From positions 1 to 64,000 of the forward strand of contig CAZQNA010000002.1 in NCBI GenBank assembly GCA_964594835.1: a DNA stretch of 64,000 nucleotides, written 5' to 3'. The notes under the pieces are model-generated. The model was not told where the DNA came from. It worked only from the letters and a program-made list of their open reading frames with translations, and did not search any database. Made by a program: the position numbers and the translations under genes. Source of the stretch: an uncultured Nitrososphaerota archaeon. GTDB lineage: Archaea > Korarchaeota > Korarchaeia > Korarchaeales > Korarchaeaceae. This document shows, piece by piece, positions 1 through 64,000 of the stretch (its first letter is position 1; each line of letters opens with the position of its first letter).

Positions 1-49
1 ATGAGGAGGGATCAACCGGCTGATTGCTGATGACTTTGCCGAGTCCCGA
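1..49 (+). ncRNA. Archaeal C/D box 2'-O-methylation guide sRNA (5' end may lie just before the window)
   Basis: C box ATGAGGA 1-7, 12-nt guide GGGATCAACCGG, D' CTGA 20-23, C' TGATGA 28-33, 12-nt guide CTTTGCCGAGTC, D CCGA 46-49. Guides are complementary to CCGGTTGATCCY (archaeal 16S 5' end) and ACTCGGCAAA (conserved 23S motif). Confidence 0.85.
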
Positions 50-55
50 CCGCCC

Positions 56-83
56 TCACAATATAAGGCCCTTTATAAGGGCC
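56..83. promoter_or_regulatory. TATA-containing palindrome / dif-like site
   Basis: TCACAATATAA-GGCCCT-TTATAAGGGCC: TATAA-N6-TTATA core, plus perfect inverted repeat GGCCCTT-TAT-AAGGGCC (67-83); TTTATAA at 72-78. Confidence 0.45.
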
Positions 84-101
84 CGATCCGGATGGGCGCG
101 A

Positions 102-226
102 ATACCTTTCTTCTCGCGGGAAAGTATCTTCGGGGTGTCTTCCATCGGGGGACACCTCCAGTGGGTTCAGGCGGGTGCCGCCACACCCGCCAAGGGGGTG
201 GCCTCAGGGGCCGCCCCTTTCCCCCT
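102..226 (+). ncRNA. Putative structured non-coding RNA (four consecutive hairpins), family unknown
   Basis: Stems at 102-127, 132-158, 170-191 and 192-220. All 8 non-Watson-Crick pairs are G:U on the + strand. TATA about 25-30 nt upstream, pyrimidine tract downstream. Confidence 0.55.
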
Positions 227-273
227 GCTTGTAAAACTCTAGGAGGAATTTGATCGCTTTGTCATGCGAAACT

Positions 274-783
274 TCACGCCAAGAACTCGTAGAAGCGCCG
301 GAGGTCATTGATGTGGGACTCTACGGCCCTGGGGCTGAGGGTGGGCCTCCCTTCCGGGCCTCTTCCCCTCGAGGGTGAGGTAGTCAGAGAACTCCCGGAG
401 GAGCTCCTTCTCCCGCTGGGTGAGCCTAGGCAGCAGGTCCTGGGGAACCTAGTAACCCAGCTTCAGCATGAGGCGGGAGAACTGGTTGAGGGAGGCCCTG
501 ATATTTGCCACCGTCCTAGGACCATATCTCCCGACGAGGAAGGGGAGGAAAGAATCTCTGGCCTCGATTGAGATTTCCCCGCCGGAGTGCGCTAAGAAGG
601 CGTGGGCGTAGGACAGGTAGGGTCCAGCCGTCGTCCTAGACTTGCCGACGCCCACGAGCTACCCCGATATTGTTCCAAGACTTCTGAGAACTTCTCGGGG
701 TCGAGACGGGTCACTTTCTCGCGGGGGTGTGAGAGTTTCAGGAAATAAGGGACCCTCGGGGGCGGGTCGGAGCCGCGGCCCAC
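274..783 (-). pseudogene. Decayed tyrosine recombinase (Xer/integrase) N-terminal SAM-like fragment
   Basis: Fragments across frames: EVLEQYRG / GVGKSRTTAGPYLSYAHAFL...YGPRTVANIRASLNQF, in-frame TAG at 449, ELLREFSDYLTLEGKRP / LSPRAVESHINDLRRFYEFL*. No catalytic domain. Confidence 0.6.
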
Positions 784-829
784 GAACCTCAGGTAGGCTC
801 GGTCCTCGTCCCTCTCACTGCCCTGGAAT

Positions 830-882
830 CAATTCCACTATTTAAGTATGGGCCAATTAGAGAATTGGATCCCACGGAATTG
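830..882. promoter_or_regulatory. Nested palindromes in a divergent promoter region
   Basis: CAATTCC (830-836) / GGAATTG (876-882) enclosing CCAATT-AGAG-AATTGG (853-868); TATA-like elements near 839-845 (-) and 900-906 (+). Confidence 0.45.
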
Positions 883-926
883 AAAGAAAACGCGCAAGCC
901 TTAAAGTTCGACGAGCGTCGAACTCC

Positions 927-1385
927 GTGGTGAGGATATTGGAGGTGGAGGAGAAGACCTTGGAGATTGCAGAGAGTTTCCTGAAGAGGGCCCACACGAA
1001 ACTCATGGAGGCAGAGGGGTACTTGAAGTCTGGCAAGTACCCAGTGAGCGTGTCGGCTAGTCAGGAGTGTATAGAACTGTCCACAAAGGCCATGTTCTTG
1101 CTGCTGAAGGGGGAGTATCCGAAGAGTCACGAGTTCGATGACGACGAGTTGGCCAAACTCATCGAGAGAGTGCCAAAGGACTTGGCGTACCTTGAGTTCC
1201 CGAGGGTGATCATATTCAATAGGTTCTGGTCCTCCATGTACACTCTGGCGAAGTATGGGCACGACAAACTCGGCTATGGGCCAGAGAGACTCTTCAAGAG
1301 AGGGGAGGCAAAGCTGGCATATGAACACGCAGATGACTGCTACCGCATGGCGAGTCTACTCATGAGTAGGATCAGGTGGAGCTAG
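927..1385 (+). CDS. HEPN domain protein
   Basis: Helical HEPN signature: FLKRA..KLMEAE..L..G.Y..SV...QECIELSTKA...YPKSHE...YTLAKYG. Confidence 0.85.
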   Translation: MVRILEVEEKTLEIAESFLKRAHTKLMEAEGYLKSGKYPVSVSASQECIELSTKAMFLLLKGEYPKSHEFDDDELAKLIERVPKDLAYLEFPRVIIFNRFWSSMYTLAKYGHDKLGYGPERLFKRGEAKLAYEHADDCYRMASLLMSRIRWS

Positions 1386-1422
1386 CGCCAAACTTTTCGA
1401 TTACCAAGTTCAGTGGGCAACG

Positions 1423-2805
1423 ATGCGGAAGTATGTCTCAGTACTTCTGCTGACTTTAATTGCCGCGGCCTCTGCCACTCTGGCGCAGCCCCTCCAGCCC
1501 GAGCCCTACTGCACCTACGAGGAGGCGCAGGCGGGATCCGAGATGCAGTTCATCGGGGAGGAGTGTGAACAGGGAATGTGCATGTTCCTGATGTCCAACC
1601 TCATCTGGAGCCCCTACGTGGTCCACGTGTGCGCGGTGGAGGGAGAGGTGGCCGAGGTCGAGGTCGAGTTCAGGCTCGACTTGCCGGAACTCGGCCCAGT
1701 CACCGTAACGATAGAGGGCGCCCCCGGAGTGGCTTGGCCCGAGACCGAGGAGGTGGTGGTGGACGGCCCGTTCGCGAAGGGAGCCAAGATCCTCGTGGAC
1801 GGCTCGGCGGCCCTGGCCAAGTTCAACGAGACGCTTGGGGTGGCCATGATCCCCGTGGCCTTCAGGTGGACGGAGGGGGACTCGGAACTCAGAAGCTACT
1901 TCTGGCTGGCGGTGCACAGGGGGCCCTGCGGGCTGGAGTTCAGCGGGAAGTGGGTCAGCGTCGAGGACGGGCTCGTGAGGATCGAGACGCCCCCAAACTC
2001 GGAGGCGACCCTGACCATCAGAAACGACTATCCCGTGACCGTGAGGCTGAGTTTCTGTTATCCCGCTGGGGTCGAACCCAGGGAGGCGGCCATACCTCCT
2101 AGAGGGAACGTGACCTTCACGTTTCACGTGCCCTCTGGGATAGCCCACAGCGAGACCGTCTACTACTGGCCAGAGGGGTGGTGCCACACGCCGAGCTTTA
2201 GCTTAGCCGTCGGGAACCTGCCGCCGGAGACCACGCCTCCAAAGACCACCAGTCCGCCTCCGACCACAGAGGGTCCGCCGCTCCAGCTAGTTGGGGGATC
2301 AACCACCATAGAGATAACCTCGGTTGAGTTCGTGGGCGACTACTTGGCGATCTTTGTGAAGAATCAGGGTCCTCAGGACCTCGTCAATGGTGTCAGCCCA
2401 ATTCTCTGGAGCGTGTTGATCGTGTCTGGATCGGGCGAGACCCCAGTCGGCGTGCTCAGCTTGACGGAGGAGAAGGCCGATGGGAACTTCGAGGTTGGAG
2501 AGACGCTGAAATTCATGGTGGAGAGACCCGCGGGTTTGCACTCGGGAGACTTCTTCACGGTGAAAATCTACGGCCCAGAGGGAACTAGATCCGAGTATAT
2601 CTACCTCCCTCCGACTCAGACAACGACTCCTCCACCCACAGAGGGTTTCACGACTCCCCCAGCCACGCTGTCGGAGTCAGGCGGCAAGACTTGGATCTAC
2701 CTAGGCATCGGGGCCGTAATCGGGGGCGGAGTCATGGCCCTGCTAATGGCGAGGAAGTCCGAGCCCAAGCCCAAGTCAAGGCGGCGAGGGGGGCGGAGGC
2801 CGTAG
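1423..2805 (+). CDS. Secreted, C-terminally anchored surface protein with a FlaG/FlaF/pilin-like beta-sandwich domain
   Basis: Signal peptide, Cys-containing N-domain, P/T linkers, IFVKNQG...DGNFEVGETL...TVKIYGPEG motif, C-terminal TM helix plus basic tail. Confidence 0.7.
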   Translation: MRKYVSVLLLTLIAAASATLAQPLQPEPYCTYEEAQAGSEMQFIGEECEQGMCMFLMSNLIWSPYVVHVCAVEGEVAEVEVEFRLDLPELGPVTVTIEGAPGVAWPETEEVVVDGPFAKGAKILVDGSAALAKFNETLGVAMIPVAFRWTEGDSELRSYFWLAVHRGPCGLEFSGKWVSVEDGLVRIETPPNSEATLTIRNDYPVTVRLSFCYPAGVEPREAAIPPRGNVTFTFHVPSGIAHSETVYYWPEGWCHTPSFSLAVGNLPPETTPPKTTSPPPTTEGPPLQLVGGSTTIEITSVEFVGDYLAIFVKNQGPQDLVNGVSPILWSVLIVSGSGETPVGVLSLTEEKADGNFEVGETLKFMVERPAGLHSGDFFTVKIYGPEGTRSEYIYLPPTQTTTPPPTEGFTTPPATLSESGGKTWIYLGIGAVIGGGVMALLMARKSEPKPKSRRRGGRRP

Positions 2806-2854
2806 GCGTGGAGGTTTGTTACCTTTCCAAGATGAGATCGTGAGTATGGAGAAA

Positions 2855-4069
2855 TTACAGTGAGGTAAATGACTCTTGTCTGCCCGCGCCTTCCGCCTCT
2901 CGAGACCGGCGAGATGCCAGCCGGTACAGCGGAACGGTGGCGGCCAGGAACGCCAGACAGGCGGCGTAGGGCGCCCGTGGATCCAGCGTCGCCAGCGCCC
3001 CGGCGAGTAGGGGGCTCAGGACGCTCAGAGTTCTCCTCAGGGAGGACAGGGCGGCCGTCGCGGCGCTCGCCTCCCGGCGCCCCATGATTCCGAAGAGCCA
3101 CGCTCTCCTGAGGACGAAGGCCAGGGCATCCCCAAACCTGACCGCCCACGCGGCGAGGAGCAGGGAGGGGAAGGAGTCCGAGAGGATCACAGCCGCCAGG
3201 CCTGCCGTAGTGATCAGCGTGGCCCCCTGGAGCGCCTGGAAAGACCTCGCCGAGGATATCTCGCCGGCGAGGGGGAGGCTGGCGATCGAGGCGAGCGACA
3301 TCGAGGCCTCCACCAGGGCCACGTGGAGCATGCTCCCCCCGAACCTCTCCATGACGAGGTACACCATGGCCAGACTCGGCGCTAGGCTCCACCCCAGGAT
3401 GAAGAGGGCGTCCACGGCCGCGTAGAGGAAGTACCTCCTCCAATGGGCGCCTCCCCCGCCCTCGCCACTATCCTCCAGCTCGGCCTCCAAGATCACGGGC
3501 CTCAGCGCCAGGAGGGTGTAGGGTATGAGGAGCAGCTGGTAGACTGCAAAGGCCAGGAAGGCGTGCCTGAGGTGGGAGGGGGAGTCGCAGAATCGCCCCA
3601 GGACGTAGCCCAGCGCCGGGTAGGTGATGACAACCGACAGCTCTGGGACCGCCACGTGCCACACCATGGCCTCCTTGAACCTCCCCTCCGGGTAGACGAT
3701 CCTCTCGTAGGCCGGATACAGGAAGTAGAGCACGCCAGACGCTTCGTCCACAAGCTGCCCCACTAGGACCAGGAGGGGGGCCAGCGGACCGTACGCCAGG
3801 GAGAAGAGGATCAGGGAGACCGCCTCCATCGCGTCTATGGCGGCCAGCCCAAGCCTCAGGTCGACCCTGGCGAACTTCCCGCCCAGGACGAGGGTGACCG
3901 GCACGGCGAGCAGGTCGGCGGCCGTGAAAAGGGCGCCGACCTCCAGGACGCTGTACCCCACCCTCATGAGGTAGAACGGGAGCGCGTACCACGTGATCAT
4001 GACCGGCGAGGCCAGGGCGTGGTACAGGATGTACCTCCTGGCGTCTGTGGAGAGCTCGGACCAGCGCAC
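2855..4069 (-). CDS. MFS transporter
   Basis: 404 aa, about 12 hydrophobic segments in two halves. Confidence 0.8.
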   Translation of the reverse strand: MRWSELSTDARRYILYHALASPVMITWYALPFYLMRVGYSVLEVGALFTAADLLAVPVTLVLGGKFARVDLRLGLAAIDAMEAVSLILFSLAYGPLAPLLVLVGQLVDEASGVLYFLYPAYERIVYPEGRFKEAMVWHVAVPELSVVITYPALGYVLGRFCDSPSHLRHAFLAFAVYQLLLIPYTLLALRPVILEAELEDSGEGGGGAHWRRYFLYAAVDALFILGWSLAPSLAMVYLVMERFGGSMLHVALVEASMSLASIASLPLAGEISSARSFQALQGATLITTAGLAAVILSDSFPSLLLAAWAVRFGDALAFVLRRAWLFGIMGRREASAATAALSSLRRTLSVLSPLLAGALATLDPRAPYAACLAFLAATVPLYRLASRRSREAEGAGRQESFTSL

Positions 4070-4123
4070 CTCGGAACCCCCGGGCGAGGTCGACCTCTGC
4101 CGCGCCTGCTCCAGGGCGGGGGG

Positions 4124-4411
4124 CTAGAGGGCCATTCCAAAGGCCCTCGCGAACTCCGTCATCTTCCTGAAGTGCACGATGAACATCCTCCCGCTGTCGG
4201 TCAGCCGGTACACCCTCTTCCCGTCCACCTCGACCTCCTCTATCAGGCCTTTCTCCACGAGCTCAGAGAGGTACCTCTTGAGCCTCTCGTACGAGAGGTT
4301 CGCCCCGTAGAGGATGCGGGTGGGGCCGGCCTCTCCGCCCTCGTCCTGTATGACCCTGAGCATGTCGTAGCATATCCTCATCTTGGACCTGTACCTCTGC
4401 CTGGCCGTCAT
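4124..4411 (-). CDS. Winged helix-turn-helix transcriptional regulator (archaeal HTH_45-like)
   Basis: YRSKMRICYDML...GPTRILYGANLSYERLKRYLSELVEKGLI...YRLTDSG. Confidence 0.9.
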   Translation of the reverse strand: MTARQRYRSKMRICYDMLRVIQDEGGEAGPTRILYGANLSYERLKRYLSELVEKGLIEEVEVDGKRVYRLTDSGRMFIVHFRKMTEFARAFGMAL

Positions 4412-5037
4412 GCTCCCACCCGCTCAACCCTGACAACCATCCACAGCAGGCAGGCGTAGCCCAGCAGCCTCGCCACGTCGGCGGTGATCAGCTTCAGGGG
4501 TCCGCCGAAGACCAGGAGCAGGTGGGCCACCGTCAGGAGCGCGAATCCGAGTGAGACCAGGCCGGCCAGCCTGGACTCTCCGTGGGAGTAGCTGAGACCC
4601 GACCTGAAGGCTATGATCAGCGTGAGGACCGCCAGCAGGGCCTCAGAGCGGAAGTCGTACTCGATCAGAGGGGCGACCATCGGCGGGAGCAGGGCCGCCT
4701 CGACCGAGGGTGGCCCCCTCACCGTGGACAGCAGGATCAGGGCGTAGGCCGCCAGCTCTGTGGCGAAGGCGACGGTGTAGCCGAGCCTCACCAGGGGGAG
4801 GCGCCTTGCCGGGGGGACTGGCGCGCCCGACAGGACGGCCAGGGCTATCCTGACCTTTATTGCGCCGTGGATCAGCATTCCAGCCCCCAGGATCGAGAAC
4901 CCCATGTTCAGGGAGACCATCCGGGAGTCGTCCAGTATCCTGTAGGCCTTCATCGAGTAGTAGGCGATCGAGAGGGCAGTCAGGGCGCTGAAGAACTCTG
5001 TGAAAGCGTCAAACACGAAGAACGCGTGCAGCCCCAA
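4408..5037 (-). CDS. Multi-pass (about 7 TM) membrane protein
   Basis: Successive hydrophobic helices; TTG start inferred; ATGA overlap with the wHTH gene. Confidence 0.75.
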   Translation of the reverse strand: MGLHAFFVFDAFTEFFSALTALSIAYYSMKAYRILDDSRMVSLNMGFSILGAGMLIHGAIKVRIALAVLSGAPVPPARRLPLVRLGYTVAFATELAAYALILLSTVRGPPSVEAALLPPMVAPLIEYDFRSEALLAVLTLIIAFRSGLSYSHGESRLAGLVSLGFALLTVAHLLLVFGGPLKLITADVARLLGYACLLWMVVRVERVGA

Positions 5038-5075
5038 CCCCCAGCACCCGGCGGGTGGTGGGCACTTTCGCCTTC

Positions 5076-5978
5076 CTAATATCCGTTTTTCGCGGCCCCC
5101 GACCCCCGCCCGCCCAAGGTGAGGTGGGACCCGTCGCACGCGACCCCGGGGGTGTTCATGCCGGAGAGGCCCTCGCGGCAGGTCGCGAAGGTCATCCCCA
5201 GCTCCAGGGCCGCCTCCCTCACCATCCCCATTAGCCTCGCCCTCTCGGCGGCCGGCATGTACAGGTAGCCCCCGATCCTCTCTCCCCCGGCATATGCCGA
5301 TCTCAGGGCCTCTGAGGCCTCGGGGACAGCCTTGAGCATCCGCCTCAGGCCGTCAGGCCTGACCTTGTAGGTCGAGGACACCACGTGGGACGCCCCCGCA
5401 CTCCTGGCCTCCCTCAGGACCTCCCTGATTTTCTCCGGCGAGTCGTTCACCCCGGGGATTATCGGGTCCATCCTGAGCCCGACGGGTACCCCCGCCGCCT
5501 GGAGGGAGGACATGGCCCTCAGCCTCTCCCGGGGAGGGGGCGCCCCCGGCTCCAGCCTGGACGCCACGTCCCCGTCGAGGGTCGTCACGGTGAACATGAC
5601 CGCCGTCCCTCCCCTCAGCAGGAGGTCGGCGTCCCTGACGACGAGGCTCGACTTGGTCACCACGAGTACCCTGGCCCCCGCCCTGAGCAGGAGGTCCAGG
5701 GCCCGCCTCGTCAGCCCCAGCTCTCCCTCAGGGGGGGTGTAGGGGTCCGAGCTGAGGCTCATCGAGACGAGCGTCCCCGGCCTGAGCCTCCTCAGGTCCG
5801 AGATCAGCCTCGAGATCAGGTCCCGCTTGGGCCTGGGGTTGAAGGCGTCGCGAACGTAGGCGGTGATGTAGCAGTAGGCGCACCGGTGCCCGCAGCCCGT
5901 GTAGGGGTTGAGGGTCAGCTGGGGCGGGCAGGTGCAGAGCGGACTCCTCCATGGATCGAATGGCCTGAGGACCCCCAA
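5076..5978 (-). CDS. Radical SAM protein, SplB/Rv2578c-like family
   Basis: LNPYTGCGHRCAYCY (CxxxCxxC), SDPY, TKS, PGAPPP..RL. Confidence 0.9.
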   Translation of the reverse strand: MGVLRPFDPWRSPLCTCPPQLTLNPYTGCGHRCAYCYITAYVRDAFNPRPKRDLISRLISDLRRLRPGTLVSMSLSSDPYTPPEGELGLTRRALDLLLRAGARVLVVTKSSLVVRDADLLLRGGTAVMFTVTTLDGDVASRLEPGAPPPRERLRAMSSLQAAGVPVGLRMDPIIPGVNDSPEKIREVLREARSAGASHVVSSTYKVRPDGLRRMLKAVPEASEALRSAYAGGERIGGYLYMPAAERARLMGMVREAALELGMTFATCREGLSGMNTPGVACDGSHLTLGGRGSGAAKNGY

Positions 5979-6058
5979 CGCCCGTCGGTCCGGGTGCCGG
6001 CCGTATATAACACCCGTCCCCGGCTTCCGCCGGGTGATGGGGAGGGGAGGGAGGGGGA

Positions 6059-7867
6059 TCAGGACCTCATGAAGCTGAGGGCGACCCCCACCGCGACGAG
6101 CAGGATCCCGACCCCCAGGGCCATCGCCAGCCAGAGCGGGACGGCCCCAACGTAGGGGAGGGTCACCCTGCCTCTCAGGGCCTCGGTCGAGGGCGTGACC
6201 TCGCCCTCCCCCTTCGCTGGCCCCTGGGCGGGCGCCTGAGCGGGTCTCGACGGACCCTCAGCCCCTCCAACCCCTGGGGCCTCACCTCCCTCCTCATGTC
6301 CCCGGACCGGCTGAGCCGGCTGCGTCTCTCCCTCCGATCCCTCCCCGCCTACCCCTCCCCACGCCTCGGCGCCGCCCTCCTGCCCCGCGACTCCCCCCGT
6401 TCCGGCCGGCGGGGCCTGGCCCTCACCCCTCTGGGGGCTCGCCACGATGAGGACGAAGTCCTCGGCCTTGACCACGCCTCCCCCGGAGACCTCCACCCTC
6501 AGCTTGTACACACCAGGGGGCGTGGCCTCTGAGGTCGAGAGGTTTACCCCGGCCTCCAGCGGCGGGACTCCTCCCCCGGAGACCGTGTAGGAGCAGCCGG
6601 GCGGGAGGTCGAGCACCGAGATTGTCACGGGCTGAGAGAAGCCGTAGTAGGGGGCCACGGCCACCTTGAAGGAGGTCTCGCCCCCGGGGCTCGTCATCCC
6701 GCCCGGGGGCCTGACCACCACCCTGAAGTCGGGGGATGGCCTGCCCACGACCTTGAGGCTAAGCGTGGCCGATCGCACCTCTCCGGAGCTGGAGGCGGCC
6801 TGCACGGTCACGTTGTACTCACCGGCCGGGGTGGAGCCGGAGGTCGCTATCGTGAGCTGGGTCACGAGGGGGACGGACCCTCCCGCCTGACCGAAGCTGA
6901 CAGCGCAGTCCGGCGGGATCCCGGAGGCCGAGAGCGTGACGGTTGGGCTCACTCCGAGGGCCTCCACCCTCACCTCAACCGAGACGCTGCCCCCCTGCGG
7001 GACGGTCACGTCGGACGGCGACACCGACACCCACCAGATCTTGGGGATCGTCGGTCCGGTCCAGCCTCCAGCCGGGGGCTGAGTTGCCGGTGGGGGTGGG
7101 GTCCAGGTCGCCCCGGCGGAGAGGGTCTCCACCACGAGCTTCGGCCCGCCCCTGGGGTCAGGCGACTCCGTGGAGTAGAACTCTGCCCACCCGCGCGTGG
7201 GCCCCGGGACGAGGATCACCCCGTAGTTGCTCATCTGGCCCTGCCTCACCGCCCGGACGTAGTCCGTCACGTCTATCTCCACCACGGTCCCGGGGGGAGA
7301 GCCAGCCTCGACGACGACCTGATCCAGGAGGCTGGACGAGTCGTAGTCCCCGCCCTCGCTGGTCCACTCCACGCCCGAGTCCCTGTAGATCCAGGTGGCC
7401 TCGGCCTCGTTGAACCCGGCCGTGAGCGGGTAGGCCAGGATCGCCACGTCGTGGTCTGGGTCCATCCGCTTGAGAGTGAGGACGATCTTGGCGGAGGTCA
7501 CGATCCCGGAGATCTCGTCCAGGCTGGGCCTCAGGAGGATCCTGTACTCATTCCCCTCGGTGCGTTCCACGCACTCCGCGTCCAGTATGCCGCAACCCTC
7601 ATGCCAGTTGTCGGTGAAGGCCGTCCTGCCGTACTCAACCTCCTCCTTCTTGTTCCCCACGATCAGTGTGGGGTCGGAGCCGTGCTTGAAGTTCAGGTCC
7701 GGGTCGGATATCTGGACGTCGAAATAGCCGTCGTAGTAGTCTATGTACACGTCCACGTCCACCTCGGCCTCGATCGTAGAGCCGGAGCCGGCCTCCACCA
7801 GCTGAAGGGGGATTATCAGCAGGATGACGGGCGCCAGGACCAGAAGGGCCCTACGCACCGCCGCCAT
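6059..7867 (-). CDS. DNRLRE-domain surface protein with two Ig-like repeats and a C-terminal TM anchor
   Basis: Signal peptide; YRILL...VTSAKIVL...FNEAEATW...W...GGDY...IDVT.YV...NYGVIL...FYSTE...PKLVV; two Ig-like repeats; TM tail. Confidence 0.8.
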   Translation of the reverse strand: MAAVRRALLVLAPVILLIIPLQLVEAGSGSTIEAEVDVDVYIDYYDGYFDVQISDPDLNFKHGSDPTLIVGNKKEEVEYGRTAFTDNWHEGCGILDAECVERTEGNEYRILLRPSLDEISGIVTSAKIVLTLKRMDPDHDVAILAYPLTAGFNEAEATWIYRDSGVEWTSEGGDYDSSSLLDQVVVEAGSPPGTVVEIDVTDYVRAVRQGQMSNYGVILVPGPTRGWAEFYSTESPDPRGGPKLVVETLSAGATWTPPPPATQPPAGGWTGPTIPKIWWVSVSPSDVTVPQGGSVSVEVRVEALGVSPTVTLSASGIPPDCAVSFGQAGGSVPLVTQLTIATSGSTPAGEYNVTVQAASSSGEVRSATLSLKVVGRPSPDFRVVVRPPGGMTSPGGETSFKVAVAPYYGFSQPVTISVLDLPPGCSYTVSGGGVPPLEAGVNLSTSEATPPGVYKLRVEVSGGGVVKAEDFVLIVASPQRGEGQAPPAGTGGVAGQEGGAEAWGGVGGEGSEGETQPAQPVRGHEEGGEAPGVGGAEGPSRPAQAPAQGPAKGEGEVTPSTEALRGRVTLPYVGAVPLWLAMALGVGILLVAVGVALSFMRS

Positions 7868-8010
7868 GGTCGCACCCACTCCGAGTTCCGCGGGGCCGAT
7901 AATAGGGCTCGGCACCGCTCGTATAGACGATTAGTCGAGATCCCCGTCCCTCTCGTGGGGCGCGGCCGGGGGGACGCAACGATTTATCCCTCTTGGGGCC
8001 CGGGATCGCG

Positions 8011-9204
8011 ATGGACTTCGTGAAGCACGTGTACGACAACGTCCACGGCTACATCGGTCTCACCCGGGTTGAGGTCTCCGTGGTGGACACGCCGACCTTT
8101 CAGAGGCTGAGGCGTGTGTCCCAGCTAGGACCGGCCCACCTCGTCTACCCCGGCGCCACCCACACGAGGTTCGCCCACAGCCTGGGCGCGATGCACCTGG
8201 CCGAGGCCCTGGCCAAGAGCGCCCTCCCCGAGGCAGACGCTCAGCTTGTCAGGCTGGCGGCCCTCCTCCACGACGTCGGCCACCCGCCCTTCTCCCACAC
8301 ACTCGAGGCCACCCTGGAGGTGAGCCACGAGCTGATGGGAAGGGCGGTGCTCAGGAGAGGCGAGCTGGCCGACGCCCTCTCGGCGGCCGGGTACAGTCCG
8401 GAGGAGGTGGCCGAGGTCGCGTGGGGGCACAAGAGACCGGAGTCCCTCCTAATCTCCTCTCCACTGGACGCCGACCGCCTGGACTACCTGCTGAGGGACT
8501 CCCTCCACACGGGAGTCACCTACGGCAGGCCTGACGTCCAGAGGATCCTCAGGGTGGTGAGAAAGGCCGAGCTGGGCGGCTCTCCGGTGCTCGCCATCCC
8601 GAGGAGGTCCCTCCACGCGCTGGAGCACTTTATCCTGAGCAGGACCTTCATGTTCAGGGCGGTCTACCTCCACAAGACAGTCGTCGCCTTCGAGCTGATG
8701 CTCCAGAGGACCTACGAGCTCGCGAGGGACATAGTGGGCCTCCCTGTGGGTGACGAGGTCCTGAGGCTGGTCGAGCTCTCTGGCTGGGCGCGGTTCGACG
8801 ATCACTCCGTAGCCTGCGCCCTGAGGGCCGCGTCTGCCGAGTCGAAGGAGGTGGACGAGGTCCTCTCGGACCTGGAGGCGAGGAGGCCCGTCAGGCTCGT
8901 GGCGGAGAGAGGGGGCGAGGACGGAGACAGGCTCACCGAGGTCGGGCACGAGGGCATAGCAGAGGAGGCCGGCGTCCCAGCCCACTGGGTCCTGGTGGGG
9001 TCTCCATCCCTGCCGTCCGCCAGCCACGCCGGGCTCATCGGCGTCGTGGAGGAGGACGGCTCCGTCGTCCCCCTGGAGTCGGTCCGCGGCGGGGTCATCC
9101 CTCCGGAAGTTCTCGTGACCGCCATAAAGACCGTCAGGGTTTATACGAGGCCCGAATACGCCAGGCGAGTCGCCGAGGCCGTCGAGAGGGTACTCAGGAG
9201 GTGA
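8011..9204 (+). CDS. HD-domain phosphohydrolase (SAMHD1/dNTPase-like)
   Basis: DNVHGYI, FQRLRRVSQLG, HTRFAHSLG, LLHDVGHPPFSH, DADRLDYLLRD. Confidence 0.92.
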   Translation: MDFVKHVYDNVHGYIGLTRVEVSVVDTPTFQRLRRVSQLGPAHLVYPGATHTRFAHSLGAMHLAEALAKSALPEADAQLVRLAALLHDVGHPPFSHTLEATLEVSHELMGRAVLRRGELADALSAAGYSPEEVAEVAWGHKRPESLLISSPLDADRLDYLLRDSLHTGVTYGRPDVQRILRVVRKAELGGSPVLAIPRRSLHALEHFILSRTFMFRAVYLHKTVVAFELMLQRTYELARDIVGLPVGDEVLRLVELSGWARFDDHSVACALRAASAESKEVDEVLSDLEARRPVRLVAERGGEDGDRLTEVGHEGIAEEAGVPAHWVLVGSPSLPSASHAGLIGVVEEDGSVVPLESVRGGVIPPEVLVTAIKTVRVYTRPEYARRVAEAVERVLRR

Positions 9205-9211
9205 ATCGGAG

Positions 9212-9886
9212 GTGCCCAGACTCAGGCTCGCGATACTGGACCTCGACCAGACGCTGCTGGACACCCTCAGGAGGTTCCACGTCGCCTTCTCGGAGGTGCT
9301 CTCGAGCGTGGGTGGGGGGCCCCCCTGCTGGGACGAGTTCGTGAGGATGTACGCCGAGGACAGGCTGGACGAGTACATAGCGGGGGGCGTAGACAAGGCC
9401 GAGTTCTGGCGAGAGTTCGCCAGGAGGCACGCCGAGCTGAGGCACCCAGAGGATAGGCTCATAGAGGGTGCGAGGGAGGCGCTCGAGGAGCTCAGGACCA
9501 TGGGAATGAGGATCGTGATCACCACGGGCAGGCGGACCACGAGAGAGGCCCTCTGGGAGGAGCTCAGGAGGTTCGGCCTGGCAGACCTGGTGGACGAGGT
9601 CTACACCCTGGGCCAGCACGAGCCGAACTCCGGCGGGCTGTGGCACCGGCACGAGCTGATCCAGAAGATCTTGGAGGACTTCGACGTCGGGCCGGAGGAG
9701 GCCGTGTTCGTGGGGGACTACTGGGTCGACGTCGAGTCGGCCAGGCTGGCCGGCGTCCTGTCGATCGGCGTGCTGACCGGACTGGAGCCGGAGGAGAGGC
9801 TGAGGAGGAAGGGGGCGGATCACGTCATCCCCGGGATCTGGGAGCTCCCCTCCCTCCTGAGGTCCCTCAGTCCCCGCGACCCCTGA
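9212..9886 (+). CDS. HAD-superfamily hydrolase
   Basis: DLDQTLLDT motif I; FVGDYWVD motif IV. Confidence 0.9.
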   Translation: MPRLRLAILDLDQTLLDTLRRFHVAFSEVLSSVGGGPPCWDEFVRMYAEDRLDEYIAGGVDKAEFWREFARRHAELRHPEDRLIEGAREALEELRTMGMRIVITTGRRTTREALWEELRRFGLADLVDEVYTLGQHEPNSGGLWHRHELIQKILEDFDVGPEEAVFVGDYWVDVESARLAGVLSIGVLTGLEPEERLRRKGADHVIPGIWELPSLLRSLSPRDP

Positions 9887-10274
9887 CCACCTCGTACTCG
9901 GTCGTGACCTCCGCCCCCGACCTCCTGACCATGACGCTGGCGGAGCAGTACTTGACCTGAGAGAGCTTGATTGCGTCCCTCAAGACCCTCTCGTCCACGT
10001 CTCCGTGGACCACGTACCTTATCCTCACCTTTGTGAACACCCTCGGGGGGTCCGGCGCTCTCTCGGCCTCGGCCACGACCTCCAGCCTCTCGAAGGACTG
10101 CCCGTTCCTCCTGAGGATCTCCGCGACGTCGACGGCGGTGCACCCGGCGACGCCCATGAGGACGAGCTGCATGGGGGACGGGCCGAGCCTTCCCTCTCCG
10201 TCTACGACTATCCCAGGGCCGTCAGCGTCCCCGACGAAGGTCATTTCACTCAGCAGCCTCACCCTCGCCCTCAT
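9867..10274 (-). CDS. OsmC family protein
   Basis: GPSPMQLVLMGVAGC...KYCSAS. Confidence 0.9.
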   Translation of the reverse strand: MRARVRLLSEMTFVGDADGPGIVVDGEGRLGPSPMQLVLMGVAGCTAVDVAEILRRNGQSFERLEVVAEAERAPDPPRVFTKVRIRYVVHGDVDERVLRDAIKLSQVKYCSASVMVRRSGAEVTTEYEVVRGRGD

Positions 10275-10327
10275 CGTCTGTCCCAGGGCGCCGATCGGTC
10301 GGTAAGGTATTTCTTTGGGGGCGTCCG

Positions 10328-10642
10328 GTGGCGCGCAGAATGATCGTGGTGACGACCCCCCACATACCCGGTCACAGGATAGTTCGGGTGTTGGGACTCG
10401 TACACGCGACTTCTGTCAGGACGAGGGGGGTTGGGGGCCAGCTCGCGGCGGCCCTTCAGAGCCTCGTGGGCGGGGAGGTGTACGCATACGTCTCGGAGGT
10501 GGAGAAGGCCAGGTCGGAGTGCCTGCAGTGGTTGATCTCCAAGGCCGCGGAGATGGGGGCCAACGCCGTCGTGGGGATTGACTTCGAGACGACCGAACTC
10601 TTGCAGGGGGCCATCGTGATAAACGCGTGGGAACGGCCGTGA
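10328..10642 (+). CDS. ybjQ: YbjQ/UPF0145 heavy-metal-binding family protein (C-terminus frameshifted)
   Basis: MIVVTTPHIPG..I...LGLV, GGEV..Y, MGANAVVGIDF; the conserved GTAV end lies in another frame after the G run at 10629-10631. Confidence 0.8.
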   Translation: MARRMIVVTTPHIPGHRIVRVLGLVHATSVRTRGVGGQLAAALQSLVGGEVYAYVSEVEKARSECLQWLISKAAEMGANAVVGIDFETTELLQGAIVINAWERP

Positions 10643-10730
10643 TCGCCGAGCCGGACGAGAGGGGTGGGGGATGGGCCGCCCCCGGAGTTCCACTCAGAAG
10701 TGAAAGATGTGGAGGGGGCGTTCAGGGGGA

Positions 10731-11693
10731 TCACGAACCCTTCTCCCTGCCTCTTAGGGCCGGGACGACCCTCTCCAGAAGGAGACCCCGCAGGCCCCGC
10801 GGGAGGTAGAGGATGGACACCATCAAGACGAGCCCGTAGACGATGGTGTAGCCCTGCGGGATCCACTTCCTGAGGATCTCCTCGGCCAGGTATACCGACA
10901 CCGCGCCCATTATCGGCCCTGAGAGCGTGTACAGCCCGCCGAAGATGGGCATTATCATGGCGGCCACGGATATCGCGACGCTGAACACCTCGTAGGGGTA
11001 AACGTACGTGGTGTAGCCAGCGTCGAATCCCCCGGCCGCCCCCGCCAGGAACGCGCTGATGACGAAGGCGAGCACCTTGTACTTGGTCGTGTCGATTCCC
11101 AGCATGGCCGCTGCGTCCTCGTCCTCCCTTATGGCCGCGAGCGCGTAGTTGACCCCCGTGACCTCGAGGAGCCTCACTATGGCGGCGGACGCGACCACGA
11201 GGCCGAGTATGTAGGCGTAGGACAGGGGCACGTTTCCGCCGAAGAGGGGCTCGATCCCTATGCCTTGGGCCCCGAACGTGTACTTCCTCGCGTAGAGGAA
11301 GATGACCTTCAGGGCCTCGGCGAACGCGAGCGTGCCTATGGAGAAGTAGGCGCCCTTTATCCTCAGGGTCAGGAAGCCCAGCCCGACCGCCACGGCCGCG
11401 GCGGAAAGCCCGCCGACCAGGGGACCGAACTCCACCGGCACCCCCTCGTGGACGGAGAGCATGGCTATGGCGTAGGCCCCTATGCCGTAGAACGCCGCGT
11501 GGCCAACGCTCATCTGACCGGCCCTGGCGAGGATGTCGAAGCTTATGGCCAGGACTATGAACTTCAGGGCGTTTATCCCGAGCCGAGCCGGGTAGGGTCC
11601 GAGGAAGGCGGGCAGCAGCGCGACGGCCAACCCCACGATCCAGATGATGGGAGCCCTCTTTTTGAGCCACGCCTCGGCGACCGCCATCTCCAC
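10731..11693 (-). CDS. livM: Branched-chain amino acid ABC permease
   Basis: GQMSVGHAAFYGIGAY, LRIKGAYFSIGTL, AIREDEDAA..LGI. Confidence 0.92.
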   Translation of the reverse strand: MEMAVAEAWLKKRAPIIWIVGLAVALLPAFLGPYPARLGINALKFIVLAISFDILARAGQMSVGHAAFYGIGAYAIAMLSVHEGVPVEFGPLVGGLSAAAVAVGLGFLTLRIKGAYFSIGTLAFAEALKVIFLYARKYTFGAQGIGIEPLFGGNVPLSYAYILGLVVASAAIVRLLEVTGVNYALAAIREDEDAAAMLGIDTTKYKVLAFVISAFLAGAAGGFDAGYTTYVYPYEVFSVAISVAAMIMPIFGGLYTLSGPIMGAVSVYLAEEILRKWIPQGYTIVYGLVLMVSILYLPRGLRGLLLERVVPALRGREKGS

Positions 11694-11694
11694 G

Positions 11695-12564
11695 TCACCT
11701 CCTGAAGAGGCCCTCGGGCTTCACGGCCAGAACGAGCACGATGATCGCGAATGCAACGCCTGGGGCCAGCCCAGAGCCCTGCGGGAAGAACGCGCCCACC
11801 AGCGACTCAGAGATGCCGAGAACCAGGCTCGCCACGAGCATGCCCACGTAGCTCCCCATCCCGCCTAGGATGACGACGCTGAACGCCTTCAGCGTGAGTT
11901 CCACGCCGACGTAGGGGTGGATGTAGAGGTTGATGGCGACGAGCACCCCCGCCACTCCCCCAAGGGCCGCCGCCAGCCCGGACACCAGGGCGTATATCCT
12001 GTTCACGTTCACTCCGAGCAGGGACGCTGCCTCGGGATCCTGGCTAACCGCCCTGACGGCGTACCCCAGCTTCGACCACTTCAGGAAGGCGAAGAATCCC
12101 AGGGTGAAGGCCGCCGCTATGGAGAAGGCTATGAGCCTCCCGTAGCCGAGCGTCACCGGGCCTACGGAGACGGTCTTTGACACGTAGGGTATGTCGAGCG
12201 TCCTCAGGTCCGACCCCCAGGCTATCAGGGCGAGGCTCTGGAGGAACACTGAGAGGCCGAAGGTCAGCGCTATCTGGTTGTGGGCCGGCGCCTTCAGGAT
12301 GGGCTTGAAGAAGAGCAGGTAGACGACCAGCCCGACGCCGAACAGGACGAGGAACACGATGGGAATCGAGGCGATCGGGTCCACTCCGGCGAGCCTGTTC
12401 AGCCAGAGGGTCGCGTACGCCCCTATCATGATGAGGTCGCCGTGGGCGAAGTTCGTGATCTCCAGGACCCCGAAGAGCAGGTTGAGCCCGAGGGTCACCA
12501 GCGCGTAGAAGCCCGCCAGGAGGATGCCGTTTGCGATTGCCTGGACGAGAAGGTCAACGTTCAT
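11695..12564 (-). CDS. livH: Branched-chain amino acid ABC permease
   Basis: GLNLLFGVLEITNFAHG, RAVSQDPEAASLLGVN, VVILGGMGS. Confidence 0.93.
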   Translation of the reverse strand: MNVDLLVQAIANGILLAGFYALVTLGLNLLFGVLEITNFAHGDLIMIGAYATLWLNRLAGVDPIASIPIVFLVLFGVGLVVYLLFFKPILKAPAHNQIALTFGLSVFLQSLALIAWGSDLRTLDIPYVSKTVSVGPVTLGYGRLIAFSIAAAFTLGFFAFLKWSKLGYAVRAVSQDPEAASLLGVNVNRIYALVSGLAAALGGVAGVLVAINLYIHPYVGVELTLKAFSVVILGGMGSYVGMLVASLVLGISESLVGAFFPQGSGLAPGVAFAIIVLVLAVKPEGLFRR

Positions 12565-12614
12565 TTGTCCTCGGACCTCCTTCGAGTCTCAAAAAAGAGG
12601 TTTTGGGGAGGGGC

Positions 12615-13829
12615 TCACCCGCCCCTCTCGGCCCAGGTGGGGACGGGGTAGATCAGCTCCCCGGTCTTGAACTCATCCGGGTAGAGTATCACGACGGTGC
12701 CGCCCTGCCACTGCACAACGTAGAGCTTGTCGACCACTTGGTGGAGCGTGTTGCCCGTCTGCTTGAAGCTCACCGGCCCCAGCGGGGAGTCCATCTGGAC
12801 GCTCTCCAGGCCGGAGATCAGGGCCTCCCTGTCGAGGCTGCCCGCGTTCTCAATTCCCTGGGCGACCATCTTGATGGCGGTGTAGCAGAACGGGGCCCAG
12901 TACTCGGGCAGCCTGCCGTACTGGGACTGGAACTTGGCCACGAAGTCCTTGGCCTGCGGGATGTCGAGGTAGGGGCTCCAGACGTCCACGCCCGCCACGT
13001 AGTCGCCGATGTCCTTCGGGTACTCCGGGAACTCGGGGGCCACGATGAAGATCAGCTTGGGGTTGAAGTCGTTCTCCTTGGCGTTCCTGAAGAACACCGG
13101 GTAGTCCGCCGGGTAGCCGACGATGTAGAACACGTCGGGGTCGTAGTCCTTGGCCTTCAGGATTATGGCCGAGAAGTCGGAGCTTCCGGACTTGAATGGC
13201 TCACCCCTCACGTCCCACGGGGCGCCGACCTCTCTGCTCATGTTGACGAAGTAGCTGTAGCTGGTGGAGCCGTAGACGCCGTCCTCATAGGCGACGAAGA
13301 TCTTCTGGGGAGTCGGGCTGATGTAGTGGAGGAAGTAGTCGATCACCGTCCCCTGCCTGTGGTAGTCCCAGGGATGCATGTGGAAGAACCAGCGCTCCTT
13401 CCCCACCAGGCCCTCGACCTTGACCGAGGAGGCCCCCATGACGAAGACTATCGGCTGGTACTGCTTGATGGCGTTCATGGTGGCGTAGGTGACCGTGGAG
13501 GAGTAGAAGCCGACTATGATGGGAACCTGCTCGTTGGTGATGAGGTCCGTCGCGACCGTTATGGCCGTGTTCGGGTCTCCCTTGTCGTCCTTGACCACCA
13601 GCTCGATCGGCTTGCCCAGGACTCCGCCGTTCGCGTTGATCTCCTCGACGGCCATCTGCATTCCCCTGTAGCACTCCTGACCGGCAGAGGCGAACGACGC
13701 GGTGGAGAGCGGCAGGACTATGCCCACCCTCACGCTCTCCGGCCCCTTCTCTCTGCCAGAGTACACGTAGTATACCCCTCCGAGTATGACGACTAGAGCC
13801 ACTATGGCCACGAGAGGCTTCCAATCCAT
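12615..13829 (-). CDS. livK: Branched-chain amino acid ABC substrate-binding protein
   Basis: N-terminal anchor; AVEEINANGGVLGKPIELVVKDD. Confidence 0.92.
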   Translation of the reverse strand: MDWKPLVAIVALVVILGGVYYVYSGREKGPESVRVGIVLPLSTASFASAGQECYRGMQMAVEEINANGGVLGKPIELVVKDDKGDPNTAITVATDLITNEQVPIIVGFYSSTVTYATMNAIKQYQPIVFVMGASSVKVEGLVGKERWFFHMHPWDYHRQGTVIDYFLHYISPTPQKIFVAYEDGVYGSTSYSYFVNMSREVGAPWDVRGEPFKSGSSDFSAIILKAKDYDPDVFYIVGYPADYPVFFRNAKENDFNPKLIFIVAPEFPEYPKDIGDYVAGVDVWSPYLDIPQAKDFVAKFQSQYGRLPEYWAPFCYTAIKMVAQGIENAGSLDREALISGLESVQMDSPLGPVSFKQTGNTLHQVVDKLYVVQWQGGTVVILYPDEFKTGELIYPVPTWAERGG

Positions 13830-13977
13830 ACGAATCTCCTCCAGAGGGAGTTGTCCCGGGCCACCGCGGGCAAATCTTAAAGGGTTCGATCACGGCCTCA
13901 CCCGAGATCGGCGGGTGTCGTTGACTCAGTCGCATCAATCGTCCAGCGGTCCCACCATTGCGGAGTGAGTTACGTGA

Positions 13978-14802
13978 GTGGTCAGGGAGGTGTCCAGCGT
14001 GAGGGGAAGGGGGATAGTGGCGATATCGGGTCCACCGGATCTCGAATATGACGGCTCAGTGCTGAGGGTCGAGGACGTCTGGAAGCGCTTCGGCGGCCTA
14101 CAGGCCCTGCGGGGCGTGACGCTCGACGTCAAGCCGGGCGAGGTCCTGGGGGTCATAGGGCCCAACGGGGCCGGCAAGACGACCCTGTTCAACGTCATGA
14201 CCGGCTTCCTCCCGCCGGACAGGGGGAGGGTCCTCGTGTTCGGTCGCGACGTCACGGGCAAGAGGCCCCACCTCCTCAGCAGGCTGGGGGTGGCCCGGAC
14301 GTTCCAGATCACCAAGCCCTTCGAGGGGCTCAGCGTGCTGGAGAACGTCCTGGTCGGCCTCCTCTTCTCGGGCCGCGTCTCAAGCAGGGTCAGGAGGGGG
14401 CTTTCGGACCTCAGGAGAGAGGCTGTCAGGATCCTCGAGATCGTCGGCCTGAGGGAGAAGAGGGACCTCCCCGGTCACAGCCTCACGGTGGTGGAGAGGA
14501 AGAGGCTCGAGCTGGCGAGGGCCCTCGCGGTGAACCCGAGGATCCTCCTGCTGGACGAGGTGATGGCAGGCCTCTCCCCGAGGGAGGTGGAGTGGGAGCT
14601 CGGCATGCTTAGGCAGGTGAAGGAGGAGCGGGGGCTGACCATCGTGATGATCGAGCACGTCATGAGGGCCATAATGAACTTCAGCGACAGGGTCGCCGTT
14701 CTCCACCACGGCGAGAAGATAGCCGAGGGCACCCCGCAGGAGATAGCGAGCGACCCGAGGGTCATCGAGGCCTACCTAGGTGACCAGAATGCTGTCGGTT
14801 GA
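13978..14802 (+). CDS. livG: Branched-chain amino acid ABC ATP-binding protein (true start may be downstream)
   Basis: GPNGAGKTT, LLLDEVMAGL, IEHVM, VIEAYLG. Confidence 0.92.
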   Translation: MVREVSSVRGRGIVAISGPPDLEYDGSVLRVEDVWKRFGGLQALRGVTLDVKPGEVLGVIGPNGAGKTTLFNVMTGFLPPDRGRVLVFGRDVTGKRPHLLSRLGVARTFQITKPFEGLSVLENVLVGLLFSGRVSSRVRRGLSDLRREAVRILEIVGLREKRDLPGHSLTVVERKRLELARALAVNPRILLLDEVMAGLSPREVEWELGMLRQVKEERGLTIVMIEHVMRAIMNFSDRVAVLHHGEKIAEGTPQEIASDPRVIEAYLGDQNAVG

Positions 14803-15487
14803 GGGCCTGGAGGCGGGCTACGGGGACGTCCAGGTCCTGTGGGGGGTGTCCCTCCGGGTCGAGAGGGGGGAGGTCGTGGCCCTCCTGGGCTCGAACGGCG
14901 CGGGCAAGACCACTACCCTCAGGGCGATATCCGGCCTCCTCAGGCCCACCTCTGGCAGGATCACCTTCGACGGCGTGGACATCACGGGGAAGCCAGCCCA
15001 CGAGATAGTCAGGCTGGGCGTGAGCATGGTGCCGGAGGGGAGGAGGCTCTTCCCGAAGATGACCGTGTACGAGAACCTGAGGATGGGCGCCTACCTGGTC
15101 GGGGGGGACGTTAGGGACAGGCTGGAGATGGTGTACTCACTGTTCCCAATTCTGAGGGAGAGGAGGGACCAGCTGGCGGGGACCCTCAGCGGGGGAGAGC
15201 AGCAGATGCTCGCCATAGGGAGGGGCCTGATGTCCTCCCCCAGGCTGCTAATGCTCGACGAGCCGAGCCTGGGCCTCGCCCCCAAGATAGTTCAGGAGGT
15301 CCTGAGGGCCGTCCAGCAGATAAGGGAGGAGGGCGTCACCGTTCTCCTCGTCGAGCAGAACGTCCAGCAGGCGCTCTCCATAGCCGACAGGGGGTACGTC
15401 ATAGAGACCGGGAGGATAGTCCTCGAGGGCACCGGCGGGGAGCTGCTTGAGAACGAGCACGTCAAAACCGCCTATCTCGGACTCTGA
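14789..15487 (+). CDS. livF: Branched-chain amino acid ABC ATP-binding protein
   Basis: GSNGAGKTT, VPEGRRLF, LSGGEQQMLAIGR, LDEPSLGLAP, VEQN. Confidence 0.95.
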   Translation: MLSVEGLEAGYGDVQVLWGVSLRVERGEVVALLGSNGAGKTTTLRAISGLLRPTSGRITFDGVDITGKPAHEIVRLGVSMVPEGRRLFPKMTVYENLRMGAYLVGGDVRDRLEMVYSLFPILRERRDQLAGTLSGGEQQMLAIGRGLMSSPRLLMLDEPSLGLAPKIVQEVLRAVQQIREEGVTVLLVEQNVQQALSIADRGYVIETGRIVLEGTGGELLENEHVKTAYLGL

Positions 15488-15654
15488 TGGGAGACTCGAG
15501 TCAGCAGGGCCCTTCCCGGATCCAAACGGGGATCAGTGCCCCGATCCGGGCTCGGCGGCCTGGCAGGGAATGGGCGGGGCCGACGTTGCCTCACAGAACC
15601 TGACGGATCGCCCGCGGTAAAGGCTAATTTTACACTCCACGCCCACCAGGGGAG

Positions 15655-17676
15655 ATGAGGTCGACCTTCCTCATCCCGCTCCTGGCGCTTCTGGCCATCT
15701 CCCCCGCGCCGGCGGCCGGTCAGCCGACCGCCGGGAACGGCGGGATCCTCATCTGGACGGTCGAGAACGTGGGCGCGGTCAGAGACCTGAGCTGGTCTCC
15801 CGACGGAGGCCTCATAGCCGCGGTCGTGGAGGACGGGGTCCTGGCGCTGAACTCCTCCACCGGCGAGGTGGTCTGGTCCCTGAACGTCGAGGGGCCTCTC
15901 GGCGTGGACTGGTGCCCCTCAGGACTCTTAGGCGTACTCACGGAGGACACGGTCCTGATAGTCGGTGAAGGCGGACGGGAGAGGGCCAGGGTCGGGCTGA
16001 GGGCCGGGGGAGATGAGGGCATGCTGGCGTGGTCCCCCGACTGCCAGACCCTCGCGGCCGGCGTCTCTAGGCTTGTTAGGGGCGGCAGGAGGGCTACGCT
16101 CACGATGATCAGCGCTCAGGGCCGCCTGATCACTACGCTCGATCTGGAGGAGGCCATCTCCTCCATGAGGTGGTCGGGGGACGGAGAGCTCCTGGCGGTC
16201 GGGCTCGAGAACGGCAGGCTCTCGGTGTTCTCCAGGGATGGGGTCCAGGCCTGGACGGCCAGGGCTGGTCTAGCCCTTGAGTACGGGGACGCCCTCCTCT
16301 CGCTGGCCTGGTCGCCGGACTCCTCTAGGCTCGTGGCCGGACTCGCCAGCTCCGTCATTGTATGTTACGGCTCCGAGGGTAGGGAGAGCTGGAGGTCTCC
16401 CCCGGGAGACGCACCGGTCTCCTCGCTCGACTGGTCCCCCCACGGGATAGCAGCGGCCTACGGCGAGAGGGTGGTCCTCCTCAACGAGGGCGGAGCCGAG
16501 GTGTGGTCCACCCCGAGCTACGGGAGGCCAGTAGAGAAGGTCCGCTGGAGCCCGAGGGGAGACAGGCTGGCCGTCCTCTCCCATAGGTGGATGGTGATCC
16601 TGTCCCACCGGGGAGACCTGCTCCTGTCCACCGGGGTCCTTCCAGGGATCGCCCTCGCCATGTGCTGGAGCCCCACCTCCGGCGCCGTGGCGGTCGGGGG
16701 CGACTTCGGGGCTTCCGCCTTCGTGGCCTCACCCGCGGAGGTTCAGCCCCTCCCGCCGGTCGCGCTGGTCGGGGAGGGAACGACGCTCAACCTGTCTCTG
16801 GAGAACTCGGCCCCTTCGGCCGTGGAGGCCACGCTCAGGGTGAAGCTGGACGGGATCCCCCTGACCGAGAGGGAGATCATGCTGCCCCCCGGGCGGACCT
16901 GGGTGCCCGTGGAGGTAGGGGCTCCCCCGGGGGAGCACCTGCTGGAGGTCGAGGTCGAGTCGCCGGGAGGGGTGTCCTCGACGTCCACCGAGGTGACCTT
17001 GCTGGAGCCCCTCGAGCTGGCTGCGTGGGCCTTTCACTCCCCGGGGAACCCCGTGAGGCTGACTCTGGCAATCTCCAACCCCAACCCGATGACGCTCTCG
17101 GCTCGACTGGTCGTCCGAGACGGGGGTGCGGACGCAGCCAGCAGGCCGATCGACCTCCCGCCGGGGCCGACCTACGAGAACCTCACCCTATCCTTGGATC
17201 CGGGGGTCCACCTCCTGGAGGTCCTCGTCCTCGGGTCATCAGGTTCGGTCTTGGCCAGGGGGGACCTCAGGGTTCCGGTGGTCGGGGCCTCCGTCCCCCT
17301 GACCCTCGGGGTCCAGGAGGGGCTCAAGGTCGGATCAGCCGCGGTCGAGGTGGCCGTTGAGAACCCCTATCCGCTTCGCCTCAACGCCACGCTGGAGGCC
17401 TGGATCGACTCTCAGCTCGTCCTCCGCCAGAACATCACCCTCGAAGAGGGTGAGAGCCGCAGGATCGTCCTGGAGGTGCCGGCCGGAGCGCACTCGGTCC
17501 TTTCGCGCGTCTCCTGCTCCGGCTTCATCCTGGCCGAGGAGAGCGTGACGGTCTCGGTCACCCCAACTTGGCTGGTGGCGGCGCTGGCAGCGGCGGCTGT
17601 CTTCCTGGCGGCCGCGGCGGCTTCCAGGCTCAGGCGAGGGCTCGGGAGGGAAGCTGAGGTCGAGTCAGCTAGGTAG
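15655..17676 (+). CDS. Secreted WD40/beta-propeller plus Ig-like surface protein
   Basis: Signal peptide; about 8 'W-S/C-P-x-G' blades; three NP-containing Ig-like repeats; C-terminal TM plus RLRR. Confidence 0.8.
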   Translation: MRSTFLIPLLALLAISPAPAAGQPTAGNGGILIWTVENVGAVRDLSWSPDGGLIAAVVEDGVLALNSSTGEVVWSLNVEGPLGVDWCPSGLLGVLTEDTVLIVGEGGRERARVGLRAGGDEGMLAWSPDCQTLAAGVSRLVRGGRRATLTMISAQGRLITTLDLEEAISSMRWSGDGELLAVGLENGRLSVFSRDGVQAWTARAGLALEYGDALLSLAWSPDSSRLVAGLASSVIVCYGSEGRESWRSPPGDAPVSSLDWSPHGIAAAYGERVVLLNEGGAEVWSTPSYGRPVEKVRWSPRGDRLAVLSHRWMVILSHRGDLLLSTGVLPGIALAMCWSPTSGAVAVGGDFGASAFVASPAEVQPLPPVALVGEGTTLNLSLENSAPSAVEATLRVKLDGIPLTEREIMLPPGRTWVPVEVGAPPGEHLLEVEVESPGGVSSTSTEVTLLEPLELAAWAFHSPGNPVRLTLAISNPNPMTLSARLVVRDGGADAASRPIDLPPGPTYENLTLSLDPGVHLLEVLVLGSSGSVLARGDLRVPVVGASVPLTLGVQEGLKVGSAAVEVAVENPYPLRLNATLEAWIDSQLVLRQNITLEEGESRRIVLEVPAGAHSVLSRVSCSGFILAEESVTVSVTPTWLVAALAAAAVFLAAAAASRLRRGLGREAEVESAR

Positions 17677-17852
17677 CCCGGGCCGCCGGCCACCAACCCT
17701 CGGCGCCACGGCCGGCGACGCGACCCCGCAGCCGGGCTAGGAAGCTCCCAGGTTGCCCTGAGGTCGTTCTGACCAGCCCACCGCGGCTCGACCGGCCGCT
17801 GACCTCGAATCGTTTAAAGAATCCCGCCGGGTAGAAGTTTTCGGGTCGCACC

Positions 17853-19727
17853 TTGAGGCGAGCGTTCGGCTTCACGATTCTGGCACTCGTCCTGGCCCTC
17901 GGATCCACCCTCGTCGGCTTCAAGGTGACTGCCTCCGCTCCCGAGCCACCCTTCCCTCCGTATCACGTGGACCCCCTGAACCACATCCTCTACCCGAGGA
18001 TAATCTCGCCCTACTTCGTCGTGTACGGTGATGAGATAACCGTATGGATTAAGAGAACGGACGACATGCCCTCGAGCGTTGAATGGTCCGCGTCGCTGGA
18101 GTCCGCCTTCACCGACGGCTGGAGGTATCCCCTCAACAAGCTGGACCAGGGGTTCGACTCCGGCATGGAGGCCTGGTGGGTATCTCTCGGGGTCCCAGAG
18201 GGCGTTCCGCCCGGCCTCTACAACCTGACCGTCACGGGAGGGGGCCTCGAGTTCACGGAGCCCAACTCGGTCTACGTGTTCGGCGACTCGTACCCCGAGG
18301 AGATCCGGGTGATCCAGTTCACCGACACTCACTACGGCACCCGCGACATACCCAAGCACCACAGGAATCAGCAGCTCTTCAGGATCCTCGTGGCCACGAT
18401 AAACGGCCTGAGGCCCGACCTGGTGATACACACGGGCGACGTCATAGACGCGATAGCTAGGCCCGACGAGGAGGATCCCTTCAGAGAGGCGTACAGGGAC
18501 CTCGTGAGGCTCAGGGCCCCCCTGATAGCCATCGAGGGGAACAACGACTACACGGCCGTTGAGAAGAAGCAGTACTACTGGGAGAAGTACTTCGGCCCGT
18601 TCTACGGGGTCGTCGACGTCGGGCCCAGCTTCCACTTCGTTCAAGTGGACTCCGACACGGGGAAGATCTTCGGGTACCAGTTCGACCTGATAGAGTCCCT
18701 CCTCCGGGGCAAGTCGGGGACGGGCGCCGTGCTGGTCCACTACCCGCTCATGGACCAGGACATCAGGGTCTGGCTCTACGGCCCCGACGGGAAGTTCCAG
18801 GGAACCCTCGACTACGAGCAGACGGTCCAGAGGATGGTCGACGTGGCCCACCTGGCCCACGCGCCAGTGGTCCTGACGGGGCACTGGCACACCGACGATC
18901 AGGCGACCTTTGACGACGTCCTCTGCCTGGTGACCGAGGCCGGCCAGCACGACCACGGGACCAGCTACGGCGGGCCCGAGGGGGACTTCGGCCACTACAG
19001 GCTCTTCGTCTTCTCAGCGAACGGGACCTTCTGGTACGAGCCCACCTCCTCCTCGGTGGGGGACATGGGCGTCGAGTACCTCCAGGCGTACGACGGGAGC
19101 TCCTACGGAGTGGCGATGAGGGTCTGGAACAAGGGGACGGAGGAGGTGACCCTCAGGCTGCCTGTGGTCCTCTCGTCCTTCGACCCCGACCCGACGGTCG
19201 AGGGGGCCGAGGTGGCGGAGGCCCACGGGGCGTCTGGCAAGGGGGCCTACGAGCTGACCGTGACCCTCTCACCCGGGGAGGAGAGGGTAGTGAAGATCTA
19301 CCTCCGCCAGGACTCCACGCCCCCCGAGATATCAGTGGACCTGAGGGGCGCCAAGGACGGCAGGGTGGAGATCTGGCCCAGGGTGTCCGACGAGGGCCTC
19401 GGCGTCCTGGAGTACAGGGTCTACGCGTCCGCCGACAACTCGACCTGGACCGAGGTGGAGCCCGAGATCGAGACAGGCTGGCCGGTCTGGAGGGTCTCTC
19501 CCGACCAGTATGGCTACTTCAGGGTGACGGCGATCGACGCCGCGGGGAACGAGGCCGAGTACTACGGCGAGACCGCGGTGGCGCCGCCGACGACCTCGCC
19601 GGCGCCGACCCAGCCCGCGCCGGGGGCCGGGGGCGGAGGTCTGGCCTCCAGCCTGGTCATCTGGATAGCGGGCATCGTCGTCGTGGCCGTCGCCGTCCTG
19701 CTGGCGGTGAGGAGGGGGTCGAGGTGA
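17853..19727 (+). CDS. Surface-anchored calcineurin-like metallophosphoesterase
   Basis: FTDTH, HTGDVID, EGNND, VHYP, GHWH; signal peptide; C-terminal TM plus RR. Confidence 0.88.
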   Translation: MRRAFGFTILALVLALGSTLVGFKVTASAPEPPFPPYHVDPLNHILYPRIISPYFVVYGDEITVWIKRTDDMPSSVEWSASLESAFTDGWRYPLNKLDQGFDSGMEAWWVSLGVPEGVPPGLYNLTVTGGGLEFTEPNSVYVFGDSYPEEIRVIQFTDTHYGTRDIPKHHRNQQLFRILVATINGLRPDLVIHTGDVIDAIARPDEEDPFREAYRDLVRLRAPLIAIEGNNDYTAVEKKQYYWEKYFGPFYGVVDVGPSFHFVQVDSDTGKIFGYQFDLIESLLRGKSGTGAVLVHYPLMDQDIRVWLYGPDGKFQGTLDYEQTVQRMVDVAHLAHAPVVLTGHWHTDDQATFDDVLCLVTEAGQHDHGTSYGGPEGDFGHYRLFVFSANGTFWYEPTSSSVGDMGVEYLQAYDGSSYGVAMRVWNKGTEEVTLRLPVVLSSFDPDPTVEGAEVAEAHGASGKGAYELTVTLSPGEERVVKIYLRQDSTPPEISVDLRGAKDGRVEIWPRVSDEGLGVLEYRVYASADNSTWTEVEPEIETGWPVWRVSPDQYGYFRVTAIDAAGNEAEYYGETAVAPPTTSPAPTQPAPGAGGGGLASSLVIWIAGIVVVAVAVLLAVRRGSR

Positions 19728-21490
19728 GCCGGAGGGGCGCGGCGGGGGGCGTCCCCCTCCTCGCCTTCCTCCTCTCCCTGGCCCTCGTCCCCACCCTAGC
19801 CCCCGCCTCCGTTTCGCCGGTGGACACCGCTGGGTCCGTCTCGGGGATTGAGCTTCCGCGGATCGGATTTCCCGCATTCGTGGAGCCGGGGGGCGGGGTG
19901 GAGGTCAGGCTCGCCGGAGAGGTCTCCGTAACCTCGGTCCGGTTGGAGGGGGAGCTCGAGGAGCGCGAGCTCTCCATAGCCAGCCGGGAGCTTGGCGGGG
20001 GAGTCACCCTGGTCAGGGCCGTCGTGCCCCCGGACGCGCCCCCCGGGCTCTACGATCTGGTCGTGGGGCTGGAGGGGGGCGGGGTCCTGAGGGAGCCCAA
20101 CTCGGTGGCCGTTCTAGAGGATCTAGATCCGCCGTTCACGGTCTTCTGGATCTCGGACACCCACTACGACAACCGTCCTGGTCAGCTTCAGCAGGCGGCC
20201 AGGTTCGTGCGGGACATCTGGCTGATCAACTTCCTGAGGCCCGACTTCGTGATACACACGGGCGACGTGTGCAACAACCCCCACGAGGTCATATTCCGCG
20301 GGGCCCGCCGGGAGCTCACGAGGCTGGACGTCCCGATCGTGGCCATACCTGGAAACCACGACCACTCGGTCAAGGGCGTCCCGTTCGTCAGGTACCTAGC
20401 CCCCTCGAACCTCAGCCTCGACGTGGGGCCGGAGGTCCACATAGTGAGCGTTGACACAGGTCCGGGATCCCTGGAGGGGAGGCTGAGCCCGGAGCAGGTC
20501 GAGTGGCTCGACGGGGACCTGTCGGCCACGAACGCGACGGTGAGGATGGTACTGTTCCACCACCCGCCCTGGAACCTGGAGGCCGTCCCGGGGGCGGACT
20601 CAGACACGGTCATCCGTCTGATGGCCGAGAGGGGGGTGACGGTTGCCCTCTCGGGGCACATGCACGAGAACCACGTCTACGAGGACCCGGTGCTTATGGT
20701 GACAAACCCGAACTCCTACGGGGACGTGGAGAAGGCCGTTGAGGAGGCGATCCCAGGGTTCAGGATCTTCACCATCCGGTCGGACGGTCGGATCGAGTGG
20801 CTGGGCGGCCTGGAGAGGCCCATCCCCCTCGACTGGTTTGAGGTGGAGCACTACCAGCTGAACGACGGTAGCAGGGGAGGGTTCTCGGCCAGGATCTCGA
20901 ACAGGTCTCCATGGGTGCTAAACGGAACGATCGTGGCGAGGATGGCGGGGAGCGGAGAGGTAGCAGTGGAGGGCGGGGAGCTGGTTGAGGTCAGGGACTC
21001 CAGGCTGGGGTACAGGGTGGCCTACGTGTCGGTCTCCGTTGGGCCGGGGGAGGAGAGGGTCGTGGAGGTGAGGGCGGCTGAGGACGAGAGTCCCCCGACG
21101 GTGGAGGTCCGCGCCGAGCCGAGGGTCGGGGGAGCCGTCCTCATAGAGCTCAACGTGACGGCCCTCGACGACGTCACGGGCGTCTCGGAGGTCAGGGCCT
21201 GGGCTTCGACGGACGGGAGTACCTGGAAGGAGGTCGATCTCCTCAGGATCGACGAGGACACCTTCGTCGGAACCGCTCAGGTGCCCAAGGAGGCGGGGGA
21301 GGCTCAGCTGAGGGTCAGGGCCGTCGACCTGACCGGCAAGTCGGTCGAGGTCCGGAAGACGGTCGGCTGGGGGGCTCAGCCAACTCCCGCTGAGGCGGGA
21401 GAGGGCCCAACAGCTCCGATTCCGCTCTGGGCACTTGGTCTGGTCGCGCTGGCGGCGGGGCTTGCGGCGGCCGCTAAGTTGAGGCGCTAA
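19724..21490 (+). CDS. Surface-anchored calcineurin-like metallophosphoesterase (paralog)
   Basis: ISDTH, HTGDVCN, PGNHD, FHHP, GHMH; shares PPGLY.L.V and EPNSV motifs with the upstream gene; GTGA overlap. Confidence 0.88.
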   Translation: MSRRGAAGGVPLLAFLLSLALVPTLAPASVSPVDTAGSVSGIELPRIGFPAFVEPGGGVEVRLAGEVSVTSVRLEGELEERELSIASRELGGGVTLVRAVVPPDAPPGLYDLVVGLEGGGVLREPNSVAVLEDLDPPFTVFWISDTHYDNRPGQLQQAARFVRDIWLINFLRPDFVIHTGDVCNNPHEVIFRGARRELTRLDVPIVAIPGNHDHSVKGVPFVRYLAPSNLSLDVGPEVHIVSVDTGPGSLEGRLSPEQVEWLDGDLSATNATVRMVLFHHPPWNLEAVPGADSDTVIRLMAERGVTVALSGHMHENHVYEDPVLMVTNPNSYGDVEKAVEEAIPGFRIFTIRSDGRIEWLGGLERPIPLDWFEVEHYQLNDGSRGGFSARISNRSPWVLNGTIVARMAGSGEVAVEGGELVEVRDSRLGYRVAYVSVSVGPGEERVVEVRAAEDESPPTVEVRAEPRVGGAVLIELNVTALDDVTGVSEVRAWASTDGSTWKEVDLLRIDEDTFVGTAQVPKEAGEAQLRVRAVDLTGKSVEVRKTVGWGAQPTPAEAGEGPTAPIPLWALGLVALAAGLAAAAKLRR

Positions 21491-21681
21491 ACCGGACAAG
21501 GCGATGGTCGAAAATCAGAGGACGTGCGGCCCCAATCTCCGAATCTTTTATGCGATAAGGCCGATACGTTTGTAAGACAATCCGACATATCCCTTCTCAT
21601 GGAAATTAGCTACGGACCTGCAAAGCCTCCTGCCAAACATTAATAGGAGTCGCCGGAATATCCTCCCTCAGTGAGGGCACA

Positions 21682-22698
21682 ATGAAGAAGTTGCTAGCTC
21701 TTGCTATGGTGGCCCTCTTCGCACTCTCCGTGGGCGTGTGGTTCGGCAACGCCGTCTCCGCCCAGGGACAGAAGGTCGTCGCGCTGGACCTCACACCCGG
21801 CAGGATCAAGGACCTGGACACCGAGTACGGTCAGCAGAACCTCCAGGCCCTGAAGGACCTGCTGACCTCCGCCGGCTATCAGGTGAAGGAGCTGACCGAG
21901 ATAACTCCTCAGTCTCTCCAGGGGGTTGACGCCCTCGTCATAGGCAAGATGAAGGACTACGACAGCGGGTTCTCCCAGGCGGAGGTGCAGGCCATCGCCG
22001 ACTGGTTCAAGCAGGGAGGCAAGTTCCTCTGGGTCGGGGCCGACTCCGACTACGTCGAGCCCTACCTGAACCCCGAGGACACCTCCTTCAAGGCCGGCGA
22101 GCCAAACAAGATCCTCGAGGCCATCGGCTCCAGCCTCAGGCTGGAGTACGGCAGCCTGGAGGACCCCGAGTCCAACGCGGGGGCCGGATACAGGGTCATC
22201 AGCTACGAGGCCAACAGCCAGGGTTGGGCCGGCCAGATAACCGCCGGCGCTTCCAGGGTGCTCTTCCACGGCCCGACCTTCGTCGTCGGATACAAGAACG
22301 GCCAGTTCGTCCCGATCGACCAGGTCCTGAGTGAGACCTGCGTCTGGCTCTACCGCTCGTCCCCGAGCGGGACCGTGGTCAGCCACGACGGCGTCGACCC
22401 GAAGGCGCACGCGGTCGGCGAGACCGGCCAGTTCGTCGAGGCCGCGGCCGAGAAGATCAAGGTCGGGAGCAAGTACAGCAAGGTCATTGTCACCGGCGAG
22501 TCTCTCCTGGGGGACAGGGTCATCATAACCCCCGAGTACCACGGAGTTGAGCTCCAGGGCGCTACGTTCGCCAAGAACGCCTTCGCCTGGGGCCTCACCG
22601 TCGAGAGCGCCCCCGGCCTGCCGATGACCTACATCGCCATCGCCGTCGTGGTGATCGTGGTCATCATCGGGGCGGCCCTGGCCCTCAAGAAGAAGTGA
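21682..22698 (+). CDS. Secreted, membrane-anchored GATase-like/DUF4350-like protein
   Basis: Signal peptide; FSQAEVQAIADWFKQGGKFLWVGADSDY; C-terminal TM plus KKK. Confidence 0.7.
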   Translation: MKKLLALAMVALFALSVGVWFGNAVSAQGQKVVALDLTPGRIKDLDTEYGQQNLQALKDLLTSAGYQVKELTEITPQSLQGVDALVIGKMKDYDSGFSQAEVQAIADWFKQGGKFLWVGADSDYVEPYLNPEDTSFKAGEPNKILEAIGSSLRLEYGSLEDPESNAGAGYRVISYEANSQGWAGQITAGASRVLFHGPTFVVGYKNGQFVPIDQVLSETCVWLYRSSPSGTVVSHDGVDPKAHAVGETGQFVEAAAEKIKVGSKYSKVIVTGESLLGDRVIITPEYHGVELQGATFAKNAFAWGLTVESAPGLPMTYIAIAVVVIVVIIGAALALKKK

Positions 22699-22701
22699 GG
22701 G

Positions 22702-22726
22702 CCCCCTCCCCCTCTCTTCTTTTTCC
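22702..22726 (+). terminator. Pyrimidine/oligo-T terminator
   Basis: CCCCCTCCCCCTCTCTTCTTTTTCC just after the stop codon. Confidence 0.6.
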
Positions 22727-22862
22727 ACCAGACGTTCTCACAGGGGACGTTCTCTCGGCCGTCTCACCGTCTCAGCGACCCGACACGCCGGACCTGAGAT
22801 CGGCGTGGGGGAGTTTATAGCGGATGGGAGCGGCCGCCCACCCGACCGCGGGGTGGTGTGTT

Positions 22863-24269
22863 TTGGAGTCCAAGTACCTGTTGGCGATCCTTGCGGCCGT
22901 GATCATACTGGTCGGCGCCGCGGTCCTCCTGCTCAAGGGAAGGGGCGGCGCCGGCCCCACCCCAACCACCGGGCCCTCCAAGCAGGGCGTCACCCTCAAG
23001 GTGATAACCAGGCACGCCAGCACCATCTGGCTGCTGACCAAGCAGGAGTTCCTGAACTCCGACATAGCCAAGCAGTACAACATAGTCGACATCCGCTTCT
23101 ACGGCCCGAACGCGGCCCTGTGGCCGGACGTGATCCAGAAGGAGAAGATAGACGTGGCGTGGGGAGGAGGCCCGACGGTCTTCAACGACCTCGCCGACAA
23201 GGGCCTCCTGCAGCCCATGACAGACCCCGAACTCCTCCAGGTGATCTCTGAGATCCCGGACACGATAAGCGGGTCTGCGATGAAGAGGTACGACGACGGC
23301 CAGGTCACGTGGGTGGCGGCGGCCATCTCGTCGTTCGGGTTCACCTACAACAAGAAGCAGCTGACCGAGAGGGGGTTCCCTGAGCCCGCCACCTGGGACG
23401 ACCTCGCCAGCCCCGTCTACTCGAGGATGCTCCCGCTCCCGGCGATCTCCTTCGCCAGGTCCACCACCTCGACCTCCCACTCGAGGATCTACCAGATCAT
23501 CCTCCAGGCCTACGGGTGGGAGGACGGCTGGGTCCTCCTGTCCAGGCTCGCGGCGAACGGGAGGCCCTACGGTGGGTCCGTGGAGGCCCAGTTCGCCGTC
23601 CAGACCGGCGAGGTCCCCATCGGGATCATGATCGACTTCTACGGCTACGAACTCCAGACCAAGTCCCCCGACTTCGTCTACGTGACCCCGCCGAACAGCA
23701 TCGTCAACGGCGACCCGATAGCCATGTGCTCCACGTCCGAGCACCCCGAGGCGGCCCAGGCCTTCATAAGGTGGGTCCTCACCGACGGGCAGAAGATCTG
23801 GCTGGATCCGAAGGTCAACAGGCTCCCGATATCCCCGAAGATCTTCCGGACCCCGGAGGGGAGGCAGAGGACCGACCTCTACGAGAAGTTCAACGAGACC
23901 GTCAACCTCCAGACCATAGAGTTCGACGAGAGCCTCGCCGGGAAGGTCTACTTCTCCGTGGCCTACTACTTCGACGCTGTACTCTGCGACAGGCACGACG
24001 AGCTGGTGAGGGTCTGGAAGAAGCTAGTCGACGCCTACGAGGCTGGAAAGATCACGGAGGACCAGTTCGAGCAGTTCGCCCACGAGATGGGCAAGCCGCT
24101 GACCTGGGAGGAGGGCGGGCAGCAGGTGACCTTCACGCTGGACTACGCCATCCAGATAAACGAGCGCATGAAGACAGACCCGGCCTTCGCGTCCCAGATG
24201 CAGTCGATATGGAGGGACGCGGCCCTCCAGAGGTACGAGGCCCTCTACGAGCAGATACCCGAGCCGTGA
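22863..24269 (+). CDS. ABC transporter substrate-binding protein, Fe3+/thiamine-like (AfuA/FbpA class)
   Basis: VITRH, DVAWGGGP, AAISSFG, TWDDLA, IDFYG, NGDPIA; TTG start inferred. Confidence 0.88.
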   Translation: MESKYLLAILAAVIILVGAAVLLLKGRGGAGPTPTTGPSKQGVTLKVITRHASTIWLLTKQEFLNSDIAKQYNIVDIRFYGPNAALWPDVIQKEKIDVAWGGGPTVFNDLADKGLLQPMTDPELLQVISEIPDTISGSAMKRYDDGQVTWVAAAISSFGFTYNKKQLTERGFPEPATWDDLASPVYSRMLPLPAISFARSTTSTSHSRIYQIILQAYGWEDGWVLLSRLAANGRPYGGSVEAQFAVQTGEVPIGIMIDFYGYELQTKSPDFVYVTPPNSIVNGDPIAMCSTSEHPEAAQAFIRWVLTDGQKIWLDPKVNRLPISPKIFRTPEGRQRTDLYEKFNETVNLQTIEFDESLAGKVYFSVAYYFDAVLCDRHDELVRVWKKLVDAYEAGKITEDQFEQFAHEMGKPLTWEEGGQQVTFTLDYAIQINERMKTDPAFASQMQSIWRDAALQRYEALYEQIPEP

Positions 24270-24283
24270 GCGGGTCCGCCCGA

Positions 24284-24300
24284 CTCCTCTCCCCCTTTTT
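24284..24300 (+). terminator. Internal oligo-T terminator after the binding-protein gene
   Basis: CTCCTCTCCCCCTTTTT. Confidence 0.55.
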
Positions 24301-24348
24301 ATTCCTCCCCCGCAGGCTCCACTGAGGTCCACCCTCGGTGGTGATGCG

Positions 24349-26244
24349 ATGGGTTCTCGGGCCGAAGGGCTGGGAGAGAGGCTCGGCAGGGCCTTCAGGA
24401 GGCTCAAGTGGGAGATGGACCCCTTCTCCTGGAGTCAGCTCTTCATAGTGCTGTCGGCCTTCGCCGCGTTCATGCTGATCCCCCTGGGGATGGTGATCCT
24501 CAGGTCCTTCTACACCTCTGGCGGGTTCACCCTGGACGCCCTCAGGCTGGTTCTGACGGACGACTACTACTTCCCGCTGAGGCTCCACCTCACGGGAGAC
24601 TTCCCCTTCCTGTCTCTCGAGGGGGTCAGGGGGAGCCTCTACCACGTGGTGGAGTACACGAGGCCCACGGGGGAGGTCGTGAGGATCATCTACATCACGG
24701 GGTGGGACTTCGGCGTCCTGGTGAACTCCCTGGTGGTCGCGGGCTCGACCGCCCTGCTGTCCACGGCGCTGGGGTTCACTCTCGCCTTCATATTCGCCAA
24801 GTACAGGTTCCCAGGGTCAGAGGCGCTCAGGATAATCTCCCTGATCCCGCTCCTCTCGACGCCGTTCGTCGGGGCCATAGGCCTGAAGAGGATGATAGTG
24901 GCGGACGGGGTGCTGAACGTCCTGTTCCACGACGTCCTGCGGGTGATGCCCTTCAAGGTTGAGATCACGGGCCTGCCCGCCGTTATAATGGTCCAGACGC
25001 TCATCTTCTACCCAATAGTCATGCTCAACGCCTACACGGCCCTGATAAGCCTCGACCCGTCGCTGGAGGAGCAGGCCATCAACATGGGGGCCAGCGGGTT
25101 CAGGCTGTTCAGGACGGTCACCCTCCCGCTCGCCACGCCCGGGGTGGAGGCAGGGGCGCTGCTGGTGTTCATCCTGGCCCTCGAGGACCTGGGCACCCCC
25201 ATAGTGTTCAAGGGGACCGTGGCGGAGAAGGTGCTCACCTTCCAGATATTCAACAGGATCTTCACCCCCGCCGGGCTGATCTCTCAGGAGGCGACCACGC
25301 TCGCCCTGATCCTCCTGGTCATCTCGGCGGTCGTGTTCGTGGCCGTCAGGCGGTACGTGAGCCTCAAGAGGTACGCCATGCTGGGCAAGGGGGGCGTCTG
25401 GAGGCCCAGGAGGAGAAGGCTGTCGAACAAGACCGTGCTCCTGGTCTACGTCTTCGTGTTCGCGGTCCTGTTCTTCGCCACCCTCCCGCACATAGGAGTG
25501 ACGCTCCTCGCCTTCTCGAAGGAGTGGGGCACGACGATCCTGCCGGAGAGCTACACCCTGAGCAACTTCAAGGCTGTGCTCGCAGACGAGCAGGCCAGGA
25601 GGTGCATAGTGAACAGCCTGGTGTACTCGGGGATAGCGACCGTGTTCATGGTGATCCTGGGCGTCAGCGCCGCCTACCTGGTTTCCAGGAAGAAGGGCAT
25701 CCCGGGCATAGAGGCCCTGGATCTGCTCGTCACGCTTCCAATAGCAGTGCCGGGCATAGCCGTGGCGACCGGCCTCTTCCTCACCTACCTGGGAACCCCG
25801 CTGAGCCCCACAATAAGCGGGGCGCCGCTCCTCATAGCCTCCTACACCGTCAGGAAGATACCGTTCACTGTCAGGTCGGTCTTCTCTGGACTGGAGCAGA
25901 CCGACAAGGCCCTGGACGAGGTGGCCTGGACCGTGGGGGCGAGCAGGACCAGGACCTTCTTCACGATAATCCTCCCCCTGATAGCGCTCAACGTGCTGGC
26001 GGGTGGCATGCTCTCGTTCATCTACTCCATGTCCGAGGTCAGCACGGGCATAGTGGTGGGGGACGCGAACCACAGGGACGCCCCGATGACCTGGAAGATG
26101 TACGACATGCTGTTCCACGGCCTGGCTGGCGGGCTGGCCCAGCCGGCGGCCATGGGCTTTATGCTCATGGGCCTGCAGTTCGTCTTCATAGTCGGCGCAA
26201 ACTTATTGCTGAGGAGGAGGGCGACGGCCCTGATAGGAGTCTGA
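24349..26244 (+). CDS. Fe3+-type ABC permease (fused double domain)
   Basis: Two EAA-like loops: LDPSLEEQAINMGA and DKALDEVAWTVGA. Confidence 0.92.
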   Translation: MGSRAEGLGERLGRAFRRLKWEMDPFSWSQLFIVLSAFAAFMLIPLGMVILRSFYTSGGFTLDALRLVLTDDYYFPLRLHLTGDFPFLSLEGVRGSLYHVVEYTRPTGEVVRIIYITGWDFGVLVNSLVVAGSTALLSTALGFTLAFIFAKYRFPGSEALRIISLIPLLSTPFVGAIGLKRMIVADGVLNVLFHDVLRVMPFKVEITGLPAVIMVQTLIFYPIVMLNAYTALISLDPSLEEQAINMGASGFRLFRTVTLPLATPGVEAGALLVFILALEDLGTPIVFKGTVAEKVLTFQIFNRIFTPAGLISQEATTLALILLVISAVVFVAVRRYVSLKRYAMLGKGGVWRPRRRRLSNKTVLLVYVFVFAVLFFATLPHIGVTLLAFSKEWGTTILPESYTLSNFKAVLADEQARRCIVNSLVYSGIATVFMVILGVSAAYLVSRKKGIPGIEALDLLVTLPIAVPGIAVATGLFLTYLGTPLSPTISGAPLLIASYTVRKIPFTVRSVFSGLEQTDKALDEVAWTVGASRTRTFFTIILPLIALNVLAGGMLSFIYSMSEVSTGIVVGDANHRDAPMTWKMYDMLFHGLAGGLAQPAAMGFMLMGLQFVFIVGANLLLRRRATALIGV

Positions 26245-26254
26245 GGGTGATCGG

Positions 26255-27325
26255 ATGGTAAAGATACGGACCGTCGATCTCACGAAGCGCTTCGGGGAGG
26301 TCGTGGCGGTCGATCACGTCACCCTGGAGATCCGGCACGGCGAGTTCTTCACCCTGCTTGGTCCCAGCGGGTGCGGCAAGACCACGTTCCTCCGCTGCAT
26401 AGCCGGGCTGGAGCTCCCGGACGAGGGGAGGGTCTACTTCGACGACCAGGAGGTCACCGAGGTCCCGCCCCACAAGAGAGACACGGGGATGGTGTTCCAA
26501 AACTACGCCCTGTGGCCCCACATGAACGTCTTCGACAACATCGCCTATGGCCTCAAGATCAGGGGGTACAAGAAGGAGGAGATCAGGAAGAGGGTGCTGG
26601 AGGTCCTGAAGCTGGTCAAGCTGGAGGGCATGGAGAACAGGACGCCTCACCAGCTCTCGGGCGGGCAGCAGCAGAGGGTGGCCGTGGCGAGGGCCATAGT
26701 AATCAACCCCAAGGTGCTGCTGTTCGACGAGCCCCTGAGCAACCTGGACGCGAAGCTCAGGATAGAGATGAGGGCGGAGCTGAAGAGGCTGCAGAGGGAG
26801 CTGGGGATAACGACGCTCTACGTCACCCACGACCAGGAGGAGGCCATGAGCATCTCTGACAGGATCGCCGTGATGAACCAGGGGAGGGTCATGCAGATCG
26901 GCACCCCGCAGGAGATCTACAAGCACCCGAAGAACGAGTTCGTTGCGAGGTTCATAGGGCAGGGAACGTTCCTCTACGGGGAGGTGGTCGCCAGGGAGGG
27001 CGAGAGGCTCAGGGTGAGGTTAGAGTCCATCGGGAGGGAGGTCCTGGCGGTCCCGTCGAACCCGGAGGCCAACCCAGACGTGGGGGACAGGGTGCTCGTC
27101 ATGATCAGGCCGGAGTCCTTCGAACTCTCCCCCGAGACGAGGGACTCGAACGAGTTCGAGGTGGAGGTCTACCACGTCTCCTTCCTCGGCAACTCCCTCA
27201 GGGTCCAGGCCCGCGCGGGCGGCGAGCCCTTCGTCATAGAGGTCGACCCAGACGAGGAGGTCCCGGTTGGGAAGACTGTCAAGGTCTACGCGGCCCCCGA
27301 GCTGACCCTAGCGATCAGGCTGTAG
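26255..27325 (+). CDS. ABC ATP-binding protein (PotA/FbpC type)
   Basis: GPSGCGKTT, VFQNYALWPHM, LSGGQQQR, DEPLSNLD, TOBE-like tail. Confidence 0.95.
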   Translation: MVKIRTVDLTKRFGEVVAVDHVTLEIRHGEFFTLLGPSGCGKTTFLRCIAGLELPDEGRVYFDDQEVTEVPPHKRDTGMVFQNYALWPHMNVFDNIAYGLKIRGYKKEEIRKRVLEVLKLVKLEGMENRTPHQLSGGQQQRVAVARAIVINPKVLLFDEPLSNLDAKLRIEMRAELKRLQRELGITTLYVTHDQEEAMSISDRIAVMNQGRVMQIGTPQEIYKHPKNEFVARFIGQGTFLYGEVVAREGERLRVRLESIGREVLAVPSNPEANPDVGDRVLVMIRPESFELSPETRDSNEFEVEVYHVSFLGNSLRVQARAGGEPFVIEVDPDEEVPVGKTVKVYAAPELTLAIRL

Positions 27326-27364
27326 CCTTCTGGCCGGGCCGCGGGTTCTCGGGGGAGTGGGCGG

Positions 27365-28528
27365 ATGGGGACCGGCGGGGGATCGCGACGCGGCCCCCCT
27401 CCCCCCTCCCTCACCCTACTCTCCGCGGTCCTCGCGGGCTACGTGGCGCTGGCCGCGCTGGGGGCCTGGATGAGGGGTCGATCCCTGGAGCCGGTCCCCC
27501 TGCTCCTGACCGTCGCGGGGTGGCTGGGGCTCGCCGTGGGATATGCGGCCGTCCCCTCTCCTCCCAGGTGGGTCCACGCGTGGGCGGTGGCGGCGGTCGC
27601 CCTGGGCGCGCTCAGGGATCGTCCGGCGGGGCTGCTCGCCGTCTCATTGCTCTCCATCCTCTACGCGGCGCTCAGGCCTCGCCTGGAGGGGCGGCTGGCC
27701 TCCTCAGACCCCCGGTCCCCTGGGAGCTTCGTCCCTCCCCTCGTCATGGGGCTCGCGGCCTACCTGGCCGGGGTCTCCGCCTTCGGCCTGCCCCTGGTCA
27801 AGGGCGCTGCTCGCTCGGGCGCGGTGTCTAGGATCTTCGGCCTCTCCTCCCTCCTGCTGACCTCGTCCGTCGCCCTCTCGGGGAGCGCCCCGATCGCCGT
27901 CCTTTCATCTGCGCTCGGCCTGCTCACCGGGTTTCGCTCGTACGCGATGCTGCCCGCCCTCGCCTGGGCCGCCTCCCTGGCCCGGGGGTCCGGCGGCGGG
28001 AGGAGGACGTGGGCCTTCGCCGGGATCGTCCTGGTCGGGGGCGCGGCGCTCGGGGCCCTCAGGGGCCTGACAGGCGAGCCCGATCCGCTGGGGATGGTCG
28101 ACAGGGTCGCCTTCACCTACTGGGTGTACGAGGCCATCGCCCTGGTGAGCCTTCCCCTGGGCTCCTTCCACGGGTCTCTCCTGCTCTCGACGGATCCCAG
28201 GGGGACTGTGGCCAGGCTGTTCGGCAGGGGGGTCACGAGGTACACCTACTTCATCATGGGCCAGCCGGTGGCCGACTTCGGGCTGCTCGCCCCGCTGGAG
28301 ATGCTGGCACTTGGGGTGATCCTGAGGGACGCCGGGGAGGGGTCCTCTGGGGCCCTTGCGCTGGCCTACCTCACTGTGGCCGTGGAGACGGGGATCGACC
28401 CGCTTGTCCTCGGCGTGACCCTTGCCTGCGCCTACGCGTCCAGGGTAAGGGCGGAGGCCGCCGAGCCTCAGAGGAACCAGAGGGTCAGGGGGACCAGCAG
28501 GCCCACGGCGGCGCCGAGCGCGACCTGA
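27365..28528 (+). CDS. Oligosaccharide repeat-unit polymerase (Wzy-like) family membrane protein
   Basis: Multi-TM; GFRS and YTYFIMGQPVADFG motifs. Confidence 0.6.
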   Translation: MGTGGGSRRGPPPPSLTLLSAVLAGYVALAALGAWMRGRSLEPVPLLLTVAGWLGLAVGYAAVPSPPRWVHAWAVAAVALGALRDRPAGLLAVSLLSILYAALRPRLEGRLASSDPRSPGSFVPPLVMGLAAYLAGVSAFGLPLVKGAARSGAVSRIFGLSSLLLTSSVALSGSAPIAVLSSALGLLTGFRSYAMLPALAWAASLARGSGGGRRTWAFAGIVLVGGAALGALRGLTGEPDPLGMVDRVAFTYWVYEAIALVSLPLGSFHGSLLLSTDPRGTVARLFGRGVTRYTYFIMGQPVADFGLLAPLEMLALGVILRDAGEGSSGALALAYLTVAVETGIDPLVLGVTLACAYASRVRAEAAEPQRNQRVRGTSRPTAAPSAT

Positions 28529-29046
28529 GCTGGCGTGTGGACGCCGACGCGGACCCTCGCCCACCCCACGACCGGGAGGAGCGGGAGCAGGGCGAACCAC
28601 CGGGGTCCCCCCACCAGCGCGAGGACCGCCGTCGGGAGGGCCACCCCGGCGGAGTGGAGGCTCACCCTCACCCTCAGCGTGGCCAGGGCAAGCACGGCCG
28701 AGGCCACGGCGTAGCTCGCCGCGAGGAACGTCATGCTCCCCCACCCCAGGGCAGAGAAGGCCCCCGCCCCGGCCGCGTAGGCCGGGGAAGACCAGGCCAG
28801 GAGGGCGACCCTCCCCCTCTCGCCCACCTCTCCCCTGCCAATCACCCCGCCCAGGCCCCCGGCGGAGACGGCGACGGGGGCGAGGGGCAGGACGCTGATG
28901 AAGGCGATCCCCATGAAGAATCCGAAGAGGGGGGCCACCGCAAGCTCGGTCCAGTCCCCCGAGGTCAGGGCCGCCGCGGCGAGGGCGCCCGTGACCGGCG
29001 GGGACAGCGCGGCCGAGATGGCCTCCGGGAGTCCAACCCTGGGCAA
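28468..29046 (-). CDS. PAP2-like membrane phosphatase family protein
   Basis: RVSLHSA...WARVRVGVHTPAQV. Confidence 0.75.
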   Translation of the reverse strand: MPRVGLPEAISAALSPPVTGALAAAALTSGDWTELAVAPLFGFFMGIAFISVLPLAPVAVSAGGLGGVIGRGEVGERGRVALLAWSSPAYAAGAGAFSALGWGSMTFLAASYAVASAVLALATLRVRVSLHSAGVALPTAVLALVGGPRWFALLPLLPVVGWARVRVGVHTPAQVALGAAVGLLVPLTLWFL

Positions 29047-29138
29047 GGCCAGACCCGGGTGGGAGAGCCGTCTTTAAGGCGCGCAAGTCTGTGAGCGGAG
29101 GACCTTCAGGCGATCGTTGGGTCCCGGGCGCCACAACC

Positions 29139-29918
29139 TCAGGAATCGGACAGGCCGTACCTGAGCCTGAACCCGCCCTCTATGGGCAGGGCCCCTAGGA
29201 CCCTGATCTCCCCCACCTCCCCGGTCCTGGAGACGTGGGTCCCCGAGCACGGGATCGAGTTCCTGCCCGGGATCTCCACGAGCCTGTACTCCCGGGCTCG
29301 AGGGAGCCTGTCTAGGTTGGGGGCGTTGTACGCGGCCGACCCGAGGTCCTCCGGTCCCACGAACCTGATCACGACCTCAAGGTCCTCCTTGACGATCCCG
29401 TTGGCTATCTCCTCAATTCTCAGGAGCTCTCGCTCGCCCGGGACCCTCCCGCCGTAGTCAACGTACGCCTCGGGAGGCCCGTGCCTGGCGCCCAGCGTCC
29501 TGACGGGACCTCCCAGGACCTCTCCGACCGCCGCGTCCAGGATGTGCCCGGCGGTGTGGAGCCTCATGATCAGGTACCTCCTCCCCCAGTCCAGCCTGCA
29601 GACCACCCCCTCCCCAGTGGATGGGTCCTCACCCGAGATGGGGCCGTAGTGGGCCACCACCCCGCCGGACGCCAGGGCCTTCCTCACCTCCAGCCTGAAG
29701 CCCCCGTCGGCGCCAACTACCTCCCCGACGTCGCTGGGCTGGCCCCCCTCCAGCGGGTGGAAGACGGTCCTGTCTAGGACCAGGTACCGCCTCGCGCCCC
29801 TGTCGGCGACCACCCTCAGGACCCTGGCCCCGCACTCCCTGGCGTAGGAGTCCCTTAGGTAGATCCTCTCCGTGGGCGGGAGCCCGGCCACCACCTCCCC
29901 GACGCGCGTCAGGGACAC
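29139..29918 (-). CDS. alaX: Alanyl-tRNA editing protein AlaX (start uncertain, 29894-29918)
   Basis: LDRTVFHPLEGGQPSDVG, MRLHTAGHIL, CSGTHV. Confidence 0.9.
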   Translation of the reverse strand: MSLTRVGEVVAGLPPTERIYLRDSYARECGARVLRVVADRGARRYLVLDRTVFHPLEGGQPSDVGEVVGADGGFRLEVRKALASGGVVAHYGPISGEDPSTGEGVVCRLDWGRRYLIMRLHTAGHILDAAVGEVLGGPVRTLGARHGPPEAYVDYGGRVPGERELLRIEEIANGIVKEDLEVVIRFVGPEDLGSAAYNAPNLDRLPRAREYRLVEIPGRNSIPCSGTHVSRTGEVGEIRVLGALPIEGGFRLRYGLSDS

Positions 29919-29978
29919 CCGCCCCTCCCCCGACCGGGCCGTTAAAATGCCCACCGGGGGGCAGTCGAGGGGTCGACG

Positions 29979-30407
29979 TTGAGGGCCTGGAGTGGGGAGT
30001 TTGATGTGAGATCCTCGAGGAGGCTCCAGATAATCGACGTCACCCGGGAGGTGCGCCGGCTGACCCGGGAGAGCGGGGTCTCGGAGGGGATCGTGAACGT
30101 CTGGGTTCCCCACACGACGGCGGGCCTGACGGTCAACGAGCCCGACCCCGACCTGTGGGAGGACCTCCTAGAGACCGCAGCGAGGCTGGTTCCCCCGGAC
30201 GCGAAGTACAGGCACAACGAGAAGTACTCCGGCCTGCCAGGCGAGCAGAACGCCCACGCCCACATCCTCTCGTCTCTGATCCAGCCTGGGATCAGCATCC
30301 CCCTGATCTCCGGGGACCTTGGCCTGGGAACCTGGCAGGCCGTCCTGCTCGTGGAGCTAGACGGTCCGAGGAGTCGACGCGTGAGGGTCACGGTCCTCGG
30401 GGAGTGA
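29979..30407 (+). CDS. yjbQ: YjbQ/UPF0047 family protein
   Basis: PHTTAGLTVNE, NAHAHI, LGTWQ...ELDGPR. Confidence 0.93.
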   Translation: MRAWSGEFDVRSSRRLQIIDVTREVRRLTRESGVSEGIVNVWVPHTTAGLTVNEPDPDLWEDLLETAARLVPPDAKYRHNEKYSGLPGEQNAHAHILSSLIQPGISIPLISGDLGLGTWQAVLLVELDGPRSRRVRVTVLGE

Positions 30408-30448
30408 GCTGTCCGGGCCTGGATCGGGTGGACCGAGGGGCTCAGACC

Positions 30449-31189
30449 TCACCTCAGCTCCTCCACCTCGAGCCCGCCCCCCACCCTCCTGACCAGGATG
30501 GCCGACCAGTTGTCGAGGGGCCTCCAGCCGCCGATCCCCTCGAGCGGCTCTGAGGAGAAGATCAGGGACTCAACCCCGTCCCAGTCGAACCTGCACCAGT
30601 GGAGGGTGTAGTAGTCGAGCTTCTTCGAGGCCCCCCTGAAGGCGAGGAGGGAGGACCCGTCGGTCAGCAGGCAGGTGGTCGACTCCACCCCAAGCTCCTC
30701 GGACCGGTCCCTGAGGGCCGAGAGGGATTCGAACGCTGACAGCAAGTCCCCACGCTCAGAGAGGCTCAGTAGCAGGGCCTCAGAGTCGGTCGACCCCAGC
30801 ATGTCCGCCCTTCTGTCCTGAGGGAGGAGCCTCTCCCAGCCGTGGATGGTCCCGTTGTGGGCGAGCCCCCAGATCCTCCCTCCCCGGAGGGTGACGAAGG
30901 GGTGGGTGTTCTCCAGCCTGACCTCGCCCTTCGATGCCTTCCTCGCGTGCAGCAGGAGGATGTCGGCCGAGAAAGCCTCCCCGTAGTTGGACCTCCAAGC
31001 GGGCTCGGTCGACCTGTGGTACTCAACGAGCCGACCGCCCCTCAGCCCGAGTATCCCCCACCCGTGGGGGTGCCCCCTGCCGTCGCTGCTCCTCCCCCAC
31101 AGGGAGAGGCGGCCGAGCTCGCGGGCGAGCCTGACGGGCGCGCCTGCGGGCAGCGGAGAGGGAGAGGTAGCCGCAATCATCCGGCACAT
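30449..31189 (-). CDS. Class II glutamine amidotransferase family protein
   Basis: N-terminal MCR, HPHGWG, HARKAS, NTHPF, AHNGT, TDSE. Confidence 0.9.
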   Translation of the reverse strand: MCRMIAATSPSPLPAGAPVRLARELGRLSLWGRSSDGRGHPHGWGILGLRGGRLVEYHRSTEPAWRSNYGEAFSADILLLHARKASKGEVRLENTHPFVTLRGGRIWGLAHNGTIHGWERLLPQDRRADMLGSTDSEALLLSLSERGDLLSAFESLSALRDRSEELGVESTTCLLTDGSSLLAFRGASKKLDYYTLHWCRFDWDGVESLIFSSEPLEGIGGWRPLDNWSAILVRRVGGGLEVEELR

Positions 31190-31286
31190 CTGGCCTCCCC
31201 TCGACCTGGGCCGATCAGAAAAGAACGTTACCCATCCGCGAGGGGCCCGACGCTCAGGGTAAATACAACCGCTGGGAGTTAAGCCG

Positions 31287-32744
31287 ATGCGTCGCCCCCC
31301 GAGGCCGCAGAGGGTAGCCCTGCTAGCGCTCTCTCTCGCGATCGTCCTCTGCGCGCAGCCTCCACTCCTATCCCACGCCGGCGCCCCAGGCCCGCTGGCC
31401 GTGATAGTCGCCAACGAGGCCGACTCCCAGGCGGCAGAGACGCTCTCCCAGTTCCTCAGCGGGAGGGGGGCCGAGACGCTTGTGGTGCCCGCCTCCGAGC
31501 TCGCCGAGCACGAGGGGCGGGCGACGGCCGTGTTCGTCCTGGGAGGTCCGGAGGCCTACGAGGGGGTCGGGGAGATCTCGTCTAGGATACTCACCGACCT
31601 GGAGGGGAGCCTCCTGGTTCAGATACCCGGCTACTACAACTTCTTCATCAGGAGCATCAACGGGAGGCACTACGTGGTCCTGGCGGGCCACACCAGGGTC
31701 GAGACCTACAAGGCCGTCCTCCTCTTCGAGCAGGCCGGGTACCAGGAGTGGATCCTGTACCCCAGCAGGGTGTCCGAGGTTTCGCCATTCGGTTACAGGA
31801 GCGCGGAGGTGGCGACCCGTGTCTTCAGGTGGACGTACGGCGGGGAGGAGTTCGAGCTGGGCCTGACGGTCCCCAAGGACCTCTACCTCTACTACCTCAC
31901 GAGGGAGCACGACATCCCGTACGAGGACTGGGCCGTCCTGGCGTCTGACCCGCTCTCCCGACCCTACCTCAGGAGCCTCCTCAACATGCTCCTCTCCAGG
32001 GCCCGGTCTCGAGGCTACGACGAGATCCAGACCCTTGAGTTCGTCGCGTCCTTCGTCCAGCACATCCCCTACAACCTGGAGAAGGACGTCATCATGGCCT
32101 CTGGCGAGTACCCCAGGTTCCCGATGGAGACCCTGATGGACTACGGCGGCGACTGCGAGGACCACGCGATACTTCTGGCAACCCTGTACATGGAGATGGG
32201 GTACGACGTGGCCCTGGTGATAGTCTGGGGGAAGCCCGGATTTCCCCTCGGGCACATGGGGGTGGCGGTGGCCCTGGACTCCGGGAGGGGGCTCTCCTGG
32301 GAGGTGGGGGGGAAGACATACTACTACATCGACGCGACCCAGCCGAGCCTCCGGCTGGGGGAGCCTCTACTGCCGGAGTACCTGGACTACGAGCACCCGA
32401 TCTTCCTCTTTCCGCGGCTGGAGAGCGTCCCCATGCCCGTCCTGGTCAGGAACAGGGTCGGGGTCATATGGCAGTCCTCCACGGGCGTGGCCACGGTTGT
32501 CGTGACGGTCGCGAACTTCGGGCAGGGCTGGGCGAACCTCACGGTGACCGCCGGGGTCCCAATAATGGGGGGCAGGTACCTGAACAGCTCCACCCTGAGC
32601 CTGGACGCCCCCCCGGCCAGCGTGGCCGTGCTGACCCTGACATTCCAGGGGCCGCACAGGTCGGCCGTCAGGCTGGAGGTCAGGATGGGGGACAGGCTCG
32701 TGGACAGGATAGCGAGCCTCCCGATCGTCGGGGAGCGGCCCTGA
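31287..32744 (+). CDS. Secreted transglutaminase-like Cys protein with an N-terminal cell-wall-binding-2/S-layer-like domain
   Basis: VANEAD...VLGGPEA...LAGHTRVET; FVQHIPY, GDCEDHA, GHM, YIDAT. Confidence 0.8.
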   Translation: MRRPPRPQRVALLALSLAIVLCAQPPLLSHAGAPGPLAVIVANEADSQAAETLSQFLSGRGAETLVVPASELAEHEGRATAVFVLGGPEAYEGVGEISSRILTDLEGSLLVQIPGYYNFFIRSINGRHYVVLAGHTRVETYKAVLLFEQAGYQEWILYPSRVSEVSPFGYRSAEVATRVFRWTYGGEEFELGLTVPKDLYLYYLTREHDIPYEDWAVLASDPLSRPYLRSLLNMLLSRARSRGYDEIQTLEFVASFVQHIPYNLEKDVIMASGEYPRFPMETLMDYGGDCEDHAILLATLYMEMGYDVALVIVWGKPGFPLGHMGVAVALDSGRGLSWEVGGKTYYYIDATQPSLRLGEPLLPEYLDYEHPIFLFPRLESVPMPVLVRNRVGVIWQSSTGVATVVVTVANFGQGWANLTVTAGVPIMGGRYLNSSTLSLDAPPASVAVLTLTFQGPHRSAVRLEVRMGDRLVDRIASLPIVGERP

Positions 32745-32792
32745 CCTGACCCTCCTCAACCTTTATACCCCCTGCGGGCCCCGAGCCGAGGT

Positions 32793-33722
32793 ATGCCCGC
32801 CCGGGTGGCGAACCTAGGGAGGCTCCACGTGGAGATGTTCGGGACGCTGGCCCTGCTGATAGGACTCGCCACGCTGGCCTTCGCGGCGCTGACGAGGTTC
32901 GTCAACCCAGTGGGGGCCGTGATCCTGGCCCTGGCGTTCAACGTCCTCATGTGGCTCGCATCTCCCCGGCTGATCGAGCTGATGTACCGGGCCAGGGAGC
33001 TGAAGCCATCAGAGGCCCCCTGGCTCCACGAGGCCCTCGAGAGGATAGCGAGGGAGAGCGGCGTGAGGAAGCCCAGGCTCATGCTGGTCCCCCTCGGGCT
33101 GCCCAACGCTTTCGCGTACGGCACGCCGATCTCGGGCTACAGGGTGGCGGTGACCGAGGGGCTCCTCTCCGACCTCCCGCCCGAGGAGGTCGAGGCGGTC
33201 CTGGCCCACGAGGTCGGCCACATCGCCCACGGGGACATGCAGGTCATGATGGTGGCCTCCACCATTCCGGCGGTCTTCTACCACCTCGGGAGGGCGCTCT
33301 ACTACTCCTCTTACCTCGGGGAGAGGGATGAGGGGGGACAGCTCGCCCTGGCGGGCGGCCTGGCCCTCGCCCTGGCCACCGTCCTGTGGCTCCTTTCCCT
33401 CAGGCTCAGCAGGCTCCGGGAGTTCTACGCCGACGCGCACGCCGCTGCCGTCGTCCCGGGAGGGGCCAGGAAGCTGCAGAACGCCCTGGTGAGGATAGCG
33501 GCCCGCTCCAATCCCGGGCTCGGGGCTAGGGTGGCTCAGGCGAGGCCGCTCTTCATCTCCGACCCCATGATGCCGCCGGTGGACCCGGCCGAGCTGAAGA
33601 GGGCCCTGATGGAGAGGAGGCCGACCGTGTCCGAGAGGGTCCTGGGGGTGTTCTCCACCCACCCGAATCTGGTGGACAGGCTCAGGGTGCTGGAGGACAT
33701 AGCCAAGCAGCTGGGCCAGTAG
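32793..33722 (+). CDS. htpX: M48 zinc metalloprotease HtpX
   Basis: PNAFAYG, VLAHEVGH, SRLREFYAD, FSTHP. Confidence 0.92.
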   Translation: MPARVANLGRLHVEMFGTLALLIGLATLAFAALTRFVNPVGAVILALAFNVLMWLASPRLIELMYRARELKPSEAPWLHEALERIARESGVRKPRLMLVPLGLPNAFAYGTPISGYRVAVTEGLLSDLPPEEVEAVLAHEVGHIAHGDMQVMMVASTIPAVFYHLGRALYYSSYLGERDEGGQLALAGGLALALATVLWLLSLRLSRLREFYADAHAAAVVPGGARKLQNALVRIAARSNPGLGARVAQARPLFISDPMMPPVDPAELKRALMERRPTVSERVLGVFSTHPNLVDRLRVLEDIAKQLGQ

Positions 33723-33809
33723 CCGAGCTCGCCAAGAGGCCGAGATCCGCCCGCTTCAAAGGACAACCTATATTGTTCCGGCCCCACCCGGCGACTGGCG
33801 GAGAGATCG

Positions 33810-34436
33810 GTGGTCCGGAAGGTCGACCTCGCGAGGGAGCACCCCGAGTACTACTCAGCCGGACCTGAGCCCGAGGTCGTCGAGATCGGGGAGGCCCAGT
33901 ACCTGACCATCGGGGGTACAGGTCTCCCGGGATCTCCCGAGTTCCAGGAGAAGCTCAGGGCCCTATACTCGCTTGCCTACGCCGTCAAATCCGTCTGCAA
34001 GGCCAGGGGCATGGACTTCGTCGTCCCGAAGCTCGAGGGCCTCTGGGAGATAGAGTCGGGACGCCCCCCGTCAGAGGCACTCCCGGAGGAGTGGAGGTGG
34101 AAGCTCCTCATCCGCATGCCCGACTTCGTCTCTCGGGAGGTGATCGAGGAGGCCAGGTCGAGGGTCCAGGGCAAGGGGGTGGAGGGGGCGGGGGAGGTGA
34201 GGTTCGAGAGGATGAGGGAGGGGAGGTGCGTACAGGTCCTGCACGTGGGCCCCTACAGCGCGGAGGGCGAGACCTTGGAAAGGCTGAGGAGATTCGCCGA
34301 GGAGAGGGGCCTCGACCTCGTGGGACCCCACCATGAGATCTATCTGTCCGACCCCAGGAGGACGCCCGAGGACAGGCTCAGGACCATAGTGAGGTATCCG
34401 GTCAGGGCCCGGTCTCGCCCCTCAGCCAGGTCTTAG
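33810..34436 (+). CDS. GyrI-like domain protein
   Basis: LEGLW, LLIRMPDF, HVGPY, HHEIYLSDPRR. Confidence 0.9.
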   Translation: MVRKVDLAREHPEYYSAGPEPEVVEIGEAQYLTIGGTGLPGSPEFQEKLRALYSLAYAVKSVCKARGMDFVVPKLEGLWEIESGRPPSEALPEEWRWKLLIRMPDFVSREVIEEARSRVQGKGVEGAGEVRFERMREGRCVQVLHVGPYSAEGETLERLRRFAEERGLDLVGPHHEIYLSDPRRTPEDRLRTIVRYPVRARSRPSARS

Positions 34437-34441
34437 ACCCC

Positions 34442-35953
34442 CTACAGGTACTCGGGAACCCTCCTGAGCAGCATGCCCTCGACGGTGACCGGCCTGAGCC
34501 TCGTCGCAGCCTCGTAGGCCTCAGTGAGCTTGGACTCCCTCTCAGCGAAGATCTCAAGGAGGACGTCCCCCCTCCTCACCTTGTACCCCTGCTTGGCGTG
34601 GAGAAGGACGCCGGCCCCCTTCTCGCTGGGAGCCCCCGCGAGTCTGGCGATGGTCGCAATCGATGCGTTGTCCACGCCGGTCACGTATCCGTCGGCGGGG
34701 GCCTTTAGCTGGACCCTGTACTCCCCGACTGAGATGTCCTCCGGCTTCACCTTCGGGTCGCCGCCCTGGGCCTCTATTATCTCCCTCATCTTCTTCAGGG
34801 CCCTCCCGGTCCTGAGGGCCTCCTTCGCCGCCTCCTGCCCCGTCCCCCGGGGCGCGACCCCCGAGAGCTCGAGCAGGAGGCCTGCCAGGCTCGTGGACTT
34901 CTCTATCAGGCTGGCCGGACCGCCGCCCATGAGCGCCTCCATCGCCTCCCTGGCCTCGAGGGCCGGGCCGACCGCGTGGCCGACCGGCTGGCCCCCGTAG
35001 GTTATGCCGCACTGGACCCTGACGTCGAACCTCCGGCCCAGCTCGACGAACTGGCTGGCTAGCCTCTCGGCCTCTGCGAGCGTCTCCACCTTCGCCCCCC
35101 TGCCCGTGGGAATGTCCATCACGAGCCCCCTTATGCCCACGGCCAGCTTCTTGGAGAATATGCTGGCGAGCATCTGGCTCGGGGGGTCGATGGCCAGGGG
35201 GTGCTCCACCCTGATGAATATGTCGTCGACGGGGGCGAGGCCGAGCTTCCCTCCCCACACTATGCACCCCCCGGCCCTGAGCGCTATCTCCCGGTACTCC
35301 TCCACCCCGAACTCCACGTCCGCCAGCACCTCCATGGTGTCCGCTGTGCCCGCCGGGCTCGTTATGGCCCTGCTGCTCGTCTTCGGGATGAACACGCCGA
35401 GGGAGGCTGCTATGGGGACTATCAGGAGGCTGACCTTGTTCCCGGGCACCCCGCCTATGGAGTGCTTCTCGTAGACCGGCCTACCGAAGTCCACCGTGGA
35501 GCCGGCCTCCACCATGGCCTTCGTCAGGGCCTCCACCTCGTCCATGCCCATTCCCCTGAACTCCTGGGAGAGCAGGAAGGCGGCAATCTCGAGCTCGCCC
35601 AGCTCGTAGTTCGCCACGTCCATCACTATCGACCTGATCTCCTCGGGTGTGAGGGCTTCCCCCCTCATCTTCTTCCGTATGGCCTCGAAGGACTTCGGCC
35701 TCCCGGCGAGGGCCACCGAGACCTCTCCCCCGTTCGAGAGCCCGAGGGCGTTCCTCAGCTCGAGCGAGACCACGGCCTCCCCCGGACTTATCATCCCCTC
35801 GACGATCGAGAGCATGGCCGTCGCGCCCCGACCGTCGAGGCTGACCCTGACCCTGTCGTAGGCCCTGAGGCCGGCCGACCTGGCGTCCTGGGACGACATG
35901 ACTATCATCCGCCTGCCGGCCGGCAGGTACTGGGGCCTCACCTTCACCCTCAT
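34442..35953 (-). CDS. deoA: AMP phosphorylase (archaeal thymidine-phosphorylase family)
   Basis: KHSIGGVPGNK, PKTSSRAITSPAGTAD, N-terminal extension, 503 aa. Confidence 0.93.
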   Translation of the reverse strand: MRVKVRPQYLPAGRRMIVMSSQDARSAGLRAYDRVRVSLDGRGATAMLSIVEGMISPGEAVVSLELRNALGLSNGGEVSVALAGRPKSFEAIRKKMRGEALTPEEIRSIVMDVANYELGELEIAAFLLSQEFRGMGMDEVEALTKAMVEAGSTVDFGRPVYEKHSIGGVPGNKVSLLIVPIAASLGVFIPKTSSRAITSPAGTADTMEVLADVEFGVEEYREIALRAGGCIVWGGKLGLAPVDDIFIRVEHPLAIDPPSQMLASIFSKKLAVGIRGLVMDIPTGRGAKVETLAEAERLASQFVELGRRFDVRVQCGITYGGQPVGHAVGPALEAREAMEALMGGGPASLIEKSTSLAGLLLELSGVAPRGTGQEAAKEALRTGRALKKMREIIEAQGGDPKVKPEDISVGEYRVQLKAPADGYVTGVDNASIATIARLAGAPSEKGAGVLLHAKQGYKVRRGDVLLEIFAERESKLTEAYEAATRLRPVTVEGMLLRRVPEYL

Positions 35954-36022
35954 TGATCCCGGCATCTCGAGGCGCGGAGGCGGCCGCGCCAAATATAACT
36001 GGCCCAGGGCCCGCGGAGGCGG

Positions 36023-37093
36023 GTGAGACGTCTGAGGTACAGGGCGCTCGCCTACCACGCCCCTCCCCTCCACTCCTCCCAGCCTCCCGCGGGACGCCTG
36101 GAGAACAAGGTCAGATCCGTCTTTTCCAGGGCGGGGGAGTCGGTCTGGACCAGGAGGGTGGTCCTGCCCCTGGGTAGGTGGGGCGAGAGGCTGGAGGCTC
36201 TGGAGAAGCTGGAGTCGACCTTCAGGAGGGCCGGAGGACAGTATCTGGCGGTGCCCATTCCCCTTAAGGAGCTTCCCCGCCTGAGGGACCTCCTGTCCGT
36301 CTCCGACGGGATCTTCGTGGGCGTCGAGGTCCCGGAGCCGGATCCCTCCCTGGCCCCCAGGCTTGTGGAGGCCCTTGAGAAGGTGTACCGGGAGATGGGA
36401 CCCGCTCACCTGACGAGGCTGGCGTTTGGCCTCGGCGGCCTCGTCGAGACTGCCTACTTCCCGGCCACGCGCTCAGCGGGCGAGGGGGTGAGCCTCAGCC
36501 TCCTCCACGTGGGGGACCTGGTCGAGGCCGCGAGGGAGGGGTCCTGGGGGAGTGTAGCGTCCAGGATCCGGGAGAGCGTGGCGGAGGCCGAGGGGTTCGG
36601 GAGGGTGGTGGCCGAGGCTGTCGGGGGGGCGTTCAGGGGCGTGGACCCGTCCATCTCTCCTTGGATGGAGGAGTCCGTGGCGGAGCTCGTCGAGACCCTG
36701 TCAGGCTCAGAGTTCGGGGGGCCGGGGACCTACGAGGCGATATGGCGCCTCAACTCCGAGCTGGCCGGGCTGGGGGGTCGGCACGCCGTCTGCGGGTTCT
36801 CCGAGGTGATGCTCCCCGTCGCCGAGGACAACAGGCTCAAGGAGCTGGTGGCCGATGGGAGGCTCCGCCTCCGCGACCTGGTGGGGCTCTCGATGGTCTG
36901 CGCCGCGGGGGTGGACATGGTTGCGATCCCCCTGGCCCAGGGTCGGGACGTCCTCCGGGCGGTCGCCGACATCCTCTCGGCGGCGGCCGCGAAGGGGAGG
37001 CCGTTTGGGCTCAGGCTCATCCTCGCGGAGGGGAGGCCGGGGGACTGGGTCGAGCTGGACCGGTTCGGATCCGTCCCGATCGCCCGCCTGTGA
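36023..37093 (+). CDS. DUF711/UPF0210 family protein
   Basis: GVDPSISPW, GFSEVMLPVAED, CAAGVDM. Confidence 0.8.
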   Translation: MRRLRYRALAYHAPPLHSSQPPAGRLENKVRSVFSRAGESVWTRRVVLPLGRWGERLEALEKLESTFRRAGGQYLAVPIPLKELPRLRDLLSVSDGIFVGVEVPEPDPSLAPRLVEALEKVYREMGPAHLTRLAFGLGGLVETAYFPATRSAGEGVSLSLLHVGDLVEAAREGSWGSVASRIRESVAEAEGFGRVVAEAVGGAFRGVDPSISPWMEESVAELVETLSGSEFGGPGTYEAIWRLNSELAGLGGRHAVCGFSEVMLPVAEDNRLKELVADGRLRLRDLVGLSMVCAAGVDMVAIPLAQGRDVLRAVADILSAAAAKGRPFGLRLILAEGRPGDWVELDRFGSVPIARL

Positions 37094-37100
37094 CCCGACC

Positions 37101-38096
37101 CTATCCTCCCTTTGAGTAGAGGTGGCACGCCACGAGGTGGTCTGGCCCGACCTCGACCATCTCCGGCTCGCGCTCCCTGCACACGTCGCTGGCCTCGGGG
37201 CACCTGGGGTGGAACCTGCACCCCGGCGGGATGTCGATGGCGGAGGGTATCTCCCCCTTGAGCTCCACGGGGGCCATCCTCCTGGTGGGGTCTGGCACCG
37301 GCACCGCCGCCAGCAGGGCCCTGGTGTAGGGGTGCGCCGGGTTCCTGAACACCTCCCTGACGGGCCCCACCTCCACCACCTTGCCTAGGTACATGACGGC
37401 TATCCTGCTGGAGATGTACTTGGCGACGGCCAGGTCGTGGGTGATGAACAGGTAGGAGAGGCTGAACTCCTCCTTGAGGTCCATCATTAGCTCGAGTATC
37501 GACGCCCTGAGGGAGACGTCTATGGACGATACGGGCTCGTCCGCCACTATGAACTCGGGCCTGGTGATGACCGCCCTCGCTATGGCCACCCTCTGCCTCT
37601 GGCCCCCGGAGAGCTGGGCCGGGAACCTGTCGTAGAACTCCTCGGCCGGGACCAGGCCCACCCTCTCCAGCATCTCCAGGACCATCTTCCTCCTCTCGTC
37701 CCCCTCCGCCATGCCGTGTATCTCGAGCGGGTGGCCTATGGCCTCCCCCACCCTCATCCTGGGGTTCAGGGAGGCGTAGGGGTCCTGGTAGATTATCTGC
37801 ATCCTCCTCCTGAGCCTCCTCAGCTCCTCCCCCCTGAGGTCGGTGATATCCTCCCCGTCGAAGTAGATCCTGCCCTCGGTCGGGTCTATCAGCCTGAGGA
37901 TGAGCTTCCCCGTCGTGCTCTTGCCGCTCCCGGTCTCCCCGACGAGGGAGAGGACCTCCCCCCTCCTTATGCCGAACGTCACCCCGTCGACGGCCCTGAC
38001 GAACCTCCTCCTCCGGGTCAGGAGCCTCTCCACGAAGCCCCTCTCTACCGGGAAGTACTTCTTCAGCCCCTCGACCCTGACAAGCTCCTCGCTCAT
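37101..38096 (-). CDS. dppF: Oligo/dipeptide ABC ATP-binding protein
   Basis: [34 protein letters not shown]. Confidence 0.93.
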
Positions 38097-39091
38097 CCTC
38101 CCTCCCCCCCTCCTCCGGCCCCCCTCGAACCTGCCGAGGCGTAGAGGTGGCACCTCACGAACCTCCCGTCAACCTCGACCGTGGCGGGCTCCTCCTTGTC
38201 GCAGGGCTCGAACCTCCTGGGGCACCTGGGGTGGAACCTGCACCCGAGGGGCGGGGCCCTCAGGTCGGGCGGGGAGCCGGGTATGGAGACCAGCCTCTGG
38301 TCCTCCAGCTCGACGTTGGGTATGGCCTTGAGGAGCTCGGCCGTGTAGGGGTTGAGCGGGTCTCTGGCCATCACCACCGAGGGGGAGTACTCCACGACCC
38401 ACCCGCCGTACATCACGGCTATCCTGTCGGCCACCTGCATCTCCAGCGCCATGTCGTGCGTGATGAGTATCACGCTCATCCCCATGCTCCTCTGGAGTTC
38501 CCTGAATAGGTGCAGGATCTGGGCCTGGACTATGACGTCCAGAGCCGTGGTGGGCTCGTCCGCTATGAGGAGGTCCGGCTTGAGCGCTATCGCCGAGGCT
38601 ATCATGACCCTCTGCCTCATCCCGCCGCTGAACTGGTGGGGGTAGTCGTCGTACCTGTCGCTGGGTATTCCCACGGCCTCGAGGAGCTCCTCGGCCCTCC
38701 TCCGGGCCTCAGACTTGGTGACGTCCTCGTGGGCCAGGATGGTCTCCGCTATCTGATCCCCCACCTTCATGAGGGGGTCGAGGGAGGTCATGGGGTCCTG
38801 GAAGACCATGCCGATCCTCCTCCCCCTGATCTCGCGCATCCTGTCCTCGCTGAGCTCGGTGAGGTCCAGGCCGTCGAACAGTATCCTCCCCTCGACTATC
38901 TTCCCGGGGGGAGGGATCAGCCTCGGGATGGCCAGGCCCAGGGTGCTCTTCCCGCTCCCGGACTCTCCCACCAGGCCGACCAGCTCCCCCTTCCTTATCT
39001 CCAGGTCGACCCCGTCGACGGCCCTCACGACGCCCCCGGCTGTGAAGTAGTGGACCTTCAGCCCCTCTATCCTCAGGAGTTCGTCGCCCAT
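38093..39091 (-). CDS. dppD: Oligo/dipeptide ABC ATP-binding protein
   Basis: GESGSGKST, YPHQFSGGMRQR, DEPTTALD. Confidence 0.94.
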   Translation of the reverse strand: MGDELLRIEGLKVHYFTAGGVVRAVDGVDLEIRKGELVGLVGESGSGKSTLGLAIPRLIPPPGKIVEGRILFDGLDLTELSEDRMREIRGRRIGMVFQDPMTSLDPLMKVGDQIAETILAHEDVTKSEARRRAEELLEAVGIPSDRYDDYPHQFSGGMRQRVMIASAIALKPDLLIADEPTTALDVIVQAQILHLFRELQRSMGMSVILITHDMALEMQVADRIAVMYGGWVVEYSPSVVMARDPLNPYTAELLKAIPNVELEDQRLVSIPGSPPDLRAPPLGCRFHPRCPRRFEPCDKEEPATVEVDGRFVRCHLYASAGSRGAGGGGEGG

Positions 39092-39094
39092 CTC

Positions 39095-39961
39095 TCACGC
39101 CTCCCTCGGGTTCAGGATCGCGTCGAGCCCCTCGCCTAGCAGGCTGAACCCCACGCAGAGGAGGATTATCATGAGTCCCGGAAAGGTGACGAGCCACCAG
39201 TAGCCGGAGAGGAAGTACCTCTGGCCGTTCCTCATGTCGAACCCCCAGTCCGGAGTGGGGGACGGGACGCTCAGCCCGAGGAAGCTCAGGCCGGCCTCGG
39301 TCAGGACCGCGTCCGCCACGTTTAGGGAGAAGACCACCAGTATCGTGGGCAGGACGTTGGGCAGGAGGTACCTCCTGAGGATCGTCCGGTCCCTCGCCCC
39401 CAGGGCCCTGGCCGCCTCGACGAAGGTCCTCTCCTTGAGGCTCAGCACCTCCCCCCTGACCATCCTGAAGTAGGTCGGCATGTAGACCACCGCTATCGAT
39501 ATGGCCGTGTTGTAGACCCCTGGCCCGAGCATTGCAGCCACGGCTATCGCCAGTATGAGCCCGGGGAAGGCGTATATGCTGTCCATCACCAGCGAGAGGG
39601 CCCTGTCGAACACCCCTCCCCTGTACCCGGAGAGGAGACCCAGCGGCACGCCCACGGAGAGCGAGATGAGCGTGGACAGCGAGACCACGGTGAGCATCGT
39701 CCTGGACCCGTGGAGGACCCTGCTGAAGACGTCCCTCCCCAGCGAGTCGGTCCCCAGCGGGTGGCCCCTGGAGGGCGGCAGGATCGGCCTGTCCGCTATC
39801 TCTATGGGGTCGTAGGGGGAGAGGACGTCGGCGAAGATTGCCATCCCTATGACCAGCAGCACTATCGCGAGCCCGACCCCGAGCATGAGCCTCTCTATCC
39901 CCCTGGCCCTTCCCAGGGTCGCCAGTCGGCCCCTCGCGAACCGCTCGATGACCCCAGACAT
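39095..39961 (-). CDS. dppC: Oligo/dipeptide ABC permease
   Basis: HPLGTDSLGRDVFSR, FVEAARALGA, EAGLSFLG. Confidence 0.93.
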   Translation of the reverse strand: MSGVIERFARGRLATLGRARGIERLMLGVGLAIVLLVIGMAIFADVLSPYDPIEIADRPILPPSRGHPLGTDSLGRDVFSRVLHGSRTMLTVVSLSTLISLSVGVPLGLLSGYRGGVFDRALSLVMDSIYAFPGLILAIAVAAMLGPGVYNTAISIAVVYMPTYFRMVRGEVLSLKERTFVEAARALGARDRTILRRYLLPNVLPTILVVFSLNVADAVLTEAGLSFLGLSVPSPTPDWGFDMRNGQRYFLSGYWWLVTFPGLMIILLCVGFSLLGEGLDAILNPREA

Positions 39962-39975
39962 CGCCCGACCCTCCC

Positions 39976-40989
39976 TCAGTACCTGATCCTCGGGTCGATG
40001 TACGCGTAGATCAGGTCGACCACGAGGCTCACCAGGGCCACGAAGAGGGCGTAGAACACTATGGTCCCCTGGACCGTGGTGAAGTCCCTGTAGATTATCC
40101 TCTCCATGAGGAAGGTCCCCATCCCCGGCCAGGAGAAGGTGGTCTCCGTCAGGACCGCGCCGGCGAGCAGGAGCGCGAACTGGAGGCCCATCATGGTCAG
40201 GATGGGTATGAAGGCGTTCTTCAGGGCGTGCCTGAAGAGGACGACCCGCTCCGACACCCCCCTAGACCTGGCGGCCCGGATGAAGTCCTGCGCCAGGACC
40301 TCGCTGAGGCTCGACCTGACCAGCCTGGTGTACACGCCCGAGAGCACCACTCCCAGCGTCAGAGACGGGAGCGTCAGGTACTTCAGGGCGCTGGCCAGGC
40401 TGCTCCAGTTGAGTGTGAGGATGGAGTCGAGCACGTAGAGGCCCGTTATGTGCTCGGGCTCCATCATGGGCCCTATCCTTCCCCCGATGGGGAACCAGCC
40501 CAGCTTGACCCCGAAGATGTACTGGAGCATCATGCCCAGCCACGGTATGAAGAGGGCGTAGACCACGATGCTGTAGACCCTCATGGCCAGGTCCCACCCG
40601 CTCCCCCTCCTGAGACCGGCCACGGTCCCCGTGGCTATCCCCAGGAGGACGCTCACCGCGAAGCCGGACACGGTCAGCTCGACGGTGGCCGGGAAGTGAT
40701 CCATGATCTCGTCGATGACCGGCCTCCTGCCCCATATCATCGAGTTGCCCAGGTCCCCCCGCAGCACCTGGCCCAGGTAGTCCAGGTACTGCCTCCAGAG
40801 GGGCTTGTCCAGGCCCAGCTGATGCATCAGCTGCCTGATCTGCTCCTCGGACGCCTTCATCCCGACCATGGCGAGGACCGGATTCCCGGGGAGGACCCTC
40901 ATGACCAAGAAGACGACGGTCAGCAGGATGAAGATCATGGGGATCGTGAGGAGCACCCTCGTCAGGACGTAAGCCCTCAGCGAGGCCAA
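39976..40989 (-). CDS. dppB: Oligo/dipeptide ABC permease
   Basis: LGLDKPL..QY, GDLG.S, FIRAARSRG, ETTFSWPGMG, DPRIRY. Confidence 0.93.
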   Translation of the reverse strand: MASLRAYVLTRVLLTIPMIFILLTVVFLVMRVLPGNPVLAMVGMKASEEQIRQLMHQLGLDKPLWRQYLDYLGQVLRGDLGNSMIWGRRPVIDEIMDHFPATVELTVSGFAVSVLLGIATGTVAGLRRGSGWDLAMRVYSIVVYALFIPWLGMMLQYIFGVKLGWFPIGGRIGPMMEPEHITGLYVLDSILTLNWSSLASALKYLTLPSLTLGVVLSGVYTRLVRSSLSEVLAQDFIRAARSRGVSERVVLFRHALKNAFIPILTMMGLQFALLLAGAVLTETTFSWPGMGTFLMERIIYRDFTTVQGTIVFYALFVALVSLVVDLIYAYIDPRIRY

Positions 40990-41064
40990 CTGACCACCGC
41001 CCGTGGGGCTCGCCTTCACCCTAAAAAGGTAAATCTCCGCGAGGCCCCGGTTCGACGGGGGTCA

Positions 41065-41085
41065 GAAAAAAGGAGGGGTGGGGGG
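41065..41085 (-). terminator. Pyrimidine/oligo-T terminator after the peptide-binding gene
   Basis: Minus strand CCCCCCACCCCTCCTTTTTTC. Confidence 0.55.
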
Positions 41086-42732
41086 TCAGCCCTCCACCTT
41101 GTAGATCAGGTAGTACCTGAGCAGCATGACCGGGTCCAGGACTATGCCGTGTACGTTGTCCTTCGCGGCCAGGACCAGCTTGCCCTGGAATATCGGTATT
41201 ATTGGGGCGTCGTCGGCCAGGATCTGCTGGACCTGCTCGTAGAGCTGGGTCCTCTTGCTCTGGTCAAGCTCCGTCTGAGCCTGCTCAAGGAGGACGTCCA
41301 GGTCCGGGTTGCTGTAGGGCTCGCCCAGCCAGCGGTTGGAGCCGGTGTGCAGGAACGGGTAGAGGAAGTTGTCGGGGTCTATGTAGTCGGGGTACCAGCC
41401 GTAGAGGGTCACGGGCAGCTGGCCTTGCCTGGTGAGGTCGAGGTAGGTCGACCACTCGGCGCTGTGGACGTTCACCTGGATCATGCCGGTCTCTTCCCAG
41501 GCGGCCTTGATCAGGGCGGCCACGTCGGCCTCCGTGTCACCGTAGTGGGTGGTCGTGTACCAGAGGTCGACCACCAGCTTGTTCTCCTCGGAGTAGCCGG
41601 CCTGCTGGAGCAGCTGCCTGGCCAGGTCTATGTTGTGATCACCGTACTTGTCCTTGAAGGCGTCTATGTGGCCCCACATGCCGTTGGGCACGAGGCTGTA
41701 CAGGGGCTCCGTGGTCCCCATGAAGACGGTGTCGCAGATCGCCTGCCTGTTCAGGGCGGCCGCGAGGGCCTGCCTGACCAGCTTGTTGTCGAAGGGCGGG
41801 ATGTTGGTGTTGATGACTATGTACCTGATGAAGGAGCCTGGGTTCTCGTAGATCTTGATGCCGGGCTTGCCCCTGAGGTCCTGTATGTCCGTCGGGTTCA
41901 GGGTCCTCCAGGCGACGTCTATCTCCCCTGCCTCCAGCGCCATCCTGAGGGAGGTCGCGTCCTTGTAGAACCTGATGATCACCCTCTTGGTCTTCGGCTG
42001 ATCCCCGTAGTAGTACGGGTTCGCCTCAAGGATCAGCTCCTGGTCCCTCGTCCACTTCACGATCTTGTAGGGCCCGACGCTGCCGGCGGTGTTGTCGGAG
42101 GACACCTCGTCGGCCGGGTACTTGTCGGGCGGGATCGGGAAGTAGGTCGGCACGGCCAGGACGGCCGGGAAGAAGGCGATGGGCTGCTGGAGCACGATCT
42201 TGAGCGTGTAATCGTCCACAACCTCGGTGTAGTTGACGAAGTCGAGCACGAACCAGGCGGGATCGCCCTCGATCCTGGCCACCCTGTCTATGGACCACTT
42301 CAGGGTCTGGGCGGTGCAGGGCGTCCCGTCGGCGAACTTCAGGTTCTGCCTGAGGTGGAGGATGTAGACCTTCCCGCCCTCCTGCACCTCGTAGCTCTCT
42401 ATTATCCCCTCAGTGAGCTCGGTCGTCCCGGGCTTGTACTTGAACGGACCCTCCCCTATGTTGTTGAAGACCTCCCAGGTGTAGAAGTCGTACGCCATGG
42501 CCGGGTCCAGGTCGCTCACCTTGTCGGTCACTCCGATGATTATGGTGTCAGCGTACTTGGGCGCGGGAGGGGCTGTGGTCGTGGGAGCGGGCGCCGCCGT
42601 CGTGGTCGGGGGAGCCGTGGTGGTTGGAGGCGGCCCCGGCCTCTTGGCGAGGTAGGCGCCCACCACGATCAGCAGCACTATCACGATGAGGGCGCCCAAG
42701 ACCCCCTTAGATATTCCGGGCCTCTTTTTCAT
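41086..42732 (-). CDS. dppA: Oligo/dipeptide ABC substrate-binding protein
   Basis: N-terminal TM and P/T linker; LDPA, LRQNLKFADG, GPYKI, W.PDY.DPD; SD GGAGGTG. Confidence 0.93.
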   Translation of the reverse strand: MKKRPGISKGVLGALIVIVLLIVVGAYLAKRPGPPPTTTAPPTTTAAPAPTTTAPPAPKYADTIIIGVTDKVSDLDPAMAYDFYTWEVFNNIGEGPFKYKPGTTELTEGIIESYEVQEGGKVYILHLRQNLKFADGTPCTAQTLKWSIDRVARIEGDPAWFVLDFVNYTEVVDDYTLKIVLQQPIAFFPAVLAVPTYFPIPPDKYPADEVSSDNTAGSVGPYKIVKWTRDQELILEANPYYYGDQPKTKRVIIRFYKDATSLRMALEAGEIDVAWRTLNPTDIQDLRGKPGIKIYENPGSFIRYIVINTNIPPFDNKLVRQALAAALNRQAICDTVFMGTTEPLYSLVPNGMWGHIDAFKDKYGDHNIDLARQLLQQAGYSEENKLVVDLWYTTTHYGDTEADVAALIKAAWEETGMIQVNVHSAEWSTYLDLTRQGQLPVTLYGWYPDYIDPDNFLYPFLHTGSNRWLGEPYSNPDLDVLLEQAQTELDQSKRTQLYEQVQQILADDAPIIPIFQGKLVLAAKDNVHGIVLDPVMLLRYYLIYKVEG

Positions 42733-42812
42733 CCTGTGCACCTCCGATGAGGCTGATGGACCCCTGCGCGCTCAATTCTAAAATCTTACCTCAAACGGGC
42801 ATCGTCGGGCGG

Positions 42813-42833
42813 TTTGTTAATTTTCTTTACAAA
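42813..42833. promoter_or_regulatory. Palindromic operator upstream of the peptide ABC operon
   Basis: TTTGTTAA-TTTTC-TTTACAAA (7 of 8 arm positions pair) in an AT-rich patch. Confidence 0.5.
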
Positions 42834-43016
42834 ATCGTCGGCCAACACCTCGGCCGACCCGACCTGCCCCGACCCCTGGGCCGCGGGGGGAGACGCGTTC
42901 GCCCGCCGAGCCCCTCGGCCTGGCCGTCCCCGCCCACCCGGGGGCTCCAGCCAGGTCGAGCCGCGCCGGGTGAACGAAATTAAGGTGGGTCCAGAGGGCC
43001 CACGGGAGGTGTACCG

Positions 43017-43724
43017 ATGAGGCGGTGGAAGGGGCTGTTCATCGCCTTCGAGGGAATCGACGGGGCCGGGCTCACCACCCACTCCAGGATGGTCGAGAGG
43101 TGGCTGATCGAGGAGAGGGGCATGGAGAAGGTGCTCCTGACCAAGGAGCCCACGGACTCGATGATAGGGTTCATCCTCAGGGGGATCATGAGCAGGCAGG
43201 TCAGCATAACCCCCTACCCACACGTGATGGCCCTCCTGTTCGCCGCGGACAGGCTGTACCACCTCTACGAGGACCCGTACGGGCCCGGGCCGAGGCACAG
43301 GGGGATACTCTCGGCCCTGAAGGAGGGCTACGTCGTGATCTCGGACAGGTACGTGGTGTCTTCCATGGCCTACCAGGGGGGGAGGGACGTGGGCGCCCTG
43401 TCCCTAAGCGTGGACCTGGACTGGGTCAGGGAGGTGAACAGGTACGCCCCCCTCCCCGACGTGGTGGTCTACCTGGACGTCCCGCCGGAGGTCTCCACCA
43501 CCCGGATAAGGAGGTCCAGGTGGACCTGGCAGATATACGAGAACCGGGCCGACCTGATGGACACGCACCGAAACTTCAGGGCGCTCCTGGACTCCCTCAG
43601 GGGCGAGGGGGTCACGGTCGTCGAGGTCAGGGAGGTGGAGGACGGCAGGGAGAGGCCGGTCGAGGAGGTCCAGGCCGAGATAAGGTCTCGGCTGGCGGAG
43701 ATCCTCGACGAGCTCGGCATGTGA
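43017..43724 (+). CDS. tmk: Thymidylate kinase
   Basis: FEGIDGAG, TKEPT, LLFAADR, SDRY..SS.AYQG. Confidence 0.93.
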   Translation: MRRWKGLFIAFEGIDGAGLTTHSRMVERWLIEERGMEKVLLTKEPTDSMIGFILRGIMSRQVSITPYPHVMALLFAADRLYHLYEDPYGPGPRHRGILSALKEGYVVISDRYVVSSMAYQGGRDVGALSLSVDLDWVREVNRYAPLPDVVVYLDVPPEVSTTRIRRSRWTWQIYENRADLMDTHRNFRALLDSLRGEGVTVVEVREVEDGRERPVEEVQAEIRSRLAEILDELGM

Positions 43725-44880
43725 GGCCGGTCGAGGGAGGTCGAGGGGCACGAGGAGGTTCGACGTTGTGGTGGTGGGGGCGGGTCCGGCCGGGAGCGCC
43801 TCCGCGGCCCTGCTAGCCCAGGCGGGCCTCAAGGTCCTCCTGCTCGAGATGAGGAGGGTCCCCAGGCCGAAGCCCTGCGGCGGGGGGCTCACCCTGAAGA
43901 CCGTCAGGCTCCTGGAGGATCTCGGCCTGGGTCGGTCCGAGCTCCCCATCCAGAGGATCGTCGACAGGGTGCTCGTGAGGGGGTGGGGGAGGTCGGTCGA
44001 GGTCGGCCACAACCCCTGGGTGATAGCCACGGTTGACAGGGCCGAGTTCGACTCCGCCCTAGTCGAGTGGGCCCGATCGGCCGGCGCCGAGTTCCTCGAC
44101 GGGACCCCGGCCACCGGCCTTTCCCCCCGCGGGAGCCGTGCAGTCGTGAGGACTCGGAACGGGGACTACGAGGCGGACTGGGTCGTTGGGGCCGACGGCG
44201 TCGCCGGAGGGGTCGGGAGGTGGGTCGGGCTCAGGAACGGCTACCCCCGGGAGGAGCTCATCTCAGCCGTAGAGACTAGGCCCAGCGGGGAGTATGACGT
44301 GGCCCTCTTCCAGATGGACGCGGTGCCGAGGGGGGGATACGGGTGGGCCTTCCCCCTCTCCGGAAGGGTCAACGTGGGCGTCGGCGGGATGCTCCCCCTG
44401 ATGGAGGACATGAGGTCCCACCTAGAGAGGCACGTAAGGGCGCTGGGCCTGAGGATCGACTCCCCCGTGGAGCACGGCGTGATACCCATCGGCAGGTGCA
44501 GGAGGCTCCACGCGGGGAACGTCCTGCTCGTCGGGGACGCGGCCGGGCTGGCCGACCCCCTCACGGGAGAGGGGATATACCAGGCCCTTGTGAGCGCCAG
44601 GGCCGCCTCCCAGGCGATTCTCAGGGGAGATCCAGCCCACTACGAGGATCTGCTCCGGCCGCTGATGCGGGACCTCGAGCTCAGGGGGAGGGCCGCGAGG
44701 GTCGTCCTGCCGAGGATGAGGACGTTCTACGACTACATGGCGTCGGACCCGGAGATCGCCAGGAGGTACACGCTCGCCAACTTGGGCGAGCTGGAGTTCC
44801 GAGAGTTCTGGAGGTGGGTCTGGACCAGGGTCCCGGTGGCCGTGGCCAAGAGGCTGGCCAGGAGACTGGGCAGGGGCTGA
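43721..44880 (+). CDS. Geranylgeranyl reductase family FAD oxidoreductase (apparent frameshift near 43745-43748)
   Basis: FDVVVVGAGPAGS, KPCGGG, DRAEFD, GYGWAFP, GDAAG..DPLTGEGI; a GTG overlapping the tmk stop joins the frame if one G is added. Confidence 0.85.
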
Positions 44881-44895
44881 CCCTGGGGGTAGCGC

Positions 44896-45450
44896 TCAGG
44901 CCCTCACTCCCCCGCCGGAGGGCGGCAGGCAGACGGAGATAGAGGCTATGAGGCCCTTGGTCCTGCCGGCGGCCGTCGGGATGAAGACGGGGACGCTAGC
45001 GTCCACCGAGACCGACTCGAGCTCCACCGGCAGGCGGTCGGCCCACGGTAGGCCGGCCCTCCTGAGCGCATCCATGGCCTCTCCCGCGGCCACCTCCTCA
45101 ACCGACGCCCCCGCCGGCTCGACCTTGACCACCACCTCTCCGCCCCCCGAGCCCTCCGGGACCACCGCCTCCGGGGTCGAGTCTCCCCTCCGCTCGGCCA
45201 GCGAGGCGACGCGGCCGACCTCCCCGCTTGGGCACCTGACCTCCAGCACCGGTGAGTCCCCCTCGGAGCTCACCCGGACCTCCCACCCTGCGGCCCTGTA
45301 CTCGTCCGCCGCTGACTCGAGGAGGGGGAGGAGGTCGGGCAGTCTGACCTCCAGGATCAGCCTCCTGAGCCCGAGGTCGAGGGTCGCCGAGACGACCTTG
45401 GGGTCCTGGGAGAGCCTGTTCAGGACCTCCACCAGCTTAGTCGACCCCAT
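44896..45450 (-). CDS. Hypothetical protein (184 aa)
   Basis: ATG overlaps the upstream stop (TGATG); host-like codon usage. Confidence 0.7.
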   Translation of the reverse strand: MGSTKLVEVLNRLSQDPKVVSATLDLGLRRLILEVRLPDLLPLLESAADEYRAAGWEVRVSSEGDSPVLEVRCPSGEVGRVASLAERRGDSTPEAVVPEGSGGGEVVVKVEPAGASVEEVAAGEAMDALRRAGLPWADRLPVELESVSVDASVPVFIPTAAGRTKGLIASISVCLPPSGGGVRA

Positions 45451-46061
45451 CAAGCGAGCCCACCTCCCCGCTCGGCCTCTCCTGGACCCTCCCCATGCCC
45501 ATGCTCGTGTTCGTGCCCGTGCTCGTGCTCGTGAACGACGCCCGCCGGGCAGGATTCTGTGGCCAGAGAGGCGTAGAGCCTCAGCCCGCCTGGGACGACC
45601 TCGTAACCGATCAGGCTGTAGAACACCCCCTCCGGCCAGTTGAGCCTCTCGAGGAGTTCCTCCACGAGCTCCCTGGCGAGCCCCACGGCCGCCGCGCTCG
45701 CGGCCTGCCGGGGATAGATCACCACCTCCGCCACCCCCCTCCTCAGGGAGACGACGCCAACCACGTCGCCCCTCCGGTTGATCTCCTCGAGGAGACTGCC
45801 GAGCTCCTCCAGGTCCGTCCTCAGGATTATCCAGGCGTCCTCGCTGCCCTCGGTCCCCCTCCCCACTATCCGGCGCCCCAGGTACCCCGCCACGAGCTCC
45901 CTCAGCGTCGCGTCTGGGTCCTCCAGGGGGGACCACCTGACCTCGAACGCTACCAGGTACTCCCCGTCCCCCTCGTCCCTCACGAACCCCGAGGTCAGGT
46001 CGGGGGAGGACCCGACCAGCTCGCTGAGGGCCTCGGTCAACTCGGCAAGGCTCAGGCCCAA
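45450..46061 (-). CDS. Hypothetical protein with a His-rich C-terminal tail
   Basis: TTG start with SD GGAGGT; CPAGVVHEHEHGHEHEHGH tail. Confidence 0.75.
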   Translation of the reverse strand: MGLSLAELTEALSELVGSSPDLTSGFVRDEGDGEYLVAFEVRWSPLEDPDATLRELVAGYLGRRIVGRGTEGSEDAWIILRTDLEELGSLLEEINRRGDVVGVVSLRRGVAEVVIYPRQAASAAAVGLARELVEELLERLNWPEGVFYSLIGYEVVPGGLRLYASLATESCPAGVVHEHEHGHEHEHGHGEGPGEAERGGGLA

Positions 46062-46122
46062 GTGGTCGACCTCCGGCCGCCGGGGGAGGCCCCATTTTAA
46101 CGTCTCCCGGGCCGCCACCGGG

Positions 46123-46755
46123 ATGGGCCCCGGGAGGGCGGCCTGGCCTCCGGGCCTCGCGGCGGCCAGGGCTGAGGTCTACGCTGCGCTGTCGGCCCTG
46201 CTGGGGGGTGCGGGCCGTACCCAGGCGGGGGACGTCCCCTGGGCGGTGGAGTCCCTGGGGAGGTCCATCGCGGCCCTCGAGTCCATGGGGTACGAGACCT
46301 CTCCCCTCAGGGAGCTGATCACGAGGCTCGTCGTCGATCCCAGATCGTCCTCGACCCTTGTGGAGGAGAGGGAGTTCGTCTCCAGGGCGTGCGAGCCCAG
46401 GGAGTCCAGCCACGTGGGGTCCGGCGGGTACTCGGCCGAGGAGCTCCGGGAGCTGGCGAGGGCCGCGGGGGTTGAGAGCCTGGACCTCGACTCCCTTCCA
46501 GGCCAGCTCGGCCTCATGTACGTCCTGGCCTATCAGCAGGAGCTGGCGGACGCCGCCGGCGACGGTGAGAGGGTGTCAGCCCTGCTCAGGTGCCAGATCT
46601 CACTCCTGGAGAGGCACCTGCTCAGGTGGATTCCCAGGCTGGCCGAGTGCGTGGACAGGGAGCTGGGTGGAGGGATGTACCCCCTCGCCCTGTCCGCGCT
46701 CCTGCGGTTCCTGGAGGACGACAGGCGGTCTCTTATCGCCTCCCCAAGGCCGTGA
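46123..46755 (+). CDS. TorD/DmsD family molybdoenzyme chaperone-like protein
   Basis: RAEVYAALSALL, PRES, DSLPGQLGLM, LERHLLRWIPRL. Confidence 0.75.
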   Translation: MGPGRAAWPPGLAAARAEVYAALSALLGGAGRTQAGDVPWAVESLGRSIAALESMGYETSPLRELITRLVVDPRSSSTLVEEREFVSRACEPRESSHVGSGGYSAEELRELARAAGVESLDLDSLPGQLGLMYVLAYQQELADAAGDGERVSALLRCQISLLERHLLRWIPRLAECVDRELGGGMYPLALSALLRFLEDDRRSLIASPRP

Positions 46756-46774
46756 GGGGTCGACGGCGGCCAGG

Positions 46775-47893
46775 TCACCAGGACTCCAGCTTCACCTCCC
46801 AGCCGACCTGGGTCGGCTCCTCACCCTCGCCCGCTCTCCCTCCGAGGCTCAGACCCGCCAGGAAGACTAGGATTCCCAGGATCAGGAGGAGGGCGGACTC
46901 CGGCCCGCCGACCCCGCCAGTCGCCCCGCCAGAGGAGGAGGTCGGCGCCCCCTCCGTCACCGGCACCTCGGCGACCTTCCTGCCCCCGGCGTAGGCCTCG
47001 GCCGTCAGGCTCGGGGATTCGCTGTGGAACCTCACGGTCGCCCACTCCCCTGACTTCAGGGAGACGCCCCGGGCCTGGTCCTCACCCGGCCCCACTATCC
47101 TGACGACCGCGTACCCGACCTCGTCCGACGCCACCCTGACCTCCACGACGCCGCCCCACCTGGTGGCCTCCAGGCTGACCGCGTACTCTGGGGGGGACAC
47201 CACGAGGCCGGGGAACTCCACCGTGAGGACGTAGGCGTCGGGGGCCGAGGGCTCGTTGTAGTTGAGCCAGAGGAGGTACCCCTCCCCCCTCTCGGTGGGC
47301 CCGGCGGCAGACCCGGGCGTCCAGTCGACCCCGACCACCTCGACCCCCTCCTCCCAAGAGATCTTCAGGACGTCAATCCAGCTCCTCGGGTCCCTGGCGG
47401 TGAACGGATCCACTATCCTCAGCTCGAACCTCCCGCCGCCGAGGTCCCTCACGTACTCTGCCGTGGAGAGGTTCACCAGGACCCTCGTGACGACGGCCCC
47501 GCGGTACTCCACCATCTCCCCCTTGTTGAGCGGATCGGCCAGGACCACGTCGTCCTCCGACACCTCGGGGGGGCCCATCAGCTCGGTCTCTATGTGCTCT
47601 GGAGACGAGGCGAACATCAGGGCCGCATACACCCTGTTGATCTCGGCCTGCTGCAGGAGGTCCAGGATTATCTGCTGGTCCCCGAAGAGGCTGGTCCCGT
47701 TGAGGGCGAAGGGGTGCTCCCTCACTATTACCACGGCCGAGCCGTCCGCCCTGAGGTGCACCTCGAAGTTGAGCCCGATCCACACAGGCTGGGCCGAGGC
47801 CGGGGCCGCTCCCGGAGCCGCCAGGGCGAGGACCGCGACTGCGGCCAGGACCGCCGCGAGGACCGCCCTATCGCTCACTCGCAAGATCACCAC
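46775..47893 (-). CDS. Secreted, membrane-anchored hypothetical protein
   Basis: Signal peptide (APASA/Q), beta-rich body, C-terminal TM; overlaps the upstream stop. Confidence 0.75.
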   Translation of the reverse strand: MVILRVSDRAVLAAVLAAVAVLALAAPGAAPASAQPVWIGLNFEVHLRADGSAVVIVREHPFALNGTSLFGDQQIILDLLQQAEINRVYAALMFASSPEHIETELMGPPEVSEDDVVLADPLNKGEMVEYRGAVVTRVLVNLSTAEYVRDLGGGRFELRIVDPFTARDPRSWIDVLKISWEEGVEVVGVDWTPGSAAGPTERGEGYLLWLNYNEPSAPDAYVLTVEFPGLVVSPPEYAVSLEATRWGGVVEVRVASDEVGYAVVRIVGPGEDQARGVSLKSGEWATVRFHSESPSLTAEAYAGGRKVAEVPVTEGAPTSSSGGATGGVGGPESALLLILGILVFLAGLSLGGRAGEGEEPTQVGWEVKLESW

Positions 47894-48933
47894 CCCTCCG
47901 AGATGGTCACCTCGAGGTAGAGCGGCTCGCTCCCGAAGCTGGTCCTGCAGAACGCTCCCAGGAAGTCAGACCCCATGAACTTCCTCGCCTCTATCCCGTA
48001 GGCGACGTGCCTCCACGAGTAGTCTCCCACCCTCGGAGCCCCGCCCTCGAGCATCTCCACGTCCACCCACCCGATGGGGTCGATGTAGGCCTGCGGCCAC
48101 ACGTGGCCGGTCCACTCCCTGTAGTCCCGCGAGGTGAAGTTGGCCCAGTAAGTTGCGGAGGGCCTGAGCCTCATCATCCCGTAGGACGTGCGGGAGGGGA
48201 CGCCGAGTATCCTGGCGAGGGTGACGAACACGTCCGCGACCTCTGTGCAGTCCCCGTAGACGTACGGCCCTGCTCTCCCAAGCTTGACGGCCCTGTCCGA
48301 CCCGAGCCTGTCGAACCTGACGTGGTAGTCCAGGTGGCCCGAGATCCACGAGGAGAGGGATCTCACGATGAGGTAGGGGTCGTCCTCCCCGCCCGCGATC
48401 TCCCCGGCCAGGTCCCTGAGGGTCTCGTTGGCGGTGTCCCAGAAGGTGGTCCTGCCCGTGTAGAGGTTGGTGACGTTCAGGGGGGGCCACCTCCTCTCTG
48501 AGGCGATCCAGTCCACCCTGTAGGGCCTCAGCCTGACCCTGACCGTGACGTTCACCCAGGACCTCTCCGAGGGGCCCAGCTCTACCTCTATCACGAGGAA
48601 GGGGTTCCCCTCGTCGTCCACCTGGATGGAGGTTCCAGGGGGAGCCTCGGACAGGTAGGCCTCCTGGTGGGAGGAGTTGATCGGGATGGCCATGTACACG
48701 TACCCCCTGACCCCCTCCTCCAGGGGGTTCTCGATCAGGGCGGCCTGCCTTATCGTGACCTCCAGGGGCTCCCTCTCGACCAACCTGTCCGCAGCGGGCT
48801 CGGGGCTGGTCGGGGGGCTCGGAGTGGTCTCTGACGGGGAGGGCCCCGGCCCCGCGGGTGGGGGGACCGCGGGGGCCGCGGCCACGGCCAGCGCCACGAG
48901 CGCCAGCCCCAACATCGCCAGCCTGACGTCCAA
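47887..48933 (-). CDS. Secreted transglutaminase-like domain protein
   Basis: GDCTEVADVFVTLARILGVPSR, GHVWPQAY, GWVDVE. Confidence 0.85.
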   Translation of the reverse strand: MDVRLAMLGLALVALAVAAAPAVPPPAGPGPSPSETTPSPPTSPEPAADRLVEREPLEVTIRQAALIENPLEEGVRGYVYMAIPINSSHQEAYLSEAPPGTSIQVDDEGNPFLVIEVELGPSERSWVNVTVRVRLRPYRVDWIASERRWPPLNVTNLYTGRTTFWDTANETLRDLAGEIAGGEDDPYLIVRSLSSWISGHLDYHVRFDRLGSDRAVKLGRAGPYVYGDCTEVADVFVTLARILGVPSRTSYGMMRLRPSATYWANFTSRDYREWTGHVWPQAYIDPIGWVDVEMLEGGAPRVGDYSWRHVAYGIEARKFMGSDFLGAFCRTSFGSEPLYLEVTISEGW

Positions 48934-49031
48934 GTCCGATCTCGACGACCCCCGACCGAGCGGGCAATAAGTTTGATCCGTCCCCGGCCGGAGGGCGCAA
49001 CCGCCTTAACTGGGCGCGGGTCGGGGGCAGG

Positions 49032-49666
49032 ATGGACCCGCTGGAGCTCGCTAGACTTGTGGGGGTGTCTGCCGTCCAGATATTCGCCATCCTGAACCCC
49101 CGAGCGTGATACCCACCATGCTGGGCCTGACGGAGGGCCTCAGCATCTCCGAGAGGAGGGAGATCGTCAAGACGGCCTCCCTCACGATACTCGTGCTGAT
49201 GTCGGCCTTCGCCCTGGTGGGGAGGGAGCTCCTGGCCTTCATAGGGCTGAGCGTTCAGGGGCTCAAGTTGGGCGGCGGCGTGCTCCTGATGGTCCTGTCG
49301 GTGGACATGCTTAAGGGGGTGCCCAGGACCAGGGAGGTGGAGAAGGAGGAGCTGGCCGCGGTGCCGCTGGCTACACCACTGCTGGTCGGGCCCGGGACCA
49401 TAACGACGGTCCTGGTCCTGGCCGCCACGCTCCCGTCCGAGGTCGGCGGCAGGCTGGAGGGGACGGCCGTGCTGCTGGTCGCTATAGCGCTGGTGGTGGG
49501 GGCGACCCACCTCCTCCTGAAGCACTCCCTCCAGCTGGTCAGGCTGCTGGGCGTGAACGGGATGAGAGCCCTCGGCAGGTTCATGGCCATCATCATAGCC
49601 GGGGTGGCGGCGGAGATGATCCACTCGGCCGCGGCCGAGTGGGCCTCGGCGCTCCTCGGCAGGTAG
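49032..49666 (+). CDS. marC: MarC family membrane protein (apparent frameshift in the C run at 49097-49101)
   Basis: MDPL...IFAILNP in one frame, then SVIP...AVPLATPLLVGPGTI...GRFMAIII in the next. Confidence 0.85.
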
Positions 49667-49674
49667 CCGGAGGC

Positions 49675-50088
49675 TCACGCCTCCTCGATCCTCACCTCCC
49701 TTATCCCGCCTTCCGAGGGCTGAAAGGCCCTCATCTCGCCCGTGGTGGAGGAGACGATCACCCAGACCACCGGGTTGACCTCCATGAAGCGGAGGTCCTC
49801 CCTCGACGGCCTCGCGGGGGCAGGGTGGGCGTGCATCACGCCGACGAGCTCCTCCCCCAGGGAGTCGGCCTCCTCCAGCTCCCTGAGCAGGAAGGCGGGA
49901 TCCACGAGGAAGCTCGTGGGCGACTCCCTCAGGTTCCTGGCCACCACCCCCCGGGTCACCCTCGCCTCCCCTTCCTCGAACCTGCCGAAGAGCAGCGCCG
50001 CCCTCTCCACGGGCGCCCTGGTGAGCTTGGAGGCGAGGGCCCTCAGCAGGCCCCTCGGGATCACTATCCTGGAGACGACCGGCGGCAT
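49675..50088 (-). CDS. JAB/MPN (M67) metalloprotease
   Basis: PVE...LFG, VGVMHAHP..ARPSREDL (JAMM HxH-x7-S-x2-D). Confidence 0.88.
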   Translation of the reverse strand: MPPVVSRIVIPRGLLRALASKLTRAPVERAALLFGRFEEGEARVTRGVVARNLRESPTSFLVDPAFLLRELEEADSLGEELVGVMHAHPAPARPSREDLRFMEVNPVVWVIVSSTTGEMRAFQPSEGGIREVRIEEA

Positions 50089-50168
50089 CCTTCTGTGGCC
50101 GACGTCGGGCGACTAACGATTAAAGCTCAGGTCGCAGGATGAGTGGAGGAGCGCGTGGTGGTAGGCTG

Positions 50169-50564
50169 ATGGGAGATCTGGCCGAGAGAGTCCGCGCCTG
50201 CCTGGAGGAGTCTGACCTGAGGTTCGTCGAGCCCCAGGAGGGCACCTTCCTCGTCATGTTCGGGCTCGAGGAGTACACCGTCAGGGTCTTTCTGGTGATA
50301 GACGAGGAGAGGAGCAGGGTCGAGATATACTCCAACACCGATCCCCCGACTCCCGTCAGGGGGTTCGAGAGGTGGCTTCTGGAGCAGAACCCGGGGCTCA
50401 GCCACGTGAAGTACGGCTGCGACCCCTCCGGAGATCTCCTCGTGTCCGGAGAGGTGTGGGCCGACTCCGTGAACCCCGACCGGCTCAGCTCCCTGATCAT
50501 ATTCTCTGCGACGCTGGCTAGGGACTTCAGGGACAGGGCGCTGTCCGGGGCCGAGTCCTCCTAG
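50169..50564 (+). CDS. YbjN-domain (T3SS chaperone-like) protein
   Basis: About 130-aa alpha/beta protein; WLLEQN..LSHVKYG.D..GD. Confidence 0.65.
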   Translation: MGDLAERVRACLEESDLRFVEPQEGTFLVMFGLEEYTVRVFLVIDEERSRVEIYSNTDPPTPVRGFERWLLEQNPGLSHVKYGCDPSGDLLVSGEVWADSVNPDRLSSLIIFSATLARDFRDRALSGAESS

Positions 50565-50610
50565 GCGGGCGTTGTCGGGCTCGTAACGGGAACCAGAGCG
50601 GGGGGCCAGC

Positions 50611-51423
50611 ATGGTCAGGGTCAGGAAGTGGGACGGCCGGCTGGAGGAGTTCGACCCCAGAAAGCTCGAGAGGACCCTCATCAGGGCCGGGGCGGACAGG
50701 GAGATGGCTCAAGAGGTTGTCAGGCGCGTGGAGGCAGAGCTTTACGACGGCATCCCGACGGGGGAGCTCCTCAGGATCGCCCTGGGGACGCTCAGGGACA
50801 TGGAGCGCCACGAGGTCGCGGCTAGGTACGACCTCAAGCGGGCGATCATGAGACTCGGACCCAGCGGGTATCCCTTCGAGAGGTTCGTGGCCAGGGTACT
50901 GGAGGCCCACGGCCACAGGGTCCTCCACGTTGGCAGGGTGTACAGGGGGACCTGCGTGGAGCAGGAGGTTGACGTGGCCGTGGAGTCCGGCGGGAGGAGG
51001 ATAATGGTAGAGTGCAAGTTCCACAACTCCCAGGGGATCTACACGGACCTGAAGCCGGCTATGTACACCCACGCCAGGTTCCTAGACCTCAGAGAGCACT
51101 TCGACGGTGCCTGGCTCGTCACGAACACCAGGGTCACGGAGGCTGCCAGGAGGTACGCCGAGTGCGTCGGCCTCAGGGTCACCTGGTGGGACGGGCCGGA
51201 GGGGGAGAGCCTGAGGGAGATGATCGACGGGGCCGGGCTGTATCCTGTGACCTCGCTCGATGGGCCCGGATGGGCCATCAGGACCCTCGTCTCGTCGGGA
51301 GTGGTCACCCTCGGAGAGCTCGCGAGCCTGGGGGAGAGGGGGGCGGAGCGCCTCGGTCTGCCGGAGGAGACGGCGCGGAGGCTGGTCTCGGTTGCGAGGC
51401 TCGTCGCGGGGGACTCGGGGTAG
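50611..51423 (+). CDS. ATP-cone plus PD-(D/E)XK (Mrr-like) nuclease fusion
   Basis: VRKWDGRLEEFDPRKL (ATP cone); LGPSGYPFERFV, EVDV...MVECKFHN, LVTNT. Confidence 0.88.
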   Translation: MVRVRKWDGRLEEFDPRKLERTLIRAGADREMAQEVVRRVEAELYDGIPTGELLRIALGTLRDMERHEVAARYDLKRAIMRLGPSGYPFERFVARVLEAHGHRVLHVGRVYRGTCVEQEVDVAVESGGRRIMVECKFHNSQGIYTDLKPAMYTHARFLDLREHFDGAWLVTNTRVTEAARRYAECVGLRVTWWDGPEGESLREMIDGAGLYPVTSLDGPGWAIRTLVSSGVVTLGELASLGERGAERLGLPEETARRLVSVARLVAGDSG

Positions 51424-51456
51424 TCCCTTTATACCACGGGCGGCGGGTCGAGGGAG

Positions 51457-52713
51457 ATGCGGAAGACCCTCGCGGCGGCGGCCGCGTTGATGGTCGCGGT
51501 GGCCATCGCCTCCCTGGCGCTGACGAGGCGCGGCGGGGTGGAGTCTGCGGGCCCCCCGCCGTTCGACATGGAGGAGATACTCAGGAACGAGACACTCCAC
51601 ATCGTGATTGGGACCAGCGAGCCGTACAGCTACCAGGACATGGCATTCGCGGTGACCGTGCTCCGCTTCGACAGCCTCTCGTACAGGGGGCGGACGTGGA
51701 CCCACCGGGCAATACTGATAGAGCCCCTCGGGACGCCCTCGGACGCCGCGGCGATCGTGGTCCTTGGCCCCGGGGAGGCCAACGACGAGTTCCTGGAGGC
51801 GTTCGGGATCAGGGCTGCAGCGGAGGCGGGGGTCCCCGTCCTCCTCCTCTACGACCTCCCGCCTGAGGTCTCCGCCGGGGAGGGGCTGTCGGCCGTCTTG
51901 GACTCGATTCGGAGCGTGAACTCAACGGCCCCCGACGAGGACTTCCTCATCCACGCGATGGCCGCCGCGATAATGAGGGCCGCGACCCTGGTAAGCGCGG
52001 TGAGCCCGTCTCACCCCGAGAGGTTCGTCGTCTCCGGAGTAGGGGTGTCCGGGTGGGCCGCAGCCGTGGCCGGGGCCGCCGACCCCAGGATAGTCGGGGT
52101 CGAGCTCAGGAGCCCGGCAGCCTGGGACCTCAGGGGCGGAGCAGGGTCCTCGCCCGACCTCCTGGAGGCCCTCTCATCGATCCCGGAGGAGGCTCAGCGC
52201 AGGATAGTGGAACGCTACGACCCGCTCTCGCTCCTCCAGGGGGAGGGCCTGCCCGTCCTCGTCTCGGTGGAGGCGGGCGCCGCCTGCGGGGCCGAGGGGA
52301 TGCTGAGGAGCGAGGCCCTCCTGGCGGTGACGATAGTGCCGGGGGAGGAGGGGGGACTGGAGAACGCGACGATGGCCCAGTCCGGCGCGGCCTGGAGGGC
52401 CTTCCTCAAGCACGTTGTCAGGGGGGCCCCTCTCCCGGAGGTCGGGGCCCCATCGGTCGAGGCGGACGGGCCCTCCTACAGGGTGACCGTGAGGGTCTCG
52501 GGGGAGGGGGCCATCGTCAGGAACGTGAACCTGTGGTACAGGTCCGCCGAGGGCGGGTGGAGGTCCCTCGGGATGGAGACCTCGGACGGCAGGAACTTCA
52601 CGTGCGAGGTGCCCGCCTCTGAGGGGTGCGTGCCGATGTACGCCACCGTCTGGTTCACCTCGGGCGGGTCCGACGGCTTCCTGAGCTCTCCACCCGTCTG
52701 CGCGGCTCCTTGA
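51457..52713 (+). CDS. PqaA-like alpha/beta-hydrolase fold protein, probably catalytically degenerate
   Basis: TWTH..ILIEP, MAAAIMRA, RFVVSGVGVSGW...DPRI; N-terminal signal/anchor. Confidence 0.65.
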   Translation: MRKTLAAAAALMVAVAIASLALTRRGGVESAGPPPFDMEEILRNETLHIVIGTSEPYSYQDMAFAVTVLRFDSLSYRGRTWTHRAILIEPLGTPSDAAAIVVLGPGEANDEFLEAFGIRAAAEAGVPVLLLYDLPPEVSAGEGLSAVLDSIRSVNSTAPDEDFLIHAMAAAIMRAATLVSAVSPSHPERFVVSGVGVSGWAAAVAGAADPRIVGVELRSPAAWDLRGGAGSSPDLLEALSSIPEEAQRRIVERYDPLSLLQGEGLPVLVSVEAGAACGAEGMLRSEALLAVTIVPGEEGGLENATMAQSGAAWRAFLKHVVRGAPLPEVGAPSVEADGPSYRVTVRVSGEGAIVRNVNLWYRSAEGGWRSLGMETSDGRNFTCEVPASEGCVPMYATVWFTSGGSDGFLSSPPVCAAP

Positions 52714-52729
52714 GGGGGGGTGGTCTGGA

Positions 52730-54421
52730 GTGCCTCCGATACTGGGTCGACGCCGGCCCTCCCGGAGGAGGGGGACCAAGGCGTGGGAGAGGTACGAGAT
52801 CATAAGGAGGGCGGCGGCCTACTTCGGCCGGGAGATCGACGAGGACAGGGCCTGGGAGTCGGCCAGGTCCATAACGGCCGAGGAGCTCAGGAACTTCCTC
52901 AGGGACCTGGGCCCCGGCCCGGACTTCAGGTTCAGCGGAAGGTTCTACACGGTCAGGGGCTCCGAGCTTGAGGAGAGGGGCTCCTGGGACGAGGTCAGGG
53001 AGGCGGTGGCCGAGACCGCCAGGGTCTGGGGGGAGTCCGCGGTCAGGGCCCTGGAGATCCTGATGGGGGCGACAGGCGGCCTCACCGAGAGGGAGTTCTC
53101 GGCCAGGCTCAAGGTCGAGGGCGTCCCCTACTCCAGGGAGTTCCTGAGGTGGCTCCTGGACGTGGGGCTGGCCGTCAAGGTTCCGGACGGGAGGATATGC
53201 GGCCTGGAAGAGGCCAGGAAGCCCGTAAAGGACGCGATCGAGGAGCTGAAGTCCGAGTACAGGCGCATGGACCCGGCCGCAAGGTCGGAGATGCCCGAGA
53301 TAATGAGGATGGAGGCGGAGTTCCAGGCCGTCCTGAGGGAGGTCCTGGAGAGGGGGATCGACGAGGTCCTGGAGTTTGGCAGGGGGTTCTCCTCCACGGC
53401 GCTGGCGGAGAGGCTGAGATCGACCTTCGGGGACCTCCTGTACTACGACGTCCTGCTGGCCATCGCCCAGCAGTACTCGATAGCCGACGCCCCGGTCGTC
53501 TCAGCCGCGACCGGCACGGTGACCATGCGGACGGGGTTCAACCTGGCCCTCTTCGGGGAGCCGGGGACGGGGAAGAGCTTCTCTATAGCGACGATGATCC
53601 TCGGAGACGAGAGGAGGGCCATACCGCCCCACGGGCTCCCGGGGAGGAACAGGTACTGCGGGGGCATGACGCCCGCCAAGTTCATCAGGCTGGGCCAGGC
53701 GTACGAGGGCCTAAAGTACAACTTCATAGTACCGGAGTTCAACGACTGGTTCCGCTACCGCGGGATGGTCGAGGCCCTGAAGCTGGCCATGGAGCACGGG
53801 ACCATAAGGTACGAGACCGCCCGCAGGACCATAGGTCCATACAGATTCACGTGCTTCCTCAGCGTGGCGTACAACACCAGGGTCGGCCTCAGGGGGTACG
53901 AGGTGACGGTCTCCGACCCCAACTTCAACGCCATCGAGGAGAGGATGCTCTGCAGGCTCCACCGCATGACCAAGGAGAGGTACGTGGAGATCGCAAAGAA
54001 GCAGATGGAGATGGCCCTCGGTAGGGTGAGGCTGGAGGGCTCCGAGACCCTGAGGGCCCACCTCACGCTGGTCCACGCGGCCGAGACGGGCCACCCGCTC
54101 GTGAGGGGGAGGCTGGCCGAGAGGCCGGTGGTGGTGGACGAGGGGGTCTACGAGGCCGTCTCGAAGGCGAGGGACGCCGTCCTCTCTGAGATACCGGGGG
54201 ACAGGCCCGGGTTCTCTCCTAGGCTCGAGATAAGGGCGATACAGCTGGCGTCGGCTCTCGCTCTGATGAGGTACTTCGCCGAAGACTCGGAGGATCCGAT
54301 AAGTGTGGACGACGGCTCCCTGAAGCTGGCGATCAGGTTCTACGTTGAGGAGGCGGCCGTCAGGTCGAGGGAGCTGTTCGACCCCTCTGAGGTGCTGGCG
54401 AAGCTGGGCGCGGGCGCCTGA
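52730..54421 (+). CDS. Divergent MCM-like AAA+ ATPase with an N-terminal wHTH-like region
   Basis: Walker A GEPGTGKS, Walker B FIVPEFND, ALKLAMEHGTI, SVAYN, AIEERM, FSPRLEIRAIQLA. Confidence 0.75.
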   Translation: MPPILGRRRPSRRRGTKAWERYEIIRRAAAYFGREIDEDRAWESARSITAEELRNFLRDLGPGPDFRFSGRFYTVRGSELEERGSWDEVREAVAETARVWGESAVRALEILMGATGGLTEREFSARLKVEGVPYSREFLRWLLDVGLAVKVPDGRICGLEEARKPVKDAIEELKSEYRRMDPAARSEMPEIMRMEAEFQAVLREVLERGIDEVLEFGRGFSSTALAERLRSTFGDLLYYDVLLAIAQQYSIADAPVVSAATGTVTMRTGFNLALFGEPGTGKSFSIATMILGDERRAIPPHGLPGRNRYCGGMTPAKFIRLGQAYEGLKYNFIVPEFNDWFRYRGMVEALKLAMEHGTIRYETARRTIGPYRFTCFLSVAYNTRVGLRGYEVTVSDPNFNAIEERMLCRLHRMTKERYVEIAKKQMEMALGRVRLEGSETLRAHLTLVHAAETGHPLVRGRLAERPVVVDEGVYEAVSKARDAVLSEIPGDRPGFSPRLEIRAIQLASALALMRYFAEDSEDPISVDDGSLKLAIRFYVEEAAVRSRELFDPSEVLAKLGAGA

Positions 54422-54430
54422 GCTGGGGGC

Positions 54431-55843
54431 TCACGACAGCTCCTGGAGAATGACCCTTACCCTGCTCAGCTTCTCTGACAGAAGCCGTACCTCGCTCTGA
54501 AGCCTCCTCCTCTCAAACCACTTCCTCAGCCCTCCGAAGATCCCGCCGCCCGACTCCTCGAGGAACCTCAGCCTCAGCTGCCTGTCCTGGAGCGCGGCCT
54601 CTATTATCAGCTCGGAGAGCCTCGCCTCCCTCCTGAAGGGCTCGATCCTCCTCTCGACCCCGCCGAGCGCCTCCTCGTACTCCTCCCTCAGGAACTCATA
54701 GACCTCCTCGCGCATCTCCCCCCTGGACTCCTCCAGGAGTTCGAGCATCCTCCTGAGCTCGTTCCTCCTTCTCACTAGCTCCGCCAGCTCATCCGACTCG
54801 AGCCTCTCGCTTGGCATCTCCCAGGCTGCCTCCAGGCCAGGCCTTCGCTTGGCGGCCTCTTCGGCCCCTCTCCGCCTCGCCCTCTTGGGCTCCCCGGTCT
54901 CAACCTCCTCCCGGGCCCGCTTCCCCTCGGGCGCCTCCGCACGCTTCCGCTCCGGCGCCTGGGCCTCCATCAGGGCCGAGACGTCGGAAGTGATGTAGGA
55001 GACCACCTCGGCCAGGCTTGGGGGAGGCCTGGGCTTGACGAGCGGGGTGGTGCCCAGGTGGGCGGTCCTAACCGGGCCCACCTTGACGAACCCCGGCCTG
55101 TCGACGAAGGGGCCCTCGACGTAGGCCTCTCCGGGGTTCAGCTGCTTTATCCTCCTCGTCACCTCCCTGTCCAGCCCGAGGAACCTGCTGATCACCCCGA
55201 CGTCCGCGTTGTACTCGACCCTCAGGACGATCTTGTTCTCCGCCTGGCTCAGGAGGGTCTTGGAGACTAGCTGGGGCCTCTGGGTCGTGAACAAGAGGCC
55301 CACACCCCTCTTTCTGCCCCTGGTGGCGAGCGCGTTGACCCAGAGCTCGGTCTGGGAGGCGTACTTGCCGAGCTGGCTCTTTGCACCCCTCTCGGGGGCG
55401 AGTTCCCTGGCCTCGTCGATCATCACCAGGAAGCCGCTCCCCCTCTGCTCCATGAGCTCCCTGATCAGGTCTGAGACGAGCCCCGCCGCGACGTCGGGCT
55501 TGGACACGTACATGGAGAGGTCGAGGACGAAGCTCACTCCCCTGACCGCCGCCTTGGCGAGCCTCTTGATCGAGCCCCCGCCCGCGAGGTCCACGTCTCC
55601 CTTGGGTGACACAACGAGCATCTCGTACTCGTCGGCCAGGCTGACGTGCTCTCCCTCGGGGTCGATTATCCCGATGGGGTAGCCGGCGTCGAGGAGCTGC
55701 TCGGCTATCCTCCTGAGCGTCCACGACTTTCCGTAGCCGGTCTTGGCTATTACGGCCGTGCGGCCCGTCATGAGCTTAGATATCTTCAGTTCGCAGGGCT
55801 CCTCTGAATCGAGGTAGGCCCCCAGCTCCACGGTGGCAGACAT
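54431..55843 (-). CDS. HerA/DUF87-like ATPase with a C-terminal coiled-coil (CdvA-like) tail
   Basis: AKTGYGKS, IIDPEGEH, MIDEA, RGRKRGVGL..TTQRP..VSK..LSQ. Confidence 0.85.
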   Translation of the reverse strand: MSATVELGAYLDSEEPCELKISKLMTGRTAVIAKTGYGKSWTLRRIAEQLLDAGYPIGIIDPEGEHVSLADEYEMLVVSPKGDVDLAGGGSIKRLAKAAVRGVSFVLDLSMYVSKPDVAAGLVSDLIRELMEQRGSGFLVMIDEARELAPERGAKSQLGKYASQTELWVNALATRGRKRGVGLLFTTQRPQLVSKTLLSQAENKIVLRVEYNADVGVISRFLGLDREVTRRIKQLNPGEAYVEGPFVDRPGFVKVGPVRTAHLGTTPLVKPRPPPSLAEVVSYITSDVSALMEAQAPERKRAEAPEGKRAREEVETGEPKRARRRGAEEAAKRRPGLEAAWEMPSERLESDELAELVRRRNELRRMLELLEESRGEMREEVYEFLREEYEEALGGVERRIEPFRREARLSELIIEAALQDRQLRLRFLEESGGGIFGGLRKWFERRRLQSEVRLLSEKLSRVRVILQELS

Positions 55844-56208
55844 CGCCCCTTGAACGTCCCGGGGGGCAGAGATTAAAGCGGCACCAGCGGCGCGCCGCCG
55901 ACGCGGGGACTTCACGCCGTCAGATGAATCAGGCGTTGGCAGGGGAGAGAGGGCCTAGCTGCGGCCCCGGGGTGCTTAAACATCCTCCGGAGCCGCTCGC
56001 CGAGCCCAACGCGCCCGACCACGAACTCTCCGCGCCCGACCATGGTCCCCATCCTGCTCATCCGCGCGTGCCTCCTTCATCCTCTCATCCACTTCACCTG
56101 AGATGCTCTGGAGGTTTGGGGCTATTTAGCGTCTCGGACATTTTGTTCTATGCGGGAGAGAGGCTCCGAGCATTTCGACCGGATGCGGCCCCTGAGCTTT
56201 CGGTCCCA

Positions 56209-57015
56209 CTACGGCCTGAGGTGCCTCACCACCGGGAACGGGGGCGGGTTCCTCTTGTGCCAGCTCCTCTCCCTCAGCTCTATGACCCTCCTGACCACGG
56301 CCTCCTCGACCCCGGTGGCCTCGGGGATCTCCCTCGGCTCCATGTTGAGGTCGAGAAGCGCGTGCAGGACGAGATCCACCTGATCGTAGCTCAGACCGAG
56401 CTCACCCTCCGCCGTCTGCCCCGGCCAGAGCCCCGGGGAGCTGGGCTTTGACGCTATCTCCTCCGGTATCCCCAGCTGTCTGGCTAGCTCCCTGACCTGC
56501 GTCTTGAAGAGGTCCGCGATCGGCAGGAAGTCGGCGGCCCCGTCCCCGTACTTGGTGAAGTAGCCTATCTCTATCTCGCTCCTGTCTTCCGTGCCCGCGA
56601 CCAGGAGGTTCCAGGAGTTCGCCAGGTAGTAGAGGACGGTCATCCGCACCCTGGGCCTTATGTTGGCCCTGCTTATCCTGTCCCCCGGCGGGAGGAGCCT
56701 CTCGAACTCCCCCACTATCGGCGTGACGTCCACCCACTCCACCTCGACGCCGAGGGACTCGGCGAGGGCCGCGGCGTCCTCCACGTCCTCCCTCGGGGTG
56801 ACGCCCTCCTCTGGCATGAGGACGACGGTCACGGCCTCCCTCCCGAGCCCCTCCACCAGGAGCGCCGCCGTGAGGGCCGAGTCGACGCCGCCGCTGAGGC
56901 CGACCACGGCCCCGTCGGCGCCGGCGGACTCCACCATCCTCCTGCAGAAGGACGATATCTCTTCGGCGACCTCGCCCCACCTGAGCTCGAGGTCGGCGGG
57001 GGTGACGCGCGGCAT
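56209..57015 (-). CDS. nadE: NH3-dependent NAD+ synthetase
   Basis: GLSGGVDS, NI.PR.RM, GYFTKYGDG, DLFKTQV, KPSSPGLW.GQT.E. Confidence 0.95.
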   Translation of the reverse strand: MPRVTPADLELRWGEVAEEISSFCRRMVESAGADGAVVGLSGGVDSALTAALLVEGLGREAVTVVLMPEEGVTPREDVEDAAALAESLGVEVEWVDVTPIVGEFERLLPPGDRISRANIRPRVRMTVLYYLANSWNLLVAGTEDRSEIEIGYFTKYGDGAADFLPIADLFKTQVRELARQLGIPEEIASKPSSPGLWPGQTAEGELGLSYDQVDLVLHALLDLNMEPREIPEATGVEEAVVRRVIELRERSWHKRNPPPFPVVRHLRP

Positions 57016-57099
57016 CGCACCGCCGCCCGCGGCCCACAGTATTAACGTCTCCGCGCGCGTGGAGCGTCAGTTATATCGAACCCGCCGGCCTGGGCGGCG

Positions 57100-58329
57100 G
57101 TGGAGATGCGGGGCCGGGAGGGTGAGCGCGGGGTCAGGCCGTTTTACGTGGTGACCGGCGAGGAGATCAGGGCCGGGAGGGTCGTGGACGTCTACTTCCT
57201 CAGGACCATGGAGACCCTCAGGCACCTCGGCCTCCAGGACACGAGGGTCGTGGCGGAGATAGCCGCAAGGAGCCTCCCCAGGTCCAGGAGGGGGGGAAGG
57301 TTCGAGTGGGGCGTTCTGGCTGGCGTCGAGGAGGTCGTCAGGCTCCTGGAGGGTAGAAACGTGGACCTCTACTCCCTCCCCGACGGGAGCCTGTTCGAGC
57401 CGGGGCTGCCGGTCATGAGGATAGAGGGGCCCTACTCGGAGTTCGGCCCGCTCGAGACCTCAATCCTGGGGTTCCTGTGCTCCATGTCTGGAGTCGCCAC
57501 GGCCGCGGCGCACGTGAAGGTGGCGGCCGGCGGGAGGCCTGTGGTGAACTTCGGCATCAGGAGGAACCACCCGGCCATCTCCCTCGCGATAGAGAGGGCG
57601 AGCCTGATAGGCGGCCTGGACGGCTCCTCCGGCATACTCCTGGAGGAGATTGGCTTCAAGCCGGTAGGCACGATGCCGCACGCCCTCATCATAATCGCTG
57701 GTGACCAGGTCACGGCCTGGAGGGCGTTCGATGAGGCCGTGCCGGAGGACGTCCCCAGGATAGCGCTGGTGGACACGCTTTGCGACGAGAAGACGGAGGC
57801 TCTCAAGGCCGCTGAGGCCCTGGGGGAGAGGCTGTACGGGGTGAGGCTCGACACCCCCTCCTCCAGAAGGGGGAGGATGGAGGAGATAGTCAGGGAGGTT
57901 CGGTGGGAGCTCGACCTCCGCGGCTTCAACCACGTCAAGATATTCGTGTCTGGCGGCCTGGACGAGGTGTCCGTGGAGAGCCTCGCGAGGGCCGGGGCCG
58001 ACGCCTTCGGCGTGGGGAGCAGGATATGCGGGGCCGACCCGGTGGACTTCGGCATGGACGTGGTGGAGGTGGAGGGCGAGCCGAGGGCCAAGAGGGGCAT
58101 AAGGTCAGGGGCCAAGGACGTCTTCAGGTGCCCCAGGTGCCTCAGGTACACCGTTCTGCCGAAGGGCCCCGAGCCTCCAGAGTGCCCCGAGTGCGGTGTC
58201 AGGACCGAGGGGGCCTATGTGAAGTACCTGGAGGGCGGCAGGCTGGTCGCCGACCTCCCGCCCACCGCCGAGCTGAGGGAGAGGACCCTCTCCCAGCTCA
58301 GGAGGCTGGGCCTCCTGCCGGCCGGTTAG
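57100..58329 (+). CDS. pncB: Nicotinate phosphoribosyltransferase
   Basis: DVYFLRT, FGIRRNHP, GTMPHA, LVDT, VRLDTPSSRRG, FVSGGL, FGVG; C-terminal CxxC..CxxC. Confidence 0.93.
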   Translation: MEMRGREGERGVRPFYVVTGEEIRAGRVVDVYFLRTMETLRHLGLQDTRVVAEIAARSLPRSRRGGRFEWGVLAGVEEVVRLLEGRNVDLYSLPDGSLFEPGLPVMRIEGPYSEFGPLETSILGFLCSMSGVATAAAHVKVAAGGRPVVNFGIRRNHPAISLAIERASLIGGLDGSSGILLEEIGFKPVGTMPHALIIIAGDQVTAWRAFDEAVPEDVPRIALVDTLCDEKTEALKAAEALGERLYGVRLDTPSSRRGRMEEIVREVRWELDLRGFNHVKIFVSGGLDEVSVESLARAGADAFGVGSRICGADPVDFGMDVVEVEGEPRAKRGIRSGAKDVFRCPRCLRYTVLPKGPEPPECPECGVRTEGAYVKYLEGGRLVADLPPTAELRERTLSQLRRLGLLPAG

Positions 58330-58420
58330 CCCGACCCGCCGGCCCTCTGGGCCCCTTAGCCGGCCGGGGAGGAGACCAAGCGTTCAGAGTGTTTAAATCC
58401 GCGGGCCGAGATTTAGCCGT

Positions 58421-59182
58421 ATGAGCTACAAGGTCAACTCGTTCTACTACTACGTTCAGGATCTGAGCGAGTACTTCGAGAGCTTCGTCGAGAGGCTCAT
58501 GACCCAGCTGGCCCTAGAGGGCACGGCCATTTCGGACAAGGAGATCTCTGAGGACTTCGCCAGGATGAAGGTCCGGTACATGGACGAGAGGGGGACGCTG
58601 GTGGCGGCTCCCGTGGACAGGGACATCAAGGTGGTCTACGAGGTCGAGGGGGGAGGGATAGTCAGGAAGTCCCTCTGGGGCGCCATAACCGGGGGAGGCC
58701 TGGCCAGCCTGGCCAGCGGCCTGCTGGGGGGCGACGTTGACAGCATCAAGAGCGCGCTCACCGGTGCCGTGGTGGGAGGGGCGTACGGCCTCAAGGACGG
58801 CTTCGAGACGGCCATGGAGGACGCCACCAACTTCTCCAGGCTTCTGGCCCACGCTATTAGGAGCGTGGAGGAGGAGCTGAAGCAGATCAAGAGGGGCAAG
58901 GAGGCTGCCATAGAGGAGAGGAGGAGAGAGGAGAAGGAGCTTAAGGAGAGGCTCGAGGAGATCTACGCCGAGGCGGTGACGGTGGGCGAGGAGATAGATC
59001 TGCTCGACTCGGAGGGGAAGGACGTGGCGAAGGCCAGGGCCCGGTACGAGAAGGCCCTGGAGCTCCTGGACGAGGCCGACGACGCCCTGAAGAGGGGCAA
59101 GGAGATGCTGGCCAAGGCCAAGATAAGGTCGGCGGAGAGGATGGTCCAGCTGGCCCGGGACGAGCTGGCAAAGGTCGGGTGA
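58421..59182 (+). CDS. Hypothetical protein with a glycine-zipper hairpin and coiled coil
   Basis: GAITGGGLASLASGLLGG...GAVVGGAYG; charged heptads; TTTAAAT promoter at about 58392. Confidence 0.8.
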   Translation: MSYKVNSFYYYVQDLSEYFESFVERLMTQLALEGTAISDKEISEDFARMKVRYMDERGTLVAAPVDRDIKVVYEVEGGGIVRKSLWGAITGGGLASLASGLLGGDVDSIKSALTGAVVGGAYGLKDGFETAMEDATNFSRLLAHAIRSVEEELKQIKRGKEAAIEERRREEKELKERLEEIYAEAVTVGEEIDLLDSEGKDVAKARARYEKALELLDEADDALKRGKEMLAKAKIRSAERMVQLARDELAKVG

Positions 59183-59192
59183 AGCCGGGAGT

Positions 59193-59648
59193 TCAGCCCA
59201 GAACCCGGGACGGCACCCCCTCGGCCTCCGCCGCCTCGGCCAGCCTGGAGTCCCCCGTGAGGAGCACCTCCGCCCGCACGTGCTTCGCGGTGGAGATCTG
59301 AAGGGCGTCTGCGACGTACAGGTGCCGCCTCTCAAGTATCCTCCAGCTCTCCGCGAGCAGCGACGACTTGACAGGCACCAGGGACAACGCGCCCAGCCTC
59401 CACATCCTCAGGGTCTCTGAAAGAAAGCGGGAGCGGGCCGTCGAGTGGGCCGAGGCGTCGAGCCTCCCCAGCCTGAGGGCTCTGTCCAGCGCGCCCAGCA
59501 CCTCCCCCACGTTCCAGATGCTCATGGAGAGGGTGACCTCACCGGAGTACGCCCTGATGTACGCCTTCCGAGCCTCCTCGCTCCCCTCCTCCAGGACGTA
59601 CCTCTTGATGCACGCGCTGCTATCCAGATACACCACCGGCCCTGGCAT
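59193..59648 (-). CDS. vapC: VapC/PIN toxin
   Basis: YLDSSACIKRYV.E.GS, WNVGE, YVADALQI, LTGD..L. Confidence 0.92.
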   Translation of the reverse strand: MPGPVVYLDSSACIKRYVLEEGSEEARKAYIRAYSGEVTLSMSIWNVGEVLGALDRALRLGRLDASAHSTARSRFLSETLRMWRLGALSLVPVKSSLLAESWRILERRHLYVADALQISTAKHVRAEVLLTGDSRLAEAAEAEGVPSRVLG

Positions 59649-59892
59649 CCCTCATCTCCCTCACCAGCGGGCCGACCGGCGCCGAGGGCCTGACGGGCTC
59701 GAAGTCCACCTCGTAGTCGACCTCGCCAGCCAGGTCAAGGAGGGCCTCCTCCAGACCCGTCACAACCTCTTCCCTGAGTATCTCCTCCAGAAGCCGGCTC
59801 GCCTCGATCCCCCTCCTCCTTGCCGCGGCCTTGAAGGCCTCCCAGACCTCCTCGTCTAGGTAGACGCTGGTCCGTATCTTCCCCGGCGTCAT
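59620..59892 (-). CDS. vapB: RHH/CopG-type antitoxin
   Basis: KIRTSVYLDEEVWEAFK..A; C-terminal LVREMRD; overlaps the toxin gene. Confidence 0.85.
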   Translation of the reverse strand: MTPGKIRTSVYLDEEVWEAFKAAARRRGIEASRLLEEILREEVVTGLEEALLDLAGEVDYEVDFEPVRPSAPVGPLVREMRDARAGGVSG

Positions 59893-60012
59893 CAATAAAT
59901 TACTCATTGTATTACATTATTTAACTTACTCAGCAACGAGAGAGCATCGTCCTCGCTCCTATCTGTCACTTCGTCATCGCACCTGCCCTGAGGGACCTGC
60001 GGCTCCCTCACA

Positions 60013-60156
60013 CTACTCCCTCGGCTCAAACGCCTTGGCTGGACACTTCTCGACAGGCATGTCCGCCGGTACCACGTGCCCGAAGCAGTCCCCCTTCTCC
60101 TCGTCTATGGGCCTGTAATACTTACAATCCTTGCAAGTGTACCTCCTCTCACCCAC
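60013..60156 (-). CDS. 47-aa Cys4 protein resembling the BssC/benzylsuccinate synthase gamma-subunit family (absent from the ORF track)
   Basis: MGERRYTCKDCKYYRPIDEEKGDCFGHVVPADMPVEKCPAKAFEPRE*; SD GGAGGTGA; 8-nt overlap with the AbrB stop. Confidence 0.8.
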   Translation of the reverse strand: MGERRYTCKDCKYYRPIDEEKGDCFGHVVPADMPVEKCPAKAFEPRE

Positions 60157-60415
60157 CTCGATCACCTCCCAACCTCCTCAGCTTGAGGAAGAACTCCTCG
60201 TCCTCTCGGAGCCTGCCCATGAGTTCGTCCATCGCGTCCAGCTTAATCAGAACGATGCCCGCGTCGTCTCTCCTCCTGAGAACCAGCAGCTGGTCTCCCT
60301 CCCGGATGTTGAGGTCCTCCCTGGCCGCCACGGGTATGGAGATCTGACCCTTTGAGCTCACCGTGACGACCCCGTAGACTATTCGCCTCTTCGTGCACTC
60401 GCCCCTCTCCCCCAT
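60149..60415 (-). CDS. AbrB/MazE/SpoVT family DNA-binding protein
   Basis: YGVVTVSSKGQISIP..AREDLNIREGDQLLV. Confidence 0.92.
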   Translation of the reverse strand: MGERGECTKRRIVYGVVTVSSKGQISIPVAAREDLNIREGDQLLVLRRRDDAGIVLIKLDAMDELMGRLREDEEFFLKLRRLGGDRGG

Positions 60416-60432
60416 GAGCTGGCTCCAACAAG

Positions 60433-60460
60433 TCTTACTTTTCTTACATCTTAAGTTTAT
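60433..60460 (-). promoter_or_regulatory. AbrB promoter with direct-repeat operator
   Basis: TCTTAC at 60433 and 60442, TCTTAA at 60449, overlapping a TATA-like element. Confidence 0.55.
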
Positions 60461-60529
60461 CGGAAGATCTTGACGGCCGCCCGCGCGTTGACCCCCTGTC
60501 ACCTGGACTGGCGATCATCGGCCCCATTC

Positions 60530-60613
60530 CTTCTCGCGAGAGATGCCGAGGAGGCGATTGAGAGGGACAAGGAACTGATTAAGCTGATAGAGGAGGTGCT
60601 ATCAGACCTCTGA
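60530..60613 (+). pseudogene. C-terminal remnant of a HEPN-like gene
   Basis: LLARDAEEAIERDKELIKLIEEVLSDL* resembles the final HEPN helix; no matching N-terminal part. Confidence 0.4.
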
Positions 60614-60643
60614 CCCGGTAGACGCGTCAAGGGGAGGATATGT

Positions 60644-61510
60644 TCACAAGAGCATGTACCGGACCCCGTGCCTCCTGCAGGCCTCCCTCGCCAGCTTGTC
60701 AAGCCTCGCTTGGTAGCTGCCGGGTGGATAGGGGCTGGAGGAGAAGAGATCTCGGTAGGTTGCCAGGAGTTCCGGGAACCTCTGGGAGAGCAGGCCCTCG
60801 ACGGCCGCTCTCACATCCCCTGGGACGGTTAGGGCGCCGACGAAGACGTGGCTCGCCCCTGCCTCCGCCGCGGCCTCGATCATGCGGTCGAGTTCCTCCT
60901 CGCCGTCTGAGATCCCCGGGAGGACTGGGATGAAGGCCACCCCGGCGGCCAGCCCCTCCTCTGAGAGCCTCCTCACGACCTCTAACCTGCGCTCCGGCGG
61001 CGGGGCGCCCGGCTCGAACGCCCTCGCGGCCTCCGGGTCGAGAGTCGAGATTGAGACGGTCACGATGACCCCTCTGACCCTCCCCCTAAGGTCCGGCGGG
61101 AGGATTGCCCTCTCGGCCGCCTCCCTCAGCAGGTCGGCGTCCCTCAGCACGAGGTCGGACTTGGTCAGCACATGCACGGGGAACCTCAGGGAGGAGATCA
61201 CCTCGAGGCACCGCCTGGTCAGCCTGAGTTCGACCTCGGCCGGCATGTAGGGCTCGGTCGCCGTCCCGAGGGCGATGAAGCCCCTTCTGCCCGCCCTGGA
61301 CTCCGCCCTGAGCTGCCTCGCCAAGACCTCGGGGGCGTTCACCTTGGCCTTGACTACCCCAGGGCGCCCGGAGCCGTACTTCGTCCCCCTGGTGTAGCAG
61401 TACACGCAGGAGAAGGGGCACCCGTAGTAGGGGTTAACCGAGTACTCGTCGAGGAACCAGTCGTCCCTCCTCCTGTGCCTGTTCAGGACCGACTTGACCT
61501 CGACCTTCAT
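60644..61510 (-). CDS. Radical SAM protein, SplB/Rv2578c-like DNA-repair family
   Basis: VNPYYGCPFSCVYCY, GTATEPY.P.E, LTKS..VLRD, FEPGAPPP.RRL. Confidence 0.92.
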   Translation of the reverse strand: MKVEVKSVLNRHRRRDDWFLDEYSVNPYYGCPFSCVYCYTRGTKYGSGRPGVVKAKVNAPEVLARQLRAESRAGRRGFIALGTATEPYMPAEVELRLTRRCLEVISSLRFPVHVLTKSDLVLRDADLLREAAERAILPPDLRGRVRGVIVTVSISTLDPEAARAFEPGAPPPERRLEVVRRLSEEGLAAGVAFIPVLPGISDGEEELDRMIEAAAEAGASHVFVGALTVPGDVRAAVEGLLSQRFPELLATYRDLFSSSPYPPGSYQARLDKLAREACRRHGVRYMLL

Positions 61511-61707
61511 CAAAGTCGCTCACCCGGAACTATCGGGGCCCTCTTCGAGCCCCGAATGGGGGATTCCCTGACCGGCGCACGGGTCTCTCCCCCTGACACA
61601 TGCCCTTACTCTGCTGCGAGCAGGCCGCACCGGCCCGCCCTCCTTTGTCTTAGATTTTCTCATGCCAATAAGGTGAGTGCGACGCGTTCCTGCGAGGTCC
61701 CCCGACG

Positions 61708-62040
61708 TTAGGCCTCCACCCTTACCCTAAACGATGGCTCAACCCCCCTCACCGTCAAGAAGTCCTCGTCCTTGGTGATCAGTTCCTCACCCCTGTTGAT
61801 GCAGGCTGCCGCCACTAGGAGGTCGGCGGCGCTCATGGGCTTCCCCAGCTCCCTAAGCCTCTCTTGGAGGCTGGCGGCGAGTATTTGATCCCTCACGGAT
61901 ATGAAGTATATCTGTCCGCGGAACTTCTGGTAGCCCCTTAGCGGCGGGTACTCGATCAGCGCTATCGAGGTGACGTTCTCCCGGATCTCGAGCCCCTTCT
62001 TGACCCTGGCCATGAGGGAGGATGTGTCCAGGATCGCCAT
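61708..62040 (-). CDS. vapC: VapC/PIN toxin
   Basis: ILDTS, IEYP, G.PMSAADLLVAA.C, LITKDEDF. Confidence 0.9.
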   Translation of the reverse strand: MAILDTSSLMARVKKGLEIRENVTSIALIEYPPLRGYQKFRGQIYFISVRDQILAASLQERLRELGKPMSAADLLVAAACINRGEELITKDEDFLTVRGVEPSFRVRVEA

Positions 62041-62330
62041 CAAGAGGCCCCCTCCTCGACGCCAAGGTTGGTGATTCTCCTCCTCTCCCTCACCCTCATT
62101 CTCCTCTGAAGCTCCGCCTCGTCGGTCGTCGGCTCTTCTCCGGTGACGGTCACTCCGCTGACCTCTAGAAGGAGGTCAAGCTCCCTCAGCGTCAGACCTT
62201 CGTCCTGTGCCTTCATGTGGAGGATCTCCTTGACTATGGCTCTCCTGGCAACTTCAGACCAGTTGACGCTCCTGTACTTCTTCATCAGCCTGTACAGCTC
62301 CTCCGGAATGCTTAGCGTGATATTTGCCAT
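62040..62330 (-). CDS. vapB: RHH antitoxin
   Basis: MANITLSIPEELYRLMKKY..VNWSEVARRAI; TGATG overlap with the toxin gene. Confidence 0.88.
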   Translation of the reverse strand: MANITLSIPEELYRLMKKYRSVNWSEVARRAIVKEILHMKAQDEGLTLRELDLLLEVSGVTVTGEEPTTDEAELQRRMRVRERRRITNLGVEEGAS

Positions 62331-62363
62331 ACGTGGATAATGTGAATTACGTGAAAATAAAAA
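62331..62363 (-). promoter_or_regulatory. Leaderless TA promoter with a triple-repeat operator
   Basis: ACGTG/ATGTG/ACGTG at 62331, 62340, 62349 (9-nt period) between the TATA (about 62355-62362) and the ATG. Confidence 0.6.
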
Positions 62364-62403
62364 GTGGAGCTGAGCTTGGAGAGGCCTCCATCGCGGCGAC
62401 CCC

Positions 62404-63009
62404 TTACCTCCTCGATACGAACCTGCTCCCGGCAACGTAGAACCTCAGCGGCCTGAGGGCGTCCTCGCCAGCATAGTCCACCCCGACCCTGGGCCTCCTC
62501 ACGACTTCCCCGACCTCGTACCCCACGTCCTCGAAGTATATGGGCCCCTCCGCCAGGTCCGCACCGTTGTGCTCCTTCGTTATTCCCATGGCCTGGGTGA
62601 GCCTCCCCGGACCGGAGCAGAGCTTCTTCATGTCCGAGGGCTTCTCCACCTTCACCCCCCGCCTCCTGGCCATGAGCTCTATCCCCTCCCTGGGCTCCAG
62701 CGCCCTGATCAGAACGGCAGTCGGCTCCCCAGGCGGTCCGGCCACCACGTTCAGCAGGGGCTTCCCGTGCACCACGTACACGTAGGCGCGCCCGCACGGC
62801 CCGTAGAGGGGATCCATCCTGGGGGTCCTCCTGCCCCCGTACCCGTGCGACGCCCTGTCCTCCCTCCCGAGGTAGGCCTCAGTCTCCACCACTATCCCGG
62901 AGGTCTTTCCCTCTCGAGACTCGTGGACGAGCAGCTTGCCCAGGAGATCGACGGCCAGCGTCACCGGGTCCTTGCAGAAGAAATCCCTCGAGAGTCTCCT
63001 CCCCGTCAC
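62404..63009 (-). CDS. mpg: DNA-3-methyladenine glycosylase (MPG/AAG family)
   Basis: IVVETEAYLG..D.ASH, AYVY..HG, AVLIRALEP, GPGRLTQA, PRVGV. Confidence 0.93.
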   Translation of the reverse strand: MTGRRLSRDFFCKDPVTLAVDLLGKLLVHESREGKTSGIVVETEAYLGREDRASHGYGGRRTPRMDPLYGPCGRAYVYVVHGKPLLNVVAGPPGEPTAVLIRALEPREGIELMARRRGVKVEKPSDMKKLCSGPGRLTQAMGITKEHNGADLAEGPIYFEDVGYEVGEVVRRPRVGVDYAGEDALRPLRFYVAGSRFVSRR

Positions 63010-63077
63010 CGCGGCACGCCCGCCAACCGCACGAAATAAAGGATCCGCTACCGACTTCGCCGACCCGTGAGAGGTTT

Positions 63078-63842
63078 TTGGCAAGTCGCGGGCCTGGCCA
63101 ACCCGTGGGGACCCTGATCGAGAAACTGAAATGGGCTCTCAGTGACCTGATTGCGGAGAGAGGACTTCAGGACGAGTCAGTTGAGGTCCGAGCGGAGGTC
63201 CTGTCTCCTGACGAGGCCATCGGCGACCCCGGAAGCATGGAGTTCCCCCTCGCCCGGGGCGAGGAGAGGATGGTCGAGGCGACGGTCCTCGGCGCCAGGG
63301 GGCAGGCCTTCACCGGACACCCGTGGGAGTTCTCCGGAACCCTGGGCGAGGTCCTGAAGCTCGACGCCTCAGACCTCCGCCTGAGGGCTATCTTGGTGGC
63401 GACGTCCAACGCCCTGGTCCGGGCGCTGGGCCTCGCGGACAGGACTGTCCACTGCAGGGACAAGGACCCCTGGAGGTGCGCGGAGAGGCTGGCCGAGTGG
63501 GTATCCGGACTGGGCGTCGAGAGGGTGGCCCTGATAGGGTACCAGCCGGCCATGGCTCGCTCCCTGGCCCGGCCGCTCAGCGGGGCCCGCCTGAGGATAA
63601 CCGACATGAATCCCAGGAACGTCGGGAAGATGGTAGAGGGCGTCGAGGTGGAGCCCCACTCCTCGGACGGGGAGGCCGTCCAGTGGGCCGACCTCGCCCT
63701 CGTGACCAGCAGCGTGGTGGCCAACGGCACCCTCGACGACCTGATCTCCGCCCCCTCGGAAAAGATCGTGCTCTACGGCGTCACCGGGGCCTCCGCCGAG
63801 GCTCTACTCGGGTTCAGGAGGTGGTGCCCCCTCGGGAGGTGA
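63078..63842 (+). CDS. DUF364 / Rossmann-like putative metal-chelation protein
   Basis: GARGQAFT, RAILVATSNA, TVHC.D..P..C, VT.S...NGT, YGVTGA. Confidence 0.75.
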   Translation: MASRGPGQPVGTLIEKLKWALSDLIAERGLQDESVEVRAEVLSPDEAIGDPGSMEFPLARGEERMVEATVLGARGQAFTGHPWEFSGTLGEVLKLDASDLRLRAILVATSNALVRALGLADRTVHCRDKDPWRCAERLAEWVSGLGVERVALIGYQPAMARSLARPLSGARLRITDMNPRNVGKMVEGVEVEPHSSDGEAVQWADLALVTSSVVANGTLDDLISAPSEKIVLYGVTGASAEALLGFRRWCPLGR

Positions 63843-63919
63843 CCCCCGGGCGAACCCGCCCTCCCGGCCTGCGGGGGCTCCCTCTCAGGATAATATTTGA
63901 CCGCCCCTTCCTCAGGTAG

Positions 63920-64000
63920 ATGCCGGCCGGAGATCCAGCCGTCCTCGCGGAGGCGGCTCGGGAGCTGAGCAGGGGCAGGCGGGTGGCGCTCTGCACGGTC
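63920..64000 (+). CDS. XdhC/CoxI family protein, N-terminal part (runs off the window)
   Basis: MPAGDPAVLAEAARELSRGRRVALCTV resembles the XdhC N-terminus; only 27 codons visible. Confidence 0.5.
   Translation, partial: MPAGDPAVLAEAARELSRGRRVALCTV

Follow-up and report, generated by a model that had tools for sequence, protein, structure and literature searches.

Hairpins at the edge of a decayed archaeal element: a possible cis-antisense control region beside a C/D-box sRNA gene

What do the four hairpins at positions 102-226 of this archaeal DNA do, and do they act as RNA at all? An earlier note on the window (the whole 64,000-nucleotide stretch that we analyzed) had described them as a structured RNA candidate inside a mobile-element remnant, and had offered antisense or copy control, an antitoxin for a nearby HEPN gene, a recombinase-associated RNA and a folded single-stranded DNA signal as possible roles.

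Folding of the hairpin stretch

We found that three of the four stems described earlier hold in the predicted fold (132-158 with 12 bp, 170-191 with 8 bp and 192-220 with 13 bp), and that the linker between the second and third (159-169) is unpaired in the centroid, as had been claimed. The first hairpin (102-127) is marginal: a pairing of 10 bp with a single bulge is possible, but the predicted fold retains only the inner 6-7 bp, and folded alone the hairpin reaches -4.3 kcal/mol. Measured against shuffles, the plus strand of 102-226 folds significantly well (MFE -66.5, z -3.59, 0 of 200 shuffles as good), and the minus strand likewise beats its shuffles (z -2.83, 0/200). Four of 150 random 125-nt windows from the same genome reached z ≤ -3.5 and seven reached z -3 (25 shuffles per window; genome GC 65%). 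A window of 64 kb would therefore hold several such stretches, by chance or from other causes, and folding alone does not single out 102-226.

The argument that strand asymmetry of the non-Watson-Crick pairs reveals selected single-stranded structure had to be given up, although the eight G:U pairs themselves are real (2, 3, 0 and 3 in the successive hairpins). A strand-neutral stem count gave G:T versus A:C ratios of 6:1 here, 31:22 over the nine related cassettes described below and 835:466 in shuffles, a control that ascribes most of the bias to base composition; the asymmetry has p=0.22 for the window, p=0.39 for the nine cassettes and p=0.029 for the original count of eight out of eight.

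TTTATAA is present upstream at 72-78 and the trailing tract TTTCCCCC at 218-225, both as first described. With its start placed by spacing from the TATA-like box, a candidate antisense RNA would span 100-225 on the plus strand, taking in all four hairpins and the pyrimidine-rich end. It belongs to no known RNA class as far as Rfam can tell, since no family reaches its gathering score within the window; over all cassettes none does so either, the best match being sar RNA in genome G021 (E=0.49, 25.8 of 43 bits). No second copy of the cassette was found in its own genome. Covariation could be assessed for hairpin 1, the only part alignable across relatives, where 19 of 20 cells were paired in four sequences, a result equaled by 101 of 500 shuffles and showing no two-sided change relative to the commonest pair; a six-sequence DNA alignment of the cassettes was too poor for a covariance model.

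The island and its attachment site

The window opens with a host C/D-box sRNA gene that the earlier reader had overlooked (1-55, plus strand; box C at 1-7, D' at 20-23, C' at 28-33 and D at 46-49). It matches Rfam family sR14 below the gathering score (E=0.0093), and its D' guide is complementary to the 16S rRNA 5' end, where 11 nt match on contig C4. Contigs from two of four DNA runs (X2 and X4; runs X1-X4 may be the source of the window) carry an island-free allele, in which position 55 is joined to 2916 via 31 other letters. The 3' half of the sRNA gene (24-55, plus strand), the likely attachment core, forms a separate 32-nt high-depth contig with several alternative entries and exits. Because of the joint between 55 and 2916 and the repeat-like behavior of the core, we take 56-2915 to be an island inserted at the sRNA 3' end, comprising a decayed integrative element and cargo. 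The mobile-element remnant claimed at the outset is thus borne out, and the hairpins lie just inside this 2.86-kb island. Empty and filled alleles meet at the shared core (24-55), pointing to site-specific integration at an RNA gene; at the far end of the island a repeat of the core is visible at most as a faint likeness near 2868-2890, and the assembly holds no second copy. Runs X1-X4 also contain other sequences, absent from the assembly, that enter or leave the 32-nt core, and these extra joints likely reflect a second element at the attachment site.

Of 43 genomes of the phylum, 21 contain the sRNA 3' half, at 22 loci altogether (window positions 1-55 plus 21 others, L205-L226). An element-end motif or palindrome stands behind the sRNA at seven of the 22, five with hairpins and two without, marking an integration hotspot; a further regex match to the palindrome, at L219, was judged false. 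G021 has both filled and empty forms, its contigs C17 and C125 sharing the sRNA and diverging behind it, and in G004 the sRNA is followed by an MFS remnant without an island. G001 (L022:5000-6260) and G004 (L019) bear a degenerate second copy of the sRNA located 1 kb upstream. The two copies flank a toxin-antitoxin-like gene pair, and the arrangement may be the trace of an older integration. Contigs C1 and C11 of the genome G000 have nearly identical first 60 bases, suggesting another repeated or variable site.

Six bp from the attachment core lies a dif-like palindrome (61-79, ATATAA-6 bp-TTATAA) whose right half is the TATA-like box and whose pattern matches once in the genome. Positions 61-77 equal the P. 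abyssi dif site at 15 of 17 central bases (dif as given in the accessible part of PMC2958812). The site is kept at element ends without hairpins in G042 and G044, and may serve the integrase. We rejected it as the host's dif: the island-free allele lacks it, so that it is no fixed dif of the host here, and the pattern is no commoner than a control across the phylum. Between the TATA-like box and the predicted RNA start, a shorter palindrome (81-97) is palindromic also in G001, G003 and G007.

The integrase itself survives as a broken N-terminal part without the catalytic domain (279-783, minus strand). Its stretch 356-697, interrupted by two stops, shares 43% identity with an unbroken tyrosine integrase of 392 aa; the latter occupies the same position in G021 and matches Pfam PF00589 (E=1.8e-30). 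Two further arrangements were seen at XerA-like genes: in G000 (C7:13062-13910, L034) the host XerA-like gene is directly followed by a second integrase-like ORF, and in G018 and G009 (L041, L042) a long insert resembling an intein splits the XerA-like gene behind the HxLRH motif, in G009 as an open frame of 702 aa.

Cargo of the island includes a HEPN gene (927-1385, plus strand; Pfam PF05168, E=6.7e-12). Its presence in the same island as the hairpins speaks for the suggestion that they are an RNA antitoxin for it, but we consider this very improbable: the longest complementary run is 8 nt, the predicted duplex (-97 kcal/mol) is weaker than those with all 40 random targets, and ORF lists for the other eight cassettes show no neighboring HEPN gene. 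The cargo also encodes a 460-aa protein with a signal peptide, Thr/Pro linkers and a C-terminal anchor (1423-2805), and the segment 2569-2604 has a relative on contig C1.

Nine cassettes and the genes on the opposite strand

A common layout, in which a TATA-like box is followed by 100-150 nt of hairpins, recurs in nine cassettes from seven genomes. Besides the window's own, a DNA search found cassettes behind the same sRNA in G001, G003:C103, G007 and G021. The cassette of G012:C7, which has no C/D RNA nearby, came from an integrase search. Searching with a profile of the small repressor-like protein described below yielded ten new loci; three of these, which took ranks 1, 2 and 6, have a cassette (G041, G003:C27 and G003:C132). 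This count leaves out a cut cassette from the integrase search (G012:C251), a possible partial one in G005 and the hairpin-less ends in G042 and G044. Among 29 loci from a wider small-protein profile, the five whose cassette lies downstream have fold z-scores between -1.9 and -3.6, G012:C7 has its cassette upstream, and the remaining 23 range from z -2.1 to +1.4 without the end motif, many of them followed by PIN-like genes (judged by eye). In G050 (C57, L232), a PIN-like gene is interrupted by a perfect inverted repeat whose arms exceed 50 bp.

Likeness in sequence to the window cassette is clear only for G003:C103 (69%) and G001 (58%), and the others are tied to it by position; hairpin number, order and sequence vary widely between relatives. 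Two relatives carry one hairpin with an inverted loop, and loop-less palindromes also occur. The cassettes of G003:C103 (z -0.5) and G007 (z -0.9) fold no better than shuffles. RNA folding favors the plus strand in seven of the nine, whereas folding with DNA parameters shows no steady strand bias (plus strand better in 6/9 at 37°C and 3/9 at 65°C). No nick-like loop common to the nine was seen by eye, and no conserved single-stranded motif was found across them besides the complement of the Shine-Dalgarno and start codon described next. In wider collections, a metagenome pattern scan and a genome-contig scan with the integrase alignment each returned one match, the G021 locus again; integrase scans of viral contigs gave matches of only 23-25%, the TATA pattern marked 120 viral-contig loci of which none was cassette-like by fold energy and motif count, one other pattern had no viral-contig match and another had seven, and phage and plasmid collections had none. 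Matches to GGGTCCATACCYC outside G012 lay in coding DNA.

The minus strand of hairpin 2 contains a feature that the earlier reader had passed over, a Shine-Dalgarno sequence (GGAGGTG, 153-159) separated by 7 nt from an ATG (143-145), together spanning 143-159. This combination is found on the gene strand in seven of nine cassettes, compared to one of nine on the other strand and 0.8 expected; the two lacking it are G003:C103 and G007. Shuffles put its chance occurrence at 0.03-0.17 per cassette, giving P=6e-7 for 7/9 and P=9e-6 for five of the six less related cassettes, with a motif set that was chosen after viewing the data. In the mRNA the Shine-Dalgarno is predicted to be mostly paired, with P(unpaired) of 0.21 at 65°C here and 0.19-0.56 across cassettes.

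The reading frame that begins at this ATG, which we call ORF X (56-145, minus strand), has 29 codons here and ends at the attachment core. Equivalents at the same place in G003:C27, G003:C132 and G012:C7 encode 140-152 aa, and where a cassette abuts the sRNA, ORF X enters or stops at the core in differing frames. Over its C-terminal half, the G003:C27 protein is 59% identical to a relative, and no family was found for ORF X. ORF X is not Rep; a Rep-like gene sits three or more genes further along. On the other side of hairpin 2 lies the 3' remnant of a small repressor-like gene (204-278, minus strand), recognized from a family alignment and from DNA that corresponds to the end of the G003:C103 gene, with its stop codon in hairpin 4. 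In seven of nine cassettes such a gene precedes the Shine-Dalgarno and ATG and has its stop codon in the last hairpins, under the (C)TTTCCC tract of the plus strand, whereas in G012:C7 it points away. From its sequence pattern the encoded protein may have an RHH fold; it has a weak match to an unnamed PHROG, and the one member scanned had no Pfam RHH match. The minus-strand order is thus integrase, small repressor-like gene, Shine-Dalgarno and ATG in hairpin 2, ORF X and attachment core.

On the plus strand, in each of the six cassettes checked, the TATA-like hexamer precedes a putative G-A-A start by 21-27 nt; its distance from the ORF X ATG is 72-75 nt in four cassettes (in G001 measured from the second ATG). 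The hexamer falls in differing ORF X reading frames and is therefore conserved as DNA. Scored with a matrix built from 43 tRNA upstream regions (tRNA median about 13 bits), the window promoter reaches 5.7 forward versus 5.2 reverse. Scores in the antisense direction range from -0.5 to 12.4 over the nine cassettes, below most tRNA promoters, and exceed the other direction in five; the cassette promoter lacks the AA of the host BRE. A U-rich end is present on the plus strand in seven of nine.

Further down the ORF X strand, G003:C27 and G012:C7 encode related proteins that join a wHTH to a second domain, for which Rep_trans was hit at 0.86 (a fold lead only). A model of this domain (pLDDT 68) matches TBP (E=1.4e-4) and RepDE (E=4e-3), and a single-sequence fold of the G012 protein was unusable (pLDDT 42). 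These wHTH and TBP-fold proteins are predicted from the models to be rolling-circle Rep-like initiators, a fusion that the accessible part of PMC13107129 describes for archaeal rolling-circle initiators (Rep-Arvir), and they have no match to Pfam PF25227. The Rep-like gene is present at two of the nine cassette loci, others being cut by contig ends or decayed; four more loci have a Rep-like gene and no cassette near it. The family counts six loci in four genomes (including L192, which is G012:C7, and L299, L300, L301 and L302), has no Pfam Rep_trans match either, and is possibly a further archaeal rolling-circle initiator family. The contig G003:C27 (L276, 14,970 bp) is virus-like: its two ends carry similar genes, and it encodes large membrane proteins and a Zot-like ATPase (PHROG 197, E=1e-9). 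It is a candidate for an undescribed provirus.

Explanations for the cassette and comparison with known systems

The explanation we favor, tentatively and at somewhat under even confidence, is that the hairpins are a control region, conserved in a family of archaeal integrative elements, whose plus strand makes a cis-antisense RNA of about 120 nt that limits ORF X translation. The element mRNA would fold and partly hide the Shine-Dalgarno of ORF X, and transcription from the weak TATA at 72-79 would begin near G100 and stop at the U-rich tract around 220. The resulting countertranscript would pair with the mRNA along the entire leader and prevent ORF X from being translated, which would damp the early or replication operon in the manner of RNAII in pMV158. 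On integration at the C/D sRNA, this operon would be cut just after the ORF X start and would be whole only in the excised circle, as in SNJ2. With integrase and repressor broken in this genome, the element is dead and its cassette may no longer act. The antisense role proposed earlier gains from complementarity to the conserved Shine-Dalgarno and ATG and to the 3' end of the repressor-like gene, and loses by the weak promoter and the failed G:U argument. Cis-antisense control fits a layout common to nine cassettes, three of them found through the small protein alone, a cassette fold that goes with the end motif at five small-protein loci, the start codon opposite the candidate RNA and its steady distance from a TATA box kept as DNA, the U-rich ends, the better plus-strand RNA fold free of a steady DNA bias, Rep-like genes in two relatives, and a layout like that of pMV158. 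Against it stand a promoter without the BRE AA that favors the antisense direction in only five of nine, a covariation signal that shuffles equal, the clear sequence likeness of only two relatives, an inverted loop more in keeping with a palindrome in DNA than with a loop in RNA, and the two cassettes that neither fold better than shuffles nor carry the Shine-Dalgarno and ATG. The divergent repressor-like gene of G012:C7, an ORF X that is not Rep, the four Rep-bearing loci without a nearby cassette and the post hoc motif set also weigh against it.

The conserved start codon with its Shine-Dalgarno, predicted to be mostly paired, would also be expected if the hairpins worked solely as a minus-strand mRNA leader that hides the ORF X start, with no antisense RNA made. 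The upstream stop codon in the last hairpins (7/9) suits a variant in which ribosomes finishing the repressor-like gene open the fold, by translational coupling or attenuation, and the minus strand also beats shuffles. Such a leader leaves unexplained the plus-strand TATA-like box, the U-rich end and the better plus-strand fold, and fits G012:C7 poorly, so that we regard it as unlikely though quite conceivable. Rather unlikely, in our judgment, is that the inverted repeats act as DNA, either as a rolling-circle origin (with nick and bind sites, or as a single-strand origin folded in the displaced strand) or as accessory sites for a XerA-like integrase by the attachment core. The folded-ssDNA option remains because relatives carry a predicted rolling-circle Rep, of Rep_trans-like type, alongside the Zot-like ATPase; hairpin origins have been shown for SNJ2 (accessible part of PMC13107129), and the loop-less palindromes, the inverted loop and the dif-like site retained without hairpins point the same way. 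That site, however, is outside 102-226 and may be a separate part, no nick-like loop is conserved, DNA-parameter folding is not biased to the coding strand, the four Rep-bearing loci lack a nearby cassette, and the conserved start codon goes unexplained.

A free-standing structured RNA acting in trans with a protein partner, as a recombinase guide or decoy whose gene overlap is mere compaction, would account for the stable four-hairpin fold and the promoter- and terminator-like ends. It is improbable given how widely the hairpins differ between relatives, the complement of the Shine-Dalgarno and ATG as the sole single-stranded motif, and the absence of an Rfam match. Chance GC-rich palindromes in decayed DNA would fit the random windows that equal the fold and a G:U bias that tracks composition; we regard this explanation as quite improbable, because nine cassettes repeat one layout in the corresponding position and 23 control loci lack it. 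A broader proposal building on the cis-antisense reading is that these elements are an undescribed family of rolling-circle archaeal proviruses with a C/D sRNA gene as attachment site and dormancy held by RNA, which we think unlikely as a whole. Integration would cut the early operon behind its first start codon and put the host sRNA promoter upstream of the cassette, host read-through and the element's countertranscript would together silence the element, and excision would remove the host drive and rejoin the operon.

Antisense control of replicons is textbook knowledge in bacteria and, to our knowledge, thinly documented in archaea. The archaeal plasmid-virus element pSSVx, a pRN-type primase-helicase replicon in Sulfolobales, has antisense RNAs (counter-transcripts) around its copG/rep region, near repA. 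Nine natural variants of a candidate archaeal antisense control are now on hand. We consider the mechanism to be of a known kind, and the element family and integration target to be new. A 2026 survey reports, in its accessible part, no provirus among 124 genomes of the same lineage (PMC13573593), which kinship tables suggest is probably Korarchaeota. The literature searched, which covered few subscription papers, contained no case of integration at a C/D-box sRNA gene: the accessible part of a review on tyrosine recombinases of archaea gives tRNA genes as the main targets and lacks the word 'snoRNA' (PMC8371274), and that of a border-mapping survey counts ncRNAs as 13.5% of RNA targets with types not given (PMC13626063). 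If the hotspot holds up, the known targets of archaeal integrases widen beyond tRNA genes.

Like the tRNA-targeting elements covered in the accessible part of PMC8371274, the present ones use a tyrosine integrase and the 3' part of a stable RNA gene, which stays intact, and differ in that the gene encodes a C/D-box guide RNA. The dif-like palindrome shares its 6-bp spacer with archaeal Xer/dif sites (PMC2958812, accessible part), whereas the outer arm bases of 61-77 differ, and it can also be read as two back-to-back TATA boxes. The SNJ2 pleolipovirus, as presented in the accessible part of PMC13107129, has an integrase-side operon that enters the attachment site and is completed on excision, and a wHTH and TBP-fold initiator, here found in relatives; its hairpin origin is downstream of rep, the target here is a C/D sRNA gene, and the word 'antisense' is absent from that part of the text. 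In pMV158, the copG/RNAII/repB region consists of a small repressor gene and a leader under a countertranscript (accessible parts of PMC12361487 and PMC4485353). The cassette resembles pMV158/pLS1 in this order, in the U-rich end of its candidate countertranscript and in belonging to a predicted rolling-circle element; likeness in sequence to it is not expected. RNAII, however, is one hairpin that blocks Rep itself, and the regulated gene there is the replication initiator, whereas here two to four hairpins extend over 100-150 nt behind an archaeal TATA and face ORF X (140-152 aa), with the Rep-like gene further down. Judged by layout, the cassette resembles a countertranscript system and is not a member of the pMV158 family.
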